DNA of 64,000 bases, from assembly GCA_000320545.1 (NCBI GenBank), contig ADNK01002757.1:50012-114011 (forward strand), read 5' to 3'. The stretch is from Bigelowiella natans CCMP2755. Lineage: Eukaryota; Protista; Cercozoa. Every line of letters starts with the position of its first letter. Positions within the stretch are counted from its first letter, which is position 1. This document shows positions 1 to 64,000 of this stretch, one piece after another. Below the pieces are notes generated by a model. The model saw only the letters and a list, made by a program, of their open reading frames with translations, ran no database searches and was not told the DNA's origin. The translations under genes were made by a program, and so were the position numbers.

Positions 1-814
1 TTCCCATTATTTTGTTGCAGGCTGCTCTGAAGTACGTCATTTTTTTTTGCAGCCATTAACAGCATCCATATTCACTTTCGTTTTCAAAATGCCACCATAA
101 TGTCCCAAAATGTCTTTCATGCTTACTTTGGCTTCATTCTGGTCGTCTACTTTTGCAAAGAACACTCCCAATATTCCATCAAACTCTTTGGCTAGTGATT
201 TTGCATCCTCCACTGAGACTCTACCCCCATCATTCGTATTATCCCCATCTTTAGTGTCTCCGTTACTATTGGGGCCAATCCCAAGTATTACTTTATACGT
301 ACCTGCAGCATGCTGTAGAAGTACAATGTATTATTTGAAGAGAAATGTTATGAAAAGATATCGAAGATTCAGAACAGATAGGAAACATAAGAAATCTAGT
401 GTAAATATAATCCAAACAAAGGAAAAAACATACATTGTTGATCTCCTTGTTCCACTTGGTCCGAATATTGTTAAGGGAGGACTTCGACTCAGAAGAGTAC
501 ATGAGAACGAAGAGGTCTGTCTGTGGATATGCCAAGGGTCTAAGCCTGTCGCCTTCTGGAGCACCATCTGTGATGCAAAGCCTACAATTTGCCCCACAAA
601 TTTTCTTATACGGTACTTCTGTTACTAACGCAACTTTTGCTGTTTCTTGTTCCTCTGGAGGGATGCCCATTACATTTAGAATATAAGTTTTCTTATCGAC
701 ACAAGTATCTCCAACAAAGACAATCCTGATATTCTTCCCTTCTATTGCAGTGAAGTCAACAGTTGGCTCAGTGGTTGGCCTGCGTTTCTTGGTGAAGGTA
801 GGAGGTTGCCCCAT
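1..814 (-). CDS. Atypical Rho/Rac-family small GTPase-like protein; 3' end probably runs off the window
   Basis: Rho-like motifs IRIVFVGD, DRLRPLAYPQTDLFVLMYS and SLNNIRTKWNKEI. Intron ~312-433 (gtatgt...ctacag) joins to HAAGTYKVILGIG...VSVEDAKSLAKE. Probable further intron from ~126 (gtaagc). G1 and G3 motifs are degenerate. Confidence 0.7.
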
Positions 815-1523
815 TAAGTGAAGATGGTGGAGCTTTCAGCGGGAAAGTGGTGCAATCTGGTGTGCAATGAATCAACTATGCTTGGTATCTCAGGGAGTGG
901 ATCTAGAATAGGAGATAATAATAAATATCCTGAATGATGTCTACGAGCATACTACGCTCGTAGTTTTGCTAAAACTCTCTTGTTGTCGCATCATCAACTA
1001 ATCCTGTAGATCTGCATGTACGACAATGATATTGTGAACAATTAAAACATCAATTTTGCTGTTCACTGCTATGAACTTCTATTTAACTTTGATGGGTTTG
1101 ACCATACAAAATGAAATGCACAAGAGCTTCCTCTTTACCAATGCTTCCGAAATAAAAATTAGTCATGTTATTTGCCTCCTTCTGTTGAAGAAAAAAGACG
1201 ATTTCTCTATCTTTATAAGGAAAATTGCCATTGTGCTCTTAAGGCCACTATCTAAAAAAATTTACATGCAATATCAAGCTCTTGAATATTAATATCATTG
1301 TCGCAGATAGTCAAACGTGCACATTGGTTGGGCATGGGTTGCTACAAGAGAAAAACCTGAGAGAAAAGAAAGTCAATTTAATCTAAAAACTGTGTCTTTA
1401 AAGTATATATCCTGAAAAATGCCCTGCAATGCAATGACAATTAAGCAAGCAGTTCTGTTATCAGGGGTCTGCACTTATACAACCGAAGAAGCGGACACAT
1501 CCCAACAGCTTCAAGAACCCAAC

Positions 1524-2525
1524 ATGGTGCTTATTCTACTACTAGTGAAGGGCGAAGATGACACATGAGGGGAGAGTGCTTGTACACTTCGAAAAAAAAT
1601 TTTGAGAGACGAAGTTTGTATGAACATCTATCTCTTCTTATTCCGATGCGATTGTTTTCTCGCAATTAGTTGTACTCTGTGGTCGCCCTCCTTGGTCTCG
1701 TTACTGTTCATGCCGTGCCTACTGCACCTAAGGCTTCTGTGCGAAGGACGCCAATATCGCGTGGTCTATCAAGGGTAATAAGCTGGAGATGGGTGTGATG
1801 CGACTCTTGTCACTCCTTGCTCTATTTCACACGGCACTCTAATTTTTTAGGCAATGAAGCCTACCTCTAATGCCGCTCGCAGTGTAGCTCCTAAAGCTAT
1901 GGATGGAATGGCCGGTAAAGTATACGACAACGTTCTCTTCAAGCAGGAAGCTGGATGGGATCCATTAAATCTTGCAGAGGGAAAGCCTAAAGAAGTTATT
2001 AACAAGTAAAGTCTCATAATATAAATGATATCGATCAGTGATGAAGAATGGCTTCTTTGAGTCGCATACAAAATATGATTTCAATAATAATACTGAAGGT
2101 ACCGTGATGCTGAGCTGATCCACGGACGAATGGCTATGGCAGCAGTTGCTGGCATCCTCATGGCTGAGAAATTCCATCCCGTATTCCCTGAGATTAGTGG
2201 CACTGCTCATGAACAGCTCGCTGCTGTATTTGAGAAGGTTCCTGCATTCAGATGGTTTGCTCTTATGCACATCTGGATTAACGAAGGTCTCCGTCTCTAC
2301 AAGTTCGACATAGAGAAACGTGGAGGAGCATTGAAATCGGGAGAGGTTCCTGGCGACTATGGATACGATCCCCTCAACTTGATGCCTAAGAAACCTGATG
2401 CTGCCCTCGTCCGTCAAAATCAAGAAATTAACAACGGTCGTCTTGCGATGGTTGCTTCACTTGGTATGATTGCTGATGAGCAAATCACTGGACAGCCTAT
2501 TGCTGACAAACTCATCCCTCTTTAA
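1524..2525 (+). CDS. Light-harvesting chlorophyll a/b-binding protein, LHCX/LI818-like, with bipartite plastid-targeting presequence
   Basis: GWDPLNLA, YRDAELIHGRMAMAAVAG, PGDYGYDPLNL and QEINNGRLAMVASLG are LHC helix 1/3 motifs. N-terminus (M)LYSVVALLGLVTVHA followed by an S/R-rich transit peptide. Introns ~1527-1669, ~1775-1850, ~2006-2098; the start ATG at 1524 is tentative. Confidence 0.9.
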
Positions 2526-2699
2526 ATTTTGTGCTGCAATGGTTTGAGGGGGAGGTTAGCAATGAAAGTCTGATTGTGAACGACAAACTGTTGTCGTACT
2601 CCATGCCCAAGTTGCCGGGGTGTGGCTTGTACATTTATCATATAATAAATAAAGTTGATGAGTGCAAAATACCATTGATATATTTTGCACGTATGTTCC

Positions 2700-4020
2700 G
2701 CTAATTATACTTTATTGCGATGTGCGCGCTGCGTGACTAAGTTAAACGAAACCCATATGCAGTCTGCTATCAATGGCCGTTTCTTGCATGCCTAGTGCGT
2801 GAGTGAAACATCGCATTTTTGTGCACCATCACGACAAGATCGTCGAGATGCATATGCACTGCTAGCTAGATCGAGAAGATGTGCTTGGTCATCAAAACTC
2901 ACTAGTTCAATGCGCTGTAGCAAAGATGTCCATCGCTAGTGTGACCCGCTATGTTCATGCACGCGTGCACGTGTCCGTATAGTGTGTAGCACGCTACACA
3001 TCTAGACATTTAGTAAGCGCGCAGACATGCATGCGCATGCTGGTCTGCTAGCTAGCGTGGTAGTAGCTGCTGCATGACTTGTTTTTGTCACGCATGCGCC
3101 CGCGGCTAGTAACCGCCCAACAAGCCAAATACGAAAATGGACACAACCTGAAAACTCTGCGTGGAATGAGGTGCCGGCTAGCTAGCTGGTGTGCCACCAC
3201 CACACGCACGTACACCGCGCATCGCGATAGCTATCGATCGATGGAGCGCACATGCTTGAAAGATGTGCTCATGGCATTTGTTAGACGTCCATGCATGTCT
3301 AGCTAGCTAGATGCGATGTGCACGTACGTACCTATAGCTAGCTAGGTACAGACACGATGCATGCTCTGCACGCGATCGATGCTAGCTACGTGCATGCGTG
3401 CGTGCGCTAGGCTAGTAGGCTAGGCCGGATGCCACATCTCCATAGTAAATCCATAGATCTCATGATGACAACATGCATGTGTGACGTTGTGCACCAGTGC
3501 ACATGCAACGTACATGCGCATTGCACACTCGTTTGATAAACTTATTTTTCTAGTTTTAGCACACATTGCTGCGATGCATGCCATGCATGTGCATGTGTAC
3601 TTATGGCTAGATAGTGATGAAATGACATCTAGACGCGTGCTAGCATGCTAGCTATAGCTAACTAGCATGTCCACGCCTACTACGACACAGTCATGCACAT
3701 CATTGTACAATAGATTGTAGCAGGGGCTAGCTAGCGTAACTTGTTAGTCTGTGATTTGTTGTCTTGATCCATTTCTAGCATTTGTTGTTGTGTTTTTGCG
3801 CACACACGCCGCTGCGAGATTCGCCTAAACTTATTTGGTGTCATTCAGACCGCTTTGTGGCGTTGCAAATGAGCTTTGCGTCTGCAGCTGCTCGAAAACA
3901 GCCTCGCGTCATGGTGATGGTTGCAGGTTCATTATTTGCCGACGGGACAAATGCACTGTGTACGACGGTGCTAACATATAGCTACAAACTAGTCCGACGA
4001 TCGACTCTAATGGACTGAGT
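2700..4020. other. Island 1: degenerate intergenic DNA rich in CTAG/GCTAGC, TGCA, CATG, GATC and ACGT palindromes; partly TpA-depleted
   Basis: Runs such as gctagctagatcg, ctatcgatcgat, cacgtacgtacctatagctagctag and tgcatgcgtgcgtgcgctaggctag, between the convergent LHC and AI-2E genes. Confidence 0.75.
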
Positions 4021-4270
4021 TGTAGCACCTTATTCATCCGCTACTAAAATAGTAGTAGTAGTAGTAGTAGAAGTAGCAGTACTGCGTGCTAATAATATAT
4101 TTTTACATTGTACATCTAGTAGCTACATGGTATTAGTGAATAGTAGCAGACACCATATATGCCCTACTACTACTACAACACTACTACTACACTACTACTA
4201 TTACTATTACTACTACTGGACTTAATCGCTACTGCTGCAGTCTCGTAGCTAGTAATGGTCTGTGTGCCTA

Positions 4271-4798
4271 CTACATTGCAATAGCAGCTGCCATCTTAGT
4301 ATTACTATCATCGTCATCATCATTACCCTTTTTTCTGGTCATCTCTTGTTTCTCTCCCCCCTCCTCTTCCCTTTTCTCATTTGAGGCAAGAGTTTGATTT
4401 TCTTCTCCTACAAGCAAGTTGAGTGCCAGCACAGTAACAGGAATCACAAGAAAAAGACCTTGCACCTAATAGATGTAGTACGTCGTTATAATATTAGTTT
4501 ACACTACGTTTTCATAGATTTGTGCTTGTGCTTTACTGCATGAAATAGTAGTAGTAGTAGTAGTAGTAATAGTAGTAGCCGTAGCAGTAAGTATTTATTA
4601 GTAGTAGCAGTACCCCCACAAAATGCTCCGAGAGGTAAAGCGCAACTAGAACGGCCAACTGAATTATATAAATAAACACACACACGCACACACACGCACA
4701 CACACAAATTGTCATATTAGATTAGGAAACACAACTGCCATTTATTGCGATGGATGATCATTATGTAAAGAAACAAGGAAACATACATCATAATAATA

Positions 4799-4830
<32 letters not shown>

Positions 4831-5712
4831 AGGATGCAATTTTAGCTTTGCAGATGCAAACGCAGGAAGGGCAAGGACCAGACCCCCATGAACTCCAATC
4901 ACCATTAAAAGAACCTAAATCAGGATGTTTATTATCTTATAGATGGGCTGCTTGGCGATGAATCAAATAAAAGCTGCAATAATTCTTAATATTCTTGATA
5001 GATATTCCTTTAAGGTAAAAAGTAGTGCCCTAGTGCTTGTTTAGAGTCGATCAAAACCCTCGAAAATAACTTTGAATCTACCACACATTTTACAGCAGCA
5101 GCATTGGTTTCCTCTTTTTTCGTTTGATGGTGGTGGTGTTGGATTTCTTGTTGTTCTTGTTGTTGTTCTTCTTCCTATTAATACGGATCATCATCATATA
5201 CCTGGACCAAAGTTTTAAAGCCTGACTCTGACAGTGCAACGATACCCATCGGTAAACAAGCTATCATCCAACCAACAACCGGAATGAACGAGAAGATAAG
5301 AGTGACAAAGGATAGCAGCTCCACACCCGGTAAACCAAGAACCATTAGGCCTGAGTATTATTATTATCACCATATATTATGCTTGCTTGATGATGGATGA
5401 CAATTATTGTTTTACATCATAGGAAGATGGTGAAGGTGATAGTGTTCACAATGAAACCCAACGCTTACGACAATTATCAATCAGAGGATACTACTAGTGC
5501 TACTTCTTTTGTTCTCACCATCATCATTATCATCATCATAATCACCAAATACCCATACCTACCTATGGTGGTAAAAATTGTGTTGAACACAGCAACCACG
5601 AACTGAACCTATTGTGAGTAGTAATCATTTTGATTTATGATTCAAATAGTAACAACTAGATGATGAAGAAAGGAGCAGCGAAGAGAGAGAGAGAAGATTT
5701 CTCAACTCGTGT

Positions 5713-5748
<36 letters not shown>

Positions 5749-5852
5749 CCATTTGATTTCCCATTTTCACCGCAAACATTATTTTCATCATCAGCACTCC
5801 ATGATCATATCAACTGATATTATACTTGCTTGGCGATGATGTGCCTCTTAAA

Positions 5853-5892
<40 letters not shown>

Positions 5893-6558
5893 CATATGGA
5901 ATATATAATATACTACTTACTTCAAATGCTTGTGATATAAGCCGTCCAAAAGTCCTGACAGCAGGTGCTAATTCATGGTAGATGAATTGGACCCTAGATC
6001 TTGAAGATCCAAGCGATTCCATTCCTGCCAATCGATCGATAACAAACAATAAATAATAATACACAAAGGCATATATTGTAGCAGCCTTATTTGTGATTTT
6101 TATTCGTTATTTTAATCATTTATGGTAGTAGTAGTAGTAGTAGTAATGGGTTGTTTATAGTTTGTTTGATTCCTTAGTGAGAGACCACCAGAAGAACAAC
6201 ATATAACATCACCACAGAAGGTGCTACTGTAGCGTATGTACTCGCAGAGGTAATAAATAGCAGTGGTAGTAGTAGTAGTAGGAGGAGGAGGAGGAGGAGG
6301 AGGAGATATAAGCGGTGCTAGTGTTGGCTGACTCTGGATTGTATTGGGAAAATCTCTTCCAAGATATAGTAGTATTAGTAGTAGTATTAGTAGTAGTAAT
6401 AACAGGCAGCAGTAGCAGCACCTTTTCTTAGATTTGGATAGTCGTAGACTATTATGGAAGAGAAGACGAAACTTACTACTGATTGGCTCAGTATCACACT
6501 AAGGAGGAGTACAATATTAACAACAAGTCATCATGATCATGTGAACAAAAAAATGAAG

Positions 6559-6594
<36 letters not shown>

Positions 6595-7322
6595 TTTAAA
6601 ACTGGTTAAATGATAAACCCTCACTTCTCACATCTAAACATTTGAGGAAGATTATGATTTAATGGTAGTGTCATCATCATCATCATCAAATCTCATTTCT
6701 TTTGTTATAATAAGCATGATAAAGTTGTTATGCTGAGCCTTCTCCTATTACTCATCCCCCCCCGTATTATTACGGCAAAACTTAGCAAAACAAGTAGAAA
6801 CCTCGTGTAGCGAAGTGTCTTCTGTATAGCAGGAATAGCCGTTAGAATTTGTTCCTTCAAAGTCTCTTGGATGTAAGCTAGTGATAAGTGAAATAAATAG
6901 TAAGTAGTACCAGGAATTTGTTATTATCACTTAATTGTGGATGATCGATCACCAAATATCTAGAAAGAAGCAGAAGAAGACAATATTTTACATTTATTTT
7001 CTTAACGTATATAGTATTATCATTCACAAGTCATCGATCACCTCTCTATGTAGCATTATCATTCACAAGTCATCAACCATCTCTCTCTCTGTTCTATATT
7101 TAATATATCTATTTCTAGTCTTTGCCCTTTAGACAGTACAATATGATGGTTAATGGTATTACTACAACTATTATTACTACTAGCTAATATTATCTTGGAG
7201 AACGATGACCTGTAAGTCTTTCTCCAACATGATGAAGATGCCGTTTACCTGTCACAGCACTACCTGCAACCCCGCTCATATCCTGAAATTATCCAATGCA
7301 CGTTATCGAATGAAGAAGAACA

Positions 7323-7360
<38 letters not shown>

Positions 7361-8955
7361 ATGATATACCGATGATGTTACTACTGCAAGCTTTTCCGGA
7401 TAAACAGAAGCCAAGAAGCTCTCCAACTTTTCAGTGCCATCATTCCCTTTACGTATGTAAATTCTATGTATCAATGCTTGCTTTTGTTGTAGTATGCTTT
7501 GAGTTCGTATATTGGTACTACTGCTACTAATTGTAGTACCGAGAAGCTGTTGGACGCCATTAGCTAAAGCCGCGTATGGATTATCACTCTGAATGACTTG
7601 CATAAAGTATTGACCCTGTCGCATGATACGAGGCACCGCTAATACCTGACATCAGTTACAACACAACACCACCAACACATGAGGAGAGAGGAGGAAGAGA
7701 AGGACAAGCAAACAAACAAAGAAGCAACGATGATATGAACAACAATCATCATCCTGTGCAGCATCATCGTCCACCAACCGTAGCTGTAGAGATAAGTACG
7801 ACAACAGATAAAATGTATGTTCCGGCAATGAATTTACGGCTTGCACCAGGAACGCGCATTCTGATGGATATAATAATGATATGTTCAGGAACACGCATTC
7901 TGATGGATATCAATGATGCTGTGTTCAGGAACACGATTCTGATGGATATCAATGATGTGTTACGTAGTACCAATAACAATTAGTAATATATATATATGAT
8001 AACAATGGTACTACTACCAATCATGTATATCACGATTCACACACACAAACACACACACACACACACACCACATAATTATACCAGGTTATTGATAATATTA
8101 CTATTGCTGACTATATAATATTTCGTATCCTTCACTACTACCAATTCGAGAAAACGACTACAATCACAATAACGCATTCTATGATTAATCCAAACGTCGC
8201 AGCATACATGATAAAATGGAGGAAATACGTCATCATGATCATGATCCTGCAGGAGGAAGATAGTATGATATATCATTGATAAGTAGCACCGAGTTCGTGA
8301 TTGAATGAAATTTGCCATATTAGAGCACAGGTGGGTCAACCAATCGACTATTGTGTTCCCAATCTAGGAGGCAGGCAGCACAATGATGATCATAATAATA
8401 ATAATATTAATAATAATAAATATAATACTTACATAAAGGGGAGAAAAGGGAGAGTATGCATCATTTATGACTCTAAGACTTTAATGCTGAATAATTCGCA
8501 CCGCACATGAGGAGGAGGCATGGCATTATAGGAAACAAGTGCTGGTCCTCTCTATCGATTGTTGTTGTAATGGTAGTTGTATAGTTATGGTGGTGGTTGG
8601 TTGGTGTATGATGTGTGGATCTCTTAATATTATTATTATTTAATTGTTTTTCTTTCTTTCTTTACCAAAACAAGAACAAAGGTTCCTAGAGCTACTGAAG
8701 AGAACTATCCGGTATTGATAGTAGTAGTAGTAGTAGTAGTAGTAGTAGATCAAGGAGGAGAAGGAGGAGAAGGAGGAGGAGGAGTGAGTTGTATGTAGTA
8801 GCAGTGTGTTGTATGTAGTAGCAACGCAACAGCAGCATCATCAAGTTTGGTAGTAGTAGTGGTAAGTATTATTACTGTACTTGTAATACTATATAGAATA
8901 AACCTGACGAAGACTCACTGCAAGTGCTAGAGCTCCAGCCCATCTATATATACAT

Positions 8956-9003
<48 letters not shown>

Positions 9004-10549
9004 GTGGTCAGGAGGCCATGTAGTTGTTAGTTTTTCTGAGTGTGGTTCATGATGTCGGTTATTGTAGTAAACCATCAACATTCGTAAGAATAATGAGAGT
9101 ATGTAATAGCAGCAGTAGTAGTAGTAGTAGTAGTAGTAATAGTATTTAAAGCAGCAGCAGTTAAACAGGACAACTTACATAGCAATTCTTCGTAGAGGAG
9201 GGATTCCTGATAGATTTATTTTGAATTATAATATCAATCAGAAGAGGACCGTACTTATATAATTGCATCATCAACATGACTCAACGTAATTAAGCAACCA
9301 AAAATCTTCACTCATAACTAATTAGTCCTTGCTACAATATTATATGACTATTTTTTGGGGTGTATTTGGCGATCGATCAGCGTATCTGGCATTTATAATA
9401 TTTGATCTCTAGAACAAGACAGTAAGTGTGTGTATTATTTTCTATATCCCTCTCCTGTTCTCTTCTTTTTGTCCTCTCTTTCATCTATTACAACCCATCA
9501 CAGCTCCAGCTGCAGCTTCAATGCTCTCTACATATCCCATTAACATCTAAATACAAAGAATTATTGTGTTTCTAAAATAAGTGGGGCTATCAACAACCAA
9601 AGAATTATTGTGTTTCTAAAATAAGTGGGGCTATCAACAACCAAAGAATTATTGTGTTTCTAAAATAAGTGGGGCTATCAACAACCAAAATGTACCAATG
9701 ATGATATTAACTATAGCAAAAGACGACGACGATGATGATGGTGATGAAGATGACGAGTTTGCTCTGGATGTTCTAATTTAGTGTTCTAATGTTCAGTATC
9801 TTACTTGCTTTGTTGACTTTCTAACTCCTTCGCTTTCATCACCACTTTGTGCTACGGATGCGGCAGCTGAATTTTGGATCTTTGTCCCGTGCATAAGCGT
9901 GAGTGGGCGAAGAAAAGTATTATGAGCGCCGTGATGATTGAGTCTTCTCTGATATCCCACCATTCTTTTCGGAAAGGACGAGTATTCGCTCAGTTGCTTA
10001 GAAAAAGAGGAGGCTGCTGGAATAGACACTGTTCGTGTAGAAGGAGATTTCCACGTATATGGAGTAGTAGTAGTTGTAGCGGTAGTAGTTGTTGTAGTTG
10101 TGGAGAATAACGTTCTTCTAGATTTAGCGGTAGTATCATCGATGAATCGTCGACTTTTGCTTCGCTCTTCAAAGTCACCACCACCATAGATGATGCGTCC
10201 CCCAGCCAAATTTAAGGAAAATCTCCCACCTTGAGCTTGTTGGAGGCTAGAAGGTACAGCGCCATTTGTAGCAACTCGTGCCTCTGCTGTATAAGTTATT
10301 AATAGGTATAGAGCCAGAAGCAGCAACCTCCCACCACCCTGTTTAGCAGCGATCACATTAGCAGCAGCAGCGGAAAGATGATGATCCAAGCATATTCATT
10401 AGTAGCATCGAAATTTCTAAATAATTTCTTATCAGGTTAACCAAGATAAGGATGGCAGAAAATAGATGCACAGTAAACAGGGGATGATAATGCACAGATG
10501 GGGCGTTAACTACCCAAACGCAGCGGGAAGTTACGACGGTCCCCACCAT
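4271..10549 (-). CDS. AI-2E (UPF0118/PerM) family membrane transporter, multi-exon, probably plastid-targeted
   Basis: Exons in order: MVGTVVTSRCVW|GGGRLLLLALYLLITYTAEA (signal peptide, then S/T/R-rich transit region), FSSVALGTFVLVL, IGNTIVDWL, VPRIMRQGQYFMQVIQSDNPY, FGRLISQAFE|VQFVVAVFNTIFTTIG, PGVELLSFVTLIFSFIPVVGWMIACLPMGIVAL, KLKLHP|LAVLVALYLSEHFVG|VQGLFLVIPVTV. FSFIPxxG and LHP...GxxGLFLxIP are AI-2E hallmarks. Confidence 0.8.
7847..7960. repeat. Intronic tandem repeat, 3 x 39-40 bp
   Basis: caggaac(a/g)cg(c)attctgatggatat... starts at 7847, 7886 and 7926. Confidence 0.9.
9554..9689. repeat. Intronic tandem repeat, 3 x 44 bp, identical copies
   Basis: caaagaattattgtgtttctaaaataagtggggctatcaacaac starts at 9554, 9598 and 9642. 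Confidence 0.95.
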
Positions 10550-11716
10550 CCCGTGGCTTAATACGGAGAGTAAGGTGCTGGTAACAACTCTCGTAAGAAG
10601 GTCTTCCCAATCCAGAAGCTCTTCTTTGTAGTGTGAATGGGGAGGGGGGTATCTTCTAGCACTTTGCAGGAGGCAGTTCAGGATGACATAATAAGGACCG
10701 GTTGTCTACTGCTGCTACTGCACAACAGTACGTGAGTGTGTGTACTTGCACTTTTTCACCTGTTTTAAGGATTTTCCCTTGTCGCTCAATTGCAACATCG
10801 ACGATTCATTCAACAACGAACGAGTTAGCGAGTATACAGAAGGGGTAGTGTCTAATGAGATGTGCTCCTGAAATCAATGCTTGTAGCAGAAATCACCATT
10901 GTACGACCAAAAACAACATCGACAACATCGCGGACTTGTCGTAGATCTAAAATTGGCCAGGGAGGGCACAGATGAGTGTCCCATGATCCTTGCAACACAG
11001 CGCCATTGGAAGCATTCATTTGTTCAGGCCACGTGTGAGCCTTTGTCTTTGTTGACTGACTGTCATTCCCCTCTGTTTGTTGAACCATCATTCCTCTTTG
11101 TTCATTGTTGTCATTGCTGCTGTTTGTTGAACTGTTGCTTCTCTTCACTTGCCATTTCTTTGTTCGCGTTGTGACCACGCTTGTTGCTCTTCGTTTGTCA
11201 TCGTTGCTGCTCGATGTCAACTGACTGTCCTTTGTCCTTGTGCGTTTGTTCATCAGCAATGTCCTCCATCCTCCTTCGCTCGCTCATCAGCAATGTCCTT
11301 CATCGACCATGCGACGCTCGCTTGTCAGCAATGTCCACCACTGGACCACCCTCGTGTTGCACTTTTGCTCACGCACTTGTCTCGTGTGCAACCATGTTCC
11401 GAGTGTGTGTGGCCACGCTGACACGCAGTGATGCTGCACGTTTGCTGCCGCGCTGCGTTGCACCTTTCCAGCTGCTCTCACAATGTCCCAGCCTCCGCCT
11501 TTCGATGGTGGATGCACGGCGACTGTGACACTGCTGTGTGCAACACGCGCCACGTTGTTGTGTCCACCCAAACGTTCGTGTTTCGTCCATGTCCAGCCAT
11601 GCGTCTGTCGCACACACTCGTCGTTCACGTTGTAGTGAAGTTGATGTGACGACGCTCGGTCACACAGTTGGTGTCCGCTCATCGGACACAGCCTTCGCTT
11701 CCACTGTCCTCTGCTG

Positions 11717-12227
11717 GCCTTCCCCGCAGCATCGGTGTGCAAGCAAAATCGGTCACTTGACATTGCAAAATCAATTTTGCACCGTGCAAAATCGGTTTTG
11801 CGTGCAAGTTGGTCACAGTGCTGATTGGCACCCCCCCCAATCCCAACCCACACGCGCAGGAACGTGCCTGTGTTCCAGTGTTTGCTCTTGTCCACCACGC
11901 TAGCACGATGAGCTTCCGCTTCTTTCCACACCTTGTTTTTTGGCGTGGAGAGCAGACGTGGTGGACGTGGTCAGTTTGTGTGTTGTTTGCTTGTGGGGAC
12001 ACGCAACCCCACTTGTGCAGGTTTGATGACTCTGTCAGAGTCGCCCCTTTCAGACCTGGCTTGTGCAGGGCATTTTCACGCACATGTGTCGGTCAAAAAC
12101 TTCATTTTTGCACGAAAAATCGGTGATTCACCGATTCTGGTCAAAACATCGATTTTGGACATGCAAAATCCGTTTTTGCAATGTCAAAAAACCGATTTTG
12201 CTTGCACACCGATTTTGCTGGAAAGCC
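11717..12227. mobile_element. MITE-like element with ~85-bp imperfect terminal inverted repeats and subterminal AAAATCGG motifs
   Basis: atcggtgtgcaagcaaaatcggtcacttgacattgcaaaa (11731-11770) is the near reverse complement of ttttgcaatgtcaaaaaaccgattttgcttgcacaccgat (12174-12213). No transposase ORF; target-site duplication not identified. Confidence 0.55.
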
Positions 12228-12442
12228 CGCTCTGGTGCTGAAACTCTGCAATTTCAGTCACCCGTTCTGCGACCGCTGGGTTGCTCCCAGCAGCATCATC
12301 CGCCGCTTTGCCTTGCGCGCTCTGGCGCTCATGGCAAGTCAATGAAAACAAATCCAAACAAAACAACCCCATTGAAAGTTCAGACTCAGCGCAACAGCAC
12401 GCACAAAGCAAGCAAAACGCAGTGAACTCACCGCGTGCCCTG

Positions 12443-13595
12443 GCCGGCTTGCCTGTGGGTCGTTCCTCGGATTTTCAGGAGGCAACAGACCCGCAGCCGC
12501 TTTTTTGTGGCCAACTCAATTTGTCGGCTGTCACTTTGACAGTGCAATTGTCCCTCTGCGCCGCGCTTGCGCCCGCAACACGTCGCGCAATGTCGGACAA
12601 TCAACGGAAAACATCAACCTTTGATGAACACCATTGAACACCAAACAATCAGCATCAGTGTCAATCCCCATTGACACTGAGGATGCAGGATCATCTGCAA
12701 AATCACCGGCGCCGTCGCCGGTGTGATTCCTGCCCAGTCTCAACAATTGCGAATGCCAGAACTCCGTCTGAAACATCACCCGATTGGGCAACACCCCTCT
12801 CGACGCTGTCTTGCCTCTCCCCACCTCGCACCGACACCTCCCCAGGGTCGTTGCTTGCTCTTCGTCCTCTTCGCATCTCTGCCTCTGCTTCCTTTCGGCC
12901 CACCGCCGTTTGGTTCAATCACGGAGGAGTGATTGCCGTTCACCAACTGCAATCCCCTCCGTTCACTTCCCTCTCTGTCGGTCTCCTAGACTCAATTCGA
13001 TGCGGAGGCAATCCCCTCCGCTCGCTTCCCTCTGTGTCGATCAAACGGAGGCAATCCCCTCCGTTCAATCCCCTCTCCATTGACCATTTGTCAATGACAA
13101 TGATGCACTTGCTGCTCCTGTCGCAGCCCCCTTTGGCAACCAACTTGTTGCCCCCGTGCCATCACGACAACCCCTTGTCGCAATGACGACCATCACGACA
13201 ACCGCTTGTCGCAATGTGATGATGATGATGATGATGACCGCAACGACAACCGCTCGTCGCAAGCCGGTCACGTCCCAAGCGCCCCCCACCAACGGGCCGC
13301 TGAACAGGCGCCAATGTGGGCGCCAACGCAACGACAATGGCGACAATGGGCGCCCATGAGCGCCACGCCATGTCCGCATGTCCGCCGCAACCAGGCGCGA
13401 CATGTGTGCATGCATGTGTCAGGATGATGTGTGACCACAGACAAATTGAAATGCGAAAAGCAGGTTTCGCAAGGTTTTTCGATCGTGCACACTGCGTGCC
13501 CCAGCTAGCCAGCCGGCTTGCCTGCGGGTCGTTCCTCGGATTTTCAGGAGGCAACAGACCCGCAGCTGTCGCATTTTTGTTGCCAACTCAATTTG
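12443..13595. repeat. Pair of ~80-bp direct repeats (12443-12523 and 13512-13595)
   Basis: gccggcttgcctg(t/c)gggtcgttcctcggattttcaggaggcaacagacccgcagc...ccaactcaatttg occurs twice. Confidence 0.9.
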
Positions 13596-13649
13596 GTGCA
13601 AAGTGACAGCAGAAAAACCCTGGGAAGTCTGCTTTTCGCATTTCAATTT
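13443..13649. repeat. 39-bp imperfect inverted repeat enclosing the second direct-repeat copy (small MITE-like unit)
   Basis: aaattgaaatgcgaaaagcaggtttcgcaaggtttttc versus the reverse complement of 13611-13649, aaattgaaatgcgaaaagcagacttcccagggtttttct. Confidence 0.75.
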
Positions 13650-13826
13650 TGGTGAGCTCCACTTTGCGAGCCTCACGCACGACAGTTTTGGCGTTGCAAC
13701 CGACACGTTCCAGGGTTTTGGGTTGGCGGTGATCACAGCGGCGCGCAAAGCGCCAACACTGGAACAAACTGATGCAAGGCAATGCTCTGTGTGCGCTCCA
13801 TCAGGCCACAGCTCCAGAGCTAGCTA

Positions 13827-14272
13827 GCTGGGCTGAGCGTTGAGCTCAAGTCTGGAAGTGTTGAGATGCTCTCCAGCTCTGTGCAGCGCGCTGGCGCGAC
13901 GCTGCCGCTGGAGCAACGAACGCAGAAGTTTGGCAAAGAATCCCATTGGGCTCTGCTGGTCTGATCACAGACGTGTTCGAGCAGTTTGCGAAGCCAGCTC
14001 TGGAGCTTGATGACGATGCGATGCATGTTGGCGCAACGTGTGAGACCGCTCACTTGCGTGCGTGTGCGTTGATGCTTCACGGAGACTTTGAATTTCGCCG
14101 GAGCTGTGCACGTGCAGTCGTCAGCAGTGTGTCTCCAGTGCTGGAGTGCCACAGAGCGCCACAGAGTGTGAAATCGATGCTGGAACAATGTCGCCGCGCC
14201 GGCCTGACAAACCCAGCTAGCCAGAATGCACGCACGTGCGTGCAAGAACATCGGCGACTAAAGCAACACTGA
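13827..14272 (+). pseudogene. Possible mutated coding remnant inside island 2; family not recognised
   Basis: ITDVFEQFAKPALELDDDAMHVGATCETAHLRACALMLHGDFEFRRSCARAVVSSVSPVLECHRAP reads as protein-like. It has no Tyr, and His/Cys sit where Tyr would be plausible. Confidence 0.3.
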
Positions 14273-15166
14273 TGCTTTCAAACGTGTGTTAGCTAGATCC
14301 GTCTCACAAGAATTTTTTCAATTCATTGATCATTTGAGACCTCCCAACATTTTTTGTCGCCACCGCGCTCACATTCGGTGTTTTCTCAACATCTGAGCTT
14401 GACGCTTTGCCCCATAGATCAATTTTCAGCTGGCAGTGCATGTGACAGTGTTCATTCTGCTTGCATCAATGCTACAGAATGATTGTGGTGCATGACAAAT
14501 TTTCGTGCACACACACATGTCCGCAGCGCTGCCATTGTTACTTATACGACTACTGAAGCACTGTGCAATCATCCAAGCACAACATAATTAAACATGCAAT
14601 GAACTAAGATAAGGTAAAAATTCCGACCATTTGTTATCTACCGAAAACTTTTTTTCATTCTAGCTGAAGCATGTTAGTATTTACAATGAGAGTTTGTATT
14701 TTATGTCTCAATTTATCTCGGGTATTCCGGTGAGAAACTTTTTCTATTTATGATTCCAACCTCAGTGTGCCTTTCTTTTAAATTTTGTGGTATATTAATT
14801 ATTTTAGTGAGGGAATCGCACAATATTCTGTCATCTGACGAAATTATCTTTGTGTAAACCATCAAATAACTTAATATCTGGGCTGAACTAAGTTGAGTTA
14901 AGGAATTCTATTCAGTCAATTCTAAAAGATACTTCGTCTAATAATAACACAATGAAACATTTCGGGGTTGCTCGCTTTCCACACTAGATATTTAAGGGTG
15001 CTCCTTCAGGATTAATGTTCCTCTCAAAATAAAACTAAGAAATTACATTTCTAATCTGCGCAGAGAGTTTCGGTATTTGCTTGTACCTCAGTATTATGTG
15101 ACCATAAGCAGAGGGATGGGATTGTAGAGCGAGAACATTGGTAGGTACGAGAGGGAAGCTTTGGAT

Positions 15167-15832
15167 CTAGTATAAGTCATACTTCATCTTCATCACGTCA
15201 ACAGCTCCAGAATGTTTCTCTTGCTTCATCTGACATTTTTCCTCGGTCGAGGTTTTTCTGATTGCATTGTAAATAAATGCATCATCGAAACCAGCGTCAG
15301 CAGCATCCTTCGCCGTTGCACCATAGATACACACTGGAAGCTTTGCCCAATGGATAGCACCAAAGCACATGGGACAAGGTTCACACGTAGAATATATCTT
15401 GCAGTCTGATAAATCAAATTTGCCTAACTTTGCGCATGCCTTACGGATGCATGTGACCTCCGCATGAGCTGTGGGGTCGTTCGTCTGCAACACCATATTA
15501 TGTGCACGGGCGACAATTTTCCCGTTCTTATCAACGATGACTGCTCCAAAAGGGCCGCCTTCTCCACGCCTCACTCCTTCTTCTGCTTCCTTCACAGCCG
15601 TATCCATAAATAATTTAGCGGTTTTGTTCTCGGTTGCCTTATGTTAAACCAACAGTTAATGAAGAAAAAACAAACGCAGTGGAAAATCTATATTCTGAAA
15701 AACAGGAAAGGCTTGTAGAAAAATTATAGACTCTGAAGATATGAATAAGTTTTGTACCTCACAGGGCTTGCAAGTTTTAACGTTCAAGCTAGCTGCTCTC
15801 TTTGAAGAAGCTTCACTGGAGGTAGTCATCAT
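15167..15832 (-). CDS. Guanosine/guanine deaminase (GSDA/GuaD-like, cytidine deaminase superfamily)
   Basis: GGPFGAVIV, HNMVLQTNDPTAHAEV, CEPCPMCFGAIHW, AADAGFDD and a C-terminal Tyr match plant GSDA and B. subtilis GuaD. First exon MMTTSSE...CKPCE, then intron ~15638-15757. Confidence 0.9.
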
Positions 15833-16958
15833 TGTGATATGTTTTGTTTTGTTATGGTTTGGAGAATGTCCTCGTCTTCGTCATTCCCGCTCTGGCGGTT
15901 AGTGCACGTGGATTAACTTTTCAAATTGTGCAAGGGCATTTTAGATTACGCGTCATGATTATAGAAGCTATGTTTCATAAAATCTTCCTTGATTTCAATG
16001 AAAAGAATTAAAAATCTGCACACTTGAACACCTATACTACGTATTATCAGACATTTAAACAATTAGTTTCTTTGTACTATACGACAATTTTGTTATTTTT
16101 AAGTCATCATAGTTTAATTATTATACTTGTTTCAGTCCATATCTTCAAAAAGTTGAAAGACATTTTCAATTTTAGCAAACTGAATTTGCTGGTATTTCAA
16201 TCAGATGCGTCGCCCGGAAGAGCTGAAAAGCCACAAATATCAAGATTTTCACATCAAATAGGCACAAAATCGATAAAATTATGATTAATATATGCTAGGT
16301 GGGAAATCAAGCTATCCGACAAGGGATTAGAGCTGACTTTGTCTTATTTAAAAATAGGTAAATAATACCGGGACTACTTGAGGTTTGTGTGGAAAGAATA
16401 TCTCTAGTGAAACTCTAGAGAGGTTTTGTTGTTGAAGTGACAATAGTTCTGATGTTATTTTGTCGGCCGTCAGTTTCTTCAATGCATTAAAAAATGCAAG
16501 TTGCGTAAACCACCTCGAAAAAAATGGTAAAATAATCAGAAATATTTATATTATATATGTCGTTTATTAAAAATATATTGAAAATATTTGGTATTAGAAT
16601 TATAATTTATAAAAATTATTTCTTGTAAACTAGTTGGAATCCGTTTTTGCGGCAGTTTTTCAACTTGAGGTAGGGCTTTCCAAATAGAGTGTACGACAAT
16701 ATTATTTCTAAGTCGTATTCTATAATTGTAGAAGGTTATTTCACATTTTCTGATTCTGATCGAGGGGAAGAAACCAACGCAGCGAACTCATCCCAAACAT
16801 CAACCATAAACCAAACATCAAGAGTGGTAGCTACTCTCTACAATGCTATTCCCACTCTCCTGTTCCCCGCTCCTATGATATTTTTATTTTTCACTGGTCA
16901 TTCAATCATGAGCTAATGTTATACTTTGCGCAATAACAACAGAGAGTTTAACTGCATC

Positions 16959-18302
16959 ATGCGCGAAATCGTTCATATCCAAGGAGGTCAGTGCGGTAAC
17001 CAGATCGGTTCCAAGTTTTGGGAAGTTGTTTCCGATGAGCATGGAGTCGACCCTACTGGTACCTATCAGGGAGAGTCCGATCTCCAACTCGAGCGTATCA
17101 ACGTTTACTACAACGAAGCTACCGGTGGCCGCTACGTTCCTCGTGCTGTTCTGATGGATCTTGAGCCTGGAACCATGGACTCTGTCCGTGCTGGACCCTT
17201 TGGTCAGATCTTCCGTCCTGATAACTTCGTTTTCGGACAATCCGGAGCTGGTAACAACTGGGCTAAAGGGCACTATACTGAAGGAGCTGAACTTATCGAC
17301 TCCGTCTTGGACGTAGTTCGTAAGGAAGCTGAGTCTTGCGACTGCCTTCAGGGATTTCAGCTTACCCACTCTCTTGGAGGTGGTACTGGATCTGGTATGG
17401 GTACCCTTCTTGTTTCCAAGATCCGAGAGGAATACCCAGACCGGATGATGTGCACGTTTTCCGTCTTCCCATCTCCTAAGGTTTCTGATACCGTCGTTGA
17501 GCCTTACAACGCTGTCTTGTCTTTCCACCAGCTTGTCGAAAACTCCGATGAGTGCTTTGGACTTGACAACGAAGCCCTGTACGATATCTGCTTCCGTACC
17601 CTTAAGCTGACTACCCCTACATACGGAGACCTTAACCACCTTGTTTCCGCTGCTATGTCCGGAGTTACATGCTGCCTTCGTTTCCCTGGTCAGCTCAACG
17701 CTGACCTCCGAAAGCTTGCTGTAAACTTGATTCCTTTCCCACGTCTGCACTTCTTCATCACCGGTTTCGCTCCTCTCACCTCTCGTGGATCCCAGCAATA
17801 CCGTGCTCTTACTGTTCCAGAGCTTACCCAGCAGATGTTCGATGCTAAGAACATGATGTGCGCTTCTGATCCTCGTCATGGTCGTTACCTCACTGCAGCT
17901 GCTATGTTCCGTGGACGTATGTCCACCAAAGAAGTCGATGAGCAAATGCTCAATGTTCAGAACAAGAACTCTTCGTACTTCGTTGAATGGATCCCTAACA
18001 ACATCAAGTCCGCTGTTTGTGACATCCCTCCTAAGGGTCTCAAGATGTCCACCACCTTCGTAGGAAACTCTACCTGCATCCAAGAGATGTTCCAGCGTGT
18101 TTCTGCACAGTTCACCATGATGTTCCGTCGTAAGGCTTTCCTCCACTGGTACACCGGTGAGGGTATGGACGAGATGGAGTTCACCGAGGCAGAGTCCAAC
18201 ATGAACGACCTCGTGTCTGAGTACCAGCAGTACCAAGAGGCAAGCGCTAACGACGATGATGGAGAAGGAGGAGATGAGGATGGAGAAGACGAGAAGGAAT
18301 AG
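16959..18302 (+). CDS. TUBB: Beta-tubulin, intronless CDS
   Basis: [17 protein letters not shown] start, GGGTGSG signature, acidic C-terminal tail. True ATG is at 16959. Confidence 0.99.
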
Positions 18303-18329
18303 AGGAATAAAGCTCAAAGAATTTTTTTT

Positions 18330-20200
18330 TGTCATCATGCGTTGCCTAGATGCTCTCGTGCGTTTGCAACTGTTGTTCCCGCAACCTTGACCTATGTCAT
18401 GTTCAACAATCGCTACAGTGCATTGTTCCTGTTTCGGAAATGACACAATGAAGCACGATGCGAGCATTTCATCATGCAGTGTGACAATTTTTTGATCGGC
18501 TGAACACACGTAAACTCAAGGAATATGTGCTAACTTCACACTCGAGTGTGTTTGCTCCCATCGGTATGATGGACATGCAACATGATGCACACATTGCATG
18601 TGCACCATGTTGCTGTGTCCATTGCAAGTATATATGGACATTATGTATAAGTAGCGACTATATCCATGTTCATGCACATGAAGGATCTGCGCCACAATGA
18701 TATGATGACTTGGTAAGACGCGCGCAATTTCACACAACCACATCGAGGCCAAATAACCCGGTCTGTCACAAATGGGTTTTGCATGTTTGCAGAGCGCTTC
18801 AAGTGCACTTTTTGCGTGAAATTCGTCCGCAACCGTCACAAAACACTTTCTGAGTCGGCAGAATGTGGAAAAAATGATAAAATTCAAAATCCCAGCTCAA
18901 AAACCTCGATTTTTTTGCTGACGACCCCTCACTGCGGGCGCTGCGGAGAAAATTCTCACGTTTTTGGTCACACGCGTGCAGCCGACGCGCGTGTGCAATG
19001 CGAGCAAGTGAGGACGTGTCCTGTTTGCAATGGAAGTGGCCCCATGCTGGCATCGCATGGACAGCCGGAAGCGCGATGCTCATGATCAAATGTGAAAATT
19101 GATCGAAATGGCGATGCGCTCAAATTTTGAAATTGGGGCATCACTACCACATGCATGCACAGCCACAGGACACACTCGACGTGCTGTCATGATTGCAGAT
19201 GGGTTTTGACGCATTGGAGACACTGCGCAACTGGTTTTCGGTCATCAAAGGCGATTGGTCGTGTGCAAACGCGCGCGCGCAAAATTTGCATTCAAAAGGC
19301 GCACACACGCGGCGCGTGGTGCAAGGAAGCGCGGGGCAAGGACAAAGGGGATCGAGCAGAAGTCGCACCTGCTCGGGGGGGGGGGGGGTGAATGCGAATG
19401 AAAAAAATTCAACTGCGTGTGCCAAAAGTTTTCAAAGACCCCTGCTTGACATCTGAATCGAGTTTGCGCGCGCGAACGCAAAAATGCGTCAATTTTTTTT
19501 TCAATTTTCGTGAAGTTGCGACCGGTTTGGCCTGGATGTGACAAGGGAGTTTTCTCGGCAACCAGATCTAGAGATGTCGGTTGGAGCACGACAGGAGCTG
19601 ATGAGGTTGGGCACAATGCGAACACCATGCACGGTTGCGCATGTTCTTCATTGGCGGAACACTTGCGCAATCATGCAATCCGCCTAGTTGTGACGTGTGC
19701 GCGCATCCGTCTAGCTCATCCGCTGCAGCGAAAGCTCATCATTTGTGCACACACTCATCATTGCCTGTCCACATGCAGCCTCAAATGGCCATGGAGCGCA
19801 CCGAGTCAAAAGCACACATGTTCTCTGAGACACATGTGGTCAAAAAGCAATCCATGTAGTCATTGCATCTAGCTAGCTGTGCTAGCATTCATGCTGTAGT
19901 GCAATGCAAAGATGTGCGTTCGGTCGGGCGCTAGCTATGTGGGCTAGCTTGTTCGGGCGAGTAATTGCGTTGCTGCGATGCGCTGCTGCACACATCATGG
20001 CATGCACATGCACACACTGTATCTTCACAATTTACGGTTTCTAGCCACAGCCATAACTGCACACACATGTCTACGACATCTAGACATGTCATCATGCTCA
20101 TTCTAATGTGTCTCCCGGCCGCAAATAAAGCGAACCACGCACGTACACTCTCTCGCTTGTATGTGTAACAACAACATGCATTGTAGCTTCAATAATGCAC
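18330..20200. other. Island 3: TpA-depleted decayed repeat region with a CTAG-rich margin
   Basis: 4 TA counted in ~18880-19850, 3 of them in CTAG. gctagc runs at 19860-19950. Lies between convergent TUBB and NAA50. Confidence 0.85.
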
Positions 20201-20300
20201 TAAGCACTTAGCTGACTAATTGAGTTTTGAAAATGAAATAAACCATGAAACAGTACGATACTAGCACAGTTGCGCAACTGCAGATAGACAGTAAAATATT

Positions 20301-21952
20301 TTATTCCTTTACTTCACGGTCTTCATCATTTTTTTCTTCTGAAGAGCCTTTGATTTCTTCCTTCTTGTTGTCTTCTTTCTCCCCCCCTTCAGAATCAAGT
20401 CGATCCTCTTCAAGAGGCGTAGGTTTTCTAGATAGGACGTAGCCATGAGGTGGATCGATTTTTCTGTAATAATTTTCCTTCTTTTCTATGATTTCGAAGC
20501 CAAATCGCTTGTAGAAATTGATAGCTGCTTCATTGCTTATCTGAAAGGCACATTTTGAGAGCATAAGGAGAGAAATTGGAAAATAGCTACTGATTGATTT
20601 GCTACCGGTAATGAGCAACCGATGGCAAATAAATATTAAAGCCCTCTTCTTCATGGGAAATAAACGGAAAGAAAGCCCTCTTCTTCATGGGAAAGAAACG
20701 GAAAGAACGCAAGAGTAAAACAGGGAATGTAGCATGCAAAAATGGATGTCTTAGATTTTAAGTAAAAACAGAAACTCAATGCTGAAGAGTCTGTCATCTT
20801 TGGATCACATTGCATGGGAGTCTTTTTCTCCTCACCTGGACATGTAAGTATATATCTTGGATGTCTTTCAATGTAGCAACCACTTTAATCAAACTCTTCA
20901 ACATACGTGTTCCTAAGTAAATATTACGATCAATTATCAATCATTAACGACTTGCAATATTAATGGCGAATGGATAAAATGACAATCCATCTCAACAGTT
21001 CATTGTCTTAGAGTCACCACTACCATTATAAACACGCTGCTGCTGCTGCTGCTGCTGCTGAAAGGTAATACTAAGTAGATCCATACGGTAGATTCACTAC
21101 TACTACTACTACACTAATACTGGAGATTATTTTCCTTCTTCTTCTTCTACTACTACTACTACTACTACTAGCGATGTCTGGTAGATTCTTTTCCTTCTTC
21201 TTCTTCTTCTTCTTCTTCTTCTTCTACTACTACTACTACTACTACTACTAATACAACTACTAGTACCGATGCCGTAGTTCCGGTAGGGTTTCAATACTCC
21301 AAACGTCATAATGTAGACCCTTCGTAGTCCACCACCGCTCGTTGGCGTTGTAGATGTAGTATTTGCATTTTGTTGTGGCTTCTCGAAGCGACAGCAAATT
21401 GCACCAACGAGCATATCACTTACATATACCATCTTTGTGATATCCTTGAGTTCCTCCTTGACCACATCTTTGTAGAAACTATCGGTGTACGTAACCGGCA
21501 AGATGTTCTGGTTAAGACATCTGTAGATTACAACAAACAACTTGATCAATTAATTATTGGTTGTTGGGCATCATGAGAATGATACAGTCCTCCATTATTA
21601 CGAAGATGATCACAATTGTTGAAGAATCATCGCATCGACAATGTATATATAGGCTGATAAAAGAGATACCCTATCTACAAACATTGTTTATTTCAAACAT
21701 AAATGATACTTATAGTGTTCTTTTCCAAGTAGCTAGCAGCTGCTACATTTATACACACTACTATCACCTGAGTTGCCCAACATTATTTACAGTAACATCT
21801 GTAGTATATGTCCGAATGCCCTAATAATAATAAAAATTATAATAATATTAATAATAAAAGTGATATCAATTAGCTTTGTCATAGTCATGATAGTATATTC
21901 AGTGACAAGGGTAGTTACGGAGTCTAGATTGACTGCGGAAATTAGACCGAAT

Positions 21953-21986
<34 letters not shown>

Positions 21987-22196
21987 CTTTGCCGCGTACT
22001 CAACAGCAGAGTTACGGGGGGGAGGTATATAACAATGCCAAATGTTTCATTGCTGATACTTTTACTAGATGGCTCCAAGAATTCTCCGATATAATTTCAT
22101 TACAAAATGAACAACATGGTTGTTTTCCGGATTAAAAATAGATATTACTACAACCGCTTTCTTGCGTTCGTTTAGGTCTTCAGAGGGAGCTTCCAT
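20301..22196 (-). CDS. NAA50: N-alpha-acetyltransferase 50 (NatE catalytic subunit, GNAT family), multi-exon
   Basis: [11 protein letters not shown]|[49 protein letters not shown]|[32 protein letters not shown]. Confidence 0.9.
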
Positions 22197-22886
22197 TGGA
22201 TGCTGCTTTGACTTAGTCGATTACCCGATCAAATCTATAATATCATTGGTATCATCATTTACAACGAGGATTTTAACCTCTCCATTTTCGCAGTACTATC
22301 CAATACAGTTACATTCCTTAATTCAACGAAAGGAATTTGGCACGGGGCAATCAGACAACATGTTATCAGATAATGATTGATATGAAGGCAGGTGGTGATT
22401 CATAGGGTTCTTGGAATATATTAGCAAATTGGTGGTGGAAGGGATAGTCATTAAAGATTGTTGTATTTCTGTTTCTACCGCCTGCCCGAGTAGATTGCCT
22501 TCTTCTTCTTCCTCGTCTCAAATGAGGGGGAGGAAGCTACGAGCAATTGGAGAACTCCGTCCGCACAAAATGAATAATTAAACGATGCTGATACGACGAT
22601 TTTATTACAAAATACAGGCTATTCTCATGAAAATTATTCTCCTTTTATTGTCGTTATATATCCTTATCCAACACTTTTTCAACTGCGAATTATGACCTAA
22701 GAAAATTGTCCGAAAATGTTTGACAGTGACAACACTAATAACAACAAATAATAAGAATACTACAGTCACATGGTTGCGTTGGTCTTTCATTATTAGTACA
22801 AGGAGATACCTCCTCCTCCATTATCATTACCTCCATCATGCTGCTTCTTCCACACCTTTATCATTAGAGGACTCTCCCAACGAATC

Positions 22887-24092
22887 ATGCAGCTGCTTCA
22901 ACGACTTCTGTCTGAGAGGAGCAAAATACTTTTCTCACTAGTTTTGATCTGCACAATCCAGGTAATAATTACCATCATACCCTCCTCTTCCTTTACTTTT
23001 ATCTTACTATCCCGAACAATGCGGCCGCGCCTTCTCAGTATTTTGTTGCGTATACTATACCATTTGCTGGACAATGAGATCTCGAAGAGAACCTTTAAAT
23101 TTTATTCCTTTTTCCCCAAAAACGTACGTGACAAATATCAATTTATGACGATGAACAGGCTTGGAATAATTACTACAAGGAGTCCTCCTCCTTAAAAGTG
23201 ATTACTACATTGTTCGAGACTACTGATAGTAGTCTTACCACCACTACTACCACTTCTACAGCTAGTAGTAGTAGTGGAAAAGACAATAAAGAAAGGAAAA
23301 GAGGAGGGAAAGAAAGCAGCATAGCAATCTCCCAATCATCACTGCCACACAAAATAGACGAAGATCAAGTGCCTCTACTTCGCTCCGCCCATTCGTCGTT
23401 TCCTAAGAGTACGATGAAAAATAGGTATGCATGTTTTCTTCCACTTCTTGGAGGATAATAAGAAGTACTAGTTCAGTATAAGTAGTTAGTAGTGTAGCAG
23501 GTTATCATTAGAAGTATTAATATTGTTATCAAGCAAGGAAACTATTTCATTCAGCAGCAGATTATAATAATAACCAGAGTAACATTGCTTTCATTTTCAT
23601 ATGAAGACGACTCATAATAGTACCATCAGTTGTGATAATGTTGTAAATAATGATATCTTACATTTCTATATTATTCGTTGATCATATCATTATAAGCTGC
23701 TGCATAGCAAAGAACTCTTTCCTTTCCAAATATCCATGTTTCTTTCAATTATATATTTTCCAAGTGAATTATAGCCGATTGTTGTTAGAGATATTATGCT
23801 GGTTGACTTATAGAAGCAAGCACACATTATTTTTTATCATCTTCATAATCATCATCAGCAGTAGCAGCAGCAGTAGCAGCAAGGTTGTTCCTACTCCCCG
23901 TTTGGGTATCCTCCTCCTTGGTCTAGGAATTCGTGATTCCGATGTTCCGTCTGGACATTATAATATTAGTGCGGAAGAAACAGCAAAGATATGTAAGGAG
24001 ATGTTTAGTCGGCATGTTGTCAATCCAGCCAAAAATGTTGGTTATGAGGTGGATTTTTTCGCTCACTCTTGGAATCCGGAAGCAGGTACCCT

Positions 24093-24129
<37 letters not shown>

Positions 24130-24942
24130 GAGGAGGAGGAGGAGGAGGAGGAGGAGGAGGAGGAAGAAGAGAACATGTAGTAGTAATAGCAATATTGGTG
24201 GATGTCATCTATTTGATATAACGAAGATGAAGAAGAAGACAAAGTGGGGAAGGAAAAAACCTAATTGTTGTATTATGTGTTTCTTTCTTTCTGATGAGTC
24301 CTTATCTGCTTGTTACCGTGCACTAACTTCAACGTCTCGTTTGATATTATATAAATTTGTTAGAAGAATCGATGAATCGGTTATTCAAACCTGTAAAGAG
24401 CATTTACGAAAAATACACTGGACCTCGATCGAAGCCTGGTTTCATGGAATGGATGGTGGGTTGAGAGAGCAATATAATATATAATAACAATAGTATCAAT
24501 GATCTCCATAGCTCTACTGTAACATATACCAATTATAAAAATTACTAAAGGATTGGAGACCCGAACATTTCTATGATCTTGAAGAAGGTGTCTCTATGGT
24601 TTCACGGTAGCATTATTTATAACCGACGGTGGTGGTGTTGAACATCATAGATAGAAAAGGAAGAGGAAAATGCGAAAATGAGGAAGAAGAAGAAGATGAT
24701 GATGAAGAAAATAATATAACGATGTCTGATAAATTTTTCACATAAATAACTATATATTTATTATGGTTATGATGATGATGATGACTATTATCATTATTAT
24801 ATGATGATGATCAGTGGGTAGGATAATGATGATGACGATAACAATGACGATGATAATGAATGAGTGGTGGCTATACATACTGATATGCACACTGTCCAGA
24901 ATGCAACGTATCAATTATAACAAACAATAACCGCTCATATAA

Positions 24943-24977
<35 letters not shown>

Positions 24978-25854
24978 GAGCTGCAGAGAACTATATCATC
25001 ATCATGATATATTATTATTATTATTATTATTATTATAATTAATAAGAATAATCATAAATAATAGTTATGCGGAAGAAAACGAGCTCAATTACGAATGGAT
25101 TTTGGTTACAAGATTTGACGCTGTATGTATGCATTATGTGTGGTGTAGTAATACTATAACATGTTATCAGTTAATAGATTCTTACTACTAACATATTTAC
25201 TACGGTTGATTATTTACATATATAAGTACTATAAGTGATATTAATAGATTATCTCTCGAATATCCTCGTTTTGAAATAGTCTTGTAATTATGATAAGAAC
25301 GTACGTACGTACGTACCTACAAATGTCAAAATTCTTATTCCTTATTATTCTTCTCCTTCTCTCTCTCCCTCTCTCTCTCTCCCTCTCCCTCTCGCTGTGT
25401 GTGTGTGTGCGTGTTTCATTATCTTATCATGATCATCAGGTATTCTTCTCCAAACTTCGGTTGGATGTGCTCGATAGTAGGAAGTTTTATGTCTCAAATT
25501 GGTGTACATTGGGGAAAAACACTCCTGTTTTTGAGGGAGAGGATAAAACTTGCTACCCACTCATGCCATTCTTCGTCGAGAGAAAAGGAGCAATACCCGA
25601 CTTTTTCTCTCTTGCAAGCCTAGACCTCACTAAAAAGGTGGTGGTTGCTGCTTAGGGCATTCATATAATAAAAATAAATAAATAAATAATAATAATAATA
25701 ATATCATAAGGAGTCACTGTGTGCCTTTTGCAAAACTATTGATCCCCCTCCCTCCCCTCCCCATTCCTTCCTGGTTTATGTTTCCTTCCATGCCCCACTC
25801 CTCGCATCCACTCTTTCATGTATTCATAGTTTTTTGGGCAGAGAGGATAAATAG

Positions 25855-25908
<54 letters not shown>

Positions 25909-26147
25909 TGCATGTATCTTTTGCATGAAAGTTAGTTATACTATGATGTACTAAAATTGAATTCGTATGTTCTTTCTTTTCTCCTTCTTCTCCTTCTTCT
26001 TCTTCTTCTTCTAAATCCTTGTTGTGTATGCTAAGGTGTACATTGGACTAATTGAAGCTAAGAAGAAAGGAAGTTTAATACAGTATGTAGTGTTATTATT
26101 ATGAGCATTGTTATCATTATTTATTTATCTATTTCTAAGTAGTAATC

Positions 26148-26184
<37 letters not shown>

Positions 26185-27136
26185 CAGCGGTGCTGCTGGA
26201 GGTAATAGTGCTAGTAGTAGTAGTAGTAGTGTTTACTCATCATCATCATCATCATCATCATCATCTTATACATGCTGCTACCTGCTACTGCTACAACAAA
26301 TAGTTGTAGTACTCGTTATCTTGTTATAATCGATACTCGGAACAAGCATATGTTGTATATATTATTACGAACAAAGCACGCATATCAATTGATATATGTT
26401 TGGTTGTCCTCCCGGTTGTATTATCAAAGTCGAGGTCCAAATAACCATGGAGTATTATATAGCCGTTTGAGCCAACTCAAGGTAGGTAGGTAAAGAGCTA
26501 ATAGCCAGCTCTTCCTCACTCTCTCTCTTACTCTTCTAAGAATCATCATCATCATCATCATCATCATCGTTAAGTAACTGCTGTGTTTAGACGACAAATA
26601 AGAGGTGTGTGTATGTGTGTGTATGTGTGTGTGTGTGTATGTGTATGTGTGTGTGTGTGTGTGTATCGTGATCATATATCCTCCAGGTACCTATGGGAAG
26701 ACATCTTTTCCGAACATTTGATGTTCATATCGCACGTTATAGCGGTTGGGCATTGAAGAACCTAACGAAGGAGGGGGGTGGTTATAACAACCTGCGACTC
26801 ACCGGAGGAAGAGGACAATTTATGGTAGTAGTAGTAGTAGTAGTAGTAGTAGTAACGTATTTTAAGCGCATCATATTGGTTCATTTATATTTACAATGTA
26901 TTATTTTAGAGTAACAAATTTTGAGAATATGATGAAACACATAATTAATTGACCCCCCCCCCCCCCTTGTACACCAAACGTCTAATTAGCGGTGGAACTC
27001 TGCAACAAAATCATTAAGATATGTGCCAAAAAACGAATTAAGTCTTATGATGGGAGATATCGATGTGAGAGCTGAATATGATTGGCCTCAATACATTGGA
27101 TCTCGATGTACTAGTAGCGAGATGGTAGTAAACTGA
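22887..27136 (+). CDS. Multi-exon type II membrane protein, putative glycosyltransferase-like
   Basis: N-terminal TM anchor KILFSLVLICTIQ. Exons RLGILLLGLG...VDFFAHSWNPE, ELNYEWILVTRFDA|VFFSKL...FYVSNWC, IPDFFSLAS and NNHGVLYSRL. HSW and TRFD motifs recall algal and phage GT-like proteins. Exon model incomplete. Confidence 0.5.
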
Positions 27137-27367
27137 CTGACTACCAAACACAAATAAATAATATTCTATGGTTTTTTGCAAAAGATACTGATAATGATAG
27201 TGATGATAATGATGATGATGCGAAAATATATTTCTCGCAACTGCTGTGCATGCCTTACACGAAGTTGTTCGTTTTAATAGTAGAAGGAAGAATAGTAAAT
27301 TTATGTGCCAACATGGATGAAGAGACTATCGCCAGTATCCTTCTTGTTGTATGTGTTCGTGTCTATC

Positions 27368-27581
27368 TTATTTGCCCATTTCAGATAAATATTCTTTAAT
27401 TTCTAGTCCTGTAGCCAATGACACAATTTGGCGTTCTCCCCTTGTTCTTTTCTTCAAGTAGATTTCCTCCTAACTGTTTCTTCTCCTCTTTTTCATTTTG
27501 GAGGTATATTGTGTAGAGGAGCCCCCCGAGTGCCGCAATAGCCCAACGGGAAGGGTAATTTAAAAATACATTCTGTGGACA

Positions 27582-27620
<39 letters not shown>

Positions 27621-29318
27621 GTCACTTTAGTCACTCGTTATTGCTTTGGTCATCATGATTATGCACTGAGTTATTATCTATGTTTATTAGGTAAATCTTA
27701 CACACTGGCCATACTACGAAAGATCGGCTTATAAATGTGTAGCTGTTTTAGAATAAGAGCATAAAATCATAATAAACATATAATAACATGTAGAAATGAA
27801 ATAAAAAATTGAAACTATGTTTTGACGTGCGTTTCAACATGGAGAAGATCTCATTAATGTGGTGGAATATAGAATTACGTACCACCTATATACGTAGAGA
27901 TTGGGATAGTGAGCGGCAACGCAAACTATATTCATATGAATTAAAATTTCTTTCACCAGGATTAATCGCATTATGACAATGCAAACACGTGTATGAAACA
28001 AAAAATGGCATAATGTAATGGACTAACACGATGTTTTGGCGCAAAATACTACACCGCATGACAGATGCGATCGTTATGCGTAGTGCTACATTGTGTGCAA
28101 AAGAACTTTATGTGTAAAAGATCATTAATTTGTTCATTGCACGAGGTAGTTTGTTACTTGTCCCGCACGCGCACAAGACAAGCTATTAGCACGGTCGTCA
28201 TGGAGTACATACACGGGCATGCGCACATGTGCAGAGAGACCTGCATGTGCACACATGCGTAAATAGATTACATTTTAAAATGAAATCACAACAACCTCAT
28301 GGGCTATTACTGTGTGTGGGATGATGAATTACTGTGTTTATGATGTGAAACCAGTTGTGATGCTACATCATTAAGATTGTGTCAAATCTATTTTTCACAG
28401 TTTCTTTTAAGTGATTAACAAACTAGCCTGTCTACTACCAAAGAATTACATCTCAGAACAAACTCGTTAACTGTGATGCTATAAGAGTTCTATATTTTGT
28501 GTGGACGCACAATGAACCCGGGTGAAATGTGAAAAGAAAGCTCTTTTAGTTTCAAACACTCGCGTCTGATAAATGACAATAAAATAGCAATACAGATAGC
28601 GGTATCAAATAATTTTATTCACAATTATCTTTGATTACCCAGGAACGATGTTGAAAGTAAAAACTTGATTTTATTTTATTTTCGAGGTAAATTCCGTCAC
28701 TTATTTCTACTCATTTATAAAAAGTATTATGTACATGATGCAGGAATAGAGAAATAGTGATAATGATGTAATCAGAAGAAATGTACCAAAATCATAGACA
28801 TACAACAAATTTGCATCTATAAAATTCTCTTTAGTGAGTGCTTTGTGCGTTCTAATTTCATAAACAAATATTGTCTTACCGGTCCGCAAATTGGACAAGC
28901 AAAAGGTGGATTCAAAGATGTCGAGTGTATATCCTCATGAACTTGAACCCCTTCTTTCGTATCGAATACTTTTTGGCATATTTTGCATGAAAAATCTCGT
29001 GCCGCTACCAAAATTTACCAAAATACATATCGGAGAAAGGATTTAGTGATATTATTATAGGATAATAAAATATTGGAAATCAAACGATGATGAATGAATG
29101 AGAACAACGGTGAAAATTTCCTTCGATATTCTACCTATTCTAAAACAATGACTAATAATCAAATACATCTTAATTAATCATAATACATATATATTTAGGG
29201 TACTACCTGATGCATGATCTCTGCTAATATGAAAGTCACGAACTTTAATGTATCTGAACCTCTCAAAACATCCTTCATCTGCAGTTAAGATTGTTAAATT
29301 AAAATCAACACAATTTTT

Positions 29319-29356
<38 letters not shown>

Positions 29357-29976
29357 CTTGCTCTAATAAATGTTATCATTACATGTGCACGCATATTTTA
29401 GTTCTCCAGTATGGATCCGCATATGAGTCAGCATATTGCCTGTAAAGAAATTTGTTGATATCATAAATGATAATCAAACCCATAAATACAAGTAAGACAT
29501 ATGGAAAAGGGAAGAAGTTTGGGAGGGGTTTAATAGATATAATTTGAACCAGAGAAACAACTTATAAAGACAAGAGAACCGATAAAAAGCGATATTATAG
29601 ACGAACACAGCTATTCTAGATGATAATGCATAAATTCAAGTAAATAGAGGTATTAACTTGTTAAAGTTTACAAAACCTCTTTGTGAAAATTCCTTTTTGC
29701 ATTCTTGACACTGAAAAGGTCTAAATCCAGTGTGTGTCCTATTTTTGCGTTCATAAGCAATTGTATTTTCTTCTATTTGTTCTTAAATTACAGATTATTC
29801 TACGATTGAATACAATAGTGAATAATAAGTATTGTAGCAAATATTGGGGAACATTTATGAGCAAAAATATACACTTTGATTTGTAATGCAACCAGTCTTT
29901 TAAATCTCAAATCTCTCTATTTCTATTATTATACATATAAATACATGCTACACACGCATATATGTATAGATTCATT

Positions 29977-30022
<46 letters not shown>

Positions 30023-31322
30023 TATGTATTTATATATTTATGTGTGTGTTGTGCATATGCGTGCGCGTATATCTTTCTCTATTTTTCTCCAAAAGTTTAT
30101 GTATATGTGTGTGTAAGTGTATATTAAAGTGTCTATGTATGAGTGTATATCTTTCTAGAATCGATTTAAAACATGTTGATTCCAAAAATAGCAATACCTC
30201 ATATGAAACTTAAGGCTTATCTTTTGAGAAAAGTTAAGTTTGCAAACTTCACACGGAAATGGTTTCGCTTTAAAAAGAAACAATAATAACAAAAATTACA
30301 CTGAGTTATTACCAAAACTATTATATTCTTTACAATTCATTAATAATATTTATTTCTCTCCATTCTACCCCTAATCTCCACCCTCTCTCCCTTGAACTGA
30401 CCCAATAAATTCATATACCATTTGAATGACCCAGTTGATGTTTTCTACAATTACTGCTATCTGAGAATCTCTGTTTGGTTAGGGATAAGGCGAAAGGTCA
30501 ATAAACAAAAGACTAAATATTTGATACACCGAAGATTGTAAAATATCTATTTAATGACAATTTTCACTTTTTCCTGCTTCGCTTAAAATCATGCAGCTAA
30601 TATTTCCAAAAACATTTCAAATATACTGTTTCCACCTGTCCACAAATTGTGCATCTGTAGGGTTTCTCACCAGTATGCTTTCGCATGTGTCGTTTCTGTT
30701 ATATTTGTGGCATATTTGCTGATCATTGTTGTTTTCGATACAAAATATCACAATATCATATAATAAATACGTTAAAAAAGTGTAGGAATAAAACTACTGT
30801 TGCAATTCTGAACCTAGTTAACTAGATATGAGACTAGGCATGTTCTTGAAATATAGTTTCTCAGATTATGTTTTGATTGAAGAATAAATAAACATCTCTT
30901 AACCGATCTTAATTCTTTTTGAAACATCGTAATTATACACAAAACATAACCACACACACACACACACAAACACGCACAAATAAAGGGCTCTCTAATTAAC
31001 ATTGGCTATAAATCAATATGTATACAGCTGCTGAACAAGATTTTTGGATGCAGTATATTTATTGTACAGATGTTACTATTTGTTGCATTTGTTAATGTAA
31101 TTCCTTTGTATTAATTAGCTATTACTTCCTTCATTAATTCAATATCCCACTGTACTACAAAATAAACTACTAGTGGTGGTTTTTCCTACCATTTCACTAA
31201 TGCAGTGGCATTTGTAGTCGCATTTGGTGCACGTTACGGGCAGAACGTAGTCTCTTTAAAAAAAAAAAAAAGAAAGAAAAAGGAGGAAGCACGTCACAAA
31301 AAGGAGAAGAGAGTGAGAGAGT

Positions 31323-31363
<41 letters not shown>

Positions 31364-31904
31364 TGATAGAAAAACATCCTAATTAATATAAATTATCATC
31401 ATATAGTGTGTAAATGATAATAGACCGCGGCAATGAACTGATTTTCAGAACAGTCACACCGAACAAAAATGACTTGCTACGAAAGAAATCTCATATAATC
31501 ATTATTGTCAATCTTCCTTAGTATAGTGAATGTGTTCATATTACGATTTATGCCTTCGTTTATGCTTGACAAGATTGCTGGAATACAAGAAAGTCCTGCG
31601 ATATTGTCAATAGGTTGAATGATATGTGCATTTTCCTTGATTATTTTCCTCAAAGTACTTTAAATTGGGGATTTGAATCGATACATTTGTTTAAAAAAGA
31701 ATATCATAAAAATGTGCGCCACAAAAGCAAACAAGATATCTTTCACGTTGTTGGAAGTACCTGTCGCATTTATTGCAAGTATATCGGGATACATTATGCA
31801 TTTTCCTGCTCACAGACATCATTTCGCATGAATTATTGCCATCGTGAATAACATTACACATACGCGTAAATATTACAAACACACACAAACACGCGCAAAC
31901 ACAA

Positions 31905-31940
<36 letters not shown>

Positions 31941-31959
31941 CCACCGATATTACATATGT

Positions 31960-32005
<46 letters not shown>

Positions 32006-32556
32006 CATACAACATTTATAACGTAATATATGATTCGTAAATTTTTTTTAATGTTAATTACATCTTTGTTGTTTGAACCTGTATCACGACTTTCATAAAT
32101 ATCATAACAGGCAGCATATCATATAGGCAGTATATTATAGGTAGCTAATAAAAGTTTCTACTTACATTTCGTGTGCATCGAGCACATTCCTACATATTAC
32201 AGTAGGCATCAAAGGTTAGTATCGACAAAGATTTACTGATAGAACGTAGTTGTAGGAGAATTTGTAAATAATGATGAGTGTGGGAGGTAAAGGATGGAGA
32301 AATACGTCATCAAAATACTAAATATTTTCCCAATAACAACAAGAACTAACTTATGTCTGAAGGAGAAAGAGCAAAATTTGCATTTGAACGGTTTTTCTCC
32401 TGAGTGCACACTGTCCATGTAACAATAGTGCCAACAACAACAAACACAATTTGTTTTTCAATTAACAAAATGATGAAACATTATGATTATGGGCCAGTAA
32501 ATTTATCGAAATAGAAAACTTAAAACTTCAGAATACATATCAAGGATGAATATATG

Positions 32557-32596
<40 letters not shown>

Positions 32597-33650
32597 TATA
32601 TTATAATATAGAATGTCGTAAATATTGTGCATGCGCTACTATTTTTATAAAACATGCAATCACAATTAGAGTATATGTGGGCTTGCAACATCTATGCTTT
32701 GCTTGCACCACCCACTTGCACCCAACCCCAAACACACTTCAACGCGTTCGTTGTTGTCATCTTTGTTTTTTATTTTTGTTATTATTAGAACTATCACTTG
32801 AGTAAGGTGAATATACAACTTTTTCTCCATTACCGTGTATGCGATTGTAAAAGATTAGACGTCGTGAAGCTCCGAGAGCACACTTCACATCGAAATGGTC
32901 GCATCTAATTTTGCGATGTAATATGTATGGTGAAATAAAAGTTTGAAATCGTATTGTCAATGAGAAAAGCAATACCCAGCAGCATAAATATGATCTAACA
33001 CGAATGAATTACTAGCAGTCTAATGATGACGAACTACGCTGTGTATAGTCCACAAATACTAAATAAAGTAGCCCTCCTCCTCTTCCTCCTCCTTCTTCCC
33101 TCACCATTTCCACCCCATCTTCATAGTGTTCTGGCTACTACTGCTACTACTAACTACTACTACTACTACTACTACGAATACTCTACTACTTTCGAATGAT
33201 AAAGATAGTGCGACATAAGATTGGATTTTGACCTACATATTCACCATAAACACCACCATAATGGCCATAATACGTGAGTGAATGATGTGGCAGCTCATCC
33301 ATCTATCATCATCATCATAGGCAAAAAAGTAAGATAATGATGATTTCCTTTGTTGTTGTTCATAGTTTTTAATAAATAATATCGCACTACATACGAAAAG
33401 AAGGATGTGAACATTTCACTCACTGACTGACTACTACTATGCCATTCATCCTTAATGATGAAACAAGTAGTATAGTATCATCGTTACCATCATCGTAATT
33501 GTGTGAAGATGTCAATAATGTGAGGATTGAGATTTAATATGTTAGAAAGACGTCAGTTGTTCATACGTAAAGCTCCTTGTACAACCAGTGTGGCCACATT
33601 GATAAATCCTAGTTAATAATGAGAAGTTGGTCGGTCTCTCTCTCTCTCTC

Positions 33651-33699
<49 letters not shown>

Positions 33700-34258
33700 T
33701 TGTGTGTGTGTGCTTTCTTCAAATAATAATATGCATAGTGACGAATAAGTATTAAATTTCATGATGATTATAAATTATAATAACAGTATGATAATATGTA
33801 CTACTGTTTATTGTATTTCCTTCCCTCTTTTTCTTGTCCTTCTTCTTATTGAAATCCTTCCCCACCGTTCTCCTCAGTAATAATAAGTATTACTACTACA
33901 TACTCACTTTGCAGCAAATTGAACAACTTGAGAAGACGACATGTTATTAGCGGAACTTGAACTAAATAACAATTACGATATTATCAAGATGACGATGACG
34001 ATGATGACGATGTGATGATGATGATGATGATAATGATGGTGATGATGGTGATGAAGGAAAAAAATAAAAATATCAACTCAGGCAGAAGAACTTTTAGACA
34101 TAATCAAAACAACACATCAGCTGCCCATGATTACTGTGTGCGTTAATATCATCATCATCGTCGTCATCATTATCATCATCTTCTTCTTCTTCCAAAAATT
34201 TCTATCTTCTCCATTTTCCCCTCCTCCTCCTCCTCCTCCTTCTTCACCTTGTTGCAAG

Positions 34259-34316
<58 letters not shown>

Positions 34317-34599
34317 TCTTTCTCTCTCTCTCTCTCTTTGTACTTTTGGAAGTGAATCTTGTTAAAATGATGCTTGGCAGCCTAGAATGGAAAATTATTA
34401 AAATGAAAGGAAAGATGAATACAACTGAAAATAATAGGGAGAAAGAGAGAGGGATAGAGAGATACAGAGAGAAAAAACAAAACGAGCGAGAGAAGAGAAA
34501 ACGTGAAGAAGAAATAGAAAATTATTCTACAAGAATATAAGCATATATAAAACCGCAAACATAATCATTCGTAGATTCTTTCAAAAAATAATGGAAAGT

Positions 34600-34632
<33 letters not shown>

Positions 34633-36953
34633 GAATATGCATCTTCGTAATTCTTGATTAAAATAAATCCAAAAGAACCAAAAAACTAAATGTCTTGATT
34701 GACATATTTTAGTAGTAGTAGCTAGCACCCAAAGAAAAACAATGGATTATAAAGACAATGATAATTATTATTACTTTTCAATCAAATTTATTACTACAGT
34801 TTATAGCAGTAGTATTTTGAGTTGTATCAAGGTTGTTAAGCGGGCAAGTTATTAATATGATATAATCAAACAATAATAATAAATAATAACAAGTGTAATA
34901 TCGAGAGTAAAAATAATTTCAATAAAGAAAAAAATCATCATCATCATTATCATCATCATCCTTTTCCTTGTCGTTGTTTGCAGTAAACATTTTTTTCAAA
35001 TATAACAGCACAATTATCATCATCATAAAATGCCCCTTTTTAGATAGATGTATGTGTTTTAACCAATATGTGCTAGCTAATGCTACTAATAACAATAAAA
35101 ATAATAATAATGATAATCCTACTATCTTTGTTCTATTTAGCCAAAATAAATGGTCGCGACAACACTAGTTAATAATACTACTACCTCGCTTGTTTGAAAC
35201 ATTTCACTACAATTCTTGTCTGGACACCTTTGTTAAATTGATAAGAAGCCATTCTTTCAATATATCATGCTGCTGCATTGTGTAATTGGATTATCTATTT
35301 GTAGTTATTATTTTTCTATTAACTCTCCACCATTAATCAATTAATCAATCAATCAATAATCAGTTGAACAAGCACATCAAAATTAAAAATAGGAAAAAGG
35401 GATAGTCATCAATATCTTCTCAATAGTAGCAATAGAAGAACTATTAGTAGCAGCTTATCTGAAAAGAGTAATAAGTCTTATTATCTAATACAGACGAGTC
35501 ATTTAGCATACCTATACGGCTTGTATTCCGAATGTACAATAAGATAATGCCTCTTCAAATTGGCAAAGTAGCTGATAATAAGAAAGTATAACAAATTAAA
35601 TAATGGTAACAATAATAATAATTGAATATAGGAGATATCTGATAATAGTACGGATAATAACAACAACGGTTTCAATATGATTTATCAAGCACAATCTCAT
35701 CACTATAGCGATAATTGGCAACCGTTGCAGTTGTTCCTACTTTTGATATAAATTCAGATATCAAAAGGTTTTACTACAACTACTACTACTTTTACTAGTA
35801 CTACTCCTACTCATTTATAGTCACATTACACCAAGCAGTACGGGGGGGGGTACATATGATGTGGTAAAGTTTCCTTGTAGACCGATCAATAGGCTAACAC
35901 ACATCATAATACATAATACATACTACAGAAAGTAGAAGTTTCTATGACCTAAAGGAATGATTGCACACATTGCACACAATTCCGATATGTGTTAATCGAT
36001 GTGCTTTCTAAACACCACCACAACAACAACAACAACAACAAGAAGAAGAAGAAGAAAGGGGAACATCATCATCATCATCATCATCATCATCACGATAGAG
36101 TATGATGTCGTAATAATTCTTAATGCTGCTGCTGGTGGTACAGACATATTCCTAAATACTACTAATAATAATGATAAGTAAGGAATACGAGGAGAAAGTA
36201 CATAAGATGTTACAATTACTGGTACTACTACAACTACTTACTACTGCTACAACTCCACGTGTAATGATCTCCACGATGTAGAGTGACATTGTTACCATTG
36301 TTTGTAAAACAGTGTTTTTAAAAAAAAATGTATCTTTGTTACCATAACTGCAAGCTTTGAGAATCGCTTTCCACATATATTGCATGCTACATCTATTACT
36401 GACGAACTAGTAATAGTGCCATTGCTGCTTCTTCTTTTTGTATTGTTTTTATTTATGTCTCTGAAGATACTTGTAGTATTTATAGTAGTAGTAGTTGTTG
36501 TTGTTCTTGTTCCGCTGTTATGATGATCAATATCATTCTCATTAATACTATTCTTTTCCTCCTTCTCCTCCTCATCCTCCTCCTCAAATTGCTCATTTAA
36601 TAATACTTGGTGGTGAGCTACTACTAAATTATTCTCAGGCAGTTGTTGATTAGCTATCATCATTCGTTGTTGTTCTTCTTCTTCCTCTTCTTCTTCTTCT
36701 TTCTCTGTCTTCTCTTTTCTATGCAACGACCTCCTATAACTACTACTACTACTGCTGCTACTGCTGCTGCCTCTGTCGTCAACCATCTTGCTCTTATGGT
36801 TGTCTATCCCCCCCTTCCTTTTCCTCCTGGTAGGGATTTCCTTGTTGTTGTTGGTGGTGTTGTTCCCTTTTGTTTCTTGACTGTACTGCTCTTTCTCTTC
36901 TTCGCGGTCTCCATCGTCATCATCGATGCCTTCATTATATTTTGGTAGTGGTA

Positions 36954-36989
<36 letters not shown>

Positions 36990-37766
36990 TGCATAACAGC
37001 AGAAATGGGGGGTAGAGTTAGGAAATTCAAGGAGGGAGGTTAAACAAAGAAAGAAGAACAAGATGAGGATGATGATGATGATGATGATGATGGTATTTTT
37101 TATGTTTTCGTCTACCCTCTTCCTTCTTCTTCTCCCCAATGCCATCGTTTGGTGGTAGTAGTAGTAGCCTCCTCCCTTTTGTATCTTTGGTCCCTTCACA
37201 TTCTTGATTCTAACAATATTATTAATCATTTAGCAGCAGCAGCAGCAGCAGCTTAAATGTTGATATAACATAAAATAGAGACAAAAATCCTACTTTTATA
37301 TATTTTCCGACTACTATTCTTGTCTATTTCTGGCTAACGACGATCTAATTTTATCATTCACATTCTCATCAACTTATATTAAACTTATTAACATTAAGTA
37401 GTATCTTCTCTTAACTTACAAATCTGTGCACAGACATTGCTTGCCTCGTATTAAATATCCTAATAAAATAGTATCAGCAGCAGTAGCAGCAGGAAGAGGA
37501 GGAGGAAGAGAAGGGAGGAGACAAAAGGAGAGTTAAAATGATACGTGCGTTTTGGGTATTATCTCTCTTCCTTGAAGTAGTAGTAGTTGTTCTCATCACT
37601 GCGATCTATTATGCTTATTGAAACAAACTTTAAATTCTCCAATAACAGTCATAAAGGAGTAATGCTATTAAACTTTAAATTGTCCAATAATAACAGTGAT
37701 AAAGAAATAATACTATCATCCATAGTGCGATTAGGGAGTGGGGTTAGTCACTGCTACATGAACCAA

Positions 37767-37816
<50 letters not shown>

Positions 37817-39377
37817 TTCACTAATTGGCCACTAGACTGATTATTACCTGGGACAACTTTTGCATCTAAAGTTTCTTCGTGAATGCTATATTATATATAC
37901 ATATAAAAATGTAAATACAACAACAACAATAATAATAATAATAAATTACAAGAATACAAACAGTTGCAGGAATATAGCGAAATGTAGCAAAATAAGGATT
38001 CCTTCCACCACTACTCTTTCACAAATACTTGAATTACGATACAAATTGGCTATTATGAATTCCTCAGACGATACAGATTGGAGAGGATATTTACGTAAAT
38101 CCTCAACAATATATCATCTCTCCTTTTCCATTACTACAAACACCACCTCCATCACCACTAAGTAGTGTATGTATGTATGTTGTATGTATGTATGTATCAT
38201 CACCTTTTTTATCTTGTGCTCAATGAACCTAGTACGAGAAAGGAGACGTAACAACAAATTTAGTAGGTAGTAGTAGTGGGATGAAGGTATGTATCAAACT
38301 GCTGCTTCTAACACAATCTCAACTACTACACCTCAGATCAAACTGCTGCTTCTAACGCAATCTCAACTATTACACCTCAGATGATATTTTCCAAATATCT
38401 TATCATTAATTGAAAATCCTAATGCTATATATTTGTTCTCTTTAGCATAGAGAAGAGTCATATTATAAGAGGAAAGATGTGAACAAAATATCGACGATCA
38501 AACTTACTCGCCAGCTGTTTCGAATTCCAATTTGCATTTAAGACAGGATAGGCGTGCTCCTTCACCATTATTTCTGATCCCATAACCCATGTTGGCGTTG
38601 TTGTTTTGGTGATGCTGCTGCTGCAGCTGCTGAAACCGAACCCGCATCTTCAACCCTTCTTTCTCCTCTTCCGTCAGAAGAACTCCAACTTTAGAAGAAG
38701 GGAGCGAGGAGGAGGAGGAGGAGGAGGAGGAGGGAACTCCAGCAGGCACTCGCAATGGAAATGATGAAGAAGCAGCTGTCGATTCACCATTTTCTTTGAG
38801 CCTACAACTTATCGTGCATATAATAACATATGCTTTGATCATATCATGGCCATCGTCATCATTATCGTTTCACACATCATGTTCTTCTATGTGTTGTTGT
38901 TGTGTATCATCATTGTGTCATCAGTTTTGCTGCTGGTTCACCTGGGGGTATTAGCCATGCAGAAGAAAGATATCAGACCCACGATGTTAATAATAATGCA
39001 GCACGGGGAGGAAGGGGAGGGGGGAGAAGCCACTCGTGACAAACGACGATGTCGATCTTTCTCACTTCTCATAGATGATGATGATGATAATAGCTACGAA
39101 CCCTTGAGAGAGACGTCGATAACTCACTTCGTGGCACACGATTGGATGCTACTGCCAGCTACTGCTACTGCTACGATTGGATGCTACTGCTACTGCTACT
39201 GCCACTGCTACTGCAAGTCGTCATTTCGGGTGGTCAGCAGCAGCAGCAGAAAATATTAATGTCGATTTCCGTAGAGGAGGTGCTATTATTCATGATCGGT
39301 ATATGAGTTATTTCTGTGCTCCTTGGCTCTCATCGCCGTTCGTTTAATTATTCCGCATGGTTTATCATTGATTAGCT

Positions 39378-39418
<41 letters not shown>

Positions 39419-39460
39419 AACGATCCATAGTTCATTGATTTACTATGATGATGATCCATG
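27368..39460 (-). CDS. Large multi-C2H2 zinc-finger protein, many micro-exons; boundaries approximate
   Basis: Exonic fragments LSCLKCKLEF, VACNICGKRFS, NLKRHYLIVHSEYKP, CPDKNCSECF, YQCGHTGCTRSF, HSGEKPFKCKFCSFSF, YTCNKCDRYF, KRHMRKHTGEKPYRCTICG, KPFPCEVCKLNF, HTGFRPFQCQECKKEF, FSCKICQKVF and PFACPICG, with TGEKP-type linkers. Confidence 0.85.
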
Positions 39461-39644
39461 GCCGAGCCTCGAGTAGAGATGAGATCTCACAACAGCTATT
39501 TGTTATTTTCAGATGCACGTTTGCTGTCTATGCAATCCTGATCCCTGCGCCTAGTTATTAAATTGGTATTTAAGTCATTTCATTCCTTGACATCATCCCA
39601 ACTGTTACAAGAGACTCTCATCCTCCTCCTTCTCCTCCTCCTCG

Positions 39645-39675
<31 letters not shown>

Positions 39676-39704
39676 GGAGTATGAAGAAAATCCTATGATG
39701 ATCC

Positions 39705-39735
<31 letters not shown>

Positions 39736-39777
39736 CAGAAGTTGTTGTCAGGAGTTGTTGTCAGAAGTTCTTGTCAT

Positions 39778-39812
<35 letters not shown>

Positions 39813-39874
39813 TTGCGATTCTCATCTACATCCCTTTTAGAACAACAACAACAACACAACAACTGATCACTAAT

Positions 39875-40331
39875 AACTATGAAAACCATTTAGATGTAAT
39901 CGGTTCAAAAACATAGCTGGGAAGTTAAGGATGCGAACAGAATAAATAAATAACTAACTAACTAACTAAAACTATGAAAATCACTTAGATGTAATCGGTG
40001 CAAAAACATAGCTAGGAAGTCAAGGATGCGAACAGAATAAATAAATAAATAACAAACTTGCTCAATGGTGGGAGGAAGAGGGGGAGAGGAGAACCACCGT
40101 AGCAACAGCAATAAATAATAATAGTAACAATACGAAGGGAGGAGGGGGAGAGGAGAACCATAACAACAGCAATAAATAATAAAAGTAACAATACGAAGGG
40201 AATACTACTACCGCTTACGAATCAGTCCTTAACCCACTGGAGAGGAGAACCACAGTAACAGCAATAAATAATAATAGGAAACAATACGAAGTGAATACTA
40301 CCACCGCCTCCTACGAATCAGTCCTTAACCC
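39875..40331. repeat. Local duplications between the divergent zinc-finger and signal peptidase genes (2 x 96 bp, then 3 x ~60-bp related units)
   Basis: aactatgaaaa..ttagatgtaatcggt.caaaaacatagct..gaagt.aaggatgcgaacagaataaataaataa at 39875 and 39971. ggagaggagaacca...cagcaataaataat...aacaatacgaag occurs three times. Confidence 0.85.
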
Positions 40332-40507
40332 AGGTAGATCTACTATTTGACTAAAAGATAAGCTACGGTGGGTGGTGATGCTTTCCATTGGTGGTGGCAT
40401 GCACTTGGATTGGCTCAATGGAAACTACCACAACTATGTGTCTGTGCCACTTGATAATAATGGATACGTTGCCTAACGATTACACCTTACATTGAAGCAG
40501 GTCTGCA

Positions 40508-53536: not shown

Positions 53537-56500
53537 TCAGGTGGTATCATAAAACTTGTCGCTTTGTAACTTACACGAAATCGATTGCCAAATTCGGGCT
53601 GCTATGTGGCTCTCCCACAAGAAAGTCATAGAACGAAACCGTTTCACTGAGAAAACAGCGTACATTCATGTTTATCCCGCATGTGTGTGTTCTCTTAATA
53701 ATGTAATGTGTTTGTTCAGAGAAGATAGAGCAAAATAATTATTTTGGCCAAAATAAAAGCTGAACAAGAAGTTCTTAGATGTGAAAAGTGTGTCAGTAAT
53801 ATGTATTTCCAAACCAACCCGTCCTGATTTTGGTAGCATCCATCTTCTCCGGTCAGATCTGGATTATCCCGACAGATCTGTGGAATGCTGGTCGCCACGG
53901 AGTATCTAGAAAACACACGATTCAGCAGGGATGGGCAAAAAAGAATTTAATATACCCCTGAAGTAGTTCAATGTTGCTGGCTGCTCGTCCTAACCACAGG
54001 GTGTAACACCATGCACCCTGATACATCAGAAGGTTTACATGTCTTAAAAATTTATTAACTGCATAGCCCATTATTTCTGCTTAAGATGACTTACGATGTT
54101 CCCGAGCAGATCTATGAAACCCTCAAACATGGTCAGTACTGAGATGAAAATTAGTCGTAAATGTATCACAACTTTTGATTTCTGTTTCTCCTTTGATGAA
54201 TTACGAGTTGATTACCTATGCTCATGATGACTCCAGCTATGGTGGCATTTCCCATCTCTAAGATTCCAATGGCCATAATATAGCTAAGCCCATGCATTAC
54301 AAATACGGACATTGTCCTGCAGAAATAGAAGATTTGATCATTTATAATTTTGACATATGTAGTAGTTTCACCATAAAAGCCAGTACAGCAGAAATGGTCC
54401 TCGCAAAGGGACCATGAGCTGTACTATGGACGTATAGACTAACGATGAGATCCAAACAGTGACCATATCGCACGTAAGCTCTCCGAAAAAGTAGGCCGAA
54501 GGAGATGCCTGAATTGTTTGCGCATTTTTTTTGGATGAAAAGATACTGTTTTACTCATCATCTCATCCTTACCCCAGCGCTTGCATCCCGCCAGAACAAA
54601 AGTTTGCGCTGCCCAGCGAAAGTTACTGTTCCAGTGGAGACAGCTACGATTCCCAATGCCATCGCATTATAAAAGCCGAATCTTATTTAAAATAACTGTT
54701 TTTAATACTGGTTTGTCACAAGAATCCGACATTCAAAAGTCGATAGCTAAAATGCAGAGTGACGGCACGACACTCACTGACCTTCTTGCTGCTACGAAGT
54801 CGTTCGGAAAGAAGCATTGGGAATCCGAATTCCCTTACAATAGTAAAAGTGTTTGAAACAACCGGCTACTACTACTTTAAATTAGAATTTCAGTTTACCG
54901 GGACAATTCCTTCCGTAAAGAACACTAGGAGTAACACCGAGAAGCTTCATGTTATTTACAGTAATGTTAGATAAAAAAGTGAGATGATACAGTTAATATT
55001 AAATCTGTGCTGGGAGAAACGGTTATACTCACGAACCAAAACATCGTTAAATATCATCCCAATGATGAGCCCTGCCACAAGATATGCCGTTGCGTCGACT
55101 ATATCGGAGTTAATCGAAAAACAAATGCTGTGAAACTATGATCCATATTATTTGGACGCATGAAGATAATCGATCACTTTGATCACCTGCAATCCTATTG
55201 GTTCTGAGGAATCGAAGGTACATTCCCCTTTCAAAATAGCTTACGTACTGACTGAACACCAAGACCGAATTCAACTTTTTGTGCTGAATGAAATAGTGAC
55301 ATAATTACACATGGCATGATCAAAATGGTGTAAAGAGCAAAGGGACTGAAATCATGACCTCGGCCACGGCCACATCAGTTTCCTTTACTTCCTCGTGATC
55401 AATCGAAGATTTTTTAAGCCTTTTTCGTCGATAAGACACATCAGAGTAGCAATTCTATGAGTGTGTCTGGTGCTTTTGATTAGAATAAGCATTTTTGCAT
55501 AACATGATGGTAAAAATAAAAGATGCAAATGAAATCGACCTGACAGCAGTGACATGTAAAAATAAAAGATGCAAATGAAATCGACCTGAACGCGGTGACT
55601 ATGTTTGCAACGTTTAACTGTTGAGTTTTCTCGTCTTGCTCATATCTACAATATAGTGTGGAATATCTCAATGATGAATACGATCAATCGAGCAAGCTGC
55701 CAGAGACAAAAGCAAATATAAGATATAACATTAAATTTCCATTCTTGAGCTTCCCAGGTGATTGAACACCAGAAACGACGTCCTGACATATGATTCTGCA
55801 TGAACTTAATTGAAAACCAGCCCAATAAGTTTTGGGACATACGCTAAAAAAATCGGGATAGTCCACATTAGACGGTACACAATATCCCATGCGAACAAAG
55901 TGTTTCATAGCATCAACTGCCTGCCCATGCCTAAGTTGGCTTCACTTAACGACTCACAATAATGAACAAATGTTTCCTAACCATGCCACACGTCCTCCTT
56001 TTGCCAGCAGAAGAAGATTATCAAATCTGTCCACTGCATATCACATTCATAAATTAAAATGGTCGGCTTAAGAATTTATAATCACAATTAACCGATGAGA
56101 GGTCGAGGCTGATGAATCACTGCACATACTGTGATTTGGTTCGTTTTCGCAAGTTTGTGTAAAATTTCCGCCACCTACGAGAACAAAGTTAATTACACTC
56201 AAAATCAGTGTTGATTAGTTCCATTGTGAAACTGATATATTCAACTTTATTTGAACACCTTTAGAGCAGCTGTAGCGTCAAGCCCAGTCGTCGGTTCGTC
56301 AAGGAACAGTGCTGACGGTCCACCAACGAGTTCTAAATTAAAAGAGACAATAGAACCTTGTTATCCGAAAGCATCATGATATTGATGAAGCTTCATCAAT
56401 CATTTTAACCTATTCCAATATTAACTCGCTTCTTTTCACCCCCGGAGACTCCACGAATAAATTCATCTCCGATAATACTATCGCGCACGTCCCAAAGTCC

Positions 56501-58718
56501 GAGAATTTTAAGAGTTTTTTGGACGACGACCTCGCGCTCTTCTCTTGGTTTTGCGAGTTTAAGGTTTGCAGAAAATAAGAGAGCTTCGCGAACACGAAGT
56601 CTACTATCCACTGTGGATATAATTAGATAAGATTGATGACAGGACACGTGAAAAAACCACCCTCAAATTTCACACCCAGTCTGCATAAATAACAAAATTC
56701 AAACTCAACCGATATCTTGCTGTGGAACAAATCCAATCTGTCTTCGAAAGTCAGTCAGCTTGGCGGGTCGTCCATTCACTTTGATATTTCCAGATGTAGC
56801 TGATAATTTCCCACACAGAACGTTGAGGAAGGTGGATTTGCCACTCCCGGATGGTCCCATGACACCTAGTTGTGTCATCACAAAGACTAAGAATACTTCG
56901 TCAAAACTTTTTTTGCTATACCGGTTAATGTTCCAACTTCCATCCTTCCGGATACAGACTTTAGACGCGTAATAAGTCCGTCTGAATCGATTCTCAAAGT
57001 TGCATTTTGAGAACCTGCAGCGCAAACTCCGAAACAGCATCCTTTTGGCGGAGCATGACGTAAACCAACGTTTTCAAAATTGATGGATAACTTTTCCTTT
57101 CCTCCCTCCACTAGGTGATCAGATAAGATATCCATGTTGATGGCGGCCAGCTCAATAGCTTCAAGTGGCCTTGATTCATCTAAGTTTAGACCTCTTTGCT
57201 GCCTCTCACTATGCGCTGCCGGAGAGTTTAAACCAGTGCTATTTTTAAATTCGCTGGAAGCTCCAACACCTTGCCCACTTAATGTGGTTTTTCTTTGAAC
57301 GTTTTTGTCTACTCCATACTCATCAATTTTTCGCCGATTCACCTCAACCTTCTCGTTGCTTACCTTAATTTCACGGGCACGTTCATTCACTTTCAGGAGT
57401 GCTTCTGTCCTCCGTGTATAAAATAAGAACGTGGTCCAGCCTACCAGAAGAGATAGGCATACAAAGAGAAACGGCAGGTATTCGAAGTGCCTTTTTGAGC
57501 CCGCTGGGCATATTGAACCAGAGGGACATTTTATGGGCTGCGAGGATCCCTCAGGACAGTATGATCCTTTTGGGCACTGTATTGAACCACCAGCAAAGTC
57601 TGGACAATACGAACCTGCTGGACAATTTACCGGAAATGTGTTTGCTTTGCAAAGATATCCAGGGGGGCATGGGATGGCTCCACACTGACACTGTGGGAGA
57701 AAAGGGACGTCTGACATAAATCCTGGTGTAACGGCATTGGTGAGATCTAATCCTGCACATCGAATATCGAGTTGAAAGCGAAGAAAGACAAGAAGACTAA
57801 GATCTGAAGTCAGAGGGTCGACTGGGGTTTTAGGAGTTGAACAAAGCCCTGGTGTTATAGTCACATTGAAAGCTAAAGCTTCCAAAAGCTCCTGAAAAGT
57901 ATCCGTAGTTATAAATTAGGCGCATGTAAATTGTGTCCATACAGTGGGACCTGACAACTTCTTCGATTTCCAGAAGGATTTGGACTGCATAAAGGGCATG
58001 CTGAAGTGTCCTATCAATGCGTGTGGACAAATCTTTGACTACAATGCACGTTTATTCAGGCAATTACTCTGCAAAACGTTATTACAGTGTTGTCCGCAAG
58101 AGAAATGCCTGTTGCAACATTTGGATCTGTAGTTTCCTGGAAGCATATTTGCAACCCGTTTGCACCAATGCACTCCGTCTGTGTGGGACTATGAATCATA
58201 GCATTGCTTATGAATACAAGTTCTTAGAATTTGCCCATATGAAAGCTACCTGAATCCTAAATCGTTTGTCTCGTTGAACATTTGCAACCTGTCATGAGAA
58301 TTCAATGTGATTTGAGACATTGTAGGCATTGTAATTAAGATTGTTAATTTTGTACAGCTCGTTTGCACAAATTGTTCCAGAAGCATTTAAAGGGAGGAGA
58401 AAGTTTCTTGCCTTCACAATTGGAGCATGAGGAATTCACATCAGTTGTTTTACAAGATGCATTCATTCATATGACGTAAAGCAACATACGCAATTGTAAA
58501 CACGCATTGAACTTTCTCAAGATACATGTACATTACTTGCTCCCTGCATTGTGCCGAAATTTGAGAATCAATCGCAAGAGAGTTTACTGGGGGGATTTTG
58601 GTCATGGCCTGTGTGAATCAAAGCATGCATCATCACAGCACATGAACAAGAACATCAGCATCATTAAATGTTGAACCAGAAGCAAAGGCAGACATTCCAA
58701 GAAAGATAGCGATGTCAT
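53537..58718 (-). CDS. ABCG (White-type) half-transporter with signal peptide and Cys-rich CPxGxYCP extracellular repeats, multi-exon
   Basis: CPPGYLC, CPAGSYCP, CPKGSYCP, then a TM segment. Walker A GPSGSGKST, GFVPQQD, signature [30 protein letters not shown], and TM-domain exons (RFGFYNAMALG..., GLSYIMAIG). Ends approximate. Confidence 0.9.
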
Positions 58719-58947
58719 TAGCGCGGTCAATCGAAGGCTGAAGTTGATTGGGAAACAAGCACGACGGAACCTAGGCACAGGCACCAGACAAGGCCTGCAC
58801 TAAGTTATACTTCTTTGGCTGGAATATTATTTCATGTTGGAAACAAATAAATGCGGTTTATCACTTGCGACAAGATAATTCCTCACCTATCAACTCGAAC
58901 ACAGCCTCTTTAACAACTCTGATTCGAACCAAAACTTGAAACAAAAA

Positions 58948-61900
58948 ATGGTGGCTCTGTTCCTAAACCTTCTTGTGTTCGGCGGTCTTTCAACAGCACT
59001 GGATGTCAACTCTACTCTTCAAAACTATTGTAGGAAAGTTATGTGCTCTTTTGTGCATAATGTTTAAAATGGATGTTTTTAGATTCTTCTTATACATGTC
59101 CTCAAGGTTTTGACTGCTGGAATCAGGTATGAACTGCTGCAACATCGATAGATTTGAGCTTTTATGTTGATAACATCAATTAGAATTCATGTCCTTCACC
59201 GATTGCGGCATGTCCTGCTGGCTATTTCTGCAACGATCCTGGACTATTTGTACGTTTTAAATGAGAGATTTTCAAATTGGTGAAATGGTAACGAACAACA
59301 CATGTCAGGCCTCCATTGCCCCGGACAACGACTACGAATTTGAGAGAGACACGTAATACATTTTGCGCTGATGGAATAAAAACCTTCAATTATGATTTCC
59401 TTAAATTTAAGATGGTGTCCAGGGGCATTGCACTGTCCATCGACTTCAGAAGCTTTCATGTGCCCAGAGGATAGATACTGTGACCAGGGATCGCAGGGTA
59501 TTGATTGCAAAAATGTTGCTTCGCAGGGATACTACATTTACTTCTAATTACTTTGAACACATACATACACATTCAGTTGGAACAAAGTGCGATCCAGCCG
59601 CCATTTGCCCTGAGGGTTCTCTAGCCCAGGTGCATTAGGATTAGATTATGAACTAAATGTCGTTATTCGATTTCCCATTTTTTACAAGGCTAGATTCTTG
59701 CCAACCATAGTCATGGTCGTCATAGTGACAGGGGTCTTCTTTGTGAGGTCGTCGCTACAAGTGTTATTCGACATTATAAATTGGTGTTCATAAATTAACT
59801 TTACCCGATCATTACATGTGCAGTTACGCAGACCCTGGATTCAAAGGCAATGAAGGAATGCAAAAAATACCTCGTTCACCAGCGATAAATGCAGCTGCAA
59901 AATTCAGTCACATCAACTTTCGGACAAAAAATTTGGCTGTGATACTGCCGAATGGGAAACGCATTCTTCACCCAATCTCGTAAGTGCTTCAAGACATTTA
60001 TTTCATCGAAGCTTGATGATGATCTGAACACTGTTATACACAAAAGCGTAAAATTCAATGCTGGTGAGCTTATTGCCATCATGGGGCCTTCGGGAGCTGG
60101 GAAAACTACGGTGATGCTTGCAATCTACATAGGCATAAATTTAGGGATGAATAAAACCTTGTTTGAAGGTTATGCGAGCTCTGATGACCAACGAACACGA
60201 AGGAGACCTGTGGATCAACAACATTTCGGCTTCTAAAATCCCTTATCAATCACTAATTGGTTTTGTGCCGCAAGGTATAAACTACTTTTTTGTAAGACAT
60301 AAAAAGCTGATGATTGTGTCGAAATAGTTGATGTGTTGAAATATTGTATCAGACGATATCGTGGATTCTACTCTTACCCCGAGGGAAATTCTGATGTATT
60401 CAGCATTTACTCGTTTACCAAAAACATTAAGCTTTGAAGAAATTACAGCTAGGGTGGACGAGGTTCTGAAGCTTTTAGGGTTAAGGCATGTTCAAAATAC
60501 CCGCGTTGGAGATAAGGTCATATGAAAGTTCAACATCGATGGTCACATCAGAATTTTAAATGTTTTATTAAATAATTGCAATTACAACTTCCAACCCTAT
60601 TAGGTGAGTCGTGGTCTTTCTGGTGGAGAAAAGAAACGCGTCTCGATAGGGATAGAACTCATTGCAAATCCATCTGCTCTGTTTCTAGACGAGCCTACCT
60701 CTGGATTAGATGCAAGTAATTTTGCAAGAGAACAAATACATGATTCGAGTTCAATTTGAAATTTTTGGTTAAACTGCGACTTCCACAATTTAGGTAGTGC
60801 AGAAAGACTCGCCACAACTCTTTCGGAGGTTGCTTCGACTGGCCGTTGTGTAGTTGCCGTCATCCACCAGCCTCGATATGATTCGTATCGGAAGTTTAAC
60901 AAACTGTTATTGCTTGGTCGTGGTGGTCATGCAGTATATTTTGGACCATCGGAGGGCGTTGGAAAGTGAGATATGACCCTTCCATTGCAATGAAAATCTC
61001 AATAACTCTGTTTATTAGCAACACCGCTACCCGTAGATGCTGACCCACATGACTGTTCACATCACGACCTCGTCACTTATCATGTTTTAAATGCTTTTCA
61101 TGCCATCCTTCATTTGCACTAGCGTTCTACAACTTACCAATATTGGAACAATTTTTGTCCATGTCATCATTGTAATATTCTCTACCATCGACAACCCAAA
61201 AAAAATATACAATGTCTATCTAGTCATTTGTTACATCCTTTTAGCTAAGTAGTTGTCACATTATGGACATTAGGTACTTTGCTGGTCTCGATCCTGAACT
61301 TACTTGCCCCCCGCAAACAAATGTTGCAAATCATGTCCTTGACATTGTATCCGGTGGGTTTTGCGATCTATTGGCAAGCCTCCATCACATTAAATTGATT
61401 TAAGGGTCACAAATTGAGGGAGGAAATTTGTACAAACCAGGCATTTTTGATAAAGGAAGAAACAGAAATGCCGCTGATAGGCGCTCGACGTTGGTAGTTG
61501 ATGGCGTTTCAGAAATAAAATCCCAGGAAGAAAGGTCCCCCAGTGATGGAAAAGAGGTTATTCTTGGGAAGTCTCCTGGTGAGGCCTTTCCAAATGTCTA
61601 ACAAAAAGGGGTTCATGTTGGCCTATCCACAGGCCCTCATACAGCAAAATCTGATTCAAAAAGCAATGATTGCAATGGCGGCATGGAGGCAGGGGTTCAC
61701 AATGTCAAGGATGGAGATTCTGAGGAAGGAGGCACAGTTTCAAAAAATAAATCCAAAATATTCGCGAAAGATTTTCCAGCGATATGGAACATGAAGTTAG
61801 AAACTAATTCACACAGCATGCAACATTCTCATATTTTACAAATTTGACATTTTGCAGTCCTATTTGATGCACATCTTCATTCAGGCAAGAGAGCAAGGTT

Positions 61901-63320
61901 GAGGATGAGAAGGGAGCTGGGAGACATGTAGAAAGTAATGATGATGTGCATTGAAGAATATCCCTGAACAATTTTTTTAAGCGAAGAAAAGTATGAAACG
62001 CATTTCCACAAGCTACATTCGAACCTGGAACGCAATGATGGTAGGAGTCCTCTAGAACTAACTTGTGTGCCTCACACACATTGCAATGACACACTGCTTC
62101 GTGAAAGATGAGGGCTGCCCTGATGGAGTTGAGGAATCTGTCCTCCATTAAACTCTACATTTTTCTCAACATTTTGCTATCGCTTGTGCTGTCTGTCGCA
62201 TTTTCCCCTTATCTTCAAGGAAGGTAACAACGTCCATGGTGCACAATTTTGTCAACATTCACAGCACAAATCCATTTTCAGATGCACATGGGAACCAGCC
62301 CTTCCACAGTCTTTAGTTCCATACTGTCCAAATTTTGTGGGTAAATGATTCATGCTCATTCATCAATGTTTTGTTCTGGTTTAGATTTCGTTTTACACTT
62401 TCAGATTGCAACCCATCGCGCCGTGGTGCAGGCATCGAGCAGTTGATGTTTTTCATGAACTTAGCAGTCCCTGCCACCAGCGTTGTGGTGGGAGTTGGAT
62501 TGTTCTCCGGCGACATTTTGTTTCTCAAGCGTGAGGGTTCTGCAGGTACATTTTTTGCAAGAATTCCAACCTCCACGAAAGAAAATTGAATCTAGTTTCA
62601 GGAGTTCCAGTCTGGCTTCAAGCAATTTCAAAAATGCTCGTGAACATGGTTCCCATGATCACATACAATGCCGTGTTCACAGCATGCTGGATTCTTCTTG
62701 GACATAGTGGTAAATCTCCCTCATTCAATTGCCATTCCAGAATTTGATGAGGGGATCTAAAATCATCCTCGTGTCACATGTTTTTAGGTTCTACTAATGG
62801 ATGGTTCAGCCTTTTCATTGCACTTGGATTTGCAAGTTCTGGTGTTGGATGCGCAATTTCCTTGGCTGTGTCTCGACAAAATTTGCATCTTGTCTCTTTG
62901 ATCGTGTGTTTCATTTTCGCGGCATTCAGTGGCATTTACCCTCGACTTGACTCTGTTGGAGATGCTGAATGGATTTGGGATCTTTCATTCGCAAGATGGT
63001 CATCGGAGGCAGCGTACTCTCATTCACTTCTTACCTCAATTTCTTTTCATTCTGCATTTTGTGTGACCCATTGTGTCCATTGCCACAGGTTCACTTTGTG
63101 CACTGAGCATTATGCGGATGAAGGTCTTGATGTCTCTAGGCCTGCAGCTGAGCAAATGGGCTACACTTTGGGTAGATTTGAGCATGACATTGGAGCTTTG
63201 TGGGCACTTGGATTTGCCGGACGCATCATTGGCATGATTTCGCTTGTTCGGGTTGCACAACCCGCTGCAAAGAGGTTGGAACATGAATTTGTGATCAAAA
63301 TTAGGAGCATGTTGGGATGA
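58948..63320 (+). CDS. Second ABCG half-transporter with signal peptide and Cys-rich repeats, multi-exon, divergent from the first
   Basis: [17 protein letters not shown] signal peptide, [29 protein letters not shown]|[35 protein letters not shown] and C-terminal GYTLGRF...GRIIG. Confidence 0.92.
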
Positions 63321-63990
63321 TCAAACACGCAATCTGAATGAAAGCACCGATGTGTTCCGCGCAAATTTCAAACACTACGATGTGAGCTTGATCGATGATG
63401 TTGCTCAACGTGCGGTGTGCAAACCACAATGATGATCAGATTGACGCATGTGTTCACAGCTGACAACAGCAGGGGCGGCCAACTGCGTTTTGTGCGTGCA
63501 GTGCGGCGCTGCTGCATCACGCAAAGCTCAGTTTTCATTTCACAGTCCAAATCAAAAACATTGCTTCGACATCCGACACACCTTGCCCAAACAGTGCAAC
63601 ATTGGGCCATGTGACGAGCGGGGCCATGACACGTGCGCACACGTGGCCAGGAGCAACGCACTGTGGCGCTCAGTTTGCACGCCACGGCCGGACAGGCAAA
63701 GCGACGTCCGTTGTGTGCGTGACTCGCGACAGAGAACGTCCCAGGACGTCTCACGGCACGTGTGTCGCACGTGCCAGTGGGGAACGGTTCAACCGCGCAG
63801 CTCGCTGCTCTTTGTGTTCTCAAAATGTTCCTTCGTTCATCCTCGGACTGCCCGCACGCTCGGACAAGTCCAGCAACGTTCTGCACATCGCTGCGTTCGT
63901 GCAGCGCGACAAAGGCATCGGGACGACGCACAGTGAAACCAACGCACAATCGCATTGCAAGTTGAGAAGCTTTCTCGGAGCCGCATGAGC
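63321..63990. other. Island 5: TpA-depleted region downstream of the ABCG gene, probably continuing past the window
   Basis: 1 TA (63376) counted in 63321-63990. Rich in CA, TG and CG. Confidence 0.85.
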
Positions 63991-64000
63991 ATAGGGTTAG

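What the first reader, a model, noticed from the sequence alone, without database searches (positions are those of the whole stretch)
61800..63320. The TpA purge leaks into a live gene: TA gradient along the ABCG gene, with TA kept at splice sites
Seen: the last five introns (62224-62281, 62341-62404, 62546-62601, 62710-62787, 63014-63088; ~330 nt, AT-rich) contain about 11 TA. Five are GTA donors, one is a TAG acceptor and one is CTAG. A single 78-nt upstream intron of the same gene (60275-60352) has 8 TA. The reading frame and GT-AG sites remain intact. Inference: mutation spreads from island 5 into the gene, and purifying selection keeps TA mainly where it is needed. This also argues the process acts in situ rather than reflecting foreign DNA.
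Basis: partly seen in the sequence, partly recalled or inferred. Interest (0 to 1): 0.8.

Follow-up and report, generated by a model that had tools for sequence, protein, structure and literature searches.

The report
TpA hypermutation spills into ABCG gene
The last third of an expressed transporter gene, next to a repeat stripped of all TA steps, has lost nearly every TA that could turn into CA or TG without changing the protein or splicing, so the alga's recently described TA-specific mutator reaches working genes and selection filters the result.

Summary
The last five introns (331 nt, all confirmed by RNA contigs) hold 11 TA: five GTA donors, one TAG acceptor, one CTAG and four others. Intron 60275-60352 alone holds 8.

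The decline is real and specific to TA.
- TA O/E falls along the gene: exons 0.64, 0.44, 0.26; introns 0.73, 0.52, 0.36.
- TA loss (63 to 23 per kb) is balanced by gains of CA (+19) and TG (+25).
- Synonymous T before A falls from 47% to 18%. Synonymous T before other bases stays at 74%.
- Freely mutable A/T-flanked TA falls 25-fold (20.7 to 0.8 per kb). TA locked by constraint (Tyr codons, GTA donors) stays flat (11.7 vs 10.7).
- TA in CTAG and CTAA/TTAG also stays flat, so sequence context protects some survivors as well as selection.

A second gene shows the same thing: beta-tubulin, 580 bp from another island, has this synonymous gradient, and an orthologue from another organism does not. 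A control gene is flat.

The mutator itself is already published (bioRxiv 2026, Bigelowiella natans), and this scan has reported many such islands on other DNA. What is new is the graded, selection-filtered spill into live genes. It is unusually long here (about 1.4-2 kb; about 600 bp at most other islands).

The parts
59822..63320 (+). ABCG-type half transporter (NBD then TMD), modelled part: 17 exons, 715 codons, stop TGA at 63318-63320. Further Cys-rich exons lie upstream from about 59090.
   Evidence: RNA contig joints. Open frame. Exon-by-exon Pfam: ABC_tran E=1.4e-6, ABC2_membrane_7 E=2.9e-5, ABC2_membrane E=0.0017, the last below Pfam's gathering score. Walker A, signature and Walker B motifs are readable.
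59822..61273 (+). Baseline zone of the gene. TA 63 per kb, of which neutral A/T-flanked TA 20.7 per kb. Synonymous T before A 47%.
61274..62107 (+). Transition zone. TA 38 per kb, of which neutral A/T-flanked TA 9.6 per kb. The fitted midpoint of the decline is about 62050.
   Evidence: Introns 61354-61440 and 61579-61632 fit the contig length arithmetic. Introns 61796-61884, 61935-61981 and 62041-62107 are inferred from frame and GT..AG only.
62108..63320 (+). Near-saturated zone: six exons and the five introns of the finding. TA 23 per kb, of which neutral A/T-flanked TA 0.8 per kb and constraint-locked TA 10.7 per kb. Synonymous T before A 18%; xTA:xTG 3:25; no ATA among 20 Ile codons.
   Evidence: The coding frame has no internal stop, against 12 and 16 stops in the other two frames.
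63321..63576 (+). 3' UTR and unique intergenic DNA holding a single TA (63376). RNA contigs end at 63347-63386.
   Evidence: TA list. No other copy in the genome for this part of the query. RNA contig ends.
63577..64000 (.). Repeat part of island 5, cut by the contig end. It comprises an 83-bp unit (63577-63660, 20 or more copies) and a 330-bp unit (63661-63991, 19 or more copies at 72-92% identity). All copies examined are TA-free.
16959..18302 (+). Second case: intronless beta-tubulin gene whose last third shows the same synonymous TA-to-CA gradient.
   Evidence: Pfam Tubulin E=8e-63. T3|A:C3|A by thirds 16:5, 13:9, 8:19, p=0.003; orthologue L032 is flat.
18880..19568 (.). TA-free island 580 bp downstream of the tubulin gene.
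51189..52742 (+). Control gene (tyrosine phosphatase family), more than 2.2 kb from any island. No gradient.
   Evidence: Pfam Y_phosphatase2 E=1e-39. T3|A:C3|A by thirds 12:15, 14:12, 11:17.

Best explanation
The TA-specific DNA mutator of this alga turns TpA into CpA or TpG, that is A to G on either strand. The preprint authors propose adenine deamination. The mutator is drawn to the repeat at the end of the window and has also acted on the unique DNA beside it, with an intensity that falls off over 1.4-2 kb. That stretch holds the last third of an expressed ABCG transporter gene.

Every TA there was exposed. Changes that altered the protein (Tyr to His or Cys) or weakened a donor site were removed by purifying selection. 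Silent changes (TTA to TTG, NNT|A to NNC|A, intron interior) were kept. What remains is TA that is needed, plus TA in the contexts the mutator handles poorly (CTAG, CTAA/TTAG).

Shown here: the TA-specific, strand-symmetric, graded and constraint-structured depletion; expression and splicing of the gene; single-copy status of the gene.

Inferred: that the repeat is the trigger, the direction of spread, the enzyme, and the species (Bigelowiella natans).
For: - The introns and gene are expressed and spliced in three RNA runs.
- TA O/E along the gene: exons 0.64, 0.44, 0.26; introns 0.73, 0.52, 0.36.
- TA falls 63 to 23 per kb while CA rises 72 to 91 and TG 74 to 99 per kb.
- Synonymous T3 before A: 15:17, then 7:16, then 7:31. 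T3 before other bases stays at 73-74% in all three zones (5' vs 3', Fisher p=1.0).
- xTA:xTG goes from 11:14 to 3:25. Pooled Fisher p=3e-4.
- TA per kb in the 5'/mid/3' zones: neutral WTAW 20.7/9.6/0.8; neutral CTAG+CTAA/TTAG 8.3/6.0/6.6; constraint-locked 11.7/8.4/10.7.
- The same context ranking holds among survivors beside other islands. GTA/TAC is not protected there (OR 0.83).
- Graded models beat a single step and a constant (AIC 563, 569, 610).
- No 1,200-bp window far from islands is as TA-poor (0 of 678).
- The gene's 3' part is single-copy.
- The second gene, tubulin, has the gradient while its orthologue L032 does not. The control gene is flat.
- The mutator has been shown experimentally: bioRxiv 10.64898/2026.01.13.699255.
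Against: - No orthologue or unmutated copy of the ABCG gene was found, so the ancestral TA states are inferred, not observed.
- The reach is atypical.
- Partly purged patches also exist far from any full island (C2661 about 51.5-52.25 kb), so adjacency need not mean spread.
- The contig ends inside island 5, so its size and nature are unknown.
- Two inferred mid-gene introns appear largely retained in RNA. That form stops at 61845, so part of the transcripts may not encode the membrane domain.
- ATA (Ile) is absent from the 3' zone (0 of 20, against 8 of 27 upstream) although both of its TA changes are non-synonymous. Selection was therefore not a perfect filter.
- The species was not verified independently.
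Confidence: 0.8

Rival explanations
1. The gene's 3' part is a hypermutation target in its own right, for example through antisense transcription or local chromatin, and merely happens to lie beside island 5. Nothing spreads from the repeat.
For: Partly purged patches occur tens of kb from any full island. Most island flanks recover within 600 bp. Between tubulin and its island lies a TA-retaining patch (18511-18760).
Against: The depletion is monotonic towards the repeat and continues through the unique 3' UTR and intergenic DNA to zero at the repeat edge. Short-range depletion beside islands is general across 28 flanks (p=1e-11 at 0-200 bp).
Confidence: 0.12
2. Ordinary composition or selection explains it: the hydrophobic membrane domain, codon usage, GC-biased gene conversion, or selection against UA in the mRNA make the 3' part TA-poor without any local mutator.
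For: The 3' zone encodes transmembrane helices and has a different base composition (A 0.22, T 0.34, against 0.30 and 0.30). TA is mildly avoided everywhere in this genome (O/E 0.83).
Against: Synonymous T3 before non-A is unchanged at 74%, so there is no general GC3 shift. Introns and untranscribed downstream DNA are depleted too, which selection at the mRNA level cannot do. The survivors follow the mutator's context ranking. No far window reaches this value.
Confidence: 0.05
3. Chance fluctuation picked out after the fact by a reader scanning for patterns.
For: Counts per intron are small, and the region was chosen after looking at it.
Confidence: 0.02

Closest known systems
TpA hypermutation of integrated viral and other foreign DNA in Bigelowiella natans (Mettrop et al., bioRxiv 10.64898/2026.01.13.699255)
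   Same: Same signature: only TpA is hit, it becomes CpA or TpG, and regions are locally clustered, TA-poor and CA/TG-rich.
   Different: The paper treats whole regions and whole CDS. A search of its main text found no occurrence of flank, spread, intron or boundary. Its supplementary Pfam table appears to give PF00005 and PF01061 a count of 0 in the TpA-depleted CDS set, though the column meaning is my reading. Here the target is the margin of an expressed cellular gene, the effect is graded, and it is split by constraint and by tetranucleotide context.
[quoted passage not shown] 2011, PMC3105345; Testa et al. 2016, PMC4943192)
   Same: A repeat-directed mutator overruns the repeat into neighbouring unique genes, and selection keeps the gene functional while it accumulates the mutator's signature.
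   Different: The chemistry is opposite: RIP turns C into T, mainly CpA into TpA, and makes DNA AT-rich. Here TpA becomes CpA or TpG and the DNA becomes GC-richer. RIP acts premeiotically on duplicated DNA. Here hypermutation was recorded in mitotic mutation-accumulation lines, and the trigger is unknown. The organism is a rhizarian alga, not a fungus.
ADAR-type A-to-I editing with a 5' U preference
   Same: A-to-G outcome with T/U before the edited A. The preprint makes this comparison.
   Different: ADAR edits RNA. Here the change is in genomic DNA, including introns and untranscribed DNA.

Membership tests
TpA-to-CpA/TpG hypermutated region (B. natans type) | Loss of TpA with a matching gain of CpA+TpG | tested here: met
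   TA falls 63 to 23 per kb; CA+TG rises 146 to 190 per kb. TA O/E 0.31 and CA+TG O/E 1.53.
TpA-to-CpA/TpG hypermutated region (B. natans type) | Specific to TpA: other T/C and A/G choices are unaffected | tested here: met
   T3 before non-A is 74%, 73% and 74% along the gene. x[CG]A is not reduced.
TpA-to-CpA/TpG hypermutated region (B. natans type) | Both strands hit (both CA and TG products) | tested here: met
   CA +19 and TG +25 per kb. Both T3|A to C3|A and xTA to xTG are shifted.
TpA-to-CpA/TpG hypermutated region (B. natans type) | Derived state shown against an unmutated ancestor or relative | tested here: inconclusive
   No ABCG orthologue was found. For the neighbouring tubulin gene, the orthologue L032 has TA where the window has CA at 6 sites in the last third, against 2 the other way. 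In the first third the counts are 1 against 4.
TpA-to-CpA/TpG hypermutated region (B. natans type) | Elevated de novo mutation rate at the locus | not testable with these tools
   This needs mutation-accumulation or population data. RNA contigs of three runs show no difference from the window in the gene.
Mutator leakage from a repeat into a flanking live gene (RIP-leakage-like) | The flanking sequence is single-copy | tested here: met
   61800-63320 matches only itself in the 91.4-Mb genome. 63330-63576 also has no other copy.
Mutator leakage from a repeat into a flanking live gene (RIP-leakage-like) | The adjacent sequence is a repeat bearing the mutator's signature | tested here: met
   42 matches in the genome. 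The copies examined are TA-free.
Mutator leakage from a repeat into a flanking live gene (RIP-leakage-like) | Intensity declines with distance from the repeat | tested here: met
   Sigmoid fit with midpoint about 62050 and width about 510 bp. Graded models beat a step by 6 AIC units. The meta-profile of 28 other flanks also decays, within about 600 bp.
Mutator leakage from a repeat into a flanking live gene (RIP-leakage-like) | The gene stays functional under selection | tested here: met
   Spliced RNA. Open frame, against 12 and 16 stops in the other frames. Tyr and donor TA are kept while neutral TA is lost 25-fold. Caveat: two mid-gene introns appear largely retained.
ABCG half transporter | N-terminal ABC ATPase domain followed by an ABC-2 type membrane domain | tested here: met
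   Exon-by-exon Pfam hits ABC_tran, ABC2_membrane_7 and ABC2_membrane, in that order; the last is below Pfam's gathering score. The joined protein was not searched.

The most novel reading that the evidence does not exclude
The mutator's reach beyond its trigger is long (1.4 kb or more) and grows with the age of the insertion. Repeat insertions would then silently recode neighbouring host genes and occasionally change their proteins (for example the loss of all ATA-Ile codons here). That would be an algal, GC-enriching counterpart of RIP leakage, and it would create fast-evolving gene margins. It would also make the surviving TA a natural saturation-mutagenesis map of functional constraint, such as the +3 A of weak splice donors.
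Probability: 0.45. Interest if true: 0.65.

Novelty: new variant of a known kind. Interest (0 to 1): 0.55.

Why it matters
The published work presents the TpA mutator as a defence aimed at foreign DNA. This locus shows collateral action on an expressed cellular gene, and a second gene suggests the same.

It also gives three handles on mechanism that the preprint lacks:
- A length scale: about 0.6 kb for the usual tail, and up to about 2 kb here.
- Strand symmetry within a transcribed gene.
- A tetranucleotide hierarchy: A/T-flanked TA is most sensitive, while CTAG and CTAA/TTAG are resistant.

The locus also shows how mutation pressure and purifying selection can be separated site by site. Tyr codons and GTA donors persist at the upstream density while neutral TA falls 25-fold. 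If general, genes beside repeats in this alga evolve under a distinct, predictable mutational regime, as effector genes do beside RIP-affected repeats in fungi.

Tried and rejected
- Orthologue of the ABCG gene: two scans of metagenome and metatranscriptome contigs, with the two largest 3' exons by reference, found nothing.
The meta-analysis rests on 10 islands in 264 kb plus 7 repeat loci.
- Protein content of the island-5 repeat family: long ORFs in copies L005 and L006 have no Pfam match. They are artefacts of TA-free DNA, which lacks TAA and TAG stops.
- My first model of introns 61796-61857 and 61898-61981 broke the frame and was replaced. An attempt to place two introns between 59577 and 59821 failed, so that part is left out of the model.
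- 'C before or G after TA' as the resistant class: kept only in refined form. The ATAG/CTAT class is not resistant beside other islands. CTAG is enriched there in absolute terms, so survival alone does not explain it.
- GTA as a context the mutator avoids: rejected (OR 0.83 near islands; 2 of 19 survivors inside islands).
- GC-biased conversion or a general GC3 shift: rejected.
- The costly all-protein search was not used, because identifying the protein was not in question.
- The spliced protein was never joined for any search tool. Exons were searched one by one by reference. Joining was done only in memory in scripts, to count codons and check the frame.
Full report
**What is in the window.** The window is 64 kb of a eukaryotic genome with about 40% GC and short GT..AG introns. 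It lies at the end of a 114-kb contig of a 91.4-Mb assembly. It holds several tracts of 0.6-3.3 kb with no or almost no TA, high CA+TG and undepleted CpG: 10950-14217, 18880-19568, 47725-48925 and 63378 to the window end.

Earlier notes of this scan pointed to a 2026 preprint, which I read. In mutation-accumulation lines of Bigelowiella natans, two integrated viral regions mutate about 1000 times faster than the rest of the genome. The mutations are almost only TpA to TpG or CpA. TA-poor, CA/TG-rich clusters occur genome-wide. The species itself I did not verify independently. The scan has therefore found this phenomenon before, on other DNA. The question here is narrower: does it reach into a working gene?

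**The gene.** Contigs from three RNA-type runs, from three studies, lie on 59.2-63.4 kb. They also show eight further upstream introns.

Exons searched one by one by reference hit ABC_tran, ABC2_membrane_7 and ABC2_membrane, in that order; the ABC2_membrane hit is below Pfam's gathering score. The Walker A, signature and Walker B motifs can be read. The gene is an ABCG-type half transporter with Cys-rich exons upstream. The joined protein was not sent to any search tool. I joined exons only in memory in scripts, to count codons.

One caveat: an RNA contig runs unspliced from 61632 to 62040 at a depth at least equal to that of the exons. Introns 61796-61884 and 61935-61981 therefore look largely retained, and that form stops at 61845.

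**The observation.** The five last introns (331 nt) hold 11 TA, and intron 60275-60352 holds 8. The 11 are five GTA donors, one TAG acceptor (62785), one CTAG (62593), and four others (62382, 62394, 62758, 63032).

**Is the decline real?**

| Measure | 5' zone (59822-61273) | mid zone (61274-62107) | 3' zone (62108-63320) |
|---|---|---|---|
| Intron TA O/E | 0.73 | 0.52 | 0.36 |
| Exon TA O/E | 0.64 | 0.44 | 0.26 |
| TA per kb | 63 | 38 | 23 |
| CA per kb | 72 | 85 | 91 |
| TG per kb | 74 | 78 | 99 |

- The intron rows group nine RNA-confirmed upstream introns, then five inferred middle introns, then the last five.
- In the unique DNA after the stop codon (63321-63576), TA is 4 per kb.
- The loss of about 40 TA per kb is matched by a gain of about 44 CA+TG per kb, shared by both products.
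- The 3' zone has TA O/E 0.31, below all 678 windows of the same size lying more than 2.5 kb from any island in 274 kb of this genome (minimum 0.39).
- In susceptible contexts, TA/(TA+CA+TG) is about 0.27 up to 61.8 kb, then 0.11-0.15, then 0.06, then 0.
- Graded models (sigmoid with midpoint about 62050 and width about 510 bp, AIC 563) fit better than one step (569) or a constant (610).

**Is it the mutator, or composition?**

| Synonymous choice | 5' zone | mid zone | 3' zone |
|---|---|---|---|
| T vs C at third position, before A | 15:17 (47% T) | 7:16 (30% T) | 7:31 (18% T) |
| T vs C at third position, before other bases | 75:27 | 45:17 | 93:33 |
| Leu/Val xTA vs xTG | 11:14 | 3:1 | 3:25 |
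| A vs G at third position after C or G | 32:22 | 21:11 | 46:13 |

- The share of T before non-A bases is 73-74% throughout.
- A-ending codons after C or G do not decline.
- Pooled, the shift has Fisher p=3e-4; the non-A control has p=1.0.

This excludes a general GC3 shift, biased gene conversion and ordinary codon usage. Introns and untranscribed DNA are depleted too, which excludes selection on the mRNA.

**Why do the remaining TA remain?** I sorted every TA by two criteria: whether at least one of its two possible changes is silent, and its flanking bases. Densities per kb:

| TA class | 5' | mid | 3' |
|---|---|---|---|
| Neutral, flanked by A/T on both sides | 20.7 | 9.6 | 0.8 |
| Neutral, other contexts | 22.0 | 14.4 | 4.9 |
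| Neutral, in CTAG or CTAA/TTAG | 8.3 | 6.0 | 6.6 |
| Constraint-locked (Tyr, ATA, GTA donor, TAG acceptor) | 11.7 | 8.4 | 10.7 |

- Of the 28 survivors in the 3' zone, 13 are locked by function: seven Tyr codons, five donors and one acceptor.
- Eight sit in resistant contexts, and seven are others.
- The same context ranking appears among TA surviving beside other islands. Share near an island relative to far away: ATAA 0.5, ATAT 0.6, CTAA/TTAG 1.4, CTAG 6.4.
- GTA/TAC is not protected there (OR 0.83).

The five GTA donors are therefore best explained by selection. All five lack G at +5, so they are weak donors.

Selection was not a perfect filter. ATA (Ile) is absent from the 3' zone (0 of 20 Ile, against 8 of 27 upstream; p=0.014), although both of its changes alter the amino acid. 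This suggests that some Ile-to-Met or Ile-to-Thr replacements were accepted (inference).

The coding frame of the 3' zone has no internal stop, against 12 and 16 in the other frames. The frame is thus informative even in TA-poor DNA.

**In situ or imported?** The gene's 3' part (61800-63320) matches only itself in the genome, and 63330-63576 has no other copy. These sequences must have mutated where they are.

The repeat part of island 5 is different. It consists of an 83-bp unit and a 330-bp unit, with 42 matches in the genome. Eight aligned copies are all TA-free and share the same CA or TG in 38 columns. Only one column is cleanly discordant between CA and TG, at a former CTAG. The family therefore seems to have been TA-free before it spread, unless the mutator's strand choice is fixed by the element. 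But the island was not necessarily purged here.

**How general is the spill?** In 28 other island flanks, TA that is neither preceded by C nor followed by G runs at 13, 24 and 29 per kb in the first three 200-bp bins. It is back to the background of 45 per kb from 600 bp onward. C/G-flanked TA stays flat (O/E version). Short-range spill is thus general.

The ABCG flank is the extreme case. At 600-1800 bp its TA O/E is 0.37, against 0.63 for the next of 19 flanks. For comparison, island 47725-48925 is made wholly of younger repeats (93-97% identical copies) and has only a 600-bp tail. This is consistent with a reach that grows with age, but I could not test that.

Partly purged patches also exist far from any full island. 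This keeps alive the rival reading that the gene's 3' part is a target in its own right.

An intronless beta-tubulin gene (16959-18302; Pfam Tubulin E=8e-63) ends 580 bp before island 18880-19568.
- Its synonymous T:C before A runs 16:5, 13:9, 8:19 by thirds (p=0.003). T:C before other bases stays near 50%.
- Two metatranscriptome contigs encode the identical protein.
- L033 is the same locus from a close strain: 22 silent differences and a homologous 3' UTR. It shares the gradient.
- L032 differs at 126 silent sites and is not in this genome (best match 91%), so it comes from another organism. It is flat: 12:9, 13:9, 11:13 (p=0.55).
- Sites where L032 has TA and the window has CA or TG, against the reverse, run 1:4, 3:2 and 6:2 along the gene.
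- The case is less clean than ABCG, because a TA-retaining patch (18511-18760) lies between the gene and the island.
- A phosphatase gene more than 2.2 kb from any island is flat: 12:15, 14:12, 11:17.

**Comparison with what is known.** The mutator is published. The preprint's main text does not discuss flanks, introns, borders or spread. Its supplementary table appears to give the ABC transporter families a count of 0 in its TpA-depleted CDS set (the column meaning is my reading).

The closest concept is leakage of fungal RIP from repeats into adjacent single-copy genes, with selection keeping those genes alive (PMC3105345, PMC4943192). The logic is the same, but the chemistry is the mirror image, and here hypermutation was recorded in mitotic mutation-accumulation lines. 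I therefore rate this a new variant of a known kind. The spill into live genes, its length scale, its strand symmetry and the joint filter of constraint and context are new details. The mutational system is not.

**Limits.**
- No ABCG orthologue was found.
- Only about 300 kb of the genome could be read.
- The contig ends inside island 5.
- Three mid-gene introns rest on inference.
- The species assignment rests on the signature, the genome size and unverified notes.

Noticed in passing
window 16959-18302 (beta-tubulin) and 18303-18500 (its 3' UTR): A housekeeping gene 580 bp from island 18880-19568 shows a synonymous TA-to-CA gradient in its last third. Its 3' UTR keeps only 4 TA. One of them lies in AATAAA just after the stop codon, which may be the poly(A) signal. 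A close-strain transcript (L033) has GTAC where the window has GTGC.
   Followed up: yes
window 63577-63991; loci L002-L008: The repeat family of island 5 is TA-free in all eight aligned copies, and they share the same CA/TG states (38 shared columns, 1 clean CA/TG discordance at a former CTAG). The family seems to have multiplied after it was purged. Differences between copies are dominated by C-to-T and G-to-A.
   Followed up: partly
window and C2661, within 400 bp of islands: CTAG is enriched beside islands in absolute terms (about 11 per kb, against 3.2 per kb far away), which is more than survival alone can give.
   Followed up: partly
window 61632-62040: An RNA contig (run X1, depth 398) runs unspliced across inferred introns 61796-61884 and 61935-61981. 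Contigs of X2 and X6 break at 61796. Intron retention here would end the protein at 61845, before the membrane domain. These two introns lie in the transition zone of TA loss.
   Followed up: partly
window 63300: One RNA contig ends in a run of 18 A at 63300, which is 18 bases before the stop codon and next to a genomic AAAA. This is either internal priming or a poly(A) site inside the coding sequence.
   Followed up: no
C2661 51501-52250, 145501-146750 and 148501-149000 (loci L017, L026): Partly purged patches (TA O/E 0.15-0.45, CA+TG O/E 1.4-2.0) that are not next to any fully TA-free island. They may be young or weak targets.
   Followed up: no
window 59090-59630: The upstream exons of the ABCG gene encode Cys-rich repeats of the CPxGxYC type, joined by RNA contigs to the ATPase exons. 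This is an unusual N-terminal extension for an ABCG transporter.
   Followed up: no
window 58100-58900: A gene on the minus strand with a CT..AC (that is, GT..AG) intron at about 58608-58675 is seen in all three RNA contig runs, back to back with the ABCG gene.
   Followed up: no
window 63917 and 63951: Raw RNA reads of run X21 differ from the window here (A>G and C>T) inside the repeat. They are most likely reads from other copies of the family.
   Followed up: no
loci L005, L006; window islands: TA-free DNA has no TAA or TAG stops, so it shows many overlapping ORFs of 100-260 codons in several frames with no Pfam match. Long ORFs in such tracts are not evidence of genes.
   Followed up: yes
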